DNA of 57,902 bases, taken from IMG/VR virus record IMGVR_UViG_2811995276_000001; one strand, 5' to 3'. Shown piece by piece: positions 1-57,902 of the stretch. The translations under genes and the position numbers were made by a program. The notes below the pieces were generated by a model, which saw only the letters and a list, made by a program, of their open reading frames with translations, was not told where the DNA came from and did not search any database. Positions within the stretch are counted from its first letter, which is position 1. Each line of letters opens with the position of its first letter. Source of the DNA: a virus. Lineage: Duplodnaviria > Heunggongvirae > Uroviricota > Caudoviricetes.

Positions 1-4
1 ATAC

Positions 5-39
5 AAAAAAATCAGGTGGAGTTAATCTTCACCTGATTT
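5..39 (-). terminator. Intrinsic terminator after the toxin/immunity pair
   Basis: Stem aaatcaggtg/cacctgattt with an A-run on + (U-tail on -). Confidence 0.75.
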
Positions 40-44
40 ATATT

Positions 45-485
45 CTATATATTATCTATTGTAATAATTTTATTCATGAATCTATCAATATCTTCTTTAG
101 TAACATTTAGTCTAACTGATAAACCTGATTCAGTACATTCATTACTATATCTTAATCCGGAATCGAGATTAACATACAAGCTTAAGTATTCACTTTCATA
201 ATCTAAAATAGTGAAAGTAATATCTGGCTCAATAAAATAGAAGTCAGTCATAGGAAATGTATACTCAAAGTTTTTTAGGTTTTCAATGTCTTCTTCGAAT
301 ATAGCTAATTCACTTTTAAATTTTTGATTTTCAAATTCTACAATAACCTCGTAATAAATAATCTTTTCTTCATCGTCAGTAGTATTTCTTAAAGGTTTTA
401 AAGTTAAAGAGCTTTTGCTATTACTGTAAAAAGCATCTTTTAAAATTATATTTTTAGAATCCAAAACTAATGACCCTTTCTCCAC
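45..485 (-). CDS. Putative immunity protein, WapI-like
   Basis: Acidic, 146 aa, no signal peptide, overlaps the toxin gene by 19 bp. The pattern FxEPDITF...LxLYVNLDSG...SVRLNVTKEDIDRF resembles WapI-type immunity proteins. Confidence 0.6.
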   Translation of the reverse strand: MEKGSLVLDSKNIILKDAFYSNSKSSLTLKPLRNTTDDEEKIIYYEVIVEFENQKFKSELAIFEEDIENLKNFEYTFPMTDFYFIEPDITFTILDYESEYLSLYVNLDSGLRYSNECTESGLSVRLNVTKEDIDRFMNKIITIDNI

Positions 486-976
486 ACTTTTTTAGGTGAT
501 TTTTGTATATAAGTAGTAACAATTTTATTGCCTTTAATTACTAATGTAGTTCCAGTTTTTCTATCATATAAAATTTTTGCCCCTGTTTTTCTGTCAGTGT
601 ATTTAGCGCCATTTTTGATGGTATTAGCCATCATGTGCTTAGTTATACCTCTTTGACCAGCTCTTTCAAGGGCATGCCTCGAAATATGTTTGATAAAAGT
701 TTTTACACCTTGCTTAGCTAAAATACTAAAGACAGCACCACCAACAAAAGGTATTAAAGGTAGTGCTCTAGGTATCATAACAGCTTCGTCTGTGTCATCA
801 AAAACAATATTTTTCTCAGAAGCTATCTCATCTTTAGAAAGCTCAATAGTATAAGGATCATTTTTCAATTGATCTTCAGTAGGGTATTCCTTTGCCTCAA
901 CAAATCCAGAAGTTGCGAATGTCAAAACTAAAGAGAAAATTATAGAAAAAGTTATGAATTTAATTGTTTTATTCAT
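467..976 (-). CDS. Secreted putative toxin: Sec signal, acidic pro-region, amphipathic helix, basic DUF4258/RelE-like nuclease domain
   Basis: ATG at 976 with GGAGGTG RBS. Signal peptide ends in VEA|K. C-terminal motif SRHALERAGQRGITKHMMANTIKNG...KIVTTY is DUF4258-like. Confidence 0.65.
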   Translation of the reverse strand: MNKTIKFITFSIIFSLVLTFATSGFVEAKEYPTEDQLKNDPYTIELSKDEIASEKNIVFDDTDEAVMIPRALPLIPFVGGAVFSILAKQGVKTFIKHISRHALERAGQRGITKHMMANTIKNGAKYTDRKTGAKILYDRKTGTTLVIKGNKIVTTYIQKSPKKVWRKGH

Positions 977-1019
977 ATTGCACCTCCAAACATACTTTAA
1001 CATATATTAGGTGCAATAT
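975..1019 (-). promoter_or_regulatory. 11-bp perfect inverted repeat able to occlude the toxin RBS and start codon
   Basis: atattgcacct (975-985) pairs with aggtgcaatat (1009-1019) and covers AGGTG of the RBS and AT of the ATG. Confidence 0.6.
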
Positions 1020-1197
1020 AAATAGTTAAATTATAAAAATTTTAATAGTAATAGTTAGGAAAAATAATTTACTATAATTTAAAAATAAATTGGGTTTTTC
1101 TTATTGGAGAGTTAAATGTCAATAATGCATTGAGGACATTAAATACGTAATTACTTACGCTAATAATCTATTCAATTTTGCTATGTGTTAATATTAT

Positions 1198-2721
1198 TTA
1201 TTTTTTAGATTTAACGCTTAAAGTTCCCCATAAAGTTTTATCCACTAAAATCTTTTCAGTAGCTCCTATCTTGCCTATAGGCATATAGAAATTACCAGCT
1301 GATGGGTTAGTAGGATACGTAAATCTAATCCACCAATATCCGTCTTTCTTGTACAATCTGTCATAATCCACATATTGATTTGGATAAATCCAAGAGCTAC
1401 TATCAACTTGAGTGGCTTTTAACCCAACGCCTCTACGAACAACAATTGGTTGACTGTTTCTAGCAAATGTTGTAAATACTCCTGACCAAGCAAATTCAGT
1501 TCTAGGTTTAGGTTTAGATACGGGTTGTGCTTTTCCAGCGGGTTTCGCTTTGGAAGGGATAATCTTATTAATAATATTTTTAGGCTTTGAAGTGGATGGA
1601 GAAGATGATTTAACAATTTTGCCCCCATGAATATCTTCAGCAATACCAAAACAGTATCCATCAATTTGGTCTACAATGTTTTTCATATCTTTTAAACTTG
1701 TTATAAATCCTAGTTCAACTAATCGATAATTTACACCTGTAGCTTTAGCGACATTAACATTTAAAAGGTTATTACGTGGATCGATATTTCTAATAGTACC
1801 AACGAACTGTGAAATAGTTTTATGTAAAGCTTTATCTAAGTTATCAGGTGCTAGACCCGAACCAATGATTACATGGCCGCCTGAAGCTTGTGGACTTGCT
1901 GCGTCGAGATGAAATTCAGTTACTGAATCATATCTTTTATTAGCAACCCAATACATGCCATAATCTCTATGATTACCAACCATATCACCATAACGTGTAT
2001 CTTGGAATAAATCTTGGTTCATAGATTCTCCACCATATAGCTCAACCGTGTGACCACATGCACGTAAATGTTTAGCTACACGAGGTACAATACTTTTTCT
2101 TATGAAATCACGCTCTGTATAGCCGTTTGCAGCTGCTCCACTATCATTTGACCAATATCCTAGTCCATGACCTGCAACTAATAAAATACGTCTCTTTTTG
2201 TATACTTTAGTACCATCATTGCTACTTTTAACGATAGGCACAATGAAATGAGTACATCCATAATAGTTATCTTGACGCAAAAGAGGGGGGAGGTTGGCTT
2301 TATTATTCCAGTTTTGCTCAAGAATTGTATATGTGGATTGAGTTACATTACCATACACTAAACCAGTATGACCAAACTTTTCATAGCCTGGCGTACCTTC
2401 TCTATAAATAGCAATAGCACCTACAGGAGGAAGATATTCCTTAGTATTTGGCACAAGTTTAAAATAACCTTTAAAATCATTATTAATTAAATTTCTAGCA
2501 TCACCCAGTAATCTTACATTACCGTTAGAGTGCCAATACGCAAAATCTACAACTAGATCAGCACATTGAGCGTGGTAATGTTTATCAAAGTCGATAGCTC
2601 CATATTCCATAGGAGCAAATCTTTTGTCATAACTTGTCGGCTTAGTTACTTTATATGGGCTATCAACTGTTTTATTAAAGTAGGCTCTAAGTCTATCATT
2701 TATTTGAGATTGAGTTTTCAT
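1198..2721 (-). CDS. Endolysin, CHAP + amidase_3 + SH3b
   Basis: CHAP motifs AQCADLV, GHTG and EQNW. Amidase_3 motifs LVAGHG, E, EFHLDA and LVELGFI. C-terminal SH3b. Strong AGGAGG RBS. Confidence 0.95.
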   Translation of the reverse strand: MKTQSQINDRLRAYFNKTVDSPYKVTKPTSYDKRFAPMEYGAIDFDKHYHAQCADLVVDFAYWHSNGNVRLLGDARNLINNDFKGYFKLVPNTKEYLPPVGAIAIYREGTPGYEKFGHTGLVYGNVTQSTYTILEQNWNNKANLPPLLRQDNYYGCTHFIVPIVKSSNDGTKVYKKRRILLVAGHGLGYWSNDSGAAANGYTERDFIRKSIVPRVAKHLRACGHTVELYGGESMNQDLFQDTRYGDMVGNHRDYGMYWVANKRYDSVTEFHLDAASPQASGGHVIIGSGLAPDNLDKALHKTISQFVGTIRNIDPRNNLLNVNVAKATGVNYRLVELGFITSLKDMKNIVDQIDGYCFGIAEDIHGGKIVKSSSPSTSKPKNIINKIIPSKAKPAGKAQPVSKPKPRTEFAWSGVFTTFARNSQPIVVRRGVGLKATQVDSSSWIYPNQYVDYDRLYKKDGYWWIRFTYPTNPSAGNFYMPIGKIGATEKILVDKTLWGTLSVKSKK

Positions 2722-2736
2722 TTGTTTCCTCCTTGT

Positions 2737-2770
2737 AAAAAAATAAGCCGACTAAATTATTAGTCGACTT
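2737..2770 (-). terminator. Intrinsic terminator upstream of endolysin
   Basis: Stem aagccgactaa/ttagtcgactt plus A7 run. Confidence 0.7.
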
Positions 2771-2776
2771 AGTAGT

Positions 2777-3172
2777 TTATGAAATTGTTAGCTCAGGGTT
2801 ACCAGTAAATACATTGCTCATAGTTATGTATAAAATACCTTCAGGGTTAGTGAAGGTGATACTTGTAAATACTGTGCCACCACTTGCACCAGCTAAAGCT
2901 AATTCGCTATCACCTAGCTTTACCTGTGAGGCTTTTAGCACACCATTTTGTACTCCAGTTATTTGTACTTGATATGTTCTATTTGGTCTAACACCAGTAA
3001 TTGTCCATTGAGCTGTACCACCTATATTTTTATCAGGTGTTTGGCCTCTAGGAAGGGGTTTTGCAACAAATGAGATGGGTTTACTCCATATTTTTACGTT
3101 TCCAGCGTATATTTTGTCATATTCTCTCCCTTTATAAATAAGCCTACGGACTCCGTTAAAATTTGCTTCCAA
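2777..3172 (-). CDS. Small fibre-associated structural protein
   Basis: 131 aa, beta-rich. N-terminal RRLIYKGREYDKIYAGNVKIWS is a type seen after phage collagen-like fibre genes. Confidence 0.55.
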   Translation of the reverse strand: MEANFNGVRRLIYKGREYDKIYAGNVKIWSKPISFVAKPLPRGQTPDKNIGGTAQWTITGVRPNRTYQVQITGVQNGVLKASQVKLGDSELALAGASGGTVFTSITFTNPEGILYITMSNVFTGNPELTIS

Positions 3173-3176
3173 TTTA

Positions 3177-5627
3177 TCACCCCTTAATTAAGTATAAGGT
3201 ATTGAAATCTTTAGAAGATATTTCATTATATTCAGATTGTGTTCCTGTCCAAATACCTATACTTGTACCATCCTTACCATTTTCCCCCTTAACTCCGTCG
3301 GTACCATCTTTACCTTTAAGCGATTGTAGCCATTGGCTAACATTACCAGAATATCCATTTTCTTTTGCGATGTCATAAGCAGATTTACCTGGTGCTCCAG
3401 CTTCTCCCTTAGCCCCGTCTTGGCCAAATGGAATATCAGCAGTTTTACCATCTGAAAAAGTTATACGCATAACCTTAGTTGTAGTAGAAGAACCCCACCA
3501 CCAACTGCCACCAGATGTTACGGTAGTTTCTTCAACATTTTGGATTGTTACTGATTTACCATCTTCTCCACGATCACCTTTAGCACCATCTTGACCACGT
3601 TCGCCTGTGGCTCCCCGTTCACCTTGTTGACCTTTAGGAATTGTGATCTTAGTATTGTCGCTAAACGTGATTTGTGTATTTCCTTGAGAATCTACAAGAT
3701 TGCTTTGTATAGTAATTGATTTACCATCTTTACCAATTTGTCCTTGGGAAATCTTTAGTAATCGTTCTTCCAATCCTGTGATATCATCAATTTCATGTCT
3801 ATGTGAAAGGGGAGAGTACTTATTGTCATGAGAATGTTTTTTTGAAGCATATGATTCACTAACTTCAGTTTTAAATTTTTGAAGTTGAGAATTATACTCT
3901 TCATTTAATATTGTTTTACTGTTTTGCAACCAATCGTCCAAGCCAGTTACTTCATTTATATTGTGTTTATGGGATTTGTCTGCTTTTTTTGTTAAACCTT
4001 GATTTAATTCTTCTTGAGAAATTTTAGATGATATTTGTTGAACTACCGAAGCACTCAAACTTTGATTTTCTTGCAAAGCAGTAGCTAACTCATTCAATGT
4101 ATTAAGATTTTCGGGAGCACTATCGATTAATTCTTCGATTTTCTTATCAATATAGGCTTTATTTTCTTCTTTAACTTTGGGTTCAAATGAATCTAGCTTT
4201 TGTGATAATGATTTTATGTCGTTGTTTTTTAAGCTTTCGATTTGAACTTTAGCGTCACGAAGTAATTGTTGTAACCTTTCTTCAAGACCATTAACACCAT
4301 CGATTTCAATTTTTTCTACAGATTCTACTCGTGCTTTTACTTCAGTTTGAACGCCGTCAATTTCCCAAAAGCCTGTTTCTTGGTTAATTGTTACAATACT
4401 TCCATCTTTACCTTTGTATCCACGAGGCCCACGTGCACCTTCTTCACCTTTTGCCCCTTGCTTACCTTTTGGAATACTAATTGATGTTTGATCAGAGAAT
4501 ATAACTTTGACATTATCTTCGTCTGAGTTATAGTCTACGGAGCTTATGCTTACTGACTTTCCATCTTTACCATCTAAACCTTTTTCGCCTGCCTTACCAT
4601 CGACACCAGGTTCTCCTTGCTTACCAACTAGGGAATTCAACCAAGCATCTTCAGAATCATAATTATGATATTTTGATGCAATTTCATATGCAGATTCGCC
4701 ATTTTTACCATTTTTCCCGTATAAAATGTCAATAGAATTACCGTCAGAAAATTCAATAGAAACTCTGTCATCTTTAGAAATAGCAGCCTTAATTGTAACG
4801 GAATCACCTTTATCACCTTTAGGTATAATTACTGAATCTCCATTGTTAAAAAATACTTTTCTGTCTCCATTATTTTCATTCTGAACATGTTGAATACGAA
4901 GTGATTCACCATCTTCACCTTTAAGACCTCGCTCACCATCTTTTGCTTTAGGTATAGTAACAACTGTTTGATCTGAAAAGGTGAGCTTTATTGAGTCACT
5001 ATTCTGTTCCTGTTTAACGATTGTAATAGATTTACCATCTTTACCATTAATTCCTTTTTCTCCGTCTTTTCCATCTGTACCATTTTTCCCATGAGGAATA
5101 ACAATTGTACGACCTCCAGAAAAATTAATAGTTGTTTTTTCATCATCGGTATCAACTTTATCGATGTACATTACTGCAACTTCTTTTTTGGCAGTTCTAA
5201 TTTCTCCGTCAATTTTTTCAAGGGCTTCTTTAATAATGTTATTAGTGATTTTTTCAGTAGTAAAAAGGTCTTGTAACTCACTTGGTGCTACTGAAGACGA
5301 TGGGTTAATTACAAGCTTTATAGAGTCATTAGATGGGTATTTTCTACCTTCAATATCTAATTCAACAAAATATACTCCTGTAGGTAGGACAACATCGATA
5401 ATCACGGCAAGTGTGCTTGAAGTTATCTTATATGTTTTTTGATAGGCAACGCTTTTACTTTTAGCTGACTTAAGGTATAAAGTTGCTTCGACATTATCTT
5501 TCCCAGCAATTACAAACTGGTCTATATTAAAGAGAATAGGTGATAGATCGCCTTGTTTAATTTGTAAGTATGTAGAATTATTATTGTTTGCGAAGTTAAG
5601 TTTATTACGTAAGTTTGATTTCTTCAA
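3177..5627 (-). CDS. Collagen-like tail fibre protein
   Basis: Multiple Gly-X-Y runs alternate with repeated beta units (SITI...TFSD...IPKG). Also GKSAYEIA repeats, the APENLNTLNELATAL fibre motif and HxH motifs. Confidence 0.85.
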   Translation of the reverse strand: MKKSNLRNKLNFANNNNSTYLQIKQGDLSPILFNIDQFVIAGKDNVEATLYLKSAKSKSVAYQKTYKITSSTLAVIIDVVLPTGVYFVELDIEGRKYPSNDSIKLVINPSSSVAPSELQDLFTTEKITNNIIKEALEKIDGEIRTAKKEVAVMYIDKVDTDDEKTTINFSGGRTIVIPHGKNGTDGKDGEKGINGKDGKSITIVKQEQNSDSIKLTFSDQTVVTIPKAKDGERGLKGEDGESLRIQHVQNENNGDRKVFFNNGDSVIIPKGDKGDSVTIKAAISKDDRVSIEFSDGNSIDILYGKNGKNGESAYEIASKYHNYDSEDAWLNSLVGKQGEPGVDGKAGEKGLDGKDGKSVSISSVDYNSDEDNVKVIFSDQTSISIPKGKQGAKGEEGARGPRGYKGKDGSIVTINQETGFWEIDGVQTEVKARVESVEKIEIDGVNGLEERLQQLLRDAKVQIESLKNNDIKSLSQKLDSFEPKVKEENKAYIDKKIEELIDSAPENLNTLNELATALQENQSLSASVVQQISSKISQEELNQGLTKKADKSHKHNINEVTGLDDWLQNSKTILNEEYNSQLQKFKTEVSESYASKKHSHDNKYSPLSHRHEIDDITGLEERLLKISQGQIGKDGKSITIQSNLVDSQGNTQITFSDNTKITIPKGQQGERGATGERGQDGAKGDRGEDGKSVTIQNVEETTVTSGGSWWWGSSTTTKVMRITFSDGKTADIPFGQDGAKGEAGAPGKSAYDIAKENGYSGNVSQWLQSLKGKDGTDGVKGENGKDGTSIGIWTGTQSEYNEISSKDFNTLYLIKG

Positions 5628-5651
5628 TTTAATCTACCTTTCGAGCATTTA

Positions 5652-5972
5652 TTAGTAGTTTTCTTCACGTATATCAATATCTGCTCCAAGTGGTTGATCT
5701 TTAATAACAGACAATGTTCCACCAGTAGCTTTTGCGTATTTTGCTTCAGCTTTATATTTGTTTAATTTTTCTTGAGCACGCTTAGCTTCGGGAGTATAGT
5801 TATTGTTTTTTCGCCAAATTTCAAATGACGAATAAATTCCTATTACTAGGTTAATAATTTGTTCAATATCTCCTTCGACAAAAGGTAGAGGGCTATAGCC
5901 ACGTGTCAGTAAAAGTTGGTTTACTGCTGCATATATAAAAAGAGTAGTTCTAATAATCATTGATTTTTCCAT
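5652..5972 (-). CDS. Holin, SPP1 family
   Basis: IRTTLFIYAAVNQLL...SPLP...WRKNNNYTPEAKRAQEKLNKYKAE. The ATG at 5972 has a GGAG RBS. Confidence 0.9.
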   Translation of the reverse strand: MEKSMIIRTTLFIYAAVNQLLLTRGYSPLPFVEGDIEQIINLVIGIYSSFEIWRKNNNYTPEAKRAQEKLNKYKAEAKYAKATGGTLSVIKDQPLGADIDIREENY

Positions 5973-5996
5973 TAAATTCACTCCAATTTTAGTCAA

Positions 5997-6022
5997 AATA
6001 AAAAGGGTGGAATCAACCACCC
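5997..6022 (-). terminator. Intrinsic terminator between the 26-aa peptide gene and holin
   Basis: Stem gggtgg/ccaccc plus U-rich tail on -. Confidence 0.7.
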
Positions 6023-6029
6023 AGTAATA

Positions 6030-6110
6030 TTACTTACAAATTCCAAACCAAAAACAAGTCCAGAAAGTTGCGCCCATAATTAGGGAATAACGGTTAGCGA
6101 ATTTCAACAT
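6030..6110 (-). CDS. 26-aa hydrophobic peptide MLKFANRYSLIMGATFWTCFWFGICK (not in the ORF track)
   Basis: AGGAGGTG RBS just upstream of the ATG, one TM-length segment, own terminator. Confidence 0.7.
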   Translation of the reverse strand: MLKFANRYSLIMGATFWTCFWFGICK

Positions 6111-6149
6111 TGTTCTTCACCTCCTTTAAAGAGGGGTTCAAGAATTTAT

Positions 6150-6551
6150 TTAAAACCCTAGAGTAATTTTCAACCACGTGAAAATAAAAGAGCTGGCTAA
6201 GGAGAAACCAATCCCGTAAATTCCCCATTTCATTTTATTACGTTCCTTCACCTCATCGTTTCGGTCTTTCGTAATTGCACTGACTTTATTATTAAGGTCA
6301 AGGTTAGTTAGTTCTTGCCTGTGCATTGCGTCTTTGATTGAATCTATTCCATCAGCTATTTTGTCTGTTTTAGAGGTCTGAACATCATTATTTCTGTCGA
6401 TTTTATTTTCAATTTCTCTAAATTTTTCATCAATCTTTCTCTCTATCTTTTCATCTTGTTCCGACATTTCTTTTTTGAGTTCTTTCAAATCTGATTTGAC
6501 GTCTCTGATGTCATCTTCAACAACAGAGACTCTAACCTCTAAGCTTTGCAC
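6150..6551 (-). CDS. Coiled-coil protein with C-terminal TM helix (DUF2951/XhlA-like lysis-adjacent protein)
   Basis: Long heptad region, then KWGIYGIGFSLASSFIFTWLKITLGF. Typical pre-holin position. Confidence 0.7.
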   Translation of the reverse strand: MQSLEVRVSVVEDDIRDVKSDLKELKKEMSEQDEKIERKIDEKFREIENKIDRNNDVQTSKTDKIADGIDSIKDAMHRQELTNLDLNNKVSAITKDRNDEVKERNKMKWGIYGIGFSLASSFIFTWLKITLGF

Positions 6552-6579
6552 ATGCTTAGCCTCCTTAAAATTATGTATT

Positions 6580-6615
6580 AAAAAAGTAGAGGGGAGTAGT
6601 TTATCCCTCTACTTT
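6580..6615 (-). terminator. Intrinsic terminator after the receptor-binding protein
   Basis: 11-bp stem aaagtagaggg/ccctctacttt plus A-run. Confidence 0.8.
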
Positions 6616-9344
6616 GAAATAGCATTTTCAAGTTCTTCAATTTTTGCTTGTTGTTTTTTAACTGCATCCCACAATAAAGATGTCATAGTATACACATCGA
6701 TTGCATCACCTTCATGTAACACTTCATCTACATCTTCAAGGATAACGCCATATTTAGTCTTCTTAATATTATTTTCTAAATCGGACTTCAAATTATATTG
6801 TTTGATGTCAGTTTTCTTGAGTAACTCTAGAGAATTAACTTTTAAATCTTCAATATTAGTTTTGTATTTTCTCGAAGAAACAGAGTTTAATTTACTAGCT
6901 TTAATAGGTTTATAAGAAATCTTTTTACCACTATTAAATCCACGTTTATCAGTTACACAAAACTCACCATCTACACCAGCATAAAAATTATGACCACTAG
7001 ATTTAATACCACCTGATGTAAGGGCTGACGTAGTATTTAATGTGCCTCCACCAGAGCCATTGAAATATACTGAATGCTTACCATTACGTGTGGTAATACT
7101 GTCGGTCTGAATCTTACCGATATTAAGTGTTACGTTGGCAGAAGGATCGCCTTTAGCATCTAGGCCGTAAATAGTAGGCACCTTAGACTTCATAAATCTT
7201 AAACCTGAGCCCAATCCTAACTGTTCATCTCCATATACAAATCTACCTGAATTATCTGTACTAACACCAAATGAGAATTCATTAGTGCCAGCTCTAAGGT
7301 TTTCATGTGGTTTAATGACTACATTAGATTGGCGTGATCTATTAAATACTGTAGCAGCAGCGTCGACATGAATTTGTCCGCCTGTGGCTTGTAATCCAAT
7401 AGCACCTCCAGCTGAATAGATAGTAACACCACGATTTTTTGAGTAAGCGTGTGAAAAGAATTCTATTGTACCAGAAGATATCACTCTTCCTTGAGGGTCA
7501 GAAATTTTACCTGAACCATCACGGAAGGTTGAAATACCGTCAGATGTATAATATAGTGACCTCCATGTAGAGGAAGTTGTATTGTCAGGGCTAATAGTGT
7601 CAGCCAATTCTGGGTAGTCTATTAATGCTCCTTGAGGATCACTAATACGTAACATACCATCTGACAAGTTAACTTCCTGAATACGGTTTCTATTTTTACC
7701 ATCACGCCACTGTCTTTCATAATAACCACGAGTACGCAATGAACCATTATCAATACTGAGGAAAGCATTAGGATCTAATTTATTTGATGTATTTTTAAAT
7801 GATACAGCTCCATTGAAATCGATATTATTTGCTTTAATTTTTATACGCTCAGTTGATTGATTTATCAGTGATTTAACTTCTTCGGCGCCAACTTTTTTAC
7901 CTACCTCAGATGTAAATTCATTAGCTGTTTGAGTAATTTTTGAGAACTTTTCTTCATTATCTTTCATATTTTGTTCAAAAAGAGATTTCTTTACAACATT
8001 AGTACTCATTTCTGTTTCTAAAATTTGAATTCGGCCTGTATTACTTTTAATAGTCTTAGAATTGTCTTCAATTTTTTGAGTTAGCTTAACATCTAAATCT
8101 TTAATCTTTTGGTAAACATCATTGTATGAAGGTGTCCATGTAGTAGGACGATTTCCTTCTTCAACTTTTAAGGAATTAGCTTGAATAGTTAATCCAACAC
8201 TATGGGCAATATGGATAACTTTCTTTTCTGAAGATAAACCTTTAGTTGACGTCGATAACTTATACTTTTTAAAATCATTAGTATTATTGTCTAATTTAAT
8301 TTCTTCTGACCACTCAGAATTTCCGATTTTAAACTTAAATGTGCCATTTTCTTTTAAAGGTTTTGCTTTAAAAGTGATACTAGCATAACTATCAGGTGTA
8401 ACTTCTTCTTCTAATTCGAGGGAATAACTAGAGCTTGATAAATAAGAGTCGTTAGGGGATATATTGACTGTTTTATGACTTAAATCAGTTGATGCATCAA
8501 ATCCATTACTAGGCTGTTTTAGTTTAAAATCTTTTTCGAATTCTGTTCCACCTAGTAAATTACGTGCACCAACAGTAATTGCTCTCATTTCATCTCTTAA
8601 ATCATCTGTTAGTTTATTAACTACTACTTTATCTTCTTTAGTTTTATATATATCTTGTATTACAGAAGTGTCCCAGCCAGCTATATCTTCCCAATCTAGA
8701 GCATCAATACCGTCATACCTGAATACTTTGTTTTCTTCAATAACATACAAAGTATCTCCGTTATTTGGATTAGGGTATTTCTCACTACGTTCTTGAATAG
8801 TTTTTACATAGGGAATCCAGTTCATCATACGACTGTCGCCAGCAGTGTTTGCATAGTCACCAGCTGCGTTCGCATAGTCTCCACGATCTTCAGCATATTC
8901 GCCTTGACGTTGTGTAACTCTTCCATTTTCTTCTGTTTCATTAAATAATTCCTGTAACATAGTTAGCTCTTCTTTATCGCCAACTTGTTCAAAGTCCTCG
9001 TAAACTTCATATCTAAATACAAGCGATGTAACTCTTTCTCTATCTTTATAAGAAGCAAATCGTGCTTTATATGTGCCTGTGAGTTTCATATCTGCATGTC
9101 GAAGTTCATAAACTACAAATTGCTTCCCATCATAATGGGCTAAGCCTGTATTACGTGTGCCAGTTTCAACATGCTCGATACTTACAGTAAAACGTTCTCC
9201 TTCTTTCAATTCCATTCTTCTTCCACCATCATACAACTCTATATATAAATAAGCTGAGTCATATTGTACAAATTTGATTTGTGGGTTAGGGTTCTGTTGT
9301 TTTACATCAAGTTTTAATACATATGTATTATCAAATTTAGGCAC
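6609..9344 (-). CDS. Tail fibre/receptor-binding protein: N-terminal BppU-like domain, C-terminal S74 intramolecular chaperone
   Basis: N-terminal IKFVQYDSAYLYIELYDGG (BppU-like). C-terminal SSRKYKTNIEDL...YGVILE...LLWDAVKKQQAKIEELE. Confidence 0.85.
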   Translation of the reverse strand: MPKFDNTYVLKLDVKQQNPNPQIKFVQYDSAYLYIELYDGGRRMELKEGERFTVSIEHVETGTRNTGLAHYDGKQFVVYELRHADMKLTGTYKARFASYKDRERVTSLVFRYEVYEDFEQVGDKEELTMLQELFNETEENGRVTQRQGEYAEDRGDYANAAGDYANTAGDSRMMNWIPYVKTIQERSEKYPNPNNGDTLYVIEENKVFRYDGIDALDWEDIAGWDTSVIQDIYKTKEDKVVVNKLTDDLRDEMRAITVGARNLLGGTEFEKDFKLKQPSNGFDASTDLSHKTVNISPNDSYLSSSSYSLELEEEVTPDSYASITFKAKPLKENGTFKFKIGNSEWSEEIKLDNNTNDFKKYKLSTSTKGLSSEKKVIHIAHSVGLTIQANSLKVEEGNRPTTWTPSYNDVYQKIKDLDVKLTQKIEDNSKTIKSNTGRIQILETEMSTNVVKKSLFEQNMKDNEEKFSKITQTANEFTSEVGKKVGAEEVKSLINQSTERIKIKANNIDFNGAVSFKNTSNKLDPNAFLSIDNGSLRTRGYYERQWRDGKNRNRIQEVNLSDGMLRISDPQGALIDYPELADTISPDNTTSSTWRSLYYTSDGISTFRDGSGKISDPQGRVISSGTIEFFSHAYSKNRGVTIYSAGGAIGLQATGGQIHVDAAATVFNRSRQSNVVIKPHENLRAGTNEFSFGVSTDNSGRFVYGDEQLGLGSGLRFMKSKVPTIYGLDAKGDPSANVTLNIGKIQTDSITTRNGKHSVYFNGSGGGTLNTTSALTSGGIKSSGHNFYAGVDGEFCVTDKRGFNSGKKISYKPIKASKLNSVSSRKYKTNIEDLKVNSLELLKKTDIKQYNLKSDLENNIKKTKYGVILEDVDEVLHEGDAIDVYTMTSLLWDAVKKQQAKIEELENAISK

Positions 9345-9367
9345 TATTTAACACTCCTTATTATTAA

Positions 9368-9398
9368 GAAAAGCCACAGGATTATTAGTCCTGTGACT
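9368..9398 (-). terminator. Intrinsic terminator
   Basis: Stem agccacagga/tcctgtgact plus A-run. Confidence 0.65.
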
Positions 9399-9561
9399 GT
9401 TCTTTAATCTTATTTAATTGCACACTTAAAGCCTGATTTTCAATTTCCAATTCGATTGTGTAGTCAGTTTGTCTTTTAATCGTTTCAAGCGCTTTGTAAT
9501 ATTTATCTTTCATATATTCTAAAGACATTTCTAATTGTTCTAATGAAGTTTGTTGTTTCAA
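9385..9561 (-). CDS. 58-aa coiled-coil protein (not in the ORF track)
   Basis: TTG start with AAGGAG RBS; MKQQTSLEQLEMSLEYMKDKYY...KEQSQD. Confidence 0.7.
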   Translation of the reverse strand: MKQQTSLEQLEMSLEYMKDKYYKALETIKRQTDYTIELEIENQALSVQLNKIKEQSQD

Positions 9562-9576
9562 TTAAATATCTCCTTG

Positions 9577-9927
9577 TTATCGTTTTGCTCTTAGTAAAGC
9601 TAGTTGTTCTTCTAACTCTCTAATCTTTCTTTGCTCAGGTGTTTCTAGTTCACGTTCTTTAAATTCATATCCTTCTCTAGGGACAAGGTGGAATTTATTA
9701 TCGATTAACTTAACACGTAAATCATCAATCTGCTCATGAATATTATCGTCAATAATAAAAGTAATAGAAGGGATTTCTAACATGTTATCAGTACCGATTG
9801 AACAACGTCCAAATTGACCATCTTCATCGATAGTATTAACTCCAATAGCTAGTACTGAGAGACCCATGATGTAATAGCCATCTTGATCTACTAATGAGTC
9901 ATATGTTTTGATAGGTTTTAAAGTCAT
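9577..9927 (-). CDS. Hypothetical tail-associated protein
   Basis: AGGAG RBS, lies between Tal and RBP, C-terminal coiled coil. Confidence 0.7.
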   Translation of the reverse strand: MTLKPIKTYDSLVDQDGYYIMGLSVLAIGVNTIDEDGQFGRCSIGTDNMLEIPSITFIIDDNIHEQIDDLRVKLIDNKFHLVPREGYEFKERELETPEQRKIRELEEQLALLRAKR

Positions 9928-9940
9928 AATATATCTCTCC

Positions 9941-12900
9941 TTATGGTTTAATATCTGTTAACACAGTACGTTTAATACGAAAAGTGCCTGCGTGAAAGGT
10001 AGCTTTAGCTCCCGTAAGAGCGGCTTGTAATTCAAATATTCTAGTTTTATTATTAGGTTTCATACCTAATTTTTTCTCTAAATCTATAACAATAGTAGGG
10101 GTTACCCAGGAAGTTGATTTGATTTTTTCTTCATGCAATGTAGTACCACCTGTAGTAGTTCTCCATCTTAAATGTAATGTCACATCAGCAACATTATTAA
10201 TACATGATAATTCAATCATTAAGTATCGTTTAGTATAGTCGTATGTATATCTATTTACACGAGCCCATAATGTACCACCGTTTTCTATTAACTGCTTATG
10301 TCTTTTACCATAGTCATAAGTGCCCCAGTCTAATACATACACCCCTGTAAATACAGATATATCTACATGAGGTTTATTATTATATTTAGCGTTAGTCGGT
10401 TCGCTTGCAACATAGTTTGTAGAATAAAATTGAGGTTCATAAGCCTGGACATTAGCTGAGTTCATGTCGTAACCATTTTCTAGTTTGGTAACTCCATCTT
10501 TAATTTGTGTAATGCCTTTAGGTGATAGGGTAAGGGAGTCGTTGTTACTCTTATCAGTAATTGAAAGAGTATCGCCTGAAAATGTGAGGTTGCCATTAGT
10601 ATTTTCAATAACTGTCATATCAGTGTTTATTCTAAGGTTACGTGTAATCATTTCAATACTTTCAGGGTTAATTGCTATTCTGGAAGTTATATGATCCATG
10701 TCTAATGAATCCGACTTATTTTTAGCCCATGGAGTCGCAACAGAACCGAATTCTAATTTAGGTAAACCATAGTATATTTTTAAGTTTGAATTGGCATAAG
10801 AAGAAGTTCCGTTATATCTTAATAATGCTCTTAAATATTTAGTTTCACCATTTGTGGATTGTGAAGGTACAGTACCTGTGCAAGAGATTCTGAACCATTC
10901 ATCATATTTAACTTCATGTGGTGCTATGCTAGCTCTCATGAAATAAGGATTACTTATCTGTTTAGTATTTTCATAAGTTGCTACTTCAATATAAATATTT
11001 CCATTTAAATATGGCTTAGCACTTGACGGTACGTAGATGTATGTTGAGAAGGTTAAAATATCACCAACTGCATAGTCAGCACTTTTACCAACCATAGAAA
11101 AAGGAGTAGAGAAAGTAGGATAACTGTTATTATTAGAAAAAGTCATTTCTGCAACTCTATGTGATTTACTACCTCTATAATCTAGAGCATTTTCACCTTC
11201 TACTAAAGTCGCTCTTAGAATTGATAATTTACTGTTAGAGATAGTAGAGCCAATATATCCAAAATATATGTTTAATTCTTTGCTTTGAGAATTTGCCGTA
11301 AATGTAAGCACATTCTTTTCATCTCTATTTAATATTACTCTCTCTTGATTTCCTTGAGGTGCCGATGGCATTACTGTTAACCCATTCAAGTATGCATCAG
11401 ATTCGTATTCAAATTGTAATGTATATTTCTTATTAGGTTCCAATGGTTTAGCTAATTTATAGTTGATATGACTTTGGCCATTATATCCAACTAAGTTACT
11501 TCTATATCCACTATCTAATAGCAGGTTTTCATCTGAGTTAATACTCATCTCTGAAAGTTTAGGTACACGAAAATTTCTACTTGAACTATAACTATCAGTC
11601 CAACCCAGTTCATCTGAACCAAAGTCGGTATTAGGTATCAAATTGTTGAGTTGATTTTTAGAAGCAAGTTCTTTAACTTCAAGAGTAATATTATTTGAAG
11701 TTTGGTCTATTTTAGAATCTAAACGTTCATAATTAGTAGTAGTACCTAGATACTTTGTATAGATTACATCTATATCTGCAGTTCTACTATAAGATTGATA
11801 AAGGTTTATTGTTGGTTTACCACGCTCATTTAATTCGAAAAGAGGATGTACAGTGTTCGTGCCTTTTTCATCTATAATTGTTAAATTAAATCCTTTACCT
11901 GTGCCCTTACTAGTAAATAGGGCAGTTGCTCCAGTGACAGTAGTATTGGATCTTGTTTTAGCTGTTACTTCATAAGAGTAGTTATCATTAAACTCATTTC
12001 CATTAACTTCTCTTAAAACTTGAGCTTGTTTGTTTTGTACCTGGTAAGTAGTTTCATAAGTAGATACCTTTTGTAATTGAGCATCTAATTCACTTTTACT
12101 TACTGCATGAGTAATTTTATCTTTGTTTTGTTGGATAAATGAGTTGCTAGCTTCAATTTTAGTGTTTTGCTCTTGTAATTTAGACTCTACTTCGGGAAGA
12201 TATGAATCACGCCATTGAGTACCGCTAACTCGTGAAGCTATTTGTTCTGCTGTCGTAGTGAATTCTGAAGACTTCCACTCGTCAAATCTTTCTTGTACTA
12301 TCTGACCAGCTTGTTTTGCAGTGTTAGCAATAATATCTTGAAGAGCTTCATTAATAGTTGCTTCATAATCTGAAATGGATTGCTTATAAAGTTCTAAAGA
12401 TTGTTGTACAGAAGCGTTTTCTTCTTCACTTACTTTTTTGTCTGAAATTGAATTCTTAATTAAGTTAGTAACATTATTTAGGTTAGTTAATAAAACTCTT
12501 AATTTCTGTGAGACTTTGGTTTTAAGGTTTCGTGATAATTGTGAGTTATTAGAAATAGTTTCACCTTGTTTATTGATACGATTGCGTTCGACATTTAACA
12601 TCATTAATATAGCTTTTAAAGAGCTGTCTTCTTCAATAGAAATTAATCTATCTTCAAATGCATCTAGGACTTTTTTATCAATTTCAGATGTTAAACTTTT
12701 TAAACCTTCAATATCCTTACTTACTTTATCTTTGTAAGCGTCTAAATCAGCTTGTACTTTATTTGCAACAGTATCATCAGTATATTTACTAGCTTTAATC
12801 CAATCGCTTGAAACATATACTTGCCCTGAAGTACGTGCTTGCTTACAAACTAAAATATCACCAAGTCTTCCTTGAGTCCATATATCACCAGGATCATAGG

Positions 12901-15900
12901 GCGGTTTTGGCTCTCTAACGAACACTCGTCGTTTACCATCGGCTGTATCTTGAGCATTTTTTGCACTTGTTAATGCATTAGTTATAATTTGGTCTTCTAC
13001 TAATTGCCACGTGTAATCATTTTCTGTTTTTATAAATCTATAAGCTAGCCCAGTCTTAGTATCCAATAGATAATCCCCAATATGAGCATCCTTTATATCA
13101 TTAGTAGTCCATTCACTAGCAGGTTTATTACTAAGCGTTGGTTTATGTGATACATAATGTGTTTCTATAGCACCATCAACTTGCTTTTGCAATGATTCAA
13201 CTTCTGAATTAACTTGTGAAATAAGTGCATTAAACTTTTCGGCTTGTTGGGCTGCAATATCACTAGCTGCGTTTACTGACATTATAGCTAAGCTATCTGT
13301 AATTGCAGAAGTGTATTCGCTAAGTTTTTTATTATAATCGTTTAGGAGTTGAGTTACATCTTGCTTTTCTTGAGCGTCAATCTTTTCATCGGCAATGACT
13401 TTATTAATTAATTCTCTAAGCCTAGTGTGAGTAGTGGTGTATGCTGAACGCTTATTGCTAACTAATTGACGAATTTCATCATTAATATATTTATTGCTCA
13501 TTAGGGTAGCATATTGTTCTTCAACATCTTTAAATTCACGATCTAACATATCAAGATGTACCATTAATCTAGATTTTTCTTGTAACGTTATTATTCCGTC
13601 TTTAAACGATTCGCTCACAACATTCTCTATCTCACCAATATTGTCTTTTAAGTCCTTTAAGTCATTGTTAATCTCTTCTTTTAAGCTATTAAATTGTCCT
13701 AAAATATATCCTTCATTGTCTTTAGAATAATTTTCTGAGATTTTAAGAACGGCTTCAGTATACTTTTCCTCAAATAATGCTAAGTGATTTTTGTAGTTTT
13801 GATACTTAGTTTTATAATTAAATTTTTCTTGATCATCAGATTTACCATCTTCGATCATATCTTCAACATATTCTATAAAAGCTTTGTGGGTGTTGAATAA
13901 ACTATTATATGCTGTCTCTAAAGGGGCTTTATCTTCTTTATCAAGTTGTTTATTTTGAATTACTGTTGTATATCTATTAGTAATATCACCAAGTTCACTA
14001 GATATTATCATGAGTACTGTTTTAATATTTTCAATTTCAATAGAATCAAAAATATTGTCGGCTGATGACTGCTCGATTAAGTCGTTAGCTTTTTGAATAG
14101 AAGTTTTGAGATCGCTCATCTCATCTTTCATATCAGCTTGAATACGTTCAGCATAGCTTTTAGAATCTTCTACTATTTGTTTCAATTGGTTTTCTTTTGT
14201 GCGTTCAAGAATTTCTTGTACCAATAGCATTAATTCTTTAACTTCATCTTTGAACTGAATTAACGACTCATTAACAGTTTTAGATTCTTGAGATGTTATT
14301 TCTTTATCTTTAACAGTCTCGTTTATATTCATAACTAATGATTGGTATAAACCATTGTAAATAAGTACAGCTTCATCCAATTTAACAATGTCATCTAGTA
14401 ATATATATGGACTATTGTAGGCCGAATCGACCTGTTGCATATATTCAGCATTTTCTTTCTCGAGATTTGATAATGTTTGTTCAATTAAGCGTTTCTCAAC
14501 ATCAGTTATAATACCGTCTTTAAAGGTCTCTTGTAGAACTTTTGAGGTTGTTTCGACGATATAATCCACATCATTTGCTTCACTGATAGCTTCATCAATT
14601 TTACGTGCAAACTCATCTCTAATTATGTCATTTTGAACTTTATTTTCTTCACGCATTTGATTTTTCAGTGTTTCAAAATAATCATTACCGTCATTTGCTA
14701 GAAGGTTAAAATTAGAAACGTTAGCAGTTAAACCATCTTTATCAAATCTTACAGTTCCAGACTCATTTTCAAGTGTCAATGTTTCACCAATAATCATAGA
14801 ACCAATGACCATTTCGGCATTAATACCGCTAGGGGTAACACCAGTTTTAAACGTTTCACCACCATCTTTAGTCATTGCAATAACGCCACCAACCATTATT
14901 ACGTATTCATTAGGGTTCTCGTTTGAAACAACTTTAACACCATGCGAGCCAATATCGACAGTTTCATTACCTGCCATAATACGTTTTTTATTAGCATCCC
15001 ATTCACCTTGAATAAGCTTGCTCATCTTAGTTAGCTTACCTTTTTGGTCACGTATTTGTTGCTTATGAAAGTTAACTTGACCTGCATTTGAAGCGGTTGA
15101 AGCGATAAGTTCAGATACTTTTTCACTCATGTCTTTATAATCAATTACATCACTAACAGTAAGAGTTACGCTATTGTCATCAAAATTAATAGTCATATCA
15201 GTGATATATGCTTTTAGTTTTTCATTAAAAACTTTATTAGAGAAAGTAATAATATCTCCAGTTACTAACTTATCCCAGTTGTGCTTATCTTCAAGAGATT
15301 GTATAAAATTAACAACACTTATGGTCAATTGTCGATTGAGTTTTTTCTGCTTCTTCATTTGTATAATAGCATCGTCATATAGTTCTTTAGCTTCAGTGTG
15401 ATTTTCTTGTTGCCAAATACCACCATAAACAAACTGCTCACGTTCTTTGTATAATTCTTCAGATAAGAAATTTTTAGGGTGCATAGAGTCTATTAATGAT
15501 TTTTTCTCATTCTCTAAGACTTTCATTCGTTTTTCAACAACGCTTAGTGCTTTGGACTGATTAGACACTAGAACTTTATACTTTTCATAGTTATACTTTT
15601 CTTCGATATGTTTAGTATTCTCATCTTCAAAATCTTCCTTAGATGACCTTGTTAAAACAACGTGTAAGTTTACATTGCTGCTTAAAGCCTTTATATTGTA
15701 AGTTAATTTTTCTTTGTATTTAGTAGCATCTTGAAAGTCTCCAGAATCTATTTTTAAGTATAACCAGTCGTTCTTTTGAATGTCATAACTATTACCTTGA
15801 AACTTGATTCTAGCTAAATTTCCATTATTTTTAATCATAAGTACATAATAAGATGATTTTTCTACAATGATGTCAAAACTTTGCTTCTTGATGCCCAGGT

Positions 15901-16939
15901 CAATGTATTCTGATTTAGGTGTTAAAATTTCTTTACGCTGATTTTGTCTGTCTAGAATAGCGCTTAGTTGATTTAACTTAAATTGTTCTTGAGTAAATTC
16001 TCCAAGTAAATCACTATATTTTTTGGTTAGCTGTTCTGCATATTCTTTTTTAGAGTCATAGTAATCTTTATAGTCTAATAAAGCATGACATAAATTATCA
16101 GACATGTAATCACTATGCTTAATAACATTTCTGTTAACATCACGTTTAAAAGGATGCATAAAATATGAGAAGTCTTCTATATAATCTGTACCAGCTGGGT
16201 TAACGCCTTGAATAGTTAATCCGTTATTTCCGAACGGGTAGAGTCTTGTAATAATATCTTTGGAAAGAGTTTGATCTTCAAATGATTTTAAATAACTATT
16301 TTCTCTTATACGTAAACCACGGTTAGTACCAACGTTATCTTTATGATAAAACGAGACTTCACGACTCAAATTATTGAAAATAGCTACAGAGTCGAATTGA
16401 GTATTAACTTGGTCAATTAACCCCATTACAGTCGAGTTAGTTGCTTGTAATTCTCGCTTAACTTCACGTAGTTTAGGGTCAACGTATTTAATAGACCAGA
16501 GAGGGGCATAAGATTCAAATATCTTGTTAATCATTTCATTTAGCTCAGTACCTAATAATTCTATCTCGTTAACAGATTTTTTATTAAGTTCAGTACATAA
16601 TGAATCAGCAACAACTTGAATAGAATCGGATTCATTAGAAACTTTCTTTATGTCATCAATTACTAATAAATCCTTGAACCCGTTATAATGATATTCAATT
16701 ATATATTTGTTTTTAATCATGTTATATATCGAATTAGTTCTTGACTCATGATCTGACTCATCGAATATAACAGGAGCAACCTGAAATGATAATTGATTAA
16801 TATTATTATGTTTAAAGGTACCTTGAAGCTTGGTAATACCACTTATGCGCTCAATTCTTGTAAAGTCTGGCTTTAATAACCAAAGTTTAGGTTTAGGTCT
16901 ATCTTCAAAATCATAAGTAAAATGTTTATTTAAAGCCAT
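9941..16939 (-). CDS. Baseplate hub/Tal-like tail protein with a long helical repeat stalk and C-terminal carbohydrate-binding-like domains
   Basis: N-terminal prophage tail endopeptidase-like region (IITRLYPFGNNGLTIQGVNPAGTDYIEDFSYF), directly after Dit, 2332 aa. Confidence 0.8.
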   Translation of the reverse strand: MALNKHFTYDFEDRPKPKLWLLKPDFTRIERISGITKLQGTFKHNNINQLSFQVAPVIFDESDHESRTNSIYNMIKNKYIIEYHYNGFKDLLVIDDIKKVSNESDSIQVVADSLCTELNKKSVNEIELLGTELNEMINKIFESYAPLWSIKYVDPKLREVKRELQATNSTVMGLIDQVNTQFDSVAIFNNLSREVSFYHKDNVGTNRGLRIRENSYLKSFEDQTLSKDIITRLYPFGNNGLTIQGVNPAGTDYIEDFSYFMHPFKRDVNRNVIKHSDYMSDNLCHALLDYKDYYDSKKEYAEQLTKKYSDLLGEFTQEQFKLNQLSAILDRQNQRKEILTPKSEYIDLGIKKQSFDIIVEKSSYYVLMIKNNGNLARIKFQGNSYDIQKNDWLYLKIDSGDFQDATKYKEKLTYNIKALSSNVNLHVVLTRSSKEDFEDENTKHIEEKYNYEKYKVLVSNQSKALSVVEKRMKVLENEKKSLIDSMHPKNFLSEELYKEREQFVYGGIWQQENHTEAKELYDDAIIQMKKQKKLNRQLTISVVNFIQSLEDKHNWDKLVTGDIITFSNKVFNEKLKAYITDMTINFDDNSVTLTVSDVIDYKDMSEKVSELIASTASNAGQVNFHKQQIRDQKGKLTKMSKLIQGEWDANKKRIMAGNETVDIGSHGVKVVSNENPNEYVIMVGGVIAMTKDGGETFKTGVTPSGINAEMVIGSMIIGETLTLENESGTVRFDKDGLTANVSNFNLLANDGNDYFETLKNQMREENKVQNDIIRDEFARKIDEAISEANDVDYIVETTSKVLQETFKDGIITDVEKRLIEQTLSNLEKENAEYMQQVDSAYNSPYILLDDIVKLDEAVLIYNGLYQSLVMNINETVKDKEITSQESKTVNESLIQFKDEVKELMLLVQEILERTKENQLKQIVEDSKSYAERIQADMKDEMSDLKTSIQKANDLIEQSSADNIFDSIEIENIKTVLMIISSELGDITNRYTTVIQNKQLDKEDKAPLETAYNSLFNTHKAFIEYVEDMIEDGKSDDQEKFNYKTKYQNYKNHLALFEEKYTEAVLKISENYSKDNEGYILGQFNSLKEEINNDLKDLKDNIGEIENVVSESFKDGIITLQEKSRLMVHLDMLDREFKDVEEQYATLMSNKYINDEIRQLVSNKRSAYTTTHTRLRELINKVIADEKIDAQEKQDVTQLLNDYNKKLSEYTSAITDSLAIMSVNAASDIAAQQAEKFNALISQVNSEVESLQKQVDGAIETHYVSHKPTLSNKPASEWTTNDIKDAHIGDYLLDTKTGLAYRFIKTENDYTWQLVEDQIITNALTSAKNAQDTADGKRRVFVREPKPPYDPGDIWTQGRLGDILVCKQARTSGQVYVSSDWIKASKYTDDTVANKVQADLDAYKDKVSKDIEGLKSLTSEIDKKVLDAFEDRLISIEEDSSLKAILMMLNVERNRINKQGETISNNSQLSRNLKTKVSQKLRVLLTNLNNVTNLIKNSISDKKVSEEENASVQQSLELYKQSISDYEATINEALQDIIANTAKQAGQIVQERFDEWKSSEFTTTAEQIASRVSGTQWRDSYLPEVESKLQEQNTKIEASNSFIQQNKDKITHAVSKSELDAQLQKVSTYETTYQVQNKQAQVLREVNGNEFNDNYSYEVTAKTRSNTTVTGATALFTSKGTGKGFNLTIIDEKGTNTVHPLFELNERGKPTINLYQSYSRTADIDVIYTKYLGTTTNYERLDSKIDQTSNNITLEVKELASKNQLNNLIPNTDFGSDELGWTDSYSSSRNFRVPKLSEMSINSDENLLLDSGYRSNLVGYNGQSHINYKLAKPLEPNKKYTLQFEYESDAYLNGLTVMPSAPQGNQERVILNRDEKNVLTFTANSQSKELNIYFGYIGSTISNSKLSILRATLVEGENALDYRGSKSHRVAEMTFSNNNSYPTFSTPFSMVGKSADYAVGDILTFSTYIYVPSSAKPYLNGNIYIEVATYENTKQISNPYFMRASIAPHEVKYDEWFRISCTGTVPSQSTNGETKYLRALLRYNGTSSYANSNLKIYYGLPKLEFGSVATPWAKNKSDSLDMDHITSRIAINPESIEMITRNLRINTDMTVIENTNGNLTFSGDTLSITDKSNNDSLTLSPKGITQIKDGVTKLENGYDMNSANVQAYEPQFYSTNYVASEPTNAKYNNKPHVDISVFTGVYVLDWGTYDYGKRHKQLIENGGTLWARVNRYTYDYTKRYLMIELSCINNVADVTLHLRWRTTTGGTTLHEEKIKSTSWVTPTIVIDLEKKLGMKPNNKTRIFELQAALTGAKATFHAGTFRIKRTVLTDIKP

Positions 16940-16963
16940 TTGTTTTTCCTCCTAATTTTATAT

Positions 16964-16991
16964 AAAAAAGCCACGGCACAAAGCCATGGCT
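16964..16991 (-). terminator. Intrinsic terminator between Dit and Tal
   Basis: Stem agccacggc/gccatggct plus A6 run. Confidence 0.7.
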
Positions 16992-19068
16992 ATAATAAAA
17001 CAAATTGATATGTAATTTTTAACCTATAGTTTCCAAAAAACTCTAGGTCATTGTATCCACGTTTAAGTCTGATAAAATTATCATCATGTGAATTATATTT
17101 ATAGTAGGGTGCTGGTCTAGATGTATAAATCTGCTCTGAAGAACCAATCATTTTAATTTGCTCCCCACTAATATTATCTGTAATTATAGTTTGTTCTCCT
17201 GTATCTAGATTCCTAACCATAATATCTGAACCGTCTCTAGACTCAAATAAGAAAGTAGGGTATACAGCTTTGTCGCCATAGTTGAAAACTGTAATTTTAT
17301 CAGCGCCTATCTCATATGATCCATCTATTAAGCGATGATTCCTTTCAATAAAATCGGCTACTTGATTGTTAATTTCTTGAGAGCGTGCTGCAAACTCCAA
17401 AAAGCGCTTATAATGAGGTTGTATATCATCCCATTGATACAATTTCATGTTGTCACCTTTGACTAGTGAGCTAATTTCAGTCCTCAAATCATTAAATAAA
17501 ATATCAATTTTATCCTGAAAATCTGAGATGTTAATGCCTTCAACTTTACTAAGTTTGTCAAAGGATTCAAGCAGTTCATTATAAATGTTAACTACTTTAT
17601 CATTGTACTTCTCTAGCATATTTAAATAATCGCCGTATTCAAAATACACAAGTTTTTCAATAGGTGTGCCTTTATCTAATTTAGACTTATTAAGGTCATT
17701 TAATTCCCATAAGTCTATATAATCAATGTGACCCTTAGTGTTTCTAAAATCTAACTCTATATAAGCATGTGAATCAAAGTATGGATATTTTACAAGCACT
17801 TCATCATCACTTAAGTTATCGAATTCTTCATATTCTTTATCATTTACGCTATATACACGTATATAAGATAACTTTGCATCATTATTATTACTAGAAGATA
17901 TAATTATAGAGTTGTCAGATTTGGAACCAATAAACTTCATTCTGTTAATGCTACTAGATGTGTTGGTATTAGTATTTGCTCCAATTGTAATAGATGAATT
18001 CTTATTTCTATCTTCAGATATCATGACGTATTTTACACCGTCTATAATACTGATAGGGGATGAAAGTTTACCGTGGTTTTTTAATAACTGAAATTCAGTA
18101 TCTTTATCTATCTCAAATGAACCTGTTTCACCGACTTTAGTCCATCCTTCACCTATGCCATCTTTAGAACTATCTAAATCAAAAGTTCCTGAATGTCCCA
18201 TGAGATTTCTTCTGAATACAAATTCGTGAACAGGGGTATCATCAATCTTGTAATCATTCTCATGGATTCGAATTTTTCCACCTTTACCATGAGCTCTCAT
18301 GTAATAATTGCGCTTATAATTACCATTGAATCGCTTTCGCAATTGGACATTGTTAAGCGTTAATTTACCTTTTTCATCGAGCTGAATATCATCTAAGCTT
18401 CCATATACCAATTTCCAGCCATCAGGTAACTTATCTTTATTTTTATCCTTGAAAAATTCTTCAACGTTAGCATAATTTGTTCTAGCTACATACTGTTTTA
18501 AAGATTTTCCTATATTATTAGAAGTCAATGATAGGCTTGAAAATTCACTATTATATTCATCACGTATTTTTTCTGATGCGCTACGTGTAAAATCATATTC
18601 TTCTTCCATTACTTCCGAATAGCGACGAGAGCTATTGGTAGTAAATTCTAAGTCAACATAACCATCATTTATAACATTATGTGATAGCTCGGAAGCTCCT
18701 GTAACCATCGCATACACAACTATATGCATATTGGCTTCCTCTTTGGTATCAAACTTTAATTCTTTGTAGGTAGAGGTGTGTAACCATCTACGTAACGCCA
18801 TTAAGTCTAATTGACGTAATTTATGTTCATCGAATAACAATCTAATTTTAAATTTCAAAGGTTCTTCATTGAAACCAAGCAGGTAACTTTTATCGCTGTA
18901 TCTAGTTTTTTCTACTATTAAGCTTCGGTCTGGCAAAAATGTCTCTTTTGCCAAACCTGAGTCTGCTTGAACATTCATTACAAAGAAATCCTTTGTATGT
19001 TGACCGTTAAAGATGAAGTGGGGCGCATTACTTAACTCAGTGTATTCCATTGAGTATATATCCCTCAC
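16990..19068 (-). CDS. Distal tail protein (Dit) with a large internal insertion
   Basis: Dit-like ends (FIFNGQHTKDFFVMNV...; NYGDKAVYPTF...FIRLKRGYNDLEFFGNYRLKITYQ), position after TMP, 692 aa. Confidence 0.8.
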   Translation of the reverse strand: MRDIYSMEYTELSNAPHFIFNGQHTKDFFVMNVQADSGLAKETFLPDRSLIVEKTRYSDKSYLLGFNEEPLKFKIRLLFDEHKLRQLDLMALRRWLHTSTYKELKFDTKEEANMHIVVYAMVTGASELSHNVINDGYVDLEFTTNSSRRYSEVMEEEYDFTRSASEKIRDEYNSEFSSLSLTSNNIGKSLKQYVARTNYANVEEFFKDKNKDKLPDGWKLVYGSLDDIQLDEKGKLTLNNVQLRKRFNGNYKRNYYMRAHGKGGKIRIHENDYKIDDTPVHEFVFRRNLMGHSGTFDLDSSKDGIGEGWTKVGETGSFEIDKDTEFQLLKNHGKLSSPISIIDGVKYVMISEDRNKNSSITIGANTNTNTSSSINRMKFIGSKSDNSIIISSSNNNDAKLSYIRVYSVNDKEYEEFDNLSDDEVLVKYPYFDSHAYIELDFRNTKGHIDYIDLWELNDLNKSKLDKGTPIEKLVYFEYGDYLNMLEKYNDKVVNIYNELLESFDKLSKVEGINISDFQDKIDILFNDLRTEISSLVKGDNMKLYQWDDIQPHYKRFLEFAARSQEINNQVADFIERNHRLIDGSYEIGADKITVFNYGDKAVYPTFLFESRDGSDIMVRNLDTGEQTIITDNISGEQIKMIGSSEQIYTSRPAPYYKYNSHDDNFIRLKRGYNDLEFFGNYRLKITYQFVLL

Positions 19069-19088
19069 TAATACTCATCTCCTTGTCA

Positions 19089-22000
19089 TTATAAAGTACC
19101 ACTCTTGCGTAGGGCGGTTTCAAGGTTGTTAACAAGATTGTCTACTTCCTTTTGAGATCCATTGAAGTTTTCTATGTTAACTAAAGCTTTAGCTTGAGTG
19201 TTGTTATTTGTTGTAACGTTAGATATCGCTTTATTAATATCTTTAGGCTTCATAACATCTTTAATATTTAAACCATTCAGTATAGCAGAAGGGGCTAATG
19301 CGTTTAGTTGTTTAATAGCCGCAGCGGTAGCCTCGCTTAATGGCTTCGGTTTAAGGTTAGATGTAGGAAGTGGGATATTACCAGAGCTGTTGTTTTCATT
19401 AAGAATAGTTGCTACATCAACTAAGTTTTTGAATGTTTCATTTATAGCGTCTAATATGTTTTGACCTATAGAATTACCGATATCTTTCATATTATCCGAA
19501 ACAAACTTGGATAGGTCTGTAACCATAACTTTATACTTATCAACTTGACCTTTCATAAGTTCTTCTTGAATTTCATTGTACTTACGAGTGTCTTCAAGTA
19601 AGTCAGTAAAGGCTTTATTTAAATCTTCTTTTTGCTGCTGTAATTGGTCGTTCTTGTCTTGTAATTCATCTTGTAAAGCTTGTTTCTTATCTTCACGATT
19701 TTTGTTTCTTAAATATGCCTCGTATTCTTCTTCGCCTTTTTGAAGTTGTTCACGCAAGTCTTTAAGTTTCTTTTGGTTAGCTAAACTGTCATCGCCCATG
19801 CGACTAGCAATCTCTTCACGAATTTTATTGAGAGCTTCTGTTTTATCCTTGACGTCTTTTTGGAAGGTCTCATCTTTAGCTTCATCATCTAATAATCGAA
19901 TCTTTTTATTTATCATCTTTTCGAATTGCTTGTATTCATCATCATAAGCTTTAGTAGCTACTTCAAGCTGCTTCTGATAAATTGTTTTAATTGATTGGAT
20001 CATCGCATTTGCCATTTCAGAACGCACAGTGTGTAAAGCCTTGTTACTTTCTTGAAGCGAATTAGTTACCTCGTCAATGGAATCTCTTATTTTCTGAGCT
20101 TGAGAAGGAAGAGATTTATAAAGCTCCAACATGTCTTCAAGTTCTTTCTTATTCTTACGTAGTGCCTCTTGCTCTTTTGCATAACCTTTAATCATTTTTT
20201 CTTGGTTATCTCTGAATAAATCAATCTGATATTCAGAAGAAATAAATGCACCATTATATTCAAAAGTACGTAAGTCCTTTTGGAAATCCTTAAGTCTACG
20301 TAAGTTAATAGTTAATTGACGTTCAATGTCTATTTCAGCAGCTTCTTTTAAAAACTCATGTGCCGATAGGGCAGCATCATCATATGCAGTCTTCATCTCA
20401 TTTAATTGTGATTTAATACGCTTTTGTAATTCTGCATTTTTACCAATTTTTTTAGATTGTTCCTCTAATTGACTAATGTAGAACTGTGTTGTGTCAGCAC
20501 GTTTCTTAGCTTCTTTGTGTTGCTCAGTTGTAAGCCTAACAAGTTCTGTAGCTTGTTCTACATCCATAGCATCTAAATGACTCTTTTGTTTGCTATAGCC
20601 ATCTATAATACGTTGGATTTTGTCAGCATCATCATTATAATCATCAATTATTTGGTCTACTAATGAAGCGGCTATTTCACCTCTAGCTCTCATAACACCA
20701 TTTGCGATGTCTCGAATATTTTGCTCAGCTTCACGCTTAGCTTTTTCCATTTCATCTCTGTAAACAGTTTGACTACCGAAAATGCCGTCTTTATTGCTTT
20801 TGAGAGCCTTATTAATATAAGTGATTTTATCTTGTTCCCATTTTTGCTCTAATTCTTTAGAAATTTGTAATTCTTCATTTTTCTTTCGCCAAGCCGCCGT
20901 GTTTCTGCCTTTTTCAAACTCAATTTTGTTTAGCTGATATTCATACTTAGCAGATTTAGCAGCTTGTAATTCTCTAGAACGGTCGAATGATTCAATGTGA
21001 GACTTGTGTATGTTGTACAGATTTTCACGTTTAGCTTGAGAGTTTCTGATAGCTTCAAGTTGAGTGTCCATAAGCTTTTTACGAAGCTCATCAACTTTTT
21101 GTTTCATCTTTTCAGCTTCATTATGTTCATTTATGGCAGCTTCAATTTCGGCTAAACGTTCTTCTTGAATTCTATTAAGGTCATCAGCCATTGCAGCATC
21201 AATAGAACCAGTAGCAATTGAGCCAGTGCTTAGATTATTGAAATCTATACTTCCGCCACCTGATACTTTCAAATATCCACCTAATCTAGGATCAATAGCG
21301 GCGTGAGCACCTTTGAATGTATCCATGAAAGTACCAGTAGGAGTTCGTCCTTTATTAACTTGTACGTGTAAGTGGGGGCCAGTACTACGTCCACCTCTGC
21401 CAAATGTTGAACCAACGTTACCTACATGTTGCCCAGCTTGAACAGTAGAACCTACTTTTAGTTTAGAAGGTCTAATCATGTGCATATATGTATATGTATT
21501 TTTACCGTCAAAAATTGATATAGTGTTACCTCCACCAGTCCAACCTTTGAATGTAACAACACCAGATTTAGCAGCACGGATTGCTGAATTATTAATATTT
21601 GCACTCGTAATATCTAAGCCATAATGAGCACCTGATAAACCGCCCTTAGTATATCTACCAAAAGTAGAGTCAAATAAGTAAGCTGTAGGATCTGCTACAA
21701 CACTTTTACCAGCCATTCCTTTTATAGCTTTATTACTGCCTGTACCTTTAAATTGGTTATAATATTTTTTGGCAGCAGAATTACGTTGACCTTGTGCTAC
21801 TACTCCTGCACGTTCGAATTTACGTTGAAACGCATCAGCAGCTGCAACTACAGAACCTGAACTTTTTAAAGCTCTTAGTGCATTAGTTTCAGTAGTTGTT
21901 AATTCATGCCATAAAAAGTCTAGTTGCGTATTTAAATCTGACCAAGCTTTACCTTTACGTTTAGCAAAGTTTCTTAGGTTGTTAGCACGTCCAAATGACC

Positions 22001-25000
22001 ATTGTGCTATGCCGATACCAGTACCACCTTGCTCTTTAGCAGCGGGATTAAATCTTGATTCACGCTCAATATTACCCATAATTCCAGCTACTGCGTGGTC
22101 TGATAATCCTCTAGCTTTAAGGTAATTCCAAACCTTAGCTTGATTAGAAGAACCTGATAATCCAGATATAGAACCATATTCTCCACCACTTAAACCATTT
22201 GCAGAATATCGGTAGTAGGGGACATCAACACTTGAATCAACTAGCCCATATTCTATAACTTGGCCAGCTGCAATTTGATCTTGCATAGAGCGTATTTGTT
22301 CATTTAACTTTTTAGTTTTTTCATCGATTAATCTATTTTCTTCTTTTAAAGAATCTCGATACTTTTGTGACCAAGTAGCATACTTTTGAGTGTGTAACTT
22401 TTGTTTTTCAATTTGATGATTAACCTTATCTAGAGCCATTTGTAGTTCGTCTGCAACATATGTAGTAACAGTGAAAGTTTTATATAACTTTTCAACAGTA
22501 ATGCCTGCAGCTTCAGCTTCTTTATTTAGTTTTTCAGCTTCTTTTGATGCATCATCCATTGATTTTTTAGCACGGTCTAAGCCTTTACCAGCACCAGAGC
22601 CGCTACGGCCTAAACCATCCATTCCACTAGAAGCACCATAAGCTTTGTTTTTAATATCGTCTAAACTTTGACCTATGCCGCCATTTTTACCAGCGGTGAT
22701 ATCTGCATATTTTTTCCACTTATCGTCTTTATCTAGAATTAATTGAGAAGCATTGATTTGCAATTTGTTAGCAGCACTTTTAACACGGTCAGTTAAACCA
22801 TCGGCAAAGTTATCGAACCCTGGAATCATACCTAAAGCAGTATCTTTAAGTGATGACATGATGCCCTCAGTAGTTTCAGCAATAGCAATAATATAGTTAT
22901 TCCATTTGCTTCCTAGGGCTTGCATTAATTGATTTTCAAGTGCATCTTTCTTTTCGCCCAAGGTACCAAAGTTTGATAAGTCAATTCCGTAAGAATCTGC
23001 TATACTATTAACTAATTTTTCTTGTTGTTCAGCAGTGCCTTCATTATAGATTTTATTAATATCGTCTTGAAGACTTTTCATGTCAGCATAGTTAGTAGTA
23101 TCGATTCCATATTGTTCCATCATATGCTTTTGAAGCTCGGTGCCTCGTCCAGCTACTTTTTGATAAAACTCTTCGCTTGTGGCATATTTTTCTTGTTGGT
23201 CTGAAATGTATTTTTCTTTTTCTTCGTCAGATTTAGCCATTAAGAAGTCTCGCATAGACGCTTCATTAAGCATTGCTTGCTCAGCTTCTTTGCCATACTC
23301 ACGTACTAAATCCGTTTTTGTATCCCAACCAAGATTACCCGCATCTAATTCGCCAAGTGCTTTTCCAAGTAATTCTTGTTTATTAGCTGCCTCCTGCATG
23401 GCATTAGCAGCTTCCTCATTGGCTTCTTTCATTCTATCAGTAGCATCAGCATTATCCATTTTAGCTTGAGAGTTTTCATCTACAGCGCCAGAGTTTTGCT
23501 TCATTTTCTTAGTCAAATCAAGCGTAACTTTACCGCCTTTTGTAACTTCAGCATTATAACCTGCTTCTGCTTCAATGTTTCCTTCAAGAGATTGCTTAAG
23601 TTGGTTGATTTCTGACTTGCTCATGTTAGCACTTCTAGCTGCATCTAGAATAGCGGCACTAACTTTTGAATAGGCGGCTTCTAGCTGAGGAAGCCTGTCT
23701 GTTCGTTCTGCATCAGACTTGGCATTTTTAAATTTATCAAGTGCATTTTCATAACTTTGCATCTTTGCGATAAAGCCTTTGTCTTGAGCAAGTGAAGAGG
23801 TAAATTGATTGAATACTGATTCAGCTTGTTTACCACTTGTAATCATACCTTGTACAGACATAGTTAATGTCTGCATTACACTTTGTCCAGATGCACCTAA
23901 CTCATAGTTTTTCATTTTCATGTTATTAACATGAGTATTAAATTTTGTAGCTTCAGCATCAATTTGAACACGTTCAAGCATTGCTACTTCATTTTTCTTA
24001 TTAATATAATCTTGTATATATTGTTTCTTTTGATTCCACTGGCTAGCTTCTTTTGAATTGCCATCTCGCTCTGCTTGTGCAACTCTGTCATTGACTTGCT
24101 TAAGTACATTTTGAGCATCAGTTAATGATTTTACCTTTTGTATTTTACTATCAAGTGCGGCATCATCACCATGTATCGCACCGCCAACTGTCATGTTTTT
24201 AGCATGAAGTGCGTTTTCAAGGTTTGGTTTCCAAAAACCACCAGTTTGTAATTTATCTGCTTGTTCACGTGCATTTTTAGCAGCTTCAACAGCTTCTTGT
24301 TGCTTTTTAATATCAAGTTGCTCTTTTTCAATTTGCATTTGTTGCTGCATTAAATCTATACGCTGTCTTAGAATATTACTGTTAGCGTTTAGAACAGTTC
24401 CATATTGACCTTCACGTGATGATAAATCAGGGAATATATTTTTAAGTTGGGAAACTGTATCTTTATATTTTTGAGCCTCTTCGGTATTAAATGATTTACC
24501 ACTATTCATCTTTTGTTGAAGCATGTCGTAGTCATCAATCAATTCTTTAATTTGAGTAGTGCCACCCATGCTCTCAATAGATTGTTTAAGGGTCTCTTGT
24601 TGCATCTTAAAATTTTCTATAGAAGATGAAGCTTTATCTGCGCTTCCTATTAATTTTTCAAGTGCAAAAGATATTCCTGTTATTACTAGTCCTATACCAG
24701 TAGCAGCTAGGAGACCTCTAAATGCCATCTTCAATCCAGCTATAGCAGCAGTTGCAGCTCTAGAAACAGCGGTAGTAGCAGTCATTTTAATATTAGTAGC
24801 TGTCAATGCGTTACTAGATAAGAGAGAGGAAATTGATAAATCTTTTTGTGCTTTAGACAAGGCGATGGTGGATGTTGTGGCTGCTTGGGCTTTAGAAGCA
24901 TTTTTATCATATCTGCCTGCAGTATCAAATACTAATGATGATGCGGCACCCGTTTGGTTATCTGCGAACTTACCTTTAGCTCCTTGTACCGCAGTAACTT

Positions 25001-27635
25001 GTGAGATACCATCAATATTTTGTCTTACTTTCTTTAGATCATTTGCTTGAGTTATAAAGTCTGCTACACTTAATCGAGCTGATTCAAAGCCACTTCTTAC
25101 ATTTTTAGAAAATAAAGATAATGCTGCACCAATTGTACCTATAAGTGGGGCTGTAGTACCTAGACTTTGTAATGCTTGGGTTAATCCAGTCAGTAGGTTA
25201 GTAAAAATACGTAAACCGTCTAACATACCAGCTTTAACAAAAGCGTCACCGATTGCCAGTGCAAACTGTTCTAAAGCAACTTTAGCTTTATTAATTTTAG
25301 CTTCGACAGATTCTAGATATTTCTGGTTTTCGGCAATAGCCGAACCAGCACTATTTTCAGAAGTATTTTTTATCTGTTTATATAACGAATTAGCTTTACC
25401 TAAATCATCAAGTAATACTTGCATACGTTGGTAGTGATAAGTTCCACCTAATCCACGAATAATTGCGGCTTGTTGATCCTTATCTATACCTTTTATTTTT
25501 TGAGAAACCTCTTCTAATAATGTAATTGCGCTTTTTAAATTGCCATTAGAATCTTTCATGTCGATTCCTAAGCCTTCAATAGTATTTTTACCTGTACCTA
25601 CATAAAGTTTAGGTAAAACTGCTTTCATGAAGTTACCAATTTCGTCGCCAGATTGTTTAGTTTTAGCAGTTAATGAACCTATAATTGCATTAGTCTCATG
25701 GAAGGTTAACCCCATTGATTTAGCGGTAGAACCTGCTTTAGCTTGACCTTGTGCTAGTTTATCGACAGTCGTAGCATATTCATTAGAAATTTGGTTGAGT
25801 GAATCAACTTGTCTCATAGCATCATGGGCTTGTGTTTCCCACTGAGCCGACATAGAAGTCAAATACTCTGCAGCTTGTTTTGCATCAATTTCACCAACAT
25901 TAGATGCGATTAAAGCTGCATTACCAAACATGGCTGTGTCATTTTCGTTATACCCTTGGCGTGCAAATTCTGCATAGGCATCTAGAACACCACTGATTGT
26001 CTGTCCAAATTGTTGCGCAGCATCATTTGCTCTATTAAATACAGATTCTAAGTCTGCATCGTCACCCATAACTTTTGCTAAAGTAATCATCTTACTATCG
26101 ATGTCAGTAATTATACTCAAAAATGTTTTACCACTTTGGATAGCACCAAAGAATAGGGTAGAGGCTCCCATCCAGATAGGGAATTTTACCATTGCTTGTC
26201 TAAATGATTCTACAAATCCCATTTGAGATCGAGTAGCTCTTTCAGCTTCGGCAGTTATAGTTCTAATTTGCCCTTGAATATTATTCATCTGATAAGCAGC
26301 ATCTTTACCAAATAAGCCGCCAGAATTTAATCCAGTTAGTTCCTTCTTAAGTTGGCCAGTAGCACGTTTATTTATAGAATCAGCAAGTCTACGTTCACTA
26401 CGTTCGATTTGAGCCATTATTGATTCTTGCTGTCTCAATAATTTATTTTGATTTAAATACTCAGATGTCAGTTTGTTTACTTCTGATTTAGCTTTTTCAA
26501 ATTGTTGAGGATCAATAAATGAAACCTTTGACATTTTAGCAAGATGTTGCAATTGTCCTTGGATTTCTTTAGATTGAGAAGAGTTGATTTTACCTTGAGT
26601 GTTTAACTTATTAATACGGTCTATCTCTTTAGCAATATTTTTTTGAATGGCTTTTTGATGTTGAAGAGCTAAATTTTGTTCTTCAAATGCTTTTAAAGTA
26701 CCATTCACTTCATTTTTTACACGATTAAATTGGTCAGACTCGAGAATACCACCAGCATTTTTAAATCTACTTAATTCAGCATATTTGCTTTTTAGCAAAT
26801 CGGCTTGGTCTGTAGTAAGCTTAGCTTTAGCATTCAGTTTATCAATTGCAGCAATTTCGGACTGAATTGATTTTACTATTTGGTCATGTGTTTGCTTACG
26901 TGCCTTATCTATAGAATTAAGGTCAGTTATTTTTTGTAGACTTAAAGAACCATCATCATTAGGTTTAAAATCATAATTATGTTTGGTTAGTGCTTTTCCT
27001 GTATTACTGACTTGTTGCAAAGTGACACGATAAGCTTTTAAAGCACCATCTGCATCTTTAATCTGCTTTACTTCACTTCGCAAGTTAGCATTTGTAATTT
27101 TACTGATTTCAGATTTAAGTGCTCCAACGTTTTGGTATGATTTACCTAAATCTACTACTGTAGCTTTTAAATTTTGTAGTTTAGACTTTTCTTGCCCATC
27201 ACTAAGTGTTGAGGAACTACCTAAACTATTTTTTAAATCTGCTCCCATTTGAGCAGCATTACTTAAAGTCTTACCAGCGTTTTTAGCAGAAGTGGTATCA
27301 ACATTCGCTTCAATGTTTACTTTGACTTTTTGTTTAGCCATTTCATTTGAAATTTTCGAGATGGCTTTTCGTATGTTGGATTTACTTTGAGTAATGTTTA
27401 CATCAAGATTAACTTTAATTATCTTGAGTTGACTTGATTTATTAACTGTATCGACTACTGAGTTTGCGCTTTTTCTAGCACTCTCAGATGTACCTTTATT
27501 TTGATTAACTTCTAAACCTACACTAATATTATTGATATTCTTTTCGATATCTTTAAGTGTTTTGTTAATCGACTGTTGTGAGGAGCTTGAATCAACATCT
27601 AACGTTGACAAAATTCCTATATTAAAATCTGCCAA
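19089..27635 (-). CDS. Tape measure protein with phage-tail lysozyme and M23 peptidase domains (CwlP/YomI-like)
   Basis: TMP core region. Lysozyme-like AGIMGNIERESRFNP...GIAQW. M23 motifs HYGLD and TGPHLHVQV. Confidence 0.93.
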   Translation of the reverse strand: MADFNIGILSTLDVDSSSSQQSINKTLKDIEKNINNISVGLEVNQNKGTSESARKSANSVVDTVNKSSQLKIIKVNLDVNITQSKSNIRKAISKISNEMAKQKVKVNIEANVDTTSAKNAGKTLSNAAQMGADLKNSLGSSSTLSDGQEKSKLQNLKATVVDLGKSYQNVGALKSEISKITNANLRSEVKQIKDADGALKAYRVTLQQVSNTGKALTKHNYDFKPNDDGSLSLQKITDLNSIDKARKQTHDQIVKSIQSEIAAIDKLNAKAKLTTDQADLLKSKYAELSRFKNAGGILESDQFNRVKNEVNGTLKAFEEQNLALQHQKAIQKNIAKEIDRINKLNTQGKINSSQSKEIQGQLQHLAKMSKVSFIDPQQFEKAKSEVNKLTSEYLNQNKLLRQQESIMAQIERSERRLADSINKRATGQLKKELTGLNSGGLFGKDAAYQMNNIQGQIRTITAEAERATRSQMGFVESFRQAMVKFPIWMGASTLFFGAIQSGKTFLSIITDIDSKMITLAKVMGDDADLESVFNRANDAAQQFGQTISGVLDAYAEFARQGYNENDTAMFGNAALIASNVGEIDAKQAAEYLTSMSAQWETQAHDAMRQVDSLNQISNEYATTVDKLAQGQAKAGSTAKSMGLTFHETNAIIGSLTAKTKQSGDEIGNFMKAVLPKLYVGTGKNTIEGLGIDMKDSNGNLKSAITLLEEVSQKIKGIDKDQQAAIIRGLGGTYHYQRMQVLLDDLGKANSLYKQIKNTSENSAGSAIAENQKYLESVEAKINKAKVALEQFALAIGDAFVKAGMLDGLRIFTNLLTGLTQALQSLGTTAPLIGTIGAALSLFSKNVRSGFESARLSVADFITQANDLKKVRQNIDGISQVTAVQGAKGKFADNQTGAASSLVFDTAGRYDKNASKAQAATTSTIALSKAQKDLSISSLLSSNALTATNIKMTATTAVSRAATAAIAGLKMAFRGLLAATGIGLVITGISFALEKLIGSADKASSSIENFKMQQETLKQSIESMGGTTQIKELIDDYDMLQQKMNSGKSFNTEEAQKYKDTVSQLKNIFPDLSSREGQYGTVLNANSNILRQRIDLMQQQMQIEKEQLDIKKQQEAVEAAKNAREQADKLQTGGFWKPNLENALHAKNMTVGGAIHGDDAALDSKIQKVKSLTDAQNVLKQVNDRVAQAERDGNSKEASQWNQKKQYIQDYINKKNEVAMLERVQIDAEATKFNTHVNNMKMKNYELGASGQSVMQTLTMSVQGMITSGKQAESVFNQFTSSLAQDKGFIAKMQSYENALDKFKNAKSDAERTDRLPQLEAAYSKVSAAILDAARSANMSKSEINQLKQSLEGNIEAEAGYNAEVTKGGKVTLDLTKKMKQNSGAVDENSQAKMDNADATDRMKEANEEAANAMQEAANKQELLGKALGELDAGNLGWDTKTDLVREYGKEAEQAMLNEASMRDFLMAKSDEEKEKYISDQQEKYATSEEFYQKVAGRGTELQKHMMEQYGIDTTNYADMKSLQDDINKIYNEGTAEQQEKLVNSIADSYGIDLSNFGTLGEKKDALENQLMQALGSKWNNYIIAIAETTEGIMSSLKDTALGMIPGFDNFADGLTDRVKSAANKLQINASQLILDKDDKWKKYADITAGKNGGIGQSLDDIKNKAYGASSGMDGLGRSGSGAGKGLDRAKKSMDDASKEAEKLNKEAEAAGITVEKLYKTFTVTTYVADELQMALDKVNHQIEKQKLHTQKYATWSQKYRDSLKEENRLIDEKTKKLNEQIRSMQDQIAAGQVIEYGLVDSSVDVPYYRYSANGLSGGEYGSISGLSGSSNQAKVWNYLKARGLSDHAVAGIMGNIERESRFNPAAKEQGGTGIGIAQWSFGRANNLRNFAKRKGKAWSDLNTQLDFLWHELTTTETNALRALKSSGSVVAAADAFQRKFERAGVVAQGQRNSAAKKYYNQFKGTGSNKAIKGMAGKSVVADPTAYLFDSTFGRYTKGGLSGAHYGLDITSANINNSAIRAAKSGVVTFKGWTGGGNTISIFDGKNTYTYMHMIRPSKLKVGSTVQAGQHVGNVGSTFGRGGRSTGPHLHVQVNKGRTPTGTFMDTFKGAHAAIDPRLGGYLKVSGGGSIDFNNLSTGSIATGSIDAAMADDLNRIQEERLAEIEAAINEHNEAEKMKQKVDELRKKLMDTQLEAIRNSQAKRENLYNIHKSHIESFDRSRELQAAKSAKYEYQLNKIEFEKGRNTAAWRKKNEELQISKELEQKWEQDKITYINKALKSNKDGIFGSQTVYRDEMEKAKREAEQNIRDIANGVMRARGEIAASLVDQIIDDYNDDADKIQRIIDGYSKQKSHLDAMDVEQATELVRLTTEQHKEAKKRADTTQFYISQLEEQSKKIGKNAELQKRIKSQLNEMKTAYDDAALSAHEFLKEAAEIDIERQLTINLRRLKDFQKDLRTFEYNGAFISSEYQIDLFRDNQEKMIKGYAKEQEALRKNKKELEDMLELYKSLPSQAQKIRDSIDEVTNSLQESNKALHTVRSEMANAMIQSIKTIYQKQLEVATKAYDDEYKQFEKMINKKIRLLDDEAKDETFQKDVKDKTEALNKIREEIASRMGDDSLANQKKLKDLREQLQKGEEEYEAYLRNKNREDKKQALQDELQDKNDQLQQQKEDLNKAFTDLLEDTRKYNEIQEELMKGQVDKYKVMVTDLSKFVSDNMKDIGNSIGQNILDAINETFKNLVDVATILNENNSSGNIPLPTSNLKPKPLSEATAAAIKQLNALAPSAILNGLNIKDVMKPKDINKAISNVTTNNNTQAKALVNIENFNGSQKEVDNLVNNLETALRKSGTL

Positions 27636-27673
27636 TTACTTTTTCACTCCTTGCATCACGTACATAAAATAAA

Positions 27674-27733
27674 AATTCTATCTTTCAAGTCTCACGAAAA
27701 ACTATATTGTCGTGAGAATTCAAAAATAGAATT
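27674..27733. repeat. 60-bp imperfect palindrome between the recombinase and TMP
   Basis: aattctat-N8-tctcacga-N12-tcgtgaga-N8-atagaatt; 22 of 24 positions pair as minus-strand RNA. Confidence 0.7.
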
Positions 27734-28751
27734 AGGTGAATATCTTTTTGCGCTCGTCTTCAAAATCACGTAAATCGTATATTTGAGTAGTTTCTACAGA
27801 TTCATGATGAGCTATGTATTTAGAAACTAGTTTGATATCTAAACCTTTTTCTTCTAAAAGGTATGTAATACAACTTGCTTTAAAGATATGTGGGTTAATA
27901 CGTCTTCCTAAAATAGGGGATAGGACATTCTCACAGAAGTAGTCAGCCCATGTTATGCCCATTAGACGATTGCGTTTTTCATTACCCACGGTGAAAATGT
28001 ATTCACTATCATATCCACGCTTATCGAGCCATAGATTAAGATATAAGAGGGCTTCTTCATTGATCATATATTGAAGAACTTTACCGTCTTCTCCTCGACC
28101 CTTACCACGCAAATTATGACTAAGAACATATCCGCCTTCATCATTAAATTCGTAATCTACAATTTCAGTTTTAAACTGAATAATTTCAGCACGTCGTGCA
28201 CCTACATTAAATGCCACAGCTAGCCATGCCATGCCAAGATAATTTTCATCATCTTCTAATGCTTCCATCATAGTACGATATTCATCATATGTAATTTTAA
28301 TCTTTTGATATACTTGATTCTTAACAACAGGGGGTAAGCCTTTCATGAAGTTTCTAAAAGTCTCGAAAACGAGTACTCCATTTTCATCTTCATAATCATC
28401 AGCGATGTAGTTTTCAATCCATTGGCAAAAAGCAGAAATAGCAGATTTTTTTAGGTTAATGCCAGAGGAGGACATTTTTCTGTGCTCTCGAAGAAAGTTC
28501 ACATAACGCATAGCGTCACGTTTTTTAATTTTATAAAGTGGCTTATTATTTAAGCTATCATATAAGAAAAAACCAAATTGTCTTAAAGCGGAACGATATT
28601 GCTTTTTTGATTGAGTTGATAAATCTACAGAAGTTAAATATTCTTCAACTAATTCTTTGTAAACAGGGTCTACTTTTTCCCATAATTCATCTGTAATATC
28701 AGGTAACTTTTTAGCTCGTTCACGCAACATATTTTTGTTTACAATAGTCAC
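27732..28751 (-). CDS. Tyrosine recombinase family protein within the tail module (SPbeta YomM-like)
   Basis: GARRAEI (R), RGKG (K), PHIFKAS (H-x-x-K), HHESVETTQIY (H, Y), N-terminal SAM-like domain. Confidence 0.88.
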   Translation of the reverse strand: MTIVNKNMLRERAKKLPDITDELWEKVDPVYKELVEEYLTSVDLSTQSKKQYRSALRQFGFFLYDSLNNKPLYKIKKRDAMRYVNFLREHRKMSSSGINLKKSAISAFCQWIENYIADDYEDENGVLVFETFRNFMKGLPPVVKNQVYQKIKITYDEYRTMMEALEDDENYLGMAWLAVAFNVGARRAEIIQFKTEIVDYEFNDEGGYVLSHNLRGKGRGEDGKVLQYMINEEALLYLNLWLDKRGYDSEYIFTVGNEKRNRLMGITWADYFCENVLSPILGRRINPHIFKASCITYLLEEKGLDIKLVSKYIAHHESVETTQIYDLRDFEDERKKIFT

Positions 28752-28771
28752 GTAAATAACCTCATTTCTAA

Positions 28772-29251
28772 TTATTTAATTGTTATATTAAATCCATGAA
28801 CTCGTAGTCCGTCTACAAGTGCACGTTTCATTTCATTCTTGCTTGCTGAAGATATTAAATTTGCATAAGCATATTCAGTATAAGGTCTAGCAGGCATGTT
28901 CGTATTTGGGTCACCAGCGAATCCACTTGTTCCTTCAATCAAATCATTGATTAATCTGCCGTTAAATTCATCCCAACCATTACCTTTTGTGATGTTTTCA
29001 ATAACAAATCTAGCTGTTTTATCTGTTATTCGTGGTGTACTTATAGCATAATTTTTAGGATCACTTAAACCGCCTTGCGATTCTCTTCGTTGATATTTAG
29101 TAGGGGAGTAAGTCGAATATACACGATTCTCGACTTCATCAATTAGTTCATCACGTATTACCTCAAACACTTCATTTTTAATAACATCAATTAATGCAGC
29201 TTTAAATGCTTGTTCTAAATCATTTAGGTTTTTAAAAACTTTTTTAGCCAT
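28772..29251 (-). CDS. Putative tail completion protein (HK97 gp10-like)
   Basis: Position in the tail module and the MPARPYTEYA motif. Confidence 0.55.
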   Translation of the reverse strand: MAKKVFKNLNDLEQAFKAALIDVIKNEVFEVIRDELIDEVENRVYSTYSPTKYQRRESQGGLSDPKNYAISTPRITDKTARFVIENITKGNGWDEFNGRLINDLIEGTSGFAGDPNTNMPARPYTEYAYANLISSASKNEMKRALVDGLRVHGFNITIK

Positions 29252-29263
29252 TCAAATCACTAC

Positions 29264-29806
29264 TTATTTATTGAATTGTTGTTTAAACTTTGAGCGAGCA
29301 TCCTCAAGACTATCTTCATATGTATTCAAGAATTCCATCGCACTAACCATAATTGCCGAATCATTGGCAAACATATCGTTAATTTTCTTTAATTCATCAT
29401 AAATAAATACATCATTAATGATTTCTTCTAAAACACCTGTTTCAAGTAGAGCATTGTAATAAGGTGCTAAATCTTTAACTTGCTTACATTCTTTCATTTG
29501 TTCACCGAAGTGAGTGAATTTTTTAACGCATAAGAAATACCAAAACAGGATTGTACTAAAGTCATTTTTGTTAATGAGTTCCATAAATGCTTGGTCATCT
29601 TTGTCGTCTGATTGTGTGTATGATTGAAATTCTTCAATAATCTCTTTAACTTTTGTACGTGAGAAGTATGGGTAGAATTGAATATCTTTTCCATTACTTA
29701 GTGTGTAATCTTGAATTTCATCATATTTAGATGCTTTATCAACAACCTCAGCAATATTTAAGATGTTCTTATTTGAATTTTTTGTGTTTTTATCGGCATT
29801 TTTCAT
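29264..29806 (-). CDS. Putative tail assembly chaperone
   Basis: Acidic helical 180-aa protein downstream of the major tail protein. Confidence 0.5.
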   Translation of the reverse strand: MKNADKNTKNSNKNILNIAEVVDKASKYDEIQDYTLSNGKDIQFYPYFSRTKVKEIIEEFQSYTQSDDKDDQAFMELINKNDFSTILFWYFLCVKKFTHFGEQMKECKQVKDLAPYYNALLETGVLEEIINDVFIYDELKKINDMFANDSAIMVSAMEFLNTYEDSLEDARSKFKQQFNK

Positions 29807-29844
29807 GATAAAACTCTCCTTTTATTCCTTATAAAATTGAAAAT

Positions 29845-29869
29845 AAAAAAGGGAGAACTTAATCTCCCT
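29845..29869 (-). terminator. Intrinsic terminator after MTP/Ig
   Basis: Stem gggaga/tctccc plus A6 run. Confidence 0.7.
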
Positions 29870-29874
29870 AAAAT

Positions 29875-30279
29875 TTATACACTAGACTCTAACTCAGAAT
29901 CAGATGAATCACTGTGAGAAGCTAAGTTCTCCTCTAAACGCTCTTCATGATGTGGATCTTCTTGCTCTTCCTCAGGTTTAGCTTTTACATTGATTGTAAT
30001 CTTATCTATCTTGTCGTTAACAGTAGCTGTAATAGTAGCCAATCCTTCTTTGACACCTGTAACGAGACCAGATTCATTTACAGTAGCAATATCTTTTTGT
30101 AAAGAATCATAAGTTACTGAAGCTTCTTTAGGAGTGTGTGTAACTGAAAGTTGAACTGTTCCATCAACGACTACAGTCTTAACTCTCCCTTGAATTTTTA
30201 CCGAAGATTCAACTTCAGGTTCTGAGTCGTCATCACCATTTAAATCTTGGTCAGAAGGTGACGATTCCTCATCTTCCAT
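29875..30279 (-). CDS. Ig-like (Big_2) domain ORF, probably made as a frameshift extension of the major tail protein
   Basis: TVQLSVTHTPKEASVTYDSLQKDIATVNESGLVTGVKEGLATITAT. No SD before its ATG, and the frame is open back to the slippery site. Confidence 0.85.
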   Translation of the reverse strand: MEDEESSPSDQDLNGDDDSEPEVESSVKIQGRVKTVVVDGTVQLSVTHTPKEASVTYDSLQKDIATVNESGLVTGVKEGLATITATVNDKIDKITINVKAKPEEEQEDPHHEERLEENLASHSDSSDSELESSV

Positions 30280-30287
30280 CTTCGGTT

Positions 30288-31019
30288 CTAGTCCTTTTTT
30301 CCTTCTTCATGTGGAGACATGAACCAGTTACCAATTTCTTTCGTCTTAGGATCAGCAGAAGCAACTAACTTAATTTCTGGAGCTAAAGCTTCACCAGCTT
30401 CTAAACCTAATTCAAATTCAGCAGAAGGTGTTACGTTATGGAACACTACGAATAAGTCTTCAACAATAGCTTCTGTTTCAGCTTCATAAATAATTGTGTT
30501 AAGTTGAGCTTTATACTTCTCAGCAAAACGGTCAGCACGGATAGAGATAGATTTACCTTTACGTTCTTTTTCATAAACGATTTGACCCTCTTTACCTGCT
30601 TGGTCTTTTACTTTATCAATTGTAACAACACCTGATTTAATATCTGCCTCATGGTTATCACCTTTAGAATCTACAAAAACACCTTTACCAGTGAATTTAG
30701 AATCTTGAATAGTAATTTTACCTTGAGCACCAATCTCAACAGTTTCTACCATTTCAACTTTAAGAGTTTGGTCGTTTTCAACCTTAACACCTTGAGTAGC
30801 AGCTAACCATTGTGGGTTAAATACGGCGTCCTTAACTTCGATTTCTAACTCTTTATTAGATTTAATTGTGTATAATGTACGGTTACCGATACCGCCTTTG
30901 ATTTGATCTTCATCTACAGATTGAGAGATACTTGTAGATTGAGCAGTACCTGTAGCAATTTTAAAACCATCACTCTTACGAGTAAGTAATACGTCAGCAA
31001 CGTCTTGGATATAGTACAT
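30288..31019 (-). CDS. Major tail (tube) protein
   Basis: 243 aa, GGAGG RBS, IKGGIGNRTLYTIKSNKELEI pattern, position and downstream terminator. Confidence 0.8.
   Translation of the reverse strand: MYYIQDVADVLLTRKSDGFKIATGTAQSTSISQSVDEDQIKGGIGNRTLYTIKSNKELEIEVKDAVFNPQWLAATQGVKVENDQTLKVEMVETVEIGAQGKITIQDSKFTGKGVFVDSKGDNHEADIKSGVVTIDKVKDQAGKEGQIVYEKERKGKSISIRADRFAEKYKAQLNTIIYEAETEAIVEDLFVVFHNVTPSAEFELGLEAGEALAPEIKLVASADPKTKEIGNWFMSPHEEGKKD
30294..30300 (-). other. Programmed -1 ribosomal frameshift heptamer A AAA AAG
   Basis: mRNA reads GGA AAA AAG GAC TAG. The -1 frame reads AAA AAA GGA CTA GAA CCG AAG ATG into the Ig ORF. Confidence 0.8.
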
Positions 31020-31053
31020 AAACTATGTTCCTCCTATGTAATTGTTTTATATA

Positions 31054-31863
31054 TTATTTAGAATTGCGTAGACCAGAAAGTTGTTTTTTGAACTCGTTGA
31101 ATTCTTTATCTGTATTTTTTTCCTCATGTTCAAGGCTAATATTTTTAGTCCAATTTTCAATTTCAACGTCAGTAGCCACTGTGGCAAACAATCTTGAGGT
31201 TTCATAACTAATTATTTGTGCAATTCTTTGAAAAGCATGTTGTAATTGAAATGCGTTCCATTTGGCAACAACGCTAAAATCAATACCAGAATATGTAACG
31301 CAAGTTGTAATCATTGTCGATAGATTAGGAGCGTCTTCAGATCCGCCACTAAAATATTTTTCTTTCTTATCTTGCCCTCGTTGTATCTTAGGGTTTAAGA
31401 ATGCTATTTTCTCTGTTTGATTATTTAAAGTCATAAGAATTTTTCTGATTTCATCAAAGTCTTCATTAGACAAATCTATAATGAAATCACGCACCTTAAG
31501 TAAACACTCGTCTTCTTTGTCTTGGTCATTGTCAGGATTTAGGTCGTAAAATAAACAAAATCTTAAAAGAATGATGTAGTGTATTAAATATTCAGTAAAG
31601 TATTCTGACATGAGTTGCAAGAAGGGGAGTTCATATAGATTTTTAAGCATGCTATGTATTTCTTCATCACTAGCTTGAGGGTTTTCTGCTTTATATGCTT
31701 TACCAAGTTCAGCTAGTAGTTTCTTTTTTCCGTATGATAGTATCGCTACAGATTGAACACGTCTCATATATTCCTCTATAGACATCGGTTTGAATTCACC
31801 GTATGGAGTGTTTATAGGTAAGCCTAAGACAGCTCTATCGGCGATAATATTGGCATCTAGCAT
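31054..31863 (-). CDS. Hypothetical morphogenesis protein (possibly chaperone-like)
   Basis: 269 aa, in the head-tail block; no decisive motif. Confidence 0.6.
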   Translation of the reverse strand: MLDANIIADRAVLGLPINTPYGEFKPMSIEEYMRRVQSVAILSYGKKKLLAELGKAYKAENPQASDEEIHSMLKNLYELPFLQLMSEYFTEYLIHYIILLRFCLFYDLNPDNDQDKEDECLLKVRDFIIDLSNEDFDEIRKILMTLNNQTEKIAFLNPKIQRGQDKKEKYFSGGSEDAPNLSTMITTCVTYSGIDFSVVAKWNAFQLQHAFQRIAQIISYETSRLFATVATDVEIENWTKNISLEHEEKNTDKEFNEFKKQLSGLRNSK

Positions 31864-31867
31864 AAAA

Positions 31868-32389
31868 TCACCAAGCCTTATCTGTTACTAAGTACTTTTG
31901 CTCATAAGCTAAATATTCTTTTGGAGCTTCACGAGGAAACGAGTTTGCAAGCCTTGTTTTGCCTAAACCTGCTATATTTTTGTTAACGAAAAGGGCATCT
32001 AATCTATCACAAATTTCTTCAATTCTACCTGCAAAAGAAAAGTCATTATGAGATAGAATTTGAAATATAATTTCTCGATCGACTAAAGAATAATTACCAA
32101 ATTTAGCTTTTGATTTACCATAATATACAAATACAACAGTTTTCTTATATTCTTCTATATCATCAGTTTTTTGTGATGTACGTATATGGTCAAATATGAT
32201 TTCGTCGTATTCGTCTTCTGGTAATTCTGTAATATTTGGTAAATTCTCATCAGTAAAATCAACAAAATTTTCATTATCATCTAATGGGTTGTAATGAAGT
32301 AGTCTTAGTAGATGTTCATCATTCTTCATTACATTAATAAATTTTTGTTTAATGTCTCCACGATTGGATACCTTATACTTTATTTGCAT
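31868..32389 (-). CDS. Putative tail terminator/head-tail joining protein
   Basis: ATG at 32389 has a GAGG RBS; lies upstream of MTP. Confidence 0.55.
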   Translation of the reverse strand: MQIKYKVSNRGDIKQKFINVMKNDEHLLRLLHYNPLDDNENFVDFTDENLPNITELPEDEYDEIIFDHIRTSQKTDDIEEYKKTVVFVYYGKSKAKFGNYSLVDREIIFQILSHNDFSFAGRIEEICDRLDALFVNKNIAGLGKTRLANSFPREAPKEYLAYEQKYLVTDKAW

Positions 32390-33047
32390 GTTCAACCTCA
32401 ACTGCTTTCTGTGCAGATAGTACAATATAACCTTCATGGTCAATAACTTTATCTAATTGAATATCAGTTATTTTATAAGCATCATTAAATATTTCGAATT
32501 CATAGTTTAGGTTCAAGAATTTTAAGAAGTCTTCTTCATACCTTAAATAAATAATTACTCGACCTTCTGTTAATGGTAAGATTGCATTGTCAGCGATTGA
32601 GTAACCTTTAACATCTACAACTATAGGTATATGTTTGAATGTATACTCATCACGATAAGTAAAACTGCCATTTCTACCATTTACCTTAACTCTCTTCTTA
32701 CCTGTCGGAAGTTTAAAGTCCTCGTTACATAATTTGGCAAGTAGGTTAGGATATATATCGTTATCGTTTGATTTAAGAGTTAAATATGTAAAACCTCGAT
32801 GACTGATGTAATTTCCAACTCTTGCTTCTTTTGCATCTGGTTTAAATAAGAATGTTCTATCATAAAAATCTTTTTGATAAACGCTAACTACCGCCAAAGA
32901 TTCTTCTCCATTCACTTCTACATTCGATAGAGTAGGGGAAGATAGGAATGAACGTAATGCACTTTGTTTACTAGCTTCTAATACATGAGAGCTTAATGTG
33001 GTACCATAAGGCGTATTAATTTTTTTATACCTATCAAAATAATTCAT
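32373..33047 (-). CDS. Putative head closure protein
   Basis: Start re-called at MNYFDRY; beta-rich; follows the connector gene. Confidence 0.5.
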   Translation of the reverse strand: MNYFDRYKKINTPYGTTLSSHVLEASKQSALRSFLSSPTLSNVEVNGEESLAVVSVYQKDFYDRTFLFKPDAKEARVGNYISHRGFTYLTLKSNDNDIYPNLLAKLCNEDFKLPTGKKRVKVNGRNGSFTYRDEYTFKHIPIVVDVKGYSIADNAILPLTEGRVIIYLRYEEDFLKFLNLNYEFEIFNDAYKITDIQLDKVIDHEGYIVLSAQKAVEVEHANKV

Positions 33048-33048
33048 A

Positions 33049-33465
33049 TTATTTGGACATCCTAAACTTATTTCTAAAACTATAAGCATTCATCATAGCA
33101 TCAACATCAGACTGATATTCAGATTTAGTTGCTTTAAGCTCTTTTAATAAAGTCGCTTGAGAATACTGTTTATAGTCTTTTGAATTTAATAATATTCTCA
33201 TGTTGTCTTCAGAAATTATAAATTTGTCCAAGTGATTAATAACCATTAGATTTGCTATAATTTCTTGCTCTACGTTTGTTAATTCATTTACGAACATACT
33301 CTCAAATGTTTCAGTTTTTTCTTCATCCAACTGAGGGAAGTAAGCTAGAGCTTGTAGTAATTTATTCTTCAAATCCTCTTCTAAAACTTCTTGTTCAAGT
33401 TGTGCATAAGAGAAATCTGTGATTTTTGATAAAAATTTGTCATAAATTAAATTGAAGTCAGTCAA
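33049..33465 (-). CDS. Putative head-tail connector/adaptor
   Basis: TTG start with GGAGG; helical; MTDFNLIYDKFLSKITD type N-terminus. Confidence 0.6.
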   Translation of the reverse strand: MTDFNLIYDKFLSKITDFSYAQLEQEVLEEDLKNKLLQALAYFPQLDEEKTETFESMFVNELTNVEQEIIANLMVINHLDKFIISEDNMRILLNSKDYKQYSQATLLKELKATKSEYQSDVDAMMNAYSFRNKFRMSK

Positions 33466-33486
33466 GAGTAATTCCTCCTAACCCTT

Positions 33487-34050
33487 TTAAACGTTTAAAA
33501 CTGATAAACTAGAATCAATATTTAATGAGTCTTCAATCGCTCTAATAGTATGAGCATTTGATAATTCACCTTGTTCATATCGCTTTTTCATTGCTTGATA
33601 AATATTTTCTTTAATTGAACTTGAAAAGTTAGCTAATTCAACTTTAAGATTAGCAGGGTTCATTTCAAAAATGTTTTCCAATTCTTCAGGTAAAACAATT
33701 TTATTCATATACTTCTTAATACCTAAAAATTCTACGGCTTCTTCATCGTCAACAAATAACCAACCTTTTTCAAAAACGGAACGAGCTGAGTTTTTCATGA
33801 TTTGTAAGTCTTCAATAGTCATATAATCAGAGTCTAAATATTCACCTAAATCAAGGTAGCCATTTCCTTTTTTTGCTGCATATGTAAATGAAGCTTGTGC
33901 CATATTAATAACTAATACTTCTTTAGATAAATCAACCTTAGGACGTGTGTTTTTAGTGGCACGTTTAGTAGTCGTTGATTTTCGAGTTGTTTTTTTAGGT
34001 GTAGCTTTAACTTCTTCAACTTCAATATCTTCATTTTTACGAATAGCCAT
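33487..34050 (-). CDS. Hypothetical protein after the major capsid gene
   Basis: AAGGAG RBS; Lys/Thr-rich N-terminal linker. Confidence 0.7.
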   Translation of the reverse strand: MAIRKNEDIEVEEVKATPKKTTRKSTTTKRATKNTRPKVDLSKEVLVINMAQASFTYAAKKGNGYLDLGEYLDSDYMTIEDLQIMKNSARSVFEKGWLFVDDEEAVEFLGIKKYMNKIVLPEELENIFEMNPANLKVELANFSSSIKENIYQAMKKRYEQGELSNAHTIRAIEDSLNIDSSLSVLNV

Positions 34051-34071
34051 ATTATATCTCCTTTGAAATTA

Positions 34072-34099
34072 AAGAAAGCTCCCATAGAGTAGGGAGCTT
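34072..34099 (-). terminator. Intrinsic terminator after the major capsid gene
   Basis: Stem aagctccc/gggagctt. Confidence 0.7.
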
Positions 34100-34131
34100 A
34101 AAAATTTGAATTATGTATAGTTTTTATTTTA

Positions 34132-35133
34132 TTAGCTTAATTCTACAGCACCATATTTAGCTCCAGTAATTACTGCAACACCAGCACGAGTAATTACATC
34201 AAAGCTTACTTGCATATCAGTGCGGTAACCTTCAGAACCATTTTCTTCACGCACAATGTAATGTCCATCTTGAACAACTTTTACAAGCTTTTCATCTGTG
34301 TTTGGTAAGATAAAGATAACATCATTTTTAATACCGAAGTCATCAGTACCAGCTTTATGGAACTGTGGTAAAGCGATAGTTTCGTATCCGTCAACATGGC
34401 CAAAGTAACCAGATACATTTTTGTCGCCCTTTTGTTGATCTGATGATACTTCAGGTTTTAATTTACGTAAAGCAGCTTTAGTACCTACGATAATAGCTTG
34501 TCCGTTAGCGGCTTCAACATGGTCAGCAATTTCAATAACTTTTGCTTTAACGTCTTCATCTTTACCTGAAACGTTACCTTTGTATGTAGAATTTAATTTA
34601 TCTACAGATCCATAGAGCGCTTCTGCAATACGTTGAGCGATGTCATTAACAAATGAATCAGCTAAACGAGTTGTTAATTTAGCCCAGTCAGTTCGACCTG
34701 ATAAGAAGCGAACTAATTCTTCATAAACACCTGCGCCAATAGTATGCATTGGAACAACCAATTCATCAGTATCCAAACGTTTACGTAACACGTTACCGTT
34801 ACCTAAAGAAATTGTAGCTACAGGGAATAATTGAATATCTTCTACGATAAATTTATTAGTATCCCCAAAAGCGAGGTTTTTGTATTCTGCAAATTGACCA
34901 AACACTTCAGATGTACGGTCATTAACTACAGGTGCAATAGTGTCTTCGATAAATTCGAATAATTGCACTTTATGTGCACGGTATGTGCGATAATCAAGAG
35001 TATCAGTACCAAACTCTTCAATCATTTTTTCTCGAATTGTATTAGATAAATCATTGTTAGAAAAATTAGTTGTTGCATCACCACGGCCAGCAGCGATTGC
35101 GACTTTTTTTAATTCAGCATTTAATAAAGTCAT
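34132..35133 (-). CDS. Major capsid protein
   Basis: 333 aa, GGAGG RBS, follows protease/scaffold and a small head gene, followed by a terminator. Confidence 0.85.
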   Translation of the reverse strand: MTLLNAELKKVAIAAGRGDATTNFSNNDLSNTIREKMIEEFGTDTLDYRTYRAHKVQLFEFIEDTIAPVVNDRTSEVFGQFAEYKNLAFGDTNKFIVEDIQLFPVATISLGNGNVLRKRLDTDELVVPMHTIGAGVYEELVRFLSGRTDWAKLTTRLADSFVNDIAQRIAEALYGSVDKLNSTYKGNVSGKDEDVKAKVIEIADHVEAANGQAIIVGTKAALRKLKPEVSSDQQKGDKNVSGYFGHVDGYETIALPQFHKAGTDDFGIKNDVIFILPNTDEKLVKVVQDGHYIVREENGSEGYRTDMQVSFDVITRAGVAVITGAKYGAVELS

Positions 35134-35159
35134 TTATGTATTCCTCCGATTTGATTAAA

Positions 35160-35591
35160 TTATTTTACTTTGCGGATACGATAAGCTGGACGACGATCTG
35201 CGCCGATTGTTGTAACAGCTTCTAATACATAGTCACCAGCGCCAGCTGCAAACTTACCGCCTTCAATAGTTAATTGAGCTTTAGCTTCTAAAGATTCTGT
35301 ATGTAAAGCTTGCTCAACTGTAAAAGTATCACCTTTTTCAAGTTGGTGAGCTCGCATTACAGAACCAGAAGGATTTTTAAAGTCAATAGATTTACTTGAA
35401 TTAGTAAAATCAACTTCAGGCGTAGATACTAAATAATGATTTTCAGCAGTAGCTTCTTTAGCTGTATATAATCGGTCTTCACCTTCAACTAAATCACCTT
35501 TGCCTACTAAAGCACCGTTATGATATTCTTTGTCAGCCTTAATTGATTCAACGTAGTGTCCTAAAACACGATCTAAATTTAATTTAGCCAT
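35160..35591 (-). CDS. Putative capsid decoration/cement protein
   Basis: 143 aa, between scaffold and MCP, GGAGG RBS. Confidence 0.6.
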   Translation of the reverse strand: MAKLNLDRVLGHYVESIKADKEYHNGALVGKGDLVEGEDRLYTAKEATAENHYLVSTPEVDFTNSSKSIDFKNPSGSVMRAHQLEKGDTFTVEQALHTESLEAKAQLTIEGGKFAAGAGDYVLEAVTTIGADRRPAYRIRKVK

Positions 35592-35619
35592 TTATTTTTC
35601 CTCCGATATTTTTGATATA

Positions 35620-37125
35620 TTATAATTCTTCCAAAATTGCATCTAGAGTATTAGCTTTTGCATTGCTAAAACTTAATCCAATTTTAGAGATTGAAACAGA
35701 TTCATTGTTTTTATGTGATTTAATTGAAAAAGATTTTTTACCAATCACAGCAAAAATTTGTGTTTCTAATTCTTCAATTGTGATATCACTTGATTTACTT
35801 TTAAGAGTATTGATTTCTTCAGAAGTAAGTTGGTCTGAATATTTATTAAATAATGATTGTACTTTTTCGGTATGAACTTGTTCTTTTAGAGCTGCAAATT
35901 CTTGTGAAACTTCATCAAGCTTTTTAGCTTTCTCAAGTAATTCCTGAATATCTTCAACAGAGTATTTTGCGTCCCCGACAATAATTAACTCAGAAGGTTT
36001 TGGTAAATTTTCTTGCGCCTTTCGAATCTTGTCATGAACATTACCAAGTTCATCAAGGGTCTCTACATCGTTATTGATAGTTTCTACAACTTTGTCTGAA
36101 ATAGTAGGGGTATCTTGTTTAGAATCTTGTTTTTGAGGAGATTGCTTTTTAGTTGGTTTTTTCTTTGGAACTTCCTTTTCTTTTGGAGAAGGAGTTTCTT
36201 CTACTTGTTCTTCTTCAACATCGCTTGATTCTGTTTCTTCATCATGTAATTCTTCTTTAGCGTCTTGCTCTTCTTCATCTTGATTTGACTCTTCTAATTC
36301 ATTATCTGAGTCACTATTTTCACTAGTCTCTTCGACTTCTTTTGATTTATTTCTCTCAATAATTTCTAAACCTTCTTCGACATTATCTAGATCTAAACCA
36401 AAATCTTCAGTAGATTCGTTGTCGAAATTAGTTTTCTTTTTTTCCAATACTGTTCCTCCTTCAATTGATGAAAATTTAGTATTGAACTCTCTTATTTTCT
36501 CATCAATGAAATTTTTAGTATCAACTGAATACTTTAATTCAACAGTGCTATTATTCATAGCTGGTAATATATCATCACCCAATAAACATGCACCATAGAA
36601 TTCAAAGCTATCAAACTTAAATAATTCACCGTCAAAATAGCCAGTATAATTATCAGAAAGTTCCATAGACTGGCCAGTCACGCCATTCTTACCATGAATG
36701 AGATTAATGGCATCTTCCCATTTGTTCCATAAAATACCTTCAACTGTAAGATATTCTCGCTCAATCATGTCGTCGCCAATACGTTTTTCAAACTTAGCGT
36801 TATTACTTTCAGGAATTACACCAAATGGAATAGTTTTATTAATAAACTTAAGTTCACCATCTTCAGTAATTTCGAGATCTGACTCATGTCCGTAGAAATC
36901 TTCTTCTCCATAATTGTTTAAACCGATGCTACCCATGATTGGTGTATTGGCTAGGGTAGGAATGGCATTCTCAACTACTTCTCTAGTGAAAACTGAACCG
37001 TTTCTATTCTCGCCTAAATGCATTAACCATATTTTTACTTTGGTAAATCTAATATCATATTGAGCATCTTCAAATACATTAAGCACTTGGGTTGACATAG
37101 AAATAGAGTTTGAAAAGTTATTCAT
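35620..37125 (-). CDS. Prohead protease-scaffold fusion
   Basis: N-terminal HLGENRNGS...VEGILWNKW...GQSMEL...GACLLG, then an acidic linker and coiled coil. ATG at 37125 has an RBS. Confidence 0.8.
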   Translation of the reverse strand: MNNFSNSISMSTQVLNVFEDAQYDIRFTKVKIWLMHLGENRNGSVFTREVVENAIPTLANTPIMGSIGLNNYGEEDFYGHESDLEITEDGELKFINKTIPFGVIPESNNAKFEKRIGDDMIEREYLTVEGILWNKWEDAINLIHGKNGVTGQSMELSDNYTGYFDGELFKFDSFEFYGACLLGDDILPAMNNSTVELKYSVDTKNFIDEKIREFNTKFSSIEGGTVLEKKKTNFDNESTEDFGLDLDNVEEGLEIIERNKSKEVEETSENSDSDNELEESNQDEEEQDAKEELHDEETESSDVEEEQVEETPSPKEKEVPKKKPTKKQSPQKQDSKQDTPTISDKVVETINNDVETLDELGNVHDKIRKAQENLPKPSELIIVGDAKYSVEDIQELLEKAKKLDEVSQEFAALKEQVHTEKVQSLFNKYSDQLTSEEINTLKSKSSDITIEELETQIFAVIGKKSFSIKSHKNNESVSISKIGLSFSNAKANTLDAILEEL

Positions 37126-38668
37126 CTGATTTTTCACCACCTTTAATTGACTTATCAGGTGCCTTGCCGTCAGATGAATCTTTATTTGCTTGGCCACTGT
37201 CTGTTAATTCACTACTATCTTTTTGAGGTCTTCCACCTTTTGATTCTTCATTTTTTTGTTGTTTTTCGATTGCTTGATTTATACCACCTGTATGTGAACT
37301 TGCTAAAGGAATCATTTTTGTGTCTAAATCTAAAACTTCATTTTCAAGTTCAAGTGAAGTAAGTAGGGTGTGATAATCTTGACCGTGCATGGCAGCAATC
37401 CTTCCACGTACAGCAAATCCAAGAGTACCTGATTTTGTTAATTGCTCAAGATATCTGTCTTCATTCATCCCAGTTACATCAAGTAAAGATATTCTCCATT
37501 GATTTTTCACTGTTAGATTTCCAAATCGTATCTTTCTGTTAAGCCAACGTTCAACTTGGCGATAAAAACCAATAACTAATAATTCATCTTTGCGAGTTGA
37601 ATATTGTAATCCACCAGTAGAGTTTTTATCGTTGTTAAAAATGAACGACGAAACACCAGATGAATTATAGACATCTCTTGTTGCTTCTAATACTTTGTCA
37701 TTTTTATCATCTTTGTCCAACTTGATTGGATTAATTTCCATAGGTGAAGCAATGGTACCAATCTCATCAGGTAAACTATCATTTACCATCGCATTAAAGT
37801 ATTCCATTGCTTCTGGAGAAATGGCAAAGTTATCAGCTTGATAATCTTTATTACTGTTATCATGCATTGGAACTTTTTGATGTAACAACATATAGTTATT
37901 AATTTTCGCTCCAGCTTTTTTAAGCTTTTTATAATCATTTAATTCTATTAATGGTTCAAACATTACTGAAAAGGGTGGAAAAATTTCTGGGTCATTTTCA
38001 TTAAATTTAAAGCATACAGACTTGTTGAAGTCTGGTTCAAACCAATTATTTCCACCGTTGATTTTCATGATTTTATACGCTCTTATAAACTCTTCAGGAA
38101 AAGTTTGTAAAAGGTGTTCATTTCCTTCAAAGTACTTTAGATCGAAAGCAAAGAGATACATTCCATCTGCTAGACCAATTATTTTGCAATAATTAGGATC
38201 AAGCTTATAAATAAAATAATTATCTCCATCTTCAATTTCATAACCGAAGAAAATATCTTCAATAACACAAGTTTTAAATACTTTTGCAAGCTCATGCTTA
38301 ATATTCATTTTATTTAGCTGTAGCGATATTTTGGCTAAATCTTTTTGCACTTTATTAGAATTTAACTTGCTAGTGTCATAATGTATAGGATCTATAACAT
38401 GATAGAAGCGTGCCATTTTAATAAAGTAATTTAGCATACTTCTATACTCTCCAGATGATTTATATAACAATCTAGATAAATTGATTAAATGCCTATAATT
38501 AGCGTTAGGATTTTGTAACCATTTTGCTAAATCTGAACCAGAAATGTCATCAAGTGAAGTACGGGATGTGCGAAATAAAGAAGAAAGGTTGTGGCGTGAT
38601 AAAGGCACGCTTTTTACATTTGAATAATTTTTGAAGTATTCTTGAAAGTTTCTCTTATTGTCCTCCAA
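37118..38668 (-). CDS. Portal protein
   Basis: 516 aa directly after terL; C-terminal GGRPQKD motif. Confidence 0.85.
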   Translation of the reverse strand: MEDNKRNFQEYFKNYSNVKSVPLSRHNLSSLFRTSRTSLDDISGSDLAKWLQNPNANYRHLINLSRLLYKSSGEYRSMLNYFIKMARFYHVIDPIHYDTSKLNSNKVQKDLAKISLQLNKMNIKHELAKVFKTCVIEDIFFGYEIEDGDNYFIYKLDPNYCKIIGLADGMYLFAFDLKYFEGNEHLLQTFPEEFIRAYKIMKINGGNNWFEPDFNKSVCFKFNENDPEIFPPFSVMFEPLIELNDYKKLKKAGAKINNYMLLHQKVPMHDNSNKDYQADNFAISPEAMEYFNAMVNDSLPDEIGTIASPMEINPIKLDKDDKNDKVLEATRDVYNSSGVSSFIFNNDKNSTGGLQYSTRKDELLVIGFYRQVERWLNRKIRFGNLTVKNQWRISLLDVTGMNEDRYLEQLTKSGTLGFAVRGRIAAMHGQDYHTLLTSLELENEVLDLDTKMIPLASSHTGGINQAIEKQQKNEESKGGRPQKDSSELTDSGQANKDSSDGKAPDKSIKGGEKSDE

Positions 38669-38687
38669 AGAAAATCTTCACACCTTT

Positions 38688-40493
38688 CTATATAATTGAT
38701 TTAGGCTTTCTAATTGTGCCGAACATTTTGAAGTTTGTAGTTTTTGTGGAGTGTTGTAGGTTTCGTTCTAATTCAGTTGCTAGTTGATTTCCATAAGACA
38801 CTGATGAGTACCTGTCTTTACGTGCAGTACCAGAGGTAACAAGTTTGAATGCTCCACCGTCCATATTAACTTGTTCAAGGTTCATCACTTCATTTATAAA
38901 CAATTCCGTTTGTCTAAATGGATATTTTAATTGAGCTTGAATATTGCTTTTCAGTTGTGCAAATTTAAGTTTGCTGCTACTTCTCATTAATTCTTCAGCA
39001 ATTTCTTCTCGTATCAGTAATCGGAATTTACCTCGTAAAAAATTGTCGGCTAACATATTAGCCATTTCCATGTTTCTTTCATTAGTTGCGCTAATTGTAT
39101 GTATTACTTTCGGTGCATCAGGAAATTTACATGTAGATGCTAAATCTTCGTTATTGCAAACATTTAATGGTTCATATTCTATACCTCTTTCGGCATCCAT
39201 TAACGGAATGCGAAGGTTATCTAGAATACCTGCTCCGACGTTTTTCAAGTCAAGTACGATGTAATCGCAATCAAAATCATCGTATAATTGTCTAATCCTT
39301 ATTGCTTGGGTTTGGAAGTCAACACCTTCCATATCTTGCATATAAGTTAATTGTCGTTCATATTGCTTATTTTTGGGTATTAAGCGTATTAAACTGAATA
39401 CTGAAGCATCGTTTGAATTACCACCCATTCGTGCAACGTCAACCGATAAAATTCTTTTTTCTTTTGGTGATTTCTCTGGGTTAGTGAAGTTAACTTGTTC
39501 GATCACTTCACGAGGATAAAAAGCTTGCTTAAGTTTTCTATTCGCATCAATCTTGTTAAAGTTAAAGAATGCGGATTCTGATTCTCCCCACCATTTAGCT
39601 TCCATCTCCATTGCAAATTTCATTTTATTAAATCCATCTTGCTGAGCTTCTGCTTTCATTTGTTTGTGTGAGTAAAGCTTTTCTTTCACACCTGTAAAGT
39701 AGGGGATATGACAAACAAAAGATTTTAAGTCATCTTTAGCTTTATCCCTTAACATTTGTTTTGTATAGTTCCACATGGCTTGATAACTCCAATGAGCTTT
39801 CATCCAAGCTGAAGATAAATACATTTGCATATTTTCTTCACGAGGATAATCTTTATACTCAGGTTTGTTTAAAAATTTAGGCTCACGCTGAGATGTAAGC
39901 ATCTTTTTGAAGACGGTATCAATTGTATCTGCATCAACTTTTACAAACTCATCAACTAATAATAAATTCGCACGATGACCTCGAGCGTTATCGTTTGATG
40001 CTACAACTCTGATCCAACTACCATTATGAAAAGATATCATTGGCTTTTGGTTTCCAGTATTTATATCTTCTATCTCTCTAGCAAGAAGAGGAGACATCAT
40101 CTCATTCTCTATTTTTTCAAGAACATTAATACCTTGTGATTTTGTTGGGGCTGTAATAATTATTTTGGTTTCTGGGTATAAAACACATCTAGTAACGCAA
40201 TAAACGCCAGATAAGAAGGTCTTTCCAAGACCACGACTAGCAATGAATACAAAGTAGTGGTGATGTATCATTGCCCATAAAAGTACACATTGAAATGGTC
40301 TAAGGTTTATGCCTAAAAAATCTAATACAAATCTATGTGGGTTTTCTCTATAATAAGCTATCCAAATTGCAATATTTTTCATTGCCAAAACTGACTTAGA
40401 TTCTGTTTTTCGGTGATTACGTCTGAGTTTAAATAGATTCACTTTATGATGATATTGACTTCTGTGTGTGCCATCATTTGTACTAAATGCCAT
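38688..40493 (-). CDS. terL: Terminase large subunit
   Basis: Walker A ASRGLGKT, Walker B LLLVDEF, nuclease motifs LSVDVA and KDRYSS. Confidence 0.95.
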   Translation of the reverse strand: MAFSTNDGTHRSQYHHKVNLFKLRRNHRKTESKSVLAMKNIAIWIAYYRENPHRFVLDFLGINLRPFQCVLLWAMIHHHYFVFIASRGLGKTFLSGVYCVTRCVLYPETKIIITAPTKSQGINVLEKIENEMMSPLLAREIEDINTGNQKPMISFHNGSWIRVVASNDNARGHRANLLLVDEFVKVDADTIDTVFKKMLTSQREPKFLNKPEYKDYPREENMQMYLSSAWMKAHWSYQAMWNYTKQMLRDKAKDDLKSFVCHIPYFTGVKEKLYSHKQMKAEAQQDGFNKMKFAMEMEAKWWGESESAFFNFNKIDANRKLKQAFYPREVIEQVNFTNPEKSPKEKRILSVDVARMGGNSNDASVFSLIRLIPKNKQYERQLTYMQDMEGVDFQTQAIRIRQLYDDFDCDYIVLDLKNVGAGILDNLRIPLMDAERGIEYEPLNVCNNEDLASTCKFPDAPKVIHTISATNERNMEMANMLADNFLRGKFRLLIREEIAEELMRSSSKLKFAQLKSNIQAQLKYPFRQTELFINEVMNLEQVNMDGGAFKLVTSGTARKDRYSSVSYGNQLATELERNLQHSTKTTNFKMFGTIRKPKSII

Positions 40494-41383
40494 TACTTTT
40501 CACCTTCATATCCCAAAAGTTCTTCTTCAGAAATACCATATTTATCTATTTCTTCTTGATATTCTTCTTCATATGGGTTATCAGCTTCAAGTGATGCTAA
40601 CATTGGAGACAAGAATGAATTGCGAATGTATTTTTCAATATTATCAACATCTTTAAACTCAGGTAATACTTCAGGAACTGGTTGCTCATTTTCCCATATT
40701 TTAACCCAGTTTCCAAAGGTTTCATTAGCATTAGTTTTACTTTCTTTTTCTTGTGAAGGGGCAATACCTGCATTCCTCATTAGTTCTAAAATAAGTTTTG
40801 TTTCTTTAGATGTGTCTGACGATTTTAACCGTTTTTTGCGAATATCGAGTTCTAATTGGCATATTTGTGTTACTATACTTTCAAACGTAGGGCTATCCAC
40901 ATCATACGTTTTACAGTAGCTTTCATACCTAGAAATTAAAAAGATATATTCATCTTCAGTGTAGTCAGTACCCCAATATAGTTGACAATCTCTTAACTCT
41001 TCAGGGGTCAGTTTATCTATCGAATCTTCAGTAAGCATTGCTTCTTTTGTATTAAATAATCTGTCTGAATCGAGGAAAGTCTCTTGTAGTTTTTTTCTCG
41101 TAATGCGATTTATGTATTCTGTTCTATATCTATCTACTTCAATAAACAAATCTTCTTTAAATGGGACATTTAGACCCATAAGGATTTTCATAAAGTTTCC
41201 GTAACCTTCAATAGGTTCATTGATCAATTCATTTATACATTCACGACAAATCGGAAACAGTTTATCTTTGAATAATGGATTTGATCCGTTGATTGATAAG
41301 AAATTCTTTCTTTCAGCTACAAGATTGCGATTGCAACAAGCACATGTCTTAACAACTTCTTTCATTTTTGACCTTATAGCCAT
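40493..41383 (-). CDS. Putative terminase small subunit with N-terminal Cys motifs (YonG-like)
   Basis: CACC...CREC; overlaps the terL start by 1 nt. Confidence 0.6.
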   Translation of the reverse strand: MAIRSKMKEVVKTCACCNRNLVAERKNFLSINGSNPLFKDKLFPICRECINELINEPIEGYGNFMKILMGLNVPFKEDLFIEVDRYRTEYINRITRKKLQETFLDSDRLFNTKEAMLTEDSIDKLTPEELRDCQLYWGTDYTEDEYIFLISRYESYCKTYDVDSPTFESIVTQICQLELDIRKKRLKSSDTSKETKLILELMRNAGIAPSQEKESKTNANETFGNWVKIWENEQPVPEVLPEFKDVDNIEKYIRNSFLSPMLASLEADNPYEEEYQEEIDKYGISEEELLGYEGEK

Positions 41384-41399
41384 ATAGCCACCTGCTTTG

Positions 41400-42110
41400 C
41401 TTTAATCTTTGTTCGGTGGATGAAGGAAGGAGAGGGAAAGGGGGAGCCTTCATCCAACCAACAAAAACACCGACTACAATTGAGTCGGCATAAAAAGGGA
41501 ATGTCATGGAATAGAAAAAGAAAGAGAGCACATAAGCACTCAAAACTAAGCTAGTTTAATAACTAACTCAGTTTTCAATGTTTATAAATAATTTAATAGA
41601 TGCCATGTAACCAGTAACTTCAAGCATCTAAAGTATGTAAGTTTTCTTAAAACTGGACTTCTCACTGATGCGTCCATAAGTGAGAGTTATCTTAGTACGT
41701 CTACCTTGATAACTAAATTCAACTTATACATAACAAGACAAAATGGTCGCCATTAATAATTGACGCATAGAATATCAGCTTAATATTCCCAAAATTATCT
41801 TATACATTTGTATAAGCTTAACTCGGCTCTATTACATACATAACAGAGCTTACAAACGTAAAGTTTATTTCCTTTAAGACGCTTTGTTATAACAAAATGT
41901 ATTAATATCAAAATGGTTGCCCCAAACTTCCTATCTTATAAAGATAGCTAAGAAACGACCAACTTCTAGGCATTTGAGCTCTTTATAATCATCTAAGCCA
42001 ACTGGTCTAGTTGTAAAGTACTTAGAGATAACCATTTTGAAAATTTTATCCCCTCATATCAGAACGTGTCTTTTAAAAAAGATGAGGGCGCTGCCGTAAA
42101 ATATACTAAA
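41400..42110 (-). ncRNA. Candidate large structured non-coding RNA or late-operon leader
   Basis: 790-nt gap without a credible ORF, more than 12 helices and several long-range pairings. G-U wobbles work only on the minus strand. Boundaries are approximate. Confidence 0.65.
41463..41489 (-). terminator. Putative intrinsic terminator upstream of terS
   Basis: gccgact-caattgt-agtcggt followed by gtttttgt on -. Confidence 0.55.
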
Positions 42111-42173
42111 TCAACTAAAACTTTTTGGGGTCATTCTCTGAGAGTTAACCCATATGATCCAATTATATTTGTG

Positions 42174-43382
42174 TTAGTTAAAGTTAATTAACTTAACAGA
42201 ATGGTTTATACCACCTAGGATTGACTTTTCAAAAGTTATTAATTTTTGTCCAGCCTTACCTCCAAATCTACCTGAAGCACTATAAGCGTCATGACCGATA
42301 GCACTAGGATTAACAATTACGGTGGTTATACCAAAATTCTTTTCAAAAGAATGATGTGTATGACCTAAGAAAATCCATTGAGGAACGTAATTAAGCATTT
42401 GACTTAATTTGTCTGAGCCGTTAAGCTGCTTATCTAAATCGCCATGGCCAAAAATAACACTTTGGTCAAAGATTTGAGCTTCAACGATTCCATCTTGGTC
42501 ATCATGATATGTAATATTTTCAAAGTTAGATAATCTTGCTTTAAGGTGCCATGAGATTATCTTCTCAAAATTCTCTTCGTTAGATCTTACGGCATCCTTA
42601 TTAGGAATTAATCTTCCATGATTACCTACGGTGAAATATACGTTAACATTAGGTGTAATTGCTGCTACTTCTGATACAAATTCTGTTAACAATTCACAAA
42701 GTATCATAAGCTGTCGTATAGCATCTTCAGAAGCGGCTACACGACTAGATACATGAATGTTTCCACCGATACCGTCACCTAAATGAGCTAAGTGTACAGT
42801 TTTATGTTTATTTTCTTTAATTTCTTTTAAAACCTCAGCCATATAATAACGTATTCGTTTTTTCGCAATGTCGATATTATATTTGCCGAAACGTCCATCG
42901 TATTCAGTGCCAATGTGCCAATCCGACATTAAAACAATTAATTCTTTTTCATTAGACTCAATAATTTCAGGCTTGGGATATGATGGATTAACAGGTAGGG
43001 CTTCAACATTCTTAATTATTTCATCTTTAAGATGTTCAAATCGTCCACTAAAATCTAAAAGCTTTCGATATTCTCTTCTTTGATCTTGAAGCATCTTAGT
43101 AATAGCACGATTTTTTTCATTCATTTTGATTTGCTCTTTAGTGAGCTCTTCAATAAATTCTTCTGGTTGGGTAGCTTGATGTTGTTCTTTAAACATAGGC
43201 TCCCAAACATTTTTAAATATCTGATATTCTTTTCTATATTTTGATTCATCATAGTCAGTACCATTCTCATGATTTAGTAAATCAGCAATTTGTTGATTAC
43301 TTAAGCCAAGTGATTCTCTGTCTTCATAGAGGCGGTACTGATACTCGGCAAATGACTCATTTTCTTTACGAAACATATTCAT
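42174..43382 (-). CDS. Calcineurin-like metallophosphoesterase with N-terminal HTH-like region (YonJ-like)
   Basis: SDWHIG, LGDG, GNHG, GHGD and GHTH motifs. Confidence 0.85.
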   Translation of the reverse strand: MNMFRKENESFAEYQYRLYEDRESLGLSNQQIADLLNHENGTDYDESKYRKEYQIFKNVWEPMFKEQHQATQPEEFIEELTKEQIKMNEKNRAITKMLQDQRREYRKLLDFSGRFEHLKDEIIKNVEALPVNPSYPKPEIIESNEKELIVLMSDWHIGTEYDGRFGKYNIDIAKKRIRYYMAEVLKEIKENKHKTVHLAHLGDGIGGNIHVSSRVAASEDAIRQLMILCELLTEFVSEVAAITPNVNVYFTVGNHGRLIPNKDAVRSNEENFEKIISWHLKARLSNFENITYHDDQDGIVEAQIFDQSVIFGHGDLDKQLNGSDKLSQMLNYVPQWIFLGHTHHSFEKNFGITTVIVNPSAIGHDAYSASGRFGGKAGQKLITFEKSILGGINHSVKLINFN

Positions 43383-43568
43383 CTATTCACCAGCATAAAG
43401 CTCTGTATCTTCCTTGATAGTGATTGTCACATATTTCTCAGCGAAACGGTCTAGAATATCTGATAATTTATAGGTTGCTTCAGAGTCTTTAGTAAATTCT
43501 GTAATTGTATTATTAGGTAAGTCAATAATTGCGTTTTTCAAGTTAATAGTATTAGTAATTTTAGCCAT
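43383..43568 (-). CDS. yonK: YonK family protein
   Basis: MAKITNTINLKNAIIDLPNNTITEFTKDSEATYKLSDILDRFAEKYVTITIKED; ATG at 43568 with AGGAG. Confidence 0.8.
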   Translation of the reverse strand: MAKITNTINLKNAIIDLPNNTITEFTKDSEATYKLSDILDRFAEKYVTITIKEDTELYAGE

Positions 43569-43584
43569 TATTATTCTCCTTATG

Positions 43585-43917
43585 TTAAACAATAGGTTTA
43601 ATAGTTTCATCTTTAAGTTGTTGCTTAAGTACTGATGAAACTTTAAATGAAACACGTTTGTGTGCGCCTACAGTCCAATCTTTACCATTTAAAGCAGATT
43701 TTCCTGATTTTTGTGGAATATCTTGAATTTTGAATTGTCCGAATGAAAACCCGAACGAATCATATCCACTTGATTCAGCAGCTAAAATTGCCTCTTCAAT
43801 AGTGCTTTCTAAAGCTAGAACTACTTTACGTGTTTTATCTAAAGATAATTCAACACCTAAGTCAGCCATTTGCTCTTGTAATTCTTTTACTAAAATTTTT
43901 CTTGATAACTTTGTCAT
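43585..43917 (-). CDS. HU-like DNA-binding protein (divergent)
   Basis: FGQFKIQDIPQKSGKSALNGKDWTVGAHKRVSFKVSSVLK arm pattern; position equivalent to SPbeta yonN. Confidence 0.85.
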   Translation of the reverse strand: MTKLSRKILVKELQEQMADLGVELSLDKTRKVVLALESTIEEAILAAESSGYDSFGFSFGQFKIQDIPQKSGKSALNGKDWTVGAHKRVSFKVSSVLKQQLKDETIKPIV

Positions 43918-43947
43918 TTAATCTCTCCTATAAAGTCCCGAATAATT

Positions 43948-44003
43948 TTGATTGGCAAAAAGTATATGTGAAGGTTACTCAGCCAATCAAGTGGTAACCT
44001 TCA
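43948..44003 (-). promoter_or_regulatory. Leader RNA pseudoknot or switch upstream of HU
   Basis: Interleaved perfect stems: 43969-43978 with 43994-44003 (10 bp) and 43948-43956 with 43982-43990 (9 bp). Confidence 0.6.
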
Positions 44004-44118
44004 ATTATGTTATATTTTATCTTTCTTAGAAGAACTAAAAGGGAATCTCAACGATTGTAAGTAGTCCTCTCACCTATATTGTCTACGAGAGAAGCAAAAG
44101 TTGCACGTATCACAAGAT

Positions 44119-45600
44119 TTATTGATTTTTTCTATTTCTACATGCTTTACAAACTGGTTCTAAACCCAAGCTGCAAGACTTGTTAGTTCTAAAATATCTG
44201 TTATCAACTGCAAGCTTCACAGTTTTACACTGTTTACAAGTTTTATACTTTCCTTTTCTTCTTTCAATCCATATCCAATCCTCTAATTGTTGCTCATACG
44301 TATCCAGAAGTAATTTTGGAATACGTTTATTAATTATCCTAGATAGTTTTGATTTATCAATAGCAATATTATAATCATCTTGTAAGATTTTTTGTATTTC
44401 AGTATGCTTATCAATTTCTTGATTCAACATTAAATCAATAATTATGTATTCAAGCTTATCCCATTTAACTTTTTGCACCAAATCTTCAAAGCTCCTTAAT
44501 AGAGACCACATATTAGTGTCAACTTGTGTCTCGTATGTAGCGCAAAGATCACTATAGTTGTTTAATAATACTTTGTACACATCAGTTGATCGTAGGCTTA
44601 AATAATTCCAAGACTCTTCAGGTATTGTTTCTGATAATTCAGCTGTAGGTGTAAAACTAATAACTTTCTTTAAGCATTCTAGCGATGTTCTCATTTCGCT
44701 TTTTAAGTTAGAAATAACCTTCCCTCTATTTGGAGTAAATGGCTGTTCCTCTAAGTATTGTATCTCTTTTAGATATTGCTTCATTATTTCAAATGCAAAC
44801 GTTTTGTATTCAATAGGGTCATGTGAGTAAAATGGGATATTATTTCTTTTATCAGGGGAGTAGCGTTCCCAGTATTGCTCCATTGATTCATCAAATACTC
44901 CTCGTTGCATTTGTTTATCTACTCTTGAATAATTGATAGTTGTTTTAGGTTTATACATACCACTATCGTTCGCAATTGCATCATCTATACTTTTAATGTT
45001 GTAGTGCTTAGGCAAACTTGAAAGCCGTTTAGTTTTTGAGTAAGGTGTATTCTTTCGCTGTGCTTTTTTAAATTCTAAGAGGTCTTTGATTTTTTCAGTT
45101 TTCTTACTTGCTTCAAGTTTCTTTAAGTCTTCTTTTATTTTTTTATGCTCTTCTTCTTGGATTTCGTTATCGAATTTTGTAAATAGTATATAATCAGCAA
45201 TTTTGTCTAACGTTTTAGTAAATCCACTATCTTCAGACAATGGGCTAGTAGTTGATTTAATTTGTTGAGAAATAAACTGATGGTCACTTACGATCTCAAT
45301 CATAGCACTTTCATCAATTCCTTTAGCAATTGCTTCTACTCTTTGTTCTCCATACTTTAGGGAATAATTACAACAGTTCATAAACTGTCTCCATATTTTA
45401 CGCTTTTTATTATCACGCTCAATCTTAAATGGAATTGGTTTTGCTTTTTTAATAATCATCCATGTATATTCGTCTAATCTACGAATCTTAATATATTTTT
45501 GAACCATGATGAATTCGCCTTTTTTTAGATTAGTTAATTCTTCTAATTTATATCCTAGCTCTTCAGCTTTTGTATTCATGTTTTCTTTTGTAATAAACAT
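44119..45600 (-). CDS. Hypothetical protein with a C-terminal HTH-like segment and Cys-rich (Zn) tail; possible late regulator
   Basis: HTEIQKILQDDYNIAIDKSKLSRIIN, then CKQC...C...CKAC. Confidence 0.6.
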   Translation of the reverse strand: MFITKENMNTKAEELGYKLEELTNLKKGEFIMVQKYIKIRRLDEYTWMIIKKAKPIPFKIERDNKKRKIWRQFMNCCNYSLKYGEQRVEAIAKGIDESAMIEIVSDHQFISQQIKSTTSPLSEDSGFTKTLDKIADYILFTKFDNEIQEEEHKKIKEDLKKLEASKKTEKIKDLLEFKKAQRKNTPYSKTKRLSSLPKHYNIKSIDDAIANDSGMYKPKTTINYSRVDKQMQRGVFDESMEQYWERYSPDKRNNIPFYSHDPIEYKTFAFEIMKQYLKEIQYLEEQPFTPNRGKVISNLKSEMRTSLECLKKVISFTPTAELSETIPEESWNYLSLRSTDVYKVLLNNYSDLCATYETQVDTNMWSLLRSFEDLVQKVKWDKLEYIIIDLMLNQEIDKHTEIQKILQDDYNIAIDKSKLSRIINKRIPKLLLDTYEQQLEDWIWIERRKGKYKTCKQCKTVKLAVDNRYFRTNKSCSLGLEPVCKACRNRKNQ

Positions 45601-45630
45601 TTCCTAAAACTCCTTTGAATTTATAATTCG

Positions 45631-45688
45631 ATTATAATATATTTTATCTTTCTTGTCAAGTAGTTTTTGTTATGTTATAATTTATCTT
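45631..45688. promoter_or_regulatory. Back-to-back sigma-A promoters with overlapping -35 boxes and two motif copies
   Basis: Minus: TTGACA(45659-45654)-17-TATAAT(45636-45631). Plus: TTGTCA(45653-45658)-17-TATAAT(45676-45681) with an extended TG. Confidence 0.85.
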
Positions 45689-45714
45689 GTTAAATATTAG
45701 AAAAGGATGATTGT

Positions 45715-47994
45715 ATGGTAAAAACTTTTAAAGAATTTGAAGAGGAGCTTATTGTAACAAAACAGTTATTTTATAACGAGGGCAGTATGTATGGTGCTTA
45801 TGGATTTAGGTTTAATAATTCACCAAATACTCATGTTAAGGTTCATCCAGTTTATAATAATTTCACTATAGTTGGTAATACTCCAGCTTTAGTAGAAGGT
45901 AAAACGTACACTATTCGATTTAAAGAAGACTATGATGAAAGGCGACAGATGGACACATATACATTTTTAGAAGTAAAATCTGACGGTTTAAAAGATGGAA
46001 AAGATCAAGAAAGGTTTTTGCATGAAATACTTACTACTAAACAAGCAAAATCAATTATAAGAGAGTTTGGAAATGAAGATATTATTAATAGAATTTTGGA
46101 AGATAAAATTGATTTAACACTTGTTAAAGGTATTAAGACGGCACTAGCCACAAATATCAAGTTAAAACTGGCTGACGCACATAAATATAGTGAAGCTATT
46201 GTTAAATTATCATCGCTTGGTGTTGGTGTTTCAAATGTGGTCAAGCTTTCTGAACATTTTGGGAGCCCTGAAATGTTGATTAAAGTAACGGATAAAAATA
46301 TTTATAAATTAACTGATGTAAAAGGGTTTGGTTTTAAAAGAGTTGATGACTACGCCTTGAAGACAGGAATCCAAAAAGGTGACTCTAGAAGAATCATAGC
46401 GGGGTCATTGTATGTTATAGAACAACTTGTTTCATATGGTGATACAAAAATTGAAATAGACGATTTTGAGAAGAGCTTATGTGACATTCTTGATATAGAA
46501 GAAGTGTCGGATGATGTATTTAGCAAAATAATGTCTAATAAACAGATTTATTATAGTGAAGGTGTCATTTCACTTAAAAAGTATAAAGTTGAAGAAGAAT
46601 TAATAGTTAAACATTTGAGAAGGTTACGTGATAATTTTGATTTTAATATTGATAAAAACATTGAAGCGATTATAGAGTCTGTACAAGATAAACAAGGTTT
46701 TAAGTTTAATAAAGAGCAAATTGAGGGAATTAAAAACTCTTTAAAAAATGGTATTTTCATATTAGATGGTAAAGCAGGATCAGGGAAATCAAGTTTATTA
46801 CGTGCAACAGTATCATGTATAGAAGGCTACAATATGTCATGTAGTTTATCTGGTAAGGCAGCAAATGTTTTAAGCCAAAATGGTTTGGCTGCAAGTACAA
46901 TACATAGGATGCTAAAATTTGATCCTGTCTCAGGTGGTTTCATACATAATCAAGAAAATCCTTTACTTAAAGGCACATATATTTTAGACGAAGCATCAAT
47001 GGTTGATAATAGATTATTCTTAGACTTGATTTCCGCTTTACCCAACGGATCTCAATTAATAATTGTGGGGGACAGTGGACAATTACCAGCTATCGGCAGA
47101 GGGGCGGTTTTTGATTATCTACTAACAAGTACAGAATTTGTTAATACAACGTTAACTCAGGTACATAGACAAGCGAAAGATTCAGGTACTCTAAGTACTG
47201 CTAACCTGGTAAGAGAAGGAAAGCAATTTTGTAATTATAATGATACTGGTTTACAAAAGCTTGGTGAAAATGAAGATTTGTTTGCCTTTTTGTACCAAGA
47301 TAAAACACAAATACTTGACGATATTTTATTTACAGTAAAAAGCTATGTCAATAACCCAAATATGAATAATGAAGACTTACAAGTTATAGTTGGTCTTAAG
47401 GAAAAAGGCTCTACTTCGGTACAGAAGTTAAATGTAGAATTACAAAATTTAATGAACCCGATTAGCGATACAGAAGATACAGTTAAGGGTGTTAAATACA
47501 ACTTTAGAAAGAATGATAGGGTAATTCAACAAGGGAATAACTATCGAGCTTTAAGTATGAATAAAAATGATTTTGAGGCACTTACAAATGGGCTATTAAC
47601 ACTTGAAGAAATAGAAACTAAAGAAGTTGCAGTTTTTAACGGCACTTTTGGTAAAATTGTTGGTTGTGTTGAGGGATATGGTTTATTAATAAAATTTGAT
47701 GACATTGAAAAACCTGTTTATTTTGTTAAGAATGAGCATGAAAATCAAATAGGTGTGCTAGATCTCGGTTATGCAATTAGTGTGCATAGATCACAAGGAA
47801 GTGGTTTTAAAAATTTGATAATCGCACTATCTTTCAATGACTATATGCTATTAAGTAAACAATTTTTATATACTGCATTAACTAGAACTATTAGTAAATG
47901 TTTTCTGTTTGCAGAAACTTCAGCGTTACATTATGCAATAAAAACAGATAAAGGTAAGACAAGAAAATGCTTTATTGGTGAATTTTTAAAATAG
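45715..47994 (+). CDS. recD2: RecD2-like SF1B helicase
   Basis: GKAGSGKS, ILDEASMVD, VGDSGQLPAIG, LTQVHRQ and YAISVHRSQGS motifs. Confidence 0.92.
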   Translation: MVKTFKEFEEELIVTKQLFYNEGSMYGAYGFRFNNSPNTHVKVHPVYNNFTIVGNTPALVEGKTYTIRFKEDYDERRQMDTYTFLEVKSDGLKDGKDQERFLHEILTTKQAKSIIREFGNEDIINRILEDKIDLTLVKGIKTALATNIKLKLADAHKYSEAIVKLSSLGVGVSNVVKLSEHFGSPEMLIKVTDKNIYKLTDVKGFGFKRVDDYALKTGIQKGDSRRIIAGSLYVIEQLVSYGDTKIEIDDFEKSLCDILDIEEVSDDVFSKIMSNKQIYYSEGVISLKKYKVEEELIVKHLRRLRDNFDFNIDKNIEAIIESVQDKQGFKFNKEQIEGIKNSLKNGIFILDGKAGSGKSSLLRATVSCIEGYNMSCSLSGKAANVLSQNGLAASTIHRMLKFDPVSGGFIHNQENPLLKGTYILDEASMVDNRLFLDLISALPNGSQLIIVGDSGQLPAIGRGAVFDYLLTSTEFVNTTLTQVHRQAKDSGTLSTANLVREGKQFCNYNDTGLQKLGENEDLFAFLYQDKTQILDDILFTVKSYVNNPNMNNEDLQVIVGLKEKGSTSVQKLNVELQNLMNPISDTEDTVKGVKYNFRKNDRVIQQGNNYRALSMNKNDFEALTNGLLTLEEIETKEVAVFNGTFGKIVGCVEGYGLLIKFDDIEKPVYFVKNEHENQIGVLDLGYAISVHRSQGSGFKNLIIALSFNDYMLLSKQFLYTALTRTISKCFLFAETSALHYAIKTDKGKTRKCFIGEFLK

Positions 47995-48015
47995 ACAAGG
48001 AAGATAAAATATAAC

Positions 48016-48909
48016 ATGAAAAATAATGAGAATTATAAGTTTTTACTTAAAGACAGTGAGCTAATTACTTTGAGAAAAGAAATTTTTAAGAATAGGGATT
48101 CTAATCATAGAGTCCTTATTCCTAATGAGTTTATGGAGTATCTTGATACTGTGGATGGAACACACAGGTTTAAAGCAAACATATTAGTAGCCTATATAGG
48201 AATTATATTAACGTATAGAGAGGCTTATTACACATATAGGAAACATCATATAAATTTGGAAGTTATATGTCAGGTTATGGGGATAAGGTTTTCCGACGAA
48301 TTACGAAAAGTTTTTCAAAAAGGAGAATATCTCGAAAAAAACCATTTTATAGGCTATGAGAGAGACTTTCCTATTTCATATAACTTTTCATATAAAGAAA
48401 ATGAAGGTAAACGTGAATACTTTATTAGATACAATATGGCTTCTGAATTATCAGATGAAGTAGCAAAAGATACTATATATGATTATGCAAGTAGACAATT
48501 AAGGTCTATTAACCCAATTAGACATACTAAAGGTATAACACGTAAGCGCGGTAGAGGCGTGCAGGTAATTGCGCCACCTATAGATGTAAAAGCTGATAAA
48601 TATATAAGCATTAACTATGAAACTATACGAGACTTTATAAATAACGAGTTAAGTTTGAACACATTTTTTTATATAGCTAGATTAAAAAAACTAATCTGTA
48701 ACAAAATAGTTAAAACCAAAACTGAATTTAGAACGTCAAGGAAAAGATTGGCGGCCTATATGAATATTTCTATAAAAACATTTGAAAAGTCTCATATTGA
48801 ATTAAAAAAATATACTAAAGGGAAATATGAGCTTGTACAAATAGCCAAAGCTGATAAAGATGGTGGGTTAAAAAGTAGTGTATTTTTGAAATTGGAGTGC
48901 CAATTATAA
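48016..48909 (+). CDS. Hypothetical basic protein, possibly a wHTH replication initiator
   Basis: Follows the helicase and precedes an origin-like spacer. C-terminal SRKRLAAYMNISIKTFEKSHIEL is HTH-like. Confidence 0.5.
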   Translation: MKNNENYKFLLKDSELITLRKEIFKNRDSNHRVLIPNEFMEYLDTVDGTHRFKANILVAYIGIILTYREAYYTYRKHHINLEVICQVMGIRFSDELRKVFQKGEYLEKNHFIGYERDFPISYNFSYKENEGKREYFIRYNMASELSDEVAKDTIYDYASRQLRSINPIRHTKGITRKRGRGVQVIAPPIDVKADKYISINYETIRDFINNELSLNTFFYIARLKKLICNKIVKTKTEFRTSRKRLAAYMNISIKTFEKSHIELKKYTKGKYELVQIAKADKDGGLKSSVFLKLECQL

Positions 48910-48914
48910 ACTTT

Positions 48915-49260
48915 TAAATTACTGTTGCCAAAGGGTTTGCAGGATTTAATTAAGAAACCCCCTAATTTTTTACGTACCTAAAAAGAGTCAACAAGTATAT
49001 ATATATTGTTATGTGCAACAAAGTACTCTCAAACAAAAGGTGCGTATAAAATTGGAGCCCTTATGGTAAAAGTTATCAATATAAATGGTTTAGAAATCCT
49101 TATATATCAATGGTTTATAAGTGTTTTTTAGTAACACTATTAAGAAATTAGAAACTATTAGACCTTAGAAACATCGCTTCGTCACTAACGTTCCTTGCTA
49201 GTTTCTTTCCACATGCTCAAGCTTCGCTTAGAGCTAGTGGGTTAGCGCAATAGATTTATA
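48915..49260. other. Origin-like non-coding region
   Basis: 18-bp imperfect IR (48962-48979/49038-49055, 15/18) around a (TA)n core, repeated atcaat..ggttta motifs and small hairpins. Confidence 0.4.
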
Positions 49261-49587
49261 CTTGTCAGAGGACTTATTAACACAATAAAAAGTTATTTAT
49301 CTATAAAAATATAGAGAATTAAACGTATTGTATAGGGTTATGAAAAGCACTAATTATGAGATTGATATAACTTAAATTTAGTTATAGAGGACATTTAAAA
49401 AGATAAAATATAACACAAAACTAAAATAACAACATAGAGGCTGCTCACACAACGATAATGCTTTTGAATAGTATTTGTCCAAAAAATATTTTTTGTCGAT
49501 TAGAGAGCGTCTGAGAGGGTTTAGAAATGATTTTAAAGTAGATAGCTGACACGAATAGATAATTTGAGAGTTCCTGGAGGAGATATT

Positions 49588-49932
49588 ATGAAAAATATTA
49601 AAGAGTATGATTGGATTTTTAGAGGGTTTGGATTTATCGTCGGTTTAGAAGTAAAAAAGACAATAGGTTCAAGTAGTTACCAAGCTATGGTTACTGGTTA
49701 TGTTTTTTCAAAAACTGAACAAGATTTAACTCTGAATTACTGTCTAAAGAAATGGAATAAGGATCGTATGGAATACACAGAGACTCATAGTATATTACTA
49801 ACTCCCAACTACATATGCAATTTTCTAATAAAACAAAACAAGGGTTACCCAATAAGTAAAGATTTTTTAAAAGATGACTTAATATTACTTGTTAGAAAGC
49901 TTCTCAATAAAAGACTAAGTTATCTAAAATAA
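49588..49932 (+). CDS. Hypothetical protein
   Basis: ATG at 49588 with GGAGG; followed by a hairpin at 49936-49969. Confidence 0.7.
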   Translation: MKNIKEYDWIFRGFGFIVGLEVKKTIGSSSYQAMVTGYVFSKTEQDLTLNYCLKKWNKDRMEYTETHSILLTPNYICNFLIKQNKGYPISKDFLKDDLILLVRKLLNKRLSYLK

Positions 49933-50243
49933 AATTTAGCCCCCTTATTATTTTAAATAAAGGGACTAACTACTAAAATTAATCAGAGAAATTAAGAAAA
50001 AAATGTAAGAATAAAAAGAAAAATAGGGTAGTCGTTATACATATAACGCCTATTTACATGATACATTAATCTTTTAGTGTGTGCAATAGTAGTCGTAAAC
50101 CAATTGAATTATAGTTATTATGAAAAAATATATTAAGGATTAATAAGTGATTTGAATCAGCTTTATTAATGTGTTTTGACTATAAAACATTAATAATATA
50201 TTATGATTTTATAAGATTAAAATAATTCTAAAGGGGTAATAGC

Positions 50244-50807
50244 ATGAAATACTTTAAATCATTTTCCTTATACATATCAGTAATTATGCTTGCTTTATTA
50301 GTTAGTGCATGTGGACAAAGCAAGCATGAAGTAATAGTTTATGGTGATTTCAATTGTCCTCATTGTAAAGACTTTGAACAAAAAATTATGCCTAAATTGA
50401 CAAAAGACTACATAGAGAAAGATAAAGTGAAATTTACCTTTGTTAATGTTGCCTTTTTAGACAAGAGTTCTGAATTGGGTGCAGCAGCATCTTATGCAGT
50501 TAAAGAAAAGGCTCCAAATAAGTTTTTAAAATTTAATCAAATGATTTTTGAGCAACAAGGTAAAGAAGAAATTAATGAGAAAAATTTAGATAAACAAATT
50601 GATAAACTAGGTCTAAGCGATAAAGATTCAAATAACATAAAAGAAGAATATAAAAATAAACATAGTAAAGTTTGGGATAAAGTTGAGAGTGATCAAAAAC
50701 GAGCAGACAAGGATCATATTAAAGAAGTGCCTACAGTAAAAATCGATGATGAAAAAGTAAAAGATGTTTATGATTATGATTCTATTAAGAAAATGTTAGA
50801 TGAATGA
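50244..50807 (+). CDS. dsbA: DsbA-family thiol-disulfide oxidoreductase lipoprotein
   Basis: Lipobox LVSAC, YGDFNCPHC active site, cis-Pro VPT; staphylococcal DsbA-like throughout. Confidence 0.92.
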   Translation: MKYFKSFSLYISVIMLALLVSACGQSKHEVIVYGDFNCPHCKDFEQKIMPKLTKDYIEKDKVKFTFVNVAFLDKSSELGAAASYAVKEKAPNKFLKFNQMIFEQQGKEEINEKNLDKQIDKLGLSDKDSNNIKEEYKNKHSKVWDKVESDQKRADKDHIKEVPTVKIDDEKVKDVYDYDSIKKMLDE

Positions 50808-50811
50808 GTAG

Positions 50812-51039
50812 GTGATTAAATTCAAGTATCTAGTAAAAGCAATCTATTTAATTTTATTTATATTAATGATTCAATATTTAGTAAAGAATAATCATTACAT
50901 CGCAACAGTTATGTTCACATTGATTTCGCTAGGAATACTTATAGCAATAGAAAATTACTTCAACAAGAAAAAATATAGAGATAAAAAAATAAGTAGGTTT
51001 GAAGTCGACAAAGTTTATATTTGTTGGCTTTTTCAATAA
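50812..51039 (+). CDS. Small two-TM membrane protein
   Basis: Two hydrophobic helices plus a basic tail; 4 nt after dsbA. Confidence 0.6.
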   Translation: MIKFKYLVKAIYLILFILMIQYLVKNNHYIATVMFTLISLGILIAIENYFNKKKYRDKKISRFEVDKVYICWLFQ

Positions 51040-51040
51040 A

Positions 51041-51074
51041 TAAGGCAAGTAAACATGATGGTTAACTTGCCTTA
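51041..51074. terminator. Bidirectional terminator between convergent units
   Basis: 10-bp perfect stem taaggcaagt/acttgcctta. Confidence 0.75.
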
Positions 51075-51080
51075 AAATTA

Positions 51081-51272
51081 TTATTTGTTATTATCCTTTT
51101 CTTTATCAAAGATAGTGCTGATACCCAAGGTGTCTTTAAATAAATACAAGAAAAACATAATAGCAGGTGGGGCAATAAAAAAGATAGCCATAAGACCAAA
51201 TAAAATAGGAGCTGCTATTGAAATAAGAACGATCCCAATGGCTAGAATCGTCATAAACTTAACGTAACTCAT
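51081..51272 (-). CDS. Small two-TM protein, putative bacteriocin immunity
   Basis: 63 aa, hydrophobic, 3 nt downstream of the pro-bacteriocin. Confidence 0.6.
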   Translation of the reverse strand: MSYVKFMTILAIGIVLISIAAPILFGLMAIFFIAPPAIMFFLYLFKDTLGISTIFDKEKDNNK

Positions 51273-51275
51273 GTC

Positions 51276-51818
51276 TTAAAAACAAAAAGTGGCAGCACCA
51301 GTTAATCCACCGCCAACTGCGCCGATTGCTGCCCCTATGGCAGTACCAGCACCTACTCCAATAGGTGTTGCAGTCATTCCACCATATGTTGCTCCAGATA
51401 AGGCACCTCCGCCTCCACCTGTAACAGCCCCTCCACCTGTACCAAGGGCACATTTTTTCCAATTAGTGCTATATGTTGTGATTTTTTTATCATATGGAAT
51501 AATTACATCGCCGACAATATAACCATTATGTATTTTGTAAGCAACATTTGCTTTAACGCCATCTTTAGTTTTAACAGAAGTAGGTAATTGTACAGACTTA
51601 TTAGTAGCTTTGTCTGTGATAGTAGCCTTGCCATCAACCACTTTACCAGTTGCATACTTATTAATTGCTACTTTAAATTGGGCATCATTAATTTTAGCAA
51701 CCTTAACTTTACCTGTTTGATCTGTTTGAGTAGCTGCATGTGTAATTGGTGTTGCATGTGACACAACTCCTGTAGTCAAAATTAGAGCTGTTGCACATTT
51801 AAGAATTCCTTTTTTCAT
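51276..51818 (-). CDS. Sec-secreted pro-bacteriocin-like protein with a C-terminal Cys-bracketed Gly-rich peptide
   Basis: Signal peptide ends in THA|A. C-terminus NWKKCALGTGGG...GAAIGAVGGGLTGAATFCF is class II/Blp-like. AAGGAGG RBS. Confidence 0.7.
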   Translation of the reverse strand: MKKGILKCATALILTTGVVSHATPITHAATQTDQTGKVKVAKINDAQFKVAINKYATGKVVDGKATITDKATNKSVQLPTSVKTKDGVKANVAYKIHNGYIVGDVIIPYDKKITTYSTNWKKCALGTGGGAVTGGGGGALSGATYGGMTATPIGVGAGTAIGAAIGAVGGGLTGAATFCF

Positions 51819-52254
51819 AAGAAATTAATTCCTCCTTTAATTTTGATTACTATGGCACAATAACATATTTCGTCTAATTGATGTGTCACATTTCATAAGT
51901 GTCTGTTTTTTCTTCCTAAGTGTCTTTTATGAAAAACGTCTAGAACAGAAAGTGATTCTCAACTGTCTCAAAAACATGATAAAAGATATTTGTCAAGTTT
52001 TAGATTTCTTATGACTAAAGAATAGATTTATAAGTAAATAGTTGATAATTAGCGATTGAAAATGCTTATTAAAATTTTAATAATGAGTACTTAAAGTGTT
52101 GTCATATATAGGTTTATAAGGTGTTTAAATCTTGATGACTGTGATGAATTTTTATGTGAGTTAGCAATAGATCCAGAGTCTAATAAACAGTTCTTTTTAG
52201 GTTGAAATTCAAGGGTAAAAGTTAATAATTCTATTTGATAATAATATTACACTA

Positions 52255-53650
52255 ATTTTGTGAGTATGAAAAAGGGATATGAGGATAGGTAAGTTGGGTG
52301 ATAAGGAAAAATAGGTAAATTGATAACGGATAATTATAGCGATTTTATCGCTAGGTGTAAAAACGTCTTTTTATTAAAACTTTAATTTTGTTTACTGTGT
52401 GATCTGAGTGAAAATGGCATGAATATTGGTAAATGGGAGTATAAAGATAAGGGGATTTGTGCAGGGGGAAGGATGAGGAGTTTAAGGAATATGTAGGTGA
52501 AAATGTGGTGGATTTATGGAGTATTAGGAGGATTGAAGGGGTGTTGAAGGTAGGTATGCAAGGGGCAATTGATGGTGAAATGTGAGTGATTTGGAAGGTG
52601 AAATATGAGTGTGATGAGATGGAGGGTAAATTTGTGGATATTGGTGATGAAGGGTAAAAATGGAAAATATGTGAGGTGTGATTTTTGGACAGTTGGGGGC
52701 AAAAATTGACTTCAGCACGTTCCGAAATCCTAAACTCACCCCCCTAACAAAAATACTTGTAAAAAAGGCGTTTAGATAATCATTGTTATATGAACGCCCG
52801 AATATATAGCCCGTTGATTATGTGACCACTGCATGACTGTTGAAACTTTGTTAAATGTTTAATTATGTTTAAAATATTATGTAATATGACTAGTTAATAG
52901 GTGTCATAATTTATTTAAAATCTACTGAAATTTAAGCAAGAATTGAGGTAACGCGGTAATTTTCCACGACTGTTCAAAACCAACACATTTAAACATATTC
53001 ACACAAATATAAACATATAAACTGTTCCCACATTATCCCCAACTTATCCACATTCTTCACACTCTACCAATCCACCCAATCACACACCACACATCACATA
53101 TATATCAATCTCACACATTCTCACATGCTAAATCTATCACACCAACTAACATAACCCACCCAAACCAACGCATCAAATCCCATACATCAATAATCACATT
53201 TACACCCAACCAACCCAACACATTCAACAAATCAAATCGACAAAATAAACAATCACATAAACTAAATCCAAAACAAAGAAATTCGAAACCTTACACCCTT
53301 AACCCTTATCATGCCCAAACCCTCACACATTCCCATTTGTTCCAACCTCATAACCTTACACGCTCACATGCTCACATGTCTTCAATCCTAACCACTCACG
53401 CACATAATCATCACACTACATCTATATACATATACACATATATCATCACATCTTATTGCTTAACACTTCAGCATATACATATATCAATACACACATATAC
53501 AATTACTTATAATCACATCACTACACATGCAATCATACACATGTACACTATGCACATACTCATATACATACATGCAACATTACACACACTCACAATAATA
53601 TACATATCTATATTAGGCTTATTTACGCTTATAACTGCCTTAATAGACAT
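52255..53650. other. Non-coding region with mirror-image strand skew (G/T-rich, then C/A-rich)
   Basis: G-rich on + at about 52255-52700, G5/C6 tracts at 52695-52744, AT-rich core, then CA-rich at about 52980-53650. Confidence 0.8.
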
Positions 53651-54091
53651 TTATATCTATTAATTAATAAACTATACTCATTTATACACGATCGAGTGAA
53701 CAACGTTTATAACTTGATTAAGGCGTATTATAGATATGCGCACATAAATTAATATTATGATAATAAACGCCATACATGAAACACGTATGACATCAATATC
53801 AGTCACACAAGCACACGTTAATACTAATCAATCTCATCAATATCAATTACATAAATATACACATAGACAATCATAATAGGGGATTAACCAAGCAAGGTAA
53901 GTAATAGCAAGCACATTACAACCTAATTACACCACTAACACATGATAATGATTTATCATCTATGCATTAACATATACAAATGAATTAAGGTTAATTATAA
54001 TGCTGATTATTTCTATAATTACACTTGTTACAAATTATGTATAAAGTGTAAAACTTCCAAGCAAAATAAAATATAATATAAGTTAAAAGCA

Positions 54092-54120
54092 TTGTATTTC
54101 ACGATGTATCGTGTTATAAT
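54092..54120 (+). promoter_or_regulatory. Extended -10 sigma-A promoter with a palindromic operator in the spacer
   Basis: TTGTAT-17-TATAAT with TG; spacer contains cacgat-gt-atcgtg. Confidence 0.75.
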
Positions 54121-54154
54121 TAGTTATACTCATTGAAAGGAGGACAGTCACCGA

Positions 54155-54295
54155 ATGAACCGAATTGAAAGGGAACTTAAAACCCTTGAGGTTAAAGAGA
54201 AAAAGGCAAGGTACTATAAAGAGATAACGGAAATTGTGAGAAATGTTATCTACATGATTATAGCCCTTGCCACACTCTTAAAACTATTAGGTTAA
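54155..54295 (+). CDS. 46-aa peptide with C-terminal TM helix (type I toxin-like; not in the ORF track)
   Basis: AAAGGAGG RBS; MNRIERELKTLEVKEKKARYYKEITEIVRNVIYMIIALATLLKLLG. Confidence 0.75.
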   Translation: MNRIERELKTLEVKEKKARYYKEITEIVRNVIYMIIALATLLKLLG

Positions 54296-54296
54296 T

Positions 54297-54320
54297 AAGT
54301 AGGGAATTAATTCCCTACTT
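54297..54320. repeat. Perfect 24-bp palindrome
   Basis: aagtagggaattaattccctactt. Confidence 0.9.
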
Positions 54321-54328
54321 CACTATAT

Positions 54329-54357
54329 ATTATATTCGAGGTGATGCAAAATGACAA
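54329..54357 (-). promoter_or_regulatory. Antisense sigma-A promoter pointing into the 46-aa gene
   Basis: TTGTCA(54357-54352)-17-TATAAT(54334-54329) on -. Confidence 0.6.
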
Positions 54358-54452
54358 AACAAATGTTCATTGATATTATTCACATCATAGTAAATGTTGT
54401 TTCAATCATTATCGGTTTAGCTCTATTAATTTGCTTATGGCTTTACTTGTAA
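54351..54452 (+). CDS. 33-aa hydrophobic peptide (not in the ORF track)
   Basis: GAGGTGA RBS; MTKQMFIDIIHIIVNVVSIIIGLALLICLWLYL. Confidence 0.7.
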   Translation: MTKQMFIDIIHIIVNVVSIIIGLALLICLWLYL

Positions 54453-54483
54453 AATTTCGATTCGGTTCATTCAAATAGACATT

Positions 54484-54684
54484 ATGAAAAATGAAATCAT
54501 TCTAACAATAAAAAATTTATTTGAGGAGCTTAAAAGCTCTCAGATATCACGTGAAACGGGTTTACCTTATCAGACTGTTCAGGATTTAAAAAACGGTAGA
54601 ACCCACATTGAAGATGCGAAATTTAGAACGGTTATTAAACTCTATGAGTATCAAAAATCATTGAAAAATAGTGGGGAAAATTAA
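54484..54684 (+). CDS. XRE/Cro-like HTH regulator
   Basis: SSQISRETGLPYQTVQDLKNGRTHIEDAKFRTVIKLYEY. Confidence 0.8.
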   Translation: MKNEIILTIKNLFEELKSSQISRETGLPYQTVQDLKNGRTHIEDAKFRTVIKLYEYQKSLKNSGEN

Positions 54685-54738
54685 AATTTCAACTTTACTA
54701 TAAAGGTGAACGGTTACACTTAAATGATAACTGTAGCC

Positions 54739-54767
54739 TTTACTAATCAAGTAAGATAAAATATAAT
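54739..54767 (+). promoter_or_regulatory. Sigma-A promoter overlapped by the 15-bp motif
   Basis: TTTACT-17-TATAAT; motif variant at 54753-54767 covers the -10. Confidence 0.65.
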
Positions 54768-54802
54768 ATAAGTAAGGATAAGGTAATAAATGAGGTGAGA
54801 AA

Positions 54803-54961
54803 ATGAAAGACATCAAATATTTATCGACTGAAACATTAAAACGTAAAGCCTCAGCACTATCTAAAAAGATTGACATAGCTGAATGTGATGGCTATTACAA
54901 TTTGCTAGATGAATCAAAGCAAGAACTTAATAAGGTATTAACTGAACTTGAAACAAGATAG
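54803..54961 (+). CDS. 52-aa hypothetical protein (not in the ORF track)
   Basis: GAGGTG RBS; MKDIKYLSTETLKRKASALSKK...ELETR. Confidence 0.7.
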   Translation: MKDIKYLSTETLKRKASALSKKIDIAECDGYYNLLDESKQELNKVLTELETR

Positions 54962-54993
54962 ACCATAAACTAAAACAATAGGAGGTGACAACC

Positions 54994-55092
54994 ATGTTTA
55001 TATTAGAATGGTATCAAATAATAGCTTTGGCTTGTGGGTGTGGATTTTTAGGAGCATTAACAAGTAAAGAACTTAGAAACAAATTATTTTAA
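54994..55092 (+). CDS. 32-aa hydrophobic peptide (not in the ORF track)
   Basis: AGGAGGTG RBS; MFILEWYQIIALACGCGFLGALTSKELRNKLF. Confidence 0.7.
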   Translation: MFILEWYQIIALACGCGFLGALTSKELRNKLF

Positions 55093-55141
55093 AACTTCAA
55101 AGAAAGATAAAATATAACAAGAATAAGAAGAGGCGCAAGAA

Positions 55142-55477
55142 ATGGATTACGATTTAAAAACTTTTAGCAACTCACAAGAATTAAAGAAAGGCGACTTACA
55201 AAGCTACAAAGATTTGATAAATGATGTAGGCGCTGGAAATTGGCAAAACGACGAAATACATTTGTTTGAATCAATAGAGGATTTCACAAAATATGAAATT
55301 TGTCACGGCTGGTATAACTTATATGATAAAGTGAACGACGACTATAACGGCGCACCTAATTTATTTAATTATATAGATTTAGAAGATTTAGGAAATGACC
55401 TAATTGAAATGTGGGATGCATCGTGTCATTTCTTAACATCAGAAAACAAAGTATTAACAACTTCTCACGGATGGTAA
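55142..55477 (+). CDS. Acidic protein resembling the C-terminal domain of ArdA
   Basis: LFNYIDLEDLGNDL matches the ArdA-type YIDxExxGxDL motif; strongly acidic. Confidence 0.5.
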   Translation: MDYDLKTFSNSQELKKGDLQSYKDLINDVGAGNWQNDEIHLFESIEDFTKYEICHGWYNLYDKVNDDYNGAPNLFNYIDLEDLGNDLIEMWDASCHFLTSENKVLTTSHGW

Positions 55478-55531
55478 AAAAGAAAGGGTTTAATGGAAAT
55501 CTAAGTATAAATAATTTATGAAAGTGGGACA

Positions 55532-55891
55532 ATGGCAATGAATAAAATCAACATTTTAAATAAAGTAAATCAATTTAAGAATGAGATAGAATATATCGAA
55601 GTACACTCATATTTAGATGACCCAATCGAAGATTTAAAAATTTCAATTGAAAACGGTCAAACTAATTTAATTGCTACAATCGATGAAAAACATCTTACTA
55701 ATGATAATGTATTAAAAGAAATCTTAACTTATATGAATGGAATTGGATTTGAAGAGTTTGCATATCAAGATATTGAAAATTTTGATTTATTGAACCATGA
55801 AGAGCAGCAAAGAGAAATGCTAGATGTATTTTTAACTTATGCCGAACTTTACACGATAGGTAATAAATTATATTGTGATTTCGAATTTTAA
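55532..55891 (+). CDS. Acidic hypothetical early protein
   Basis: 119-aa ORF in the co-oriented early cluster. Confidence 0.7.
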   Translation: MAMNKINILNKVNQFKNEIEYIEVHSYLDDPIEDLKISIENGQTNLIATIDEKHLTNDNVLKEILTYMNGIGFEEFAYQDIENFDLLNHEEQQREMLDVFLTYAELYTIGNKLYCDFEF

Positions 55892-55906
55892 AGGAGATAA
55901 AAGGAT

Positions 55907-56170
55907 ATGTTTAAAATTAACGATAAAGTAAGAATTATTGATGCGGGCAATTATAATAATTATGTACACTATTATAATGTGCCAGTTTTAGAAGACAATT
56001 ATTTAAATAACACTATTTTCACTATTAGTAATTTTGAAATGCTTGAAGAAGAAAACAAAGATAATAAAGCACACTATCAATATGAACTTATAGACCCAAA
56101 CGGCTATACTTTAGAATTGTTAATTGATGGTTATGCTATTGAATTATTTGAGAATACAGAGTTTAAATGA
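55907..56170 (+). CDS. Hypothetical early protein
   Basis: AAGGAG RBS; MFKINDKVRII start. Confidence 0.7.
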   Translation: MFKINDKVRIIDAGNYNNYVHYYNVPVLEDNYLNNTIFTISNFEMLEEENKDNKAHYQYELIDPNGYTLELLIDGYAIELFENTEFK

Positions 56171-56171
56171 T

Positions 56172-56403
56172 ATGAAAAAAATCAGTTTGTGAATTAGTAT
56201 TAAAGAACAATAAGACTTTTATTAAAGATTATAGATTAAGAAGTGATATTGAGATTGTAAAAGGGAACCTAAAACAATTAAAACGGGTTATTTTAAAAAG
56301 TAAGTATATAGGTGTTGTAATTGGACAAGTGTCACGGGATCACTTCAACAATTATGTTATTGTCCAATATAGAAGTGGGTTCGCCCTGGGTGAATTAAAC
56401 TAA
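56172..56403 (+). pseudogene. Small gene apparently frameshifted in an A7 tract
   Basis: ATG AAA AAA ATC AGT TTG TGA. Removing one A joins the ATG to a 73-codon open frame ending at TAA 56401-56403. Confidence 0.5.
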
Positions 56404-56429
56404 ATAAAACCTTAATATTAATAATAGAG

Positions 56430-56714
56430 GTGATACACATTAAAAAGCATGTTTTATATTTGAATTGTTATGAATTAAGTGTTTCAAATTATGGTTTACT
56501 TGATAGAAGATTAATTTTTCAGAAGCAAATTAAAAATGAACATCAGGCCTACAATATTATTGATAACTATTTAAGAGCCTTTGAAAGATTTGAAGAGGTG
56601 TCAGAACAACAAAAGTTAAATGAAATTAAATTTCAATATTTAGTGAAAAATAACAAAACTGGGCTATGGAATTGTATTGGCTTTAATTTCGCTAGTTATG
56701 AAGTTGAAATTTAA
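56430..56714 (+). CDS. Hypothetical early protein
   Basis: 94-aa ORF; start codon uncertain. Confidence 0.55.
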   Translation: MIHIKKHVLYLNCYELSVSNYGLLDRRLIFQKQIKNEHQAYNIIDNYLRAFERFEEVSEQQKLNEIKFQYLVKNNKTGLWNCIGFNFASYEVEI

Positions 56715-56824
56715 AAGTGTAGCATGACAATATTAGTATATTATTAAGATAAAATATAACAATTGTTGGAAGTAATCAAGGTAATTGTTATACTTTAATT
56801 AAGATTAAAAGGTAAATAAAATTT

Positions 56825-56883
56825 GCTTTGCGTATTCGCTGAATAATTGTTCAAATTACGATTCTTGAGCTAATGCGCAAAGC
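56825..56883 (+). promoter_or_regulatory. Long leader hairpin before ardA
   Basis: 12-bp stem gctttgcgtatt/aatgcgcaaagc (one G-U), downstream of TTGGAA-17-TATACT (56766-56794). Confidence 0.55.
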
Positions 56884-56906
56884 GATATAAAGAAAGGTTG
56901 TTAAAA

Positions 56907-57506
56907 ATGGAAAATAAGAAAAAATCACGTATATATGTAACTAATTTAGGGAAGTACAATGAAGGCGAACTAATTGGCCAATGGTTAGATTTACCAGCAT
57001 CAAAAAAAGACTTTGAAAAAGTTTTAAATAATATCGGAATCGGTAAAATTTATGAAGAATACTTTATATCGGATTGGGAATATATGCCGCAATTTATGTC
57101 CGAACATACTACAGATTTAAACAAGCTGAATAATATGGCAAAGGTTATGACAAGTATTTTTGAAAAAATTGGTCATAATTGGCTAGATAGTGCATATTTA
57201 GAAAGCGAGTATGATTTTATAGTGAAATCATTAAGTGATTATGAGCTTTATAATAATTGCGATAACGAATTTGATAAGATGATTGAAAAAATTTATGATT
57301 GTGAGATATTCCAAGATTTGAAAGAGTACGGCGAATACTTATTACAAGAGTGCAATTTTCTCGATTTTTATAACCTAGATGATGAAGTCAAACAATATAT
57401 TGATGTTAACCAACTAGCTTATGACAATTATCTTGTTGATAGTGTACTTGCTGTGAACGATTCCGATTATCCTAAAAATAATAAAATGTTTATTATAGAA
57501 AGATAA
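56907..57506 (+). CDS. ardA: Antirestriction protein ArdA
   Basis: RIYVTNLGKYNEGELIGQWLDLP...EEYFISDWE and YIDVNQLAYD; highly acidic. Confidence 0.9.
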   Translation: MENKKKSRIYVTNLGKYNEGELIGQWLDLPASKKDFEKVLNNIGIGKIYEEYFISDWEYMPQFMSEHTTDLNKLNNMAKVMTSIFEKIGHNWLDSAYLESEYDFIVKSLSDYELYNNCDNEFDKMIEKIYDCEIFQDLKEYGEYLLQECNFLDFYNLDDEVKQYIDVNQLAYDNYLVDSVLAVNDSDYPKNNKMFIIER

Positions 57507-57521
57507 AATATAACAAACATA

Positions 57522-57546
57522 GCGGTAGAGGGGTGGCCGCTTTTTT
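57522..57546 (+). terminator. Intrinsic terminator after ardA
   Basis: gcgg...ccgc followed by T-run. Confidence 0.6.
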
Positions 57547-57559
57547 AGAGGTGTAGAAA

Positions 57560-57902
57560 ATGGAATATTTTACAATAAAAAGAGCGCAAAAAAATATTGA
57601 TAATACTAAAAATTTTATAGAGCGTATATATATTAATTGGGAAGTTATCAGTGATTTTAAAAATGATAGTTATCATAGAGTTATATACGCCGACGCTTAC
57701 AAGCAAAACTACAATTACAAGATAAACATAAAAGCGAAGACTTTTAAAAGTTATAACGATTATAAGTATATTTACCAGTCATTCGACAATGCTGAATCGT
57801 TACAGTTTGATATTATTAAGGCGCCTAATTATAAAAAGGCAATCAATAAACTAATTGATAACTATGATAGATACGGGTTAACACTTGAAAACTTGAATGA
57901 TA
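57560..57902 (+). CDS. Hypothetical protein, truncated by the window edge
   Basis: GAGGTG RBS; ATG at 57560; open to the end of the window. Confidence 0.65.
   Translation, partial: MEYFTIKRAQKNIDNTKNFIERIYINWEVISDFKNDSYHRVIYADAYKQNYNYKINIKAKTFKSYNDYKYIYQSFDNAESLQFDIIKAPNYKKAINKLIDNYDRYGLTLENLND

Follow-up and report, generated by a model that had tools for sequence, protein, structure and literature searches.

This locus raises the question of what a staphylococcal SPbeta-like prophage keeps in a long stretch without genes at the head of its virion block. The window (the whole stretch of phage DNA analysed, 57,902 nt) holds such a spacer of 790 nt between a yonG-like gene (40493–41383, minus strand), putatively assigned as the small terminase gene, and a yonJ-like exonuclease gene (42174–43382, minus strand). 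A sequence-only reading had described the gap as free of any credible ORF and had proposed that it carries a giant, pseudoknot-rich noncoding RNA gating the late operon. The gap is real: no conserved ORF was found in it, and 6/6 small ORFs hit stop codons in relatives. A locus identical to that of the window (L025) likewise has no called genes there, and the homologous slot was gene-free in every relative fetched, measuring 0.7–2.8 kb with an occasional single inserted gene. The window's spacer is the second shortest among the complete gaps compared, only that of L026 (712 nt) being shorter. Scanning genome contigs with the YonG-like protein gave a single distant, irrelevant match. RNA-sense positions in the gap are given below as q = 42174 − x.

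The gap folds better than shuffled controls, and on the minus strand only. The whole-gap fold gave z = −5.95 on the minus strand versus −2.42 on the plus strand (20 shuffles only), and in 200-nt sliding windows on the minus strand z ranged from −3 to −8 across 41300–41900 and stayed near 0 in the coding sequence on either side. The gap contains 26 local perfect stems of ≥6 bp, versus 12.5 ± 3.6 in shuffles. Every helix listed by the sequence-only reading is present where it had been placed, and its minus-strand orientation of a 19/20-pair hairpin holds, with 16 Watson–Crick pairs, three G–U pairs and one mismatch on that strand versus four mismatches on the plus strand. Its three long-range or pseudoknot pairs did not survive comparison with chance. 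Distant complementary 7-mers in the gap numbered 25 versus 23.4 expected and distant 8-mers five versus 6.5 expected, and the partners, which sit in module C, itself unconserved, or in the loop of module D (Table 1), are not conserved in relatives; the pairs therefore carry no weight, and the label “pseudoknot-rich”, which was based on them, is dropped. The 14-nt palindrome occurs once in the genome and is missing from the relatives' alignments, and perfect 14-mers like it number eight in the 58-kb window, so its proposed role in multimerisation finds no support. It was also rejected as an operator or dimerisation site, palindromes being common in this A+T-rich window, and it is probably incidental.

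Iterated nhmmer searches recovered modules E, D, B, and A in one order across ~15 related staphylococcal and Mammaliicoccus SPbeta-like phages. Relatives carry differing subsets of these modules, separated by 100–900 nt of unrelated sequence or, in some cases, by protein genes. Stems were kept in the homologous spacers with compensatory changes. RNAalifold consensus energies compared with column shuffles gave z = −14 (E), −9 (B), and −40 (A), and the antisense strand was much weaker. Cell counts of G–U versus A–C were 62:6 (A1) and 63:2 (A3), which favours the minus strand as the RNA strand. E, B2, and A thus have the general properties of structured ncRNAs, namely compensatory changes, strand specificity and no coding.

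Table 1 Features of the gene-free spacer, listed in RNA sense after the whole spacer.
Feature	Coordinates	Strand	Details
Whole gene-free spacer	41384–42173 (790 nt)	minus	ORF list, identical locus L025, relatives, fold z
Hairpin just 3' of the yonJ-like stop codon	42051–42088	minus	7-bp stem 42051–42057 / 42082–42088
Module E, ~160-nt multi-stem RNA domain	41894–42052	minus	Covariance model R1, compensatory changes
E helix P1	41908–41918 / 42030–42040	minus	11-bp closing helix of the sequence-only reading
E helix P2, apical hairpin	41999–42003 / 42009–42013	minus	5-bp hairpin carried by P2
E conserved unpaired segment	41979–41988	minus	UUAUAAAGAG
E P3, inner hairpins	including 41931–41937 / 41941–41947	minus	
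Perfect 14-nt palindrome	41883–41896		Specific to this phage
Module D	41819–41878	minus	22-nt motif (41850–41871), then 9-bp hairpin (41826–41849); conserved in relatives
Module C, phage-specific stretch	41718–41817	minus	No homologue in any relative
C 6-bp hairpin	41770–41788	minus	
C weak terminator-like hairpin	41748–41765	minus	
C AUGCGUC	41762–41768	minus	Complement of B1b loop
Module B, first half	41660–41714	minus	Hairpins B1a (41685–41714) and B1b (41660–41685)
Module B, second half	41597–41656	minus	Invariant CCAGU...AACUU (41639–41656), then hairpin B2 (41597–41631)
A hairpin H1	41533–41584	minus	The 19/20-pair hairpin, base extended; all aligned relatives
A hairpin H2	41526–41541	minus	Short, U-rich run after; weak terminator-like
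A terminator T1 (predicted)	41462–41489	minus	Stem GCCGACU / AGUCGGU + U tract; ~80 nt upstream of yonG-like ATG
A hairpin H3	41409–41464	minus	Long, 20-nt C/U-only loop (41427–41446); base uses T1 U tract
SD, then ATG	41388–41395, 41383	minus	Downstream of H3

Module A is a ~190-nt leader and the only module found in every relative. Its alignment shows double changes in 26 of 47 pairs, the T1 stem and H3 included, and H1 has many compensatory and U–G/C–G changes across the aligned relatives. H2 shares its 5' arm (GAGUG) with H1's 3' arm, which sets the two hairpins in competition at the foot of the H1 stem. By its sequence T1 has the anatomy of a Rho-independent terminator, with a 9-pair stem (4 G–C) and a 7-nt loop followed by TTTTTGTT; it was found in all 15 relatives aligned, and its stem is fully compensated in L034 and L044. 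H3 has as many as eight double changes per pair. The three terminator-like hairpins detected in 5 kb are all on the minus strand and all inside the gap. The sequence-only reading had offered a cis-acting leader as one option, and this gains from the predicted intrinsic terminator standing directly upstream of the first packaging gene in all relatives examined.

At the other end of the gap, the 3' side of the hairpin that follows the yonJ-like stop codon runs into a 5' extension of module E that is common to L033 and G025, and the first 60 nt of the gap have no homologue in relatives. The covariance model R1 scored 102.7 bits on the window's E and found the domain in at least 12 relatives, including untrained ones; Rfam gave no match to E. 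In the model-fitted alignment, whose relatives are not independent, 92.8% of cells pair, both sides have changed in 31 of 40 pairs, and the covariation score is 0.49 versus 0.19 in shuffles, with 0/500 shuffles reaching 0.49. E is missing in about one third of relatives (L026, L027, L042, and L044) and is marginal at most in L034.

The stems of B1a and B1b in module B covary between relatives, and their loops bear a conserved RGACGYAU motif. B2 consists of a variable stem around a near-invariant 18–20-nt loop (41604–41623); the stem is 93.3% paired across 15 distinct sequences, with both-side changes in 34 cells versus 9.2 in shuffles. The loop is complementary to the invariant segment upstream, which suggests a pseudoknot or an alternative fold. 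Only eight IMG/VR contigs carry the B motif pattern, five of them S. epidermidis-type SPbeta-like phages, and B is missing in L034, L042, and L044. A sigma-A promoter at B2 (TTGTCA-17-TATGAT) was considered and rejected; it fits the Mammaliicoccus lineage only, and its would-be spacer is invariant while its would-be hexamers vary, which is the reverse of promoter behaviour.

Module D ends in a hairpin whose loop is a GAAA tetraloop in most relatives. Its 22-nt motif and hairpin are shared with an element at the 3' end of chromosomal Abi_2 (AbiD/F-like) genes in genomes of nine other staphylococcal species. On the chromosome the element is closed by a U tract and serves as the gene's terminator, whereas the phage copies have no U tract and adjoin no Abi_2 gene or remnant. 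An Abi_2 pseudogene in the gap was also considered and rejected, tblastn having given only 11 residues, which overlap motif D. As a further possibility, module D may be a decoy of the RNA element of the host's Abi_2 abortive-infection gene. Roughly 160 nt of the gap, made up of C plus the initial 60 nt, lack any homologue and may be plain filler.

In the window, module B (q459–575) directly adjoins module A (q591–769), where sister phages have cargo between them. At Rfam gathering level, the homologous slot bears GOLLD in L027 (235.7 bits) and L042 (219.7 bits) and drum RNA in L002, L034, and L036–L038 (60–77 bits). tRNA-Asn, -Pro, -Tyr, and -His also occur in the slot of sister phages, and all cargo lies on the operon strand. 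The whole window searched at gathering level and positions 41200–42400 searched at E ≤ 10 gave noise only, with a best match of 22 bits against a threshold of 80 and IS605-orfB-II at 20 bits against 88. GOLLD (RF02032) was found in the window neither at gathering level (150 bits, conserved 3' domain) nor at E ≤ 10, ROOL matched neither the window nor any of 20 related loci, drum (RF02958; threshold 43 bits) was not found in the window, and neither ARAGORN nor RF00005 detected a tRNA or degenerate tRNA there. This phage lost, or never had, tRNA, drum or GOLLD cargo. Of the GOLLD setting, a prophage location beside tRNA genes, the window matches the location and the homologous slot but has no tRNA itself. 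The earlier suggestion of a GOLLD- or ROOL-type RNA therefore holds for the slot, which bears GOLLD in two sister phages, and fails for the window's gap, which matches no Rfam family at E ≤ 10.

Neither a promoter nor a convincing terminator was found between the yonJ-like gene and module E, and visual inspection and scanning of the stretch from T1 to the ATG likewise showed no recognisable promoter. The 15-bp promoter motif of this phage does not occur in the gap but does occur at 44009 (minus strand), upstream of HU. A YonO-type polymerase was rejected as an explanation of terminator tolerance, the genome having no YonO homologue; the 493-aa protein that occupies the YonO slot, encoded at 44119–45600, is unrelated to YonO and matches no Pfam family. 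No antitermination factor, and no alternative fold preventing T1, was identified.

The reading we prefer, with a probability of roughly 0.6, is that the spacer is a minimal ncRNA island within the late transcript, not translated, and that its 3' module controls access to the virion genes. The spacer would be read on the minus strand, untranslated, within a transcript starting upstream of the HU, yonK and yonJ genes. This RNA would fold as separate modules E, D, B, and A joined through filler particular to this phage (module C and the initial 60 nt). Module A would be the leader of the virion gene block, in which H1 competes with the weak terminator H2 and the strong terminator T1 halts most polymerases ~80 nt ahead of the first packaging gene. 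H3, whose pairing takes up the T1 U tract, would form only in read-through RNA and would show its C/U-rich loop beside the ribosome-binding site. With a stop at T1 and an H3 of this design, entry into the ~41-kb virion operon would depend on read-through or antitermination at T1. Since no promoter, antitermination factor or T1-preventing fold was identified, the gate is read from anatomy; against it, T1 could just end the transcription unit of the RNA island, with the virion operon using an unrecognised promoter. E and B would be stand-alone structured domains and, like the neighbouring RNAs in sister phages, probably trans-acting phage RNAs. What stands of the giant RNA proposed to gate the late operon is thus a structured, non-coding minus-strand feature heading the virion block; the spacer is a mosaic of separable modules rather than one demonstrated RNA.

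A single RNA is nevertheless the alternative that survives best, though we regard it as unlikely in either of its forms. In one, a single large, ornate RNA belonging to a new class comprises E, D, C, and B, and possibly A; it is joined or multimerised by loop–loop contacts and measures 450–700 nt here and up to ~1.4 kb in relatives that also bear a 5' “G” hairpin. In the other, an undescribed large ornate RNA in the niche of GOLLD and ROOL has G (in relatives), E, D, and B as its domains, with conserved loop–loop contacts between B1 and G and between B2 and its upstream segment. Such an RNA would account for conserved blocks that hold one order and one strand across lineages, in a slot that GOLLD occupies in sister phages, and GOLLD and ROOL themselves assemble via kissing loops (10.1101/2024.12.08.627333). 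The B1 loop AGACGUAU is perfectly complementary over 8–9 nt to the loop of a covarying hairpin close to the gap start (in L027, L028–30, the S. epidermidis type, phi116, L036, and L037); among these relatives the complementarity is invariant on both sides, so there is no true covariation, and the G hairpin is missing from the window. The window's own altered loop, GACGCAU, is matched by the AUGCGUC of module C, but chance alone would be expected to give a 7-nt match in 790 nt. The complementarity of the B2 loop to the invariant segment upstream also favours a single RNA, whereas the differing module subsets and the unrelated sequence or genes that intervene speak against it.

We consider it very unlikely that E or B acts in cis as an RNA for processive antitermination, in the manner of HK022 put or Bacillus EAR, by modifying the polymerase so that it passes D, H2, and T1 into the virion operon. 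The layout is compatible with such a role by analogy: structured domains lie upstream of three same-strand terminator-like hairpins in a very long operon, and in a phage without YonO, which transcribes the late genes of SPbeta, the host polymerase must pass T1. However, T1 is universal, yet E and B are each missing in several relatives, so neither can be essential for late transcription, and relatives that keep T1 exist without E and B. Many relatives also have tRNA genes, GOLLD or protein genes between B and T1, and no Rfam match to a known antitermination RNA was found.

It is also highly improbable that a large part of the spacer is filler in decay since the tRNA, drum and GOLLD cargo was deleted, with only the terminator and the ribosome-binding region functional. 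The short spacer, the abutting of B and A where relatives hold cargo, and the lack of homologues for C and the first 60 nt would all suit such decay. However, conservation of E, D, B, and A extends to lineages with YonG proteins just 46–74% identical to that of the window, and compensatory changes maintain their stems, which indicates selection on structure rather than decay. Least likely of all is that the conserved hairpins act as DNA, whether as a pac site for the neighbouring terminase, as a signal for replication or priming, or as a hairpin element in single-stranded DNA: the conserved block does immediately precede the putative small-terminase gene, several records of related Clostridioides phages begin at that gene, and B2, with its varying stem and invariant loop, resembles nick-site hairpins, but G–U exceeds A–C by ~10–30 to 1, which is unexpected for double-stranded DNA sites, the slot neighbours are all RNA genes in the same orientation, the U tract of T1 is canonical, and packaging in SPbeta phages starts between yonR and yonP, ~10 kb away (10.1101/2021.11.22.469490).

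Phage tRNA and large-RNA islands were already known; the structured domains described here covary strongly and have no Rfam entry. To our knowledge, nobody knows the role of GOLLD, ROOL or drum RNAs. The clade forms a natural series at one fixed slot, filled by GOLLD, by drum and tRNAs, or, in this phage, by the framework only. At 790 nt, the minimal version is of a size that can be deleted, exchanged and probed in an inducible staphylococcal lysogen, which opens two questions to direct test: how an SPbeta-like phage without YonO turns on its late genes, and what purpose the RNA cargo slot serves. Separately, the match of module D to the 3' ends of host Abi_2 defence genes offers a lead on phage–defence interplay.

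Among known systems, lambda pR'-tR' with Q, HK022 put and Bacillus EAR share with the spacer an intrinsic terminator before packaging or virion genes and structured RNA upstream of it. The likeness is an analogy of layout only, as no Q-like protein, qut site, or put or EAR similarity was identified. SPbeta is of the same phage lineage and has the same gene order (HU, yonK, yonJ ... yonG, yonF), and its late operon begins with an unannotated non-coding RNA upstream of yonK (PMC5467207). Its long gap, in which the Rfam motif DUF3800-VIII occurs, lies between yonN and yonK, whereas yonI and yonH fill its yonJ–yonG interval; no sequence similarity was detected, and the phage of the window has no YonO polymerase. 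GOLLD and ROOL are found near tRNA islands in phages (PMC5737381; 10.1101/2024.12.08.627333). Although E, B, and A are smaller (60–190 nt each) and unrelated in sequence to the GOLLD-bearing stretches, the spacer shares with the GOLLD (RF02032), ROOL, and drum (RF02958) islands its place in a Firmicute prophage, its gene-free slot on the operon strand and its large, hairpin-dense RNA.

The window belongs to a staphylococcal SPbeta-like prophage. The spacer separates a yonJ-like exonuclease gene from the yonG- and yonF-like genes; also upstream of it are yonK, a gene for HU and, at the SPbeta yonO position, a gene for a 493-aa protein. No tRNA was found in the spacer by ARAGORN, and Rfam searches yielded no match in the window at the gathering level and only noise in the gap at E <= 10; an identity with GOLLD or ROOL, the large RNAs to which the sequence-only reading had pointed, was therefore rejected. 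No conserved small ORF accounts for the gap, as six of six candidates run into stop codons at homologous places in relatives.

Features in and around the spacer (window coordinates x; recurring blocks in RNA-sense coordinates, q = 42174 - x)
Feature	Position	Strand	Block	Description
yonF-like large terminase gene	38688-40493	minus		
yonG-like gene	40493-41383	minus		phrog_3314; Pfam YonG_N in the identical locus L025
Spacer	41384-42173	minus		790 nt
Module A	41384-41589		q591-769	in all relatives aligned
H1 (module A)				long hairpin of the sequence-only reading, base extended
H2 (module A)				short hairpin, then U-rich run; GAGUG common to H2 and H1 3' arm
T1 (module A)				canonical intrinsic terminator by sequence; stem fully compensated in L034 and L044
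H3 (module A)				long hairpin; base formed by T1 U tract and downstream AACAAAA
Module B	41597-41714		q459-575	parts B1 and B2
Module D	41819-41878		q296-355	near-invariant 22-nt motif, then hairpin
Module E	41894-42052		q60-297	multi-stem domain closed by the 11-bp helix of the sequence-only reading
yonJ-like exonuclease gene	42174-43382			upstream of the gap

All helices listed in the sequence-only reading are present, and the orientation of its 19/20-bp hairpin was confirmed, with three of its pairs G-U and a single mismatch on the minus strand versus four mismatches on the plus. The minus strand of the gap folded at -211 kcal/mol versus -172 +/- 6.6 kcal/mol for 20 dinucleotide shuffles (z = -5.95), and the plus strand gave z = -2.42 (also only 20 shuffles). 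In 200-nt sliding windows on the minus strand, z ranged from -3 to -8 over 41300-41900 and was about 0 in the flanking coding sequence, and short local stems were enriched (26 vs 12.5 +/- 3.6 in shuffles). Distant complementary 7-mers (25 vs 23.4) and 8-mers (5 vs 6.5) occurred at shuffle frequency, so the three long-range pairs proposed as pseudoknots are no evidence. The 14-nt palindrome, suggested as a site of multimerisation, has one copy in the genome and lacks conservation in relatives; the window holds eight palindromes of this kind. The local structure, the strand and the non-coding character thus largely stood, and the weight given to long-range pairs did not.

Homologous spacers were gathered from about 20 loci (L numbers), comprising the GenBank phages S. 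epidermidis SPbeta-like, PhiSepi-HH3, S. haemolyticus SPbeta-like 2 and Mammaliicoccus phi116, one genome of the genus (G025), and contigs encoding YonG homologues with 46-99% identity to that of the window. Blocks defined by iterated nhmmer and BLAST against these relatives recurred in the same order, and stems were kept in the relatives' spacers with compensatory changes.

The closing helix of module E has another sequence and equal complementarity in relatives. A covariance model trained on 10 sequences scored 102.7 bits in the window and also found E in the untrained loci L031, L046 and, weakly, G025, with nothing else found in 86 genus genomes. In the alignment fitted to this model, 92.8% of cells were paired, 31 of 40 pairs showed changes on both sides, and the covariation score was 0.49 versus 0.19 in shuffles (0/500 reached 0.49) and at most 0.145 with partners slid; double changes were already seen in 22 of 40 pairs in a MAFFT-only alignment. 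In module B, B1 is made up of hairpins whose stems covary and whose loops carry the conserved motif RGACGYAU. For several relatives, a perfect 8-9-nt complement to the B1 loop was found near the gap start, in the loop of a further covarying hairpin that the window does not have. The B2 hairpin stem (6-8 bp) has at least eight sequence variants in 15 distinct sequences, and is 93% paired, with both sides changed in 34 cells versus 9 in shuffles. Its near-invariant 18-nt loop could pair with a complementary segment a short way upstream, CCAGU...AACUU, which is itself invariant; the result would be a pseudoknot or else an alternative fold. The B2 pattern was found in only eight IMG/VR contigs, five of them S. 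epidermidis-type SPbeta-like. Module A folded as a consensus of 15 sequences at -57.9 kcal/mol (RNAalifold), with double changes in 26 of 47 pairs. H3 displays a 20-nt loop of C and U only, with the ribosome-binding site and the ATG downstream of the hairpin. H3 is under selection as RNA and requires the T1 U tract, which implies that the virion mRNA in its functional form arises by read-through.

The D hairpin stem differs in sequence by lineage with pairing kept, and its G-U pairs occur in the minus-strand sense only. Chromosomal Abi_2 (AbiD/F-like) genes also end in this motif plus hairpin (41826-41871, minus, in the window) in the genomes of nine other staphylococcal species (L054, L057 and L060-L066, at about position 1501), where the element is near-invariant even between Abi_2 proteins of only 66-72% identity. 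A U tract follows the chromosomal copies and is absent from the phage copies, beside which no Abi_2 remnant was found. The chromosomal D looks like the terminator of the Abi_2 gene, and D may serve this defence gene as a regulatory RNA element, which the phage would then have copied. Separately, genus genome G002 carries a group II intron (group-II-D1D4-3, 144.5 bits; L006 965-1136, minus) some 340 nt beyond the D terminator, and in G065 a distance of 12-60 nt separates the D element from the ends of contigs (L005, L012). Class C introns insert after terminators, and both observations fit a multi-copy intron of this kind.

The yonJ-like/yonG-like interval was 0.7-2.8 kb long and nearly gene-free in every locus; occasionally a single gene is inserted, encoding a glycosyl hydrolase or a protein of 371 or 140 aa. 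Rfam matches at the gathering level, all on the operon strand, identified GOLLD (L027, 235.7 bits; L042, 219.7 bits), drum (L002, L034, L036, L037, L038) and tRNA-Asn, -Pro, -Tyr and -His in this slot, which is therefore an RNA island. In relatives this cargo separates B from A; the two modules directly adjoin in the window, indicating a stripped-down form. Matches to rli28, a Listeria sRNA family (86-91 bits; L036 4052-4239, L038 4052-4239, L039 4053-4234), run antisense to the operon between tRNA-Pro and module A. A further conserved module, G, lies at the gap start, within 50-180 nt of the yonJ-like gene, in L027, L028-L030, L022, L002, L036 and L037 and is absent from the window. Its stems covary, and the loop of this hairpin, GAUACGUCU, has its complement in the B1 loop, about 0.9-1.4 kb further on. 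Directly after the yonJ-like gene, L026 (3880-3950) and L034 (1720-1790) share another conserved stretch, GGCAGARGC...UCUGACUGUUG, with no Rfam match; E is missing from L026 and marginal in L034. In three relatives terL is split around a LAGLIDADG_3 endonuclease ORF (L027 5397-6578, L034 5394-6598, L035 3230-4434), suggesting an intron or intein.

The interpretation given in the sequence-only reading is partly supported: the spacer is a conserved, structured, non-coding RNA region heading the virion genes, in the slot that holds GOLLD in sister phages, and its leader contains a terminator. We favour, at a probability of roughly 0.6, a modular RNA island with a gate, that is, a read-through dependence at T1 before the virion genes. 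A single new large RNA is unlikely, and the one giant pseudoknotted molecule of the sequence-only reading was not upheld. A put/EAR-like antitermination element and mere filler have smaller odds still. Neither block C (q357-456) nor the opening 60 nt of the spacer had a homologue in relatives by nhmmer or BLAST. Consensus folds of E, B and A reached z = -14, -9 and -40 against column-shuffled alignments, with antisense folds about half as strong. A DNA-level site is improbable too, given that G-U cells far exceed A-C cells (62:6 and 63:2), an excess that favours an operon-sense RNA (at the least a single strand) over a site in double-stranded DNA; a pac site in particular is disfavoured because SPbeta packaging starts between yonR and yonP, not near yonG (10.1101/2021.11.22.469490).

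Neither a good sigma-A promoter nor the phage's recurrent 15-bp promoter motif was found in the gap, and the motif occurs at 44009 (minus), upstream of HU. Within 5 kb, only three terminator-like hairpins were found, all inside the gap. The phage genome encodes no YonO homologue; the 493-aa protein in the yonO slot (44119-45600, minus) shows no relationship to YonO and has no Pfam match; it does match phrog_5767, labelled 'sigma factor'. GOLLD and ROOL have been described as typically located near tRNA islands of phages and prophages (PMC5737381; 10.1101/2024.12.08.627333). In SPbeta, the 1.7-kb unannotated yonK-yonN gap carries a DUF3800-VIII RNA motif (47.5 bits; L021 6410-6475, minus), and the YonO-dependent late transcript has been reported to begin with a non-coding RNA in that gap (PMC5467207).
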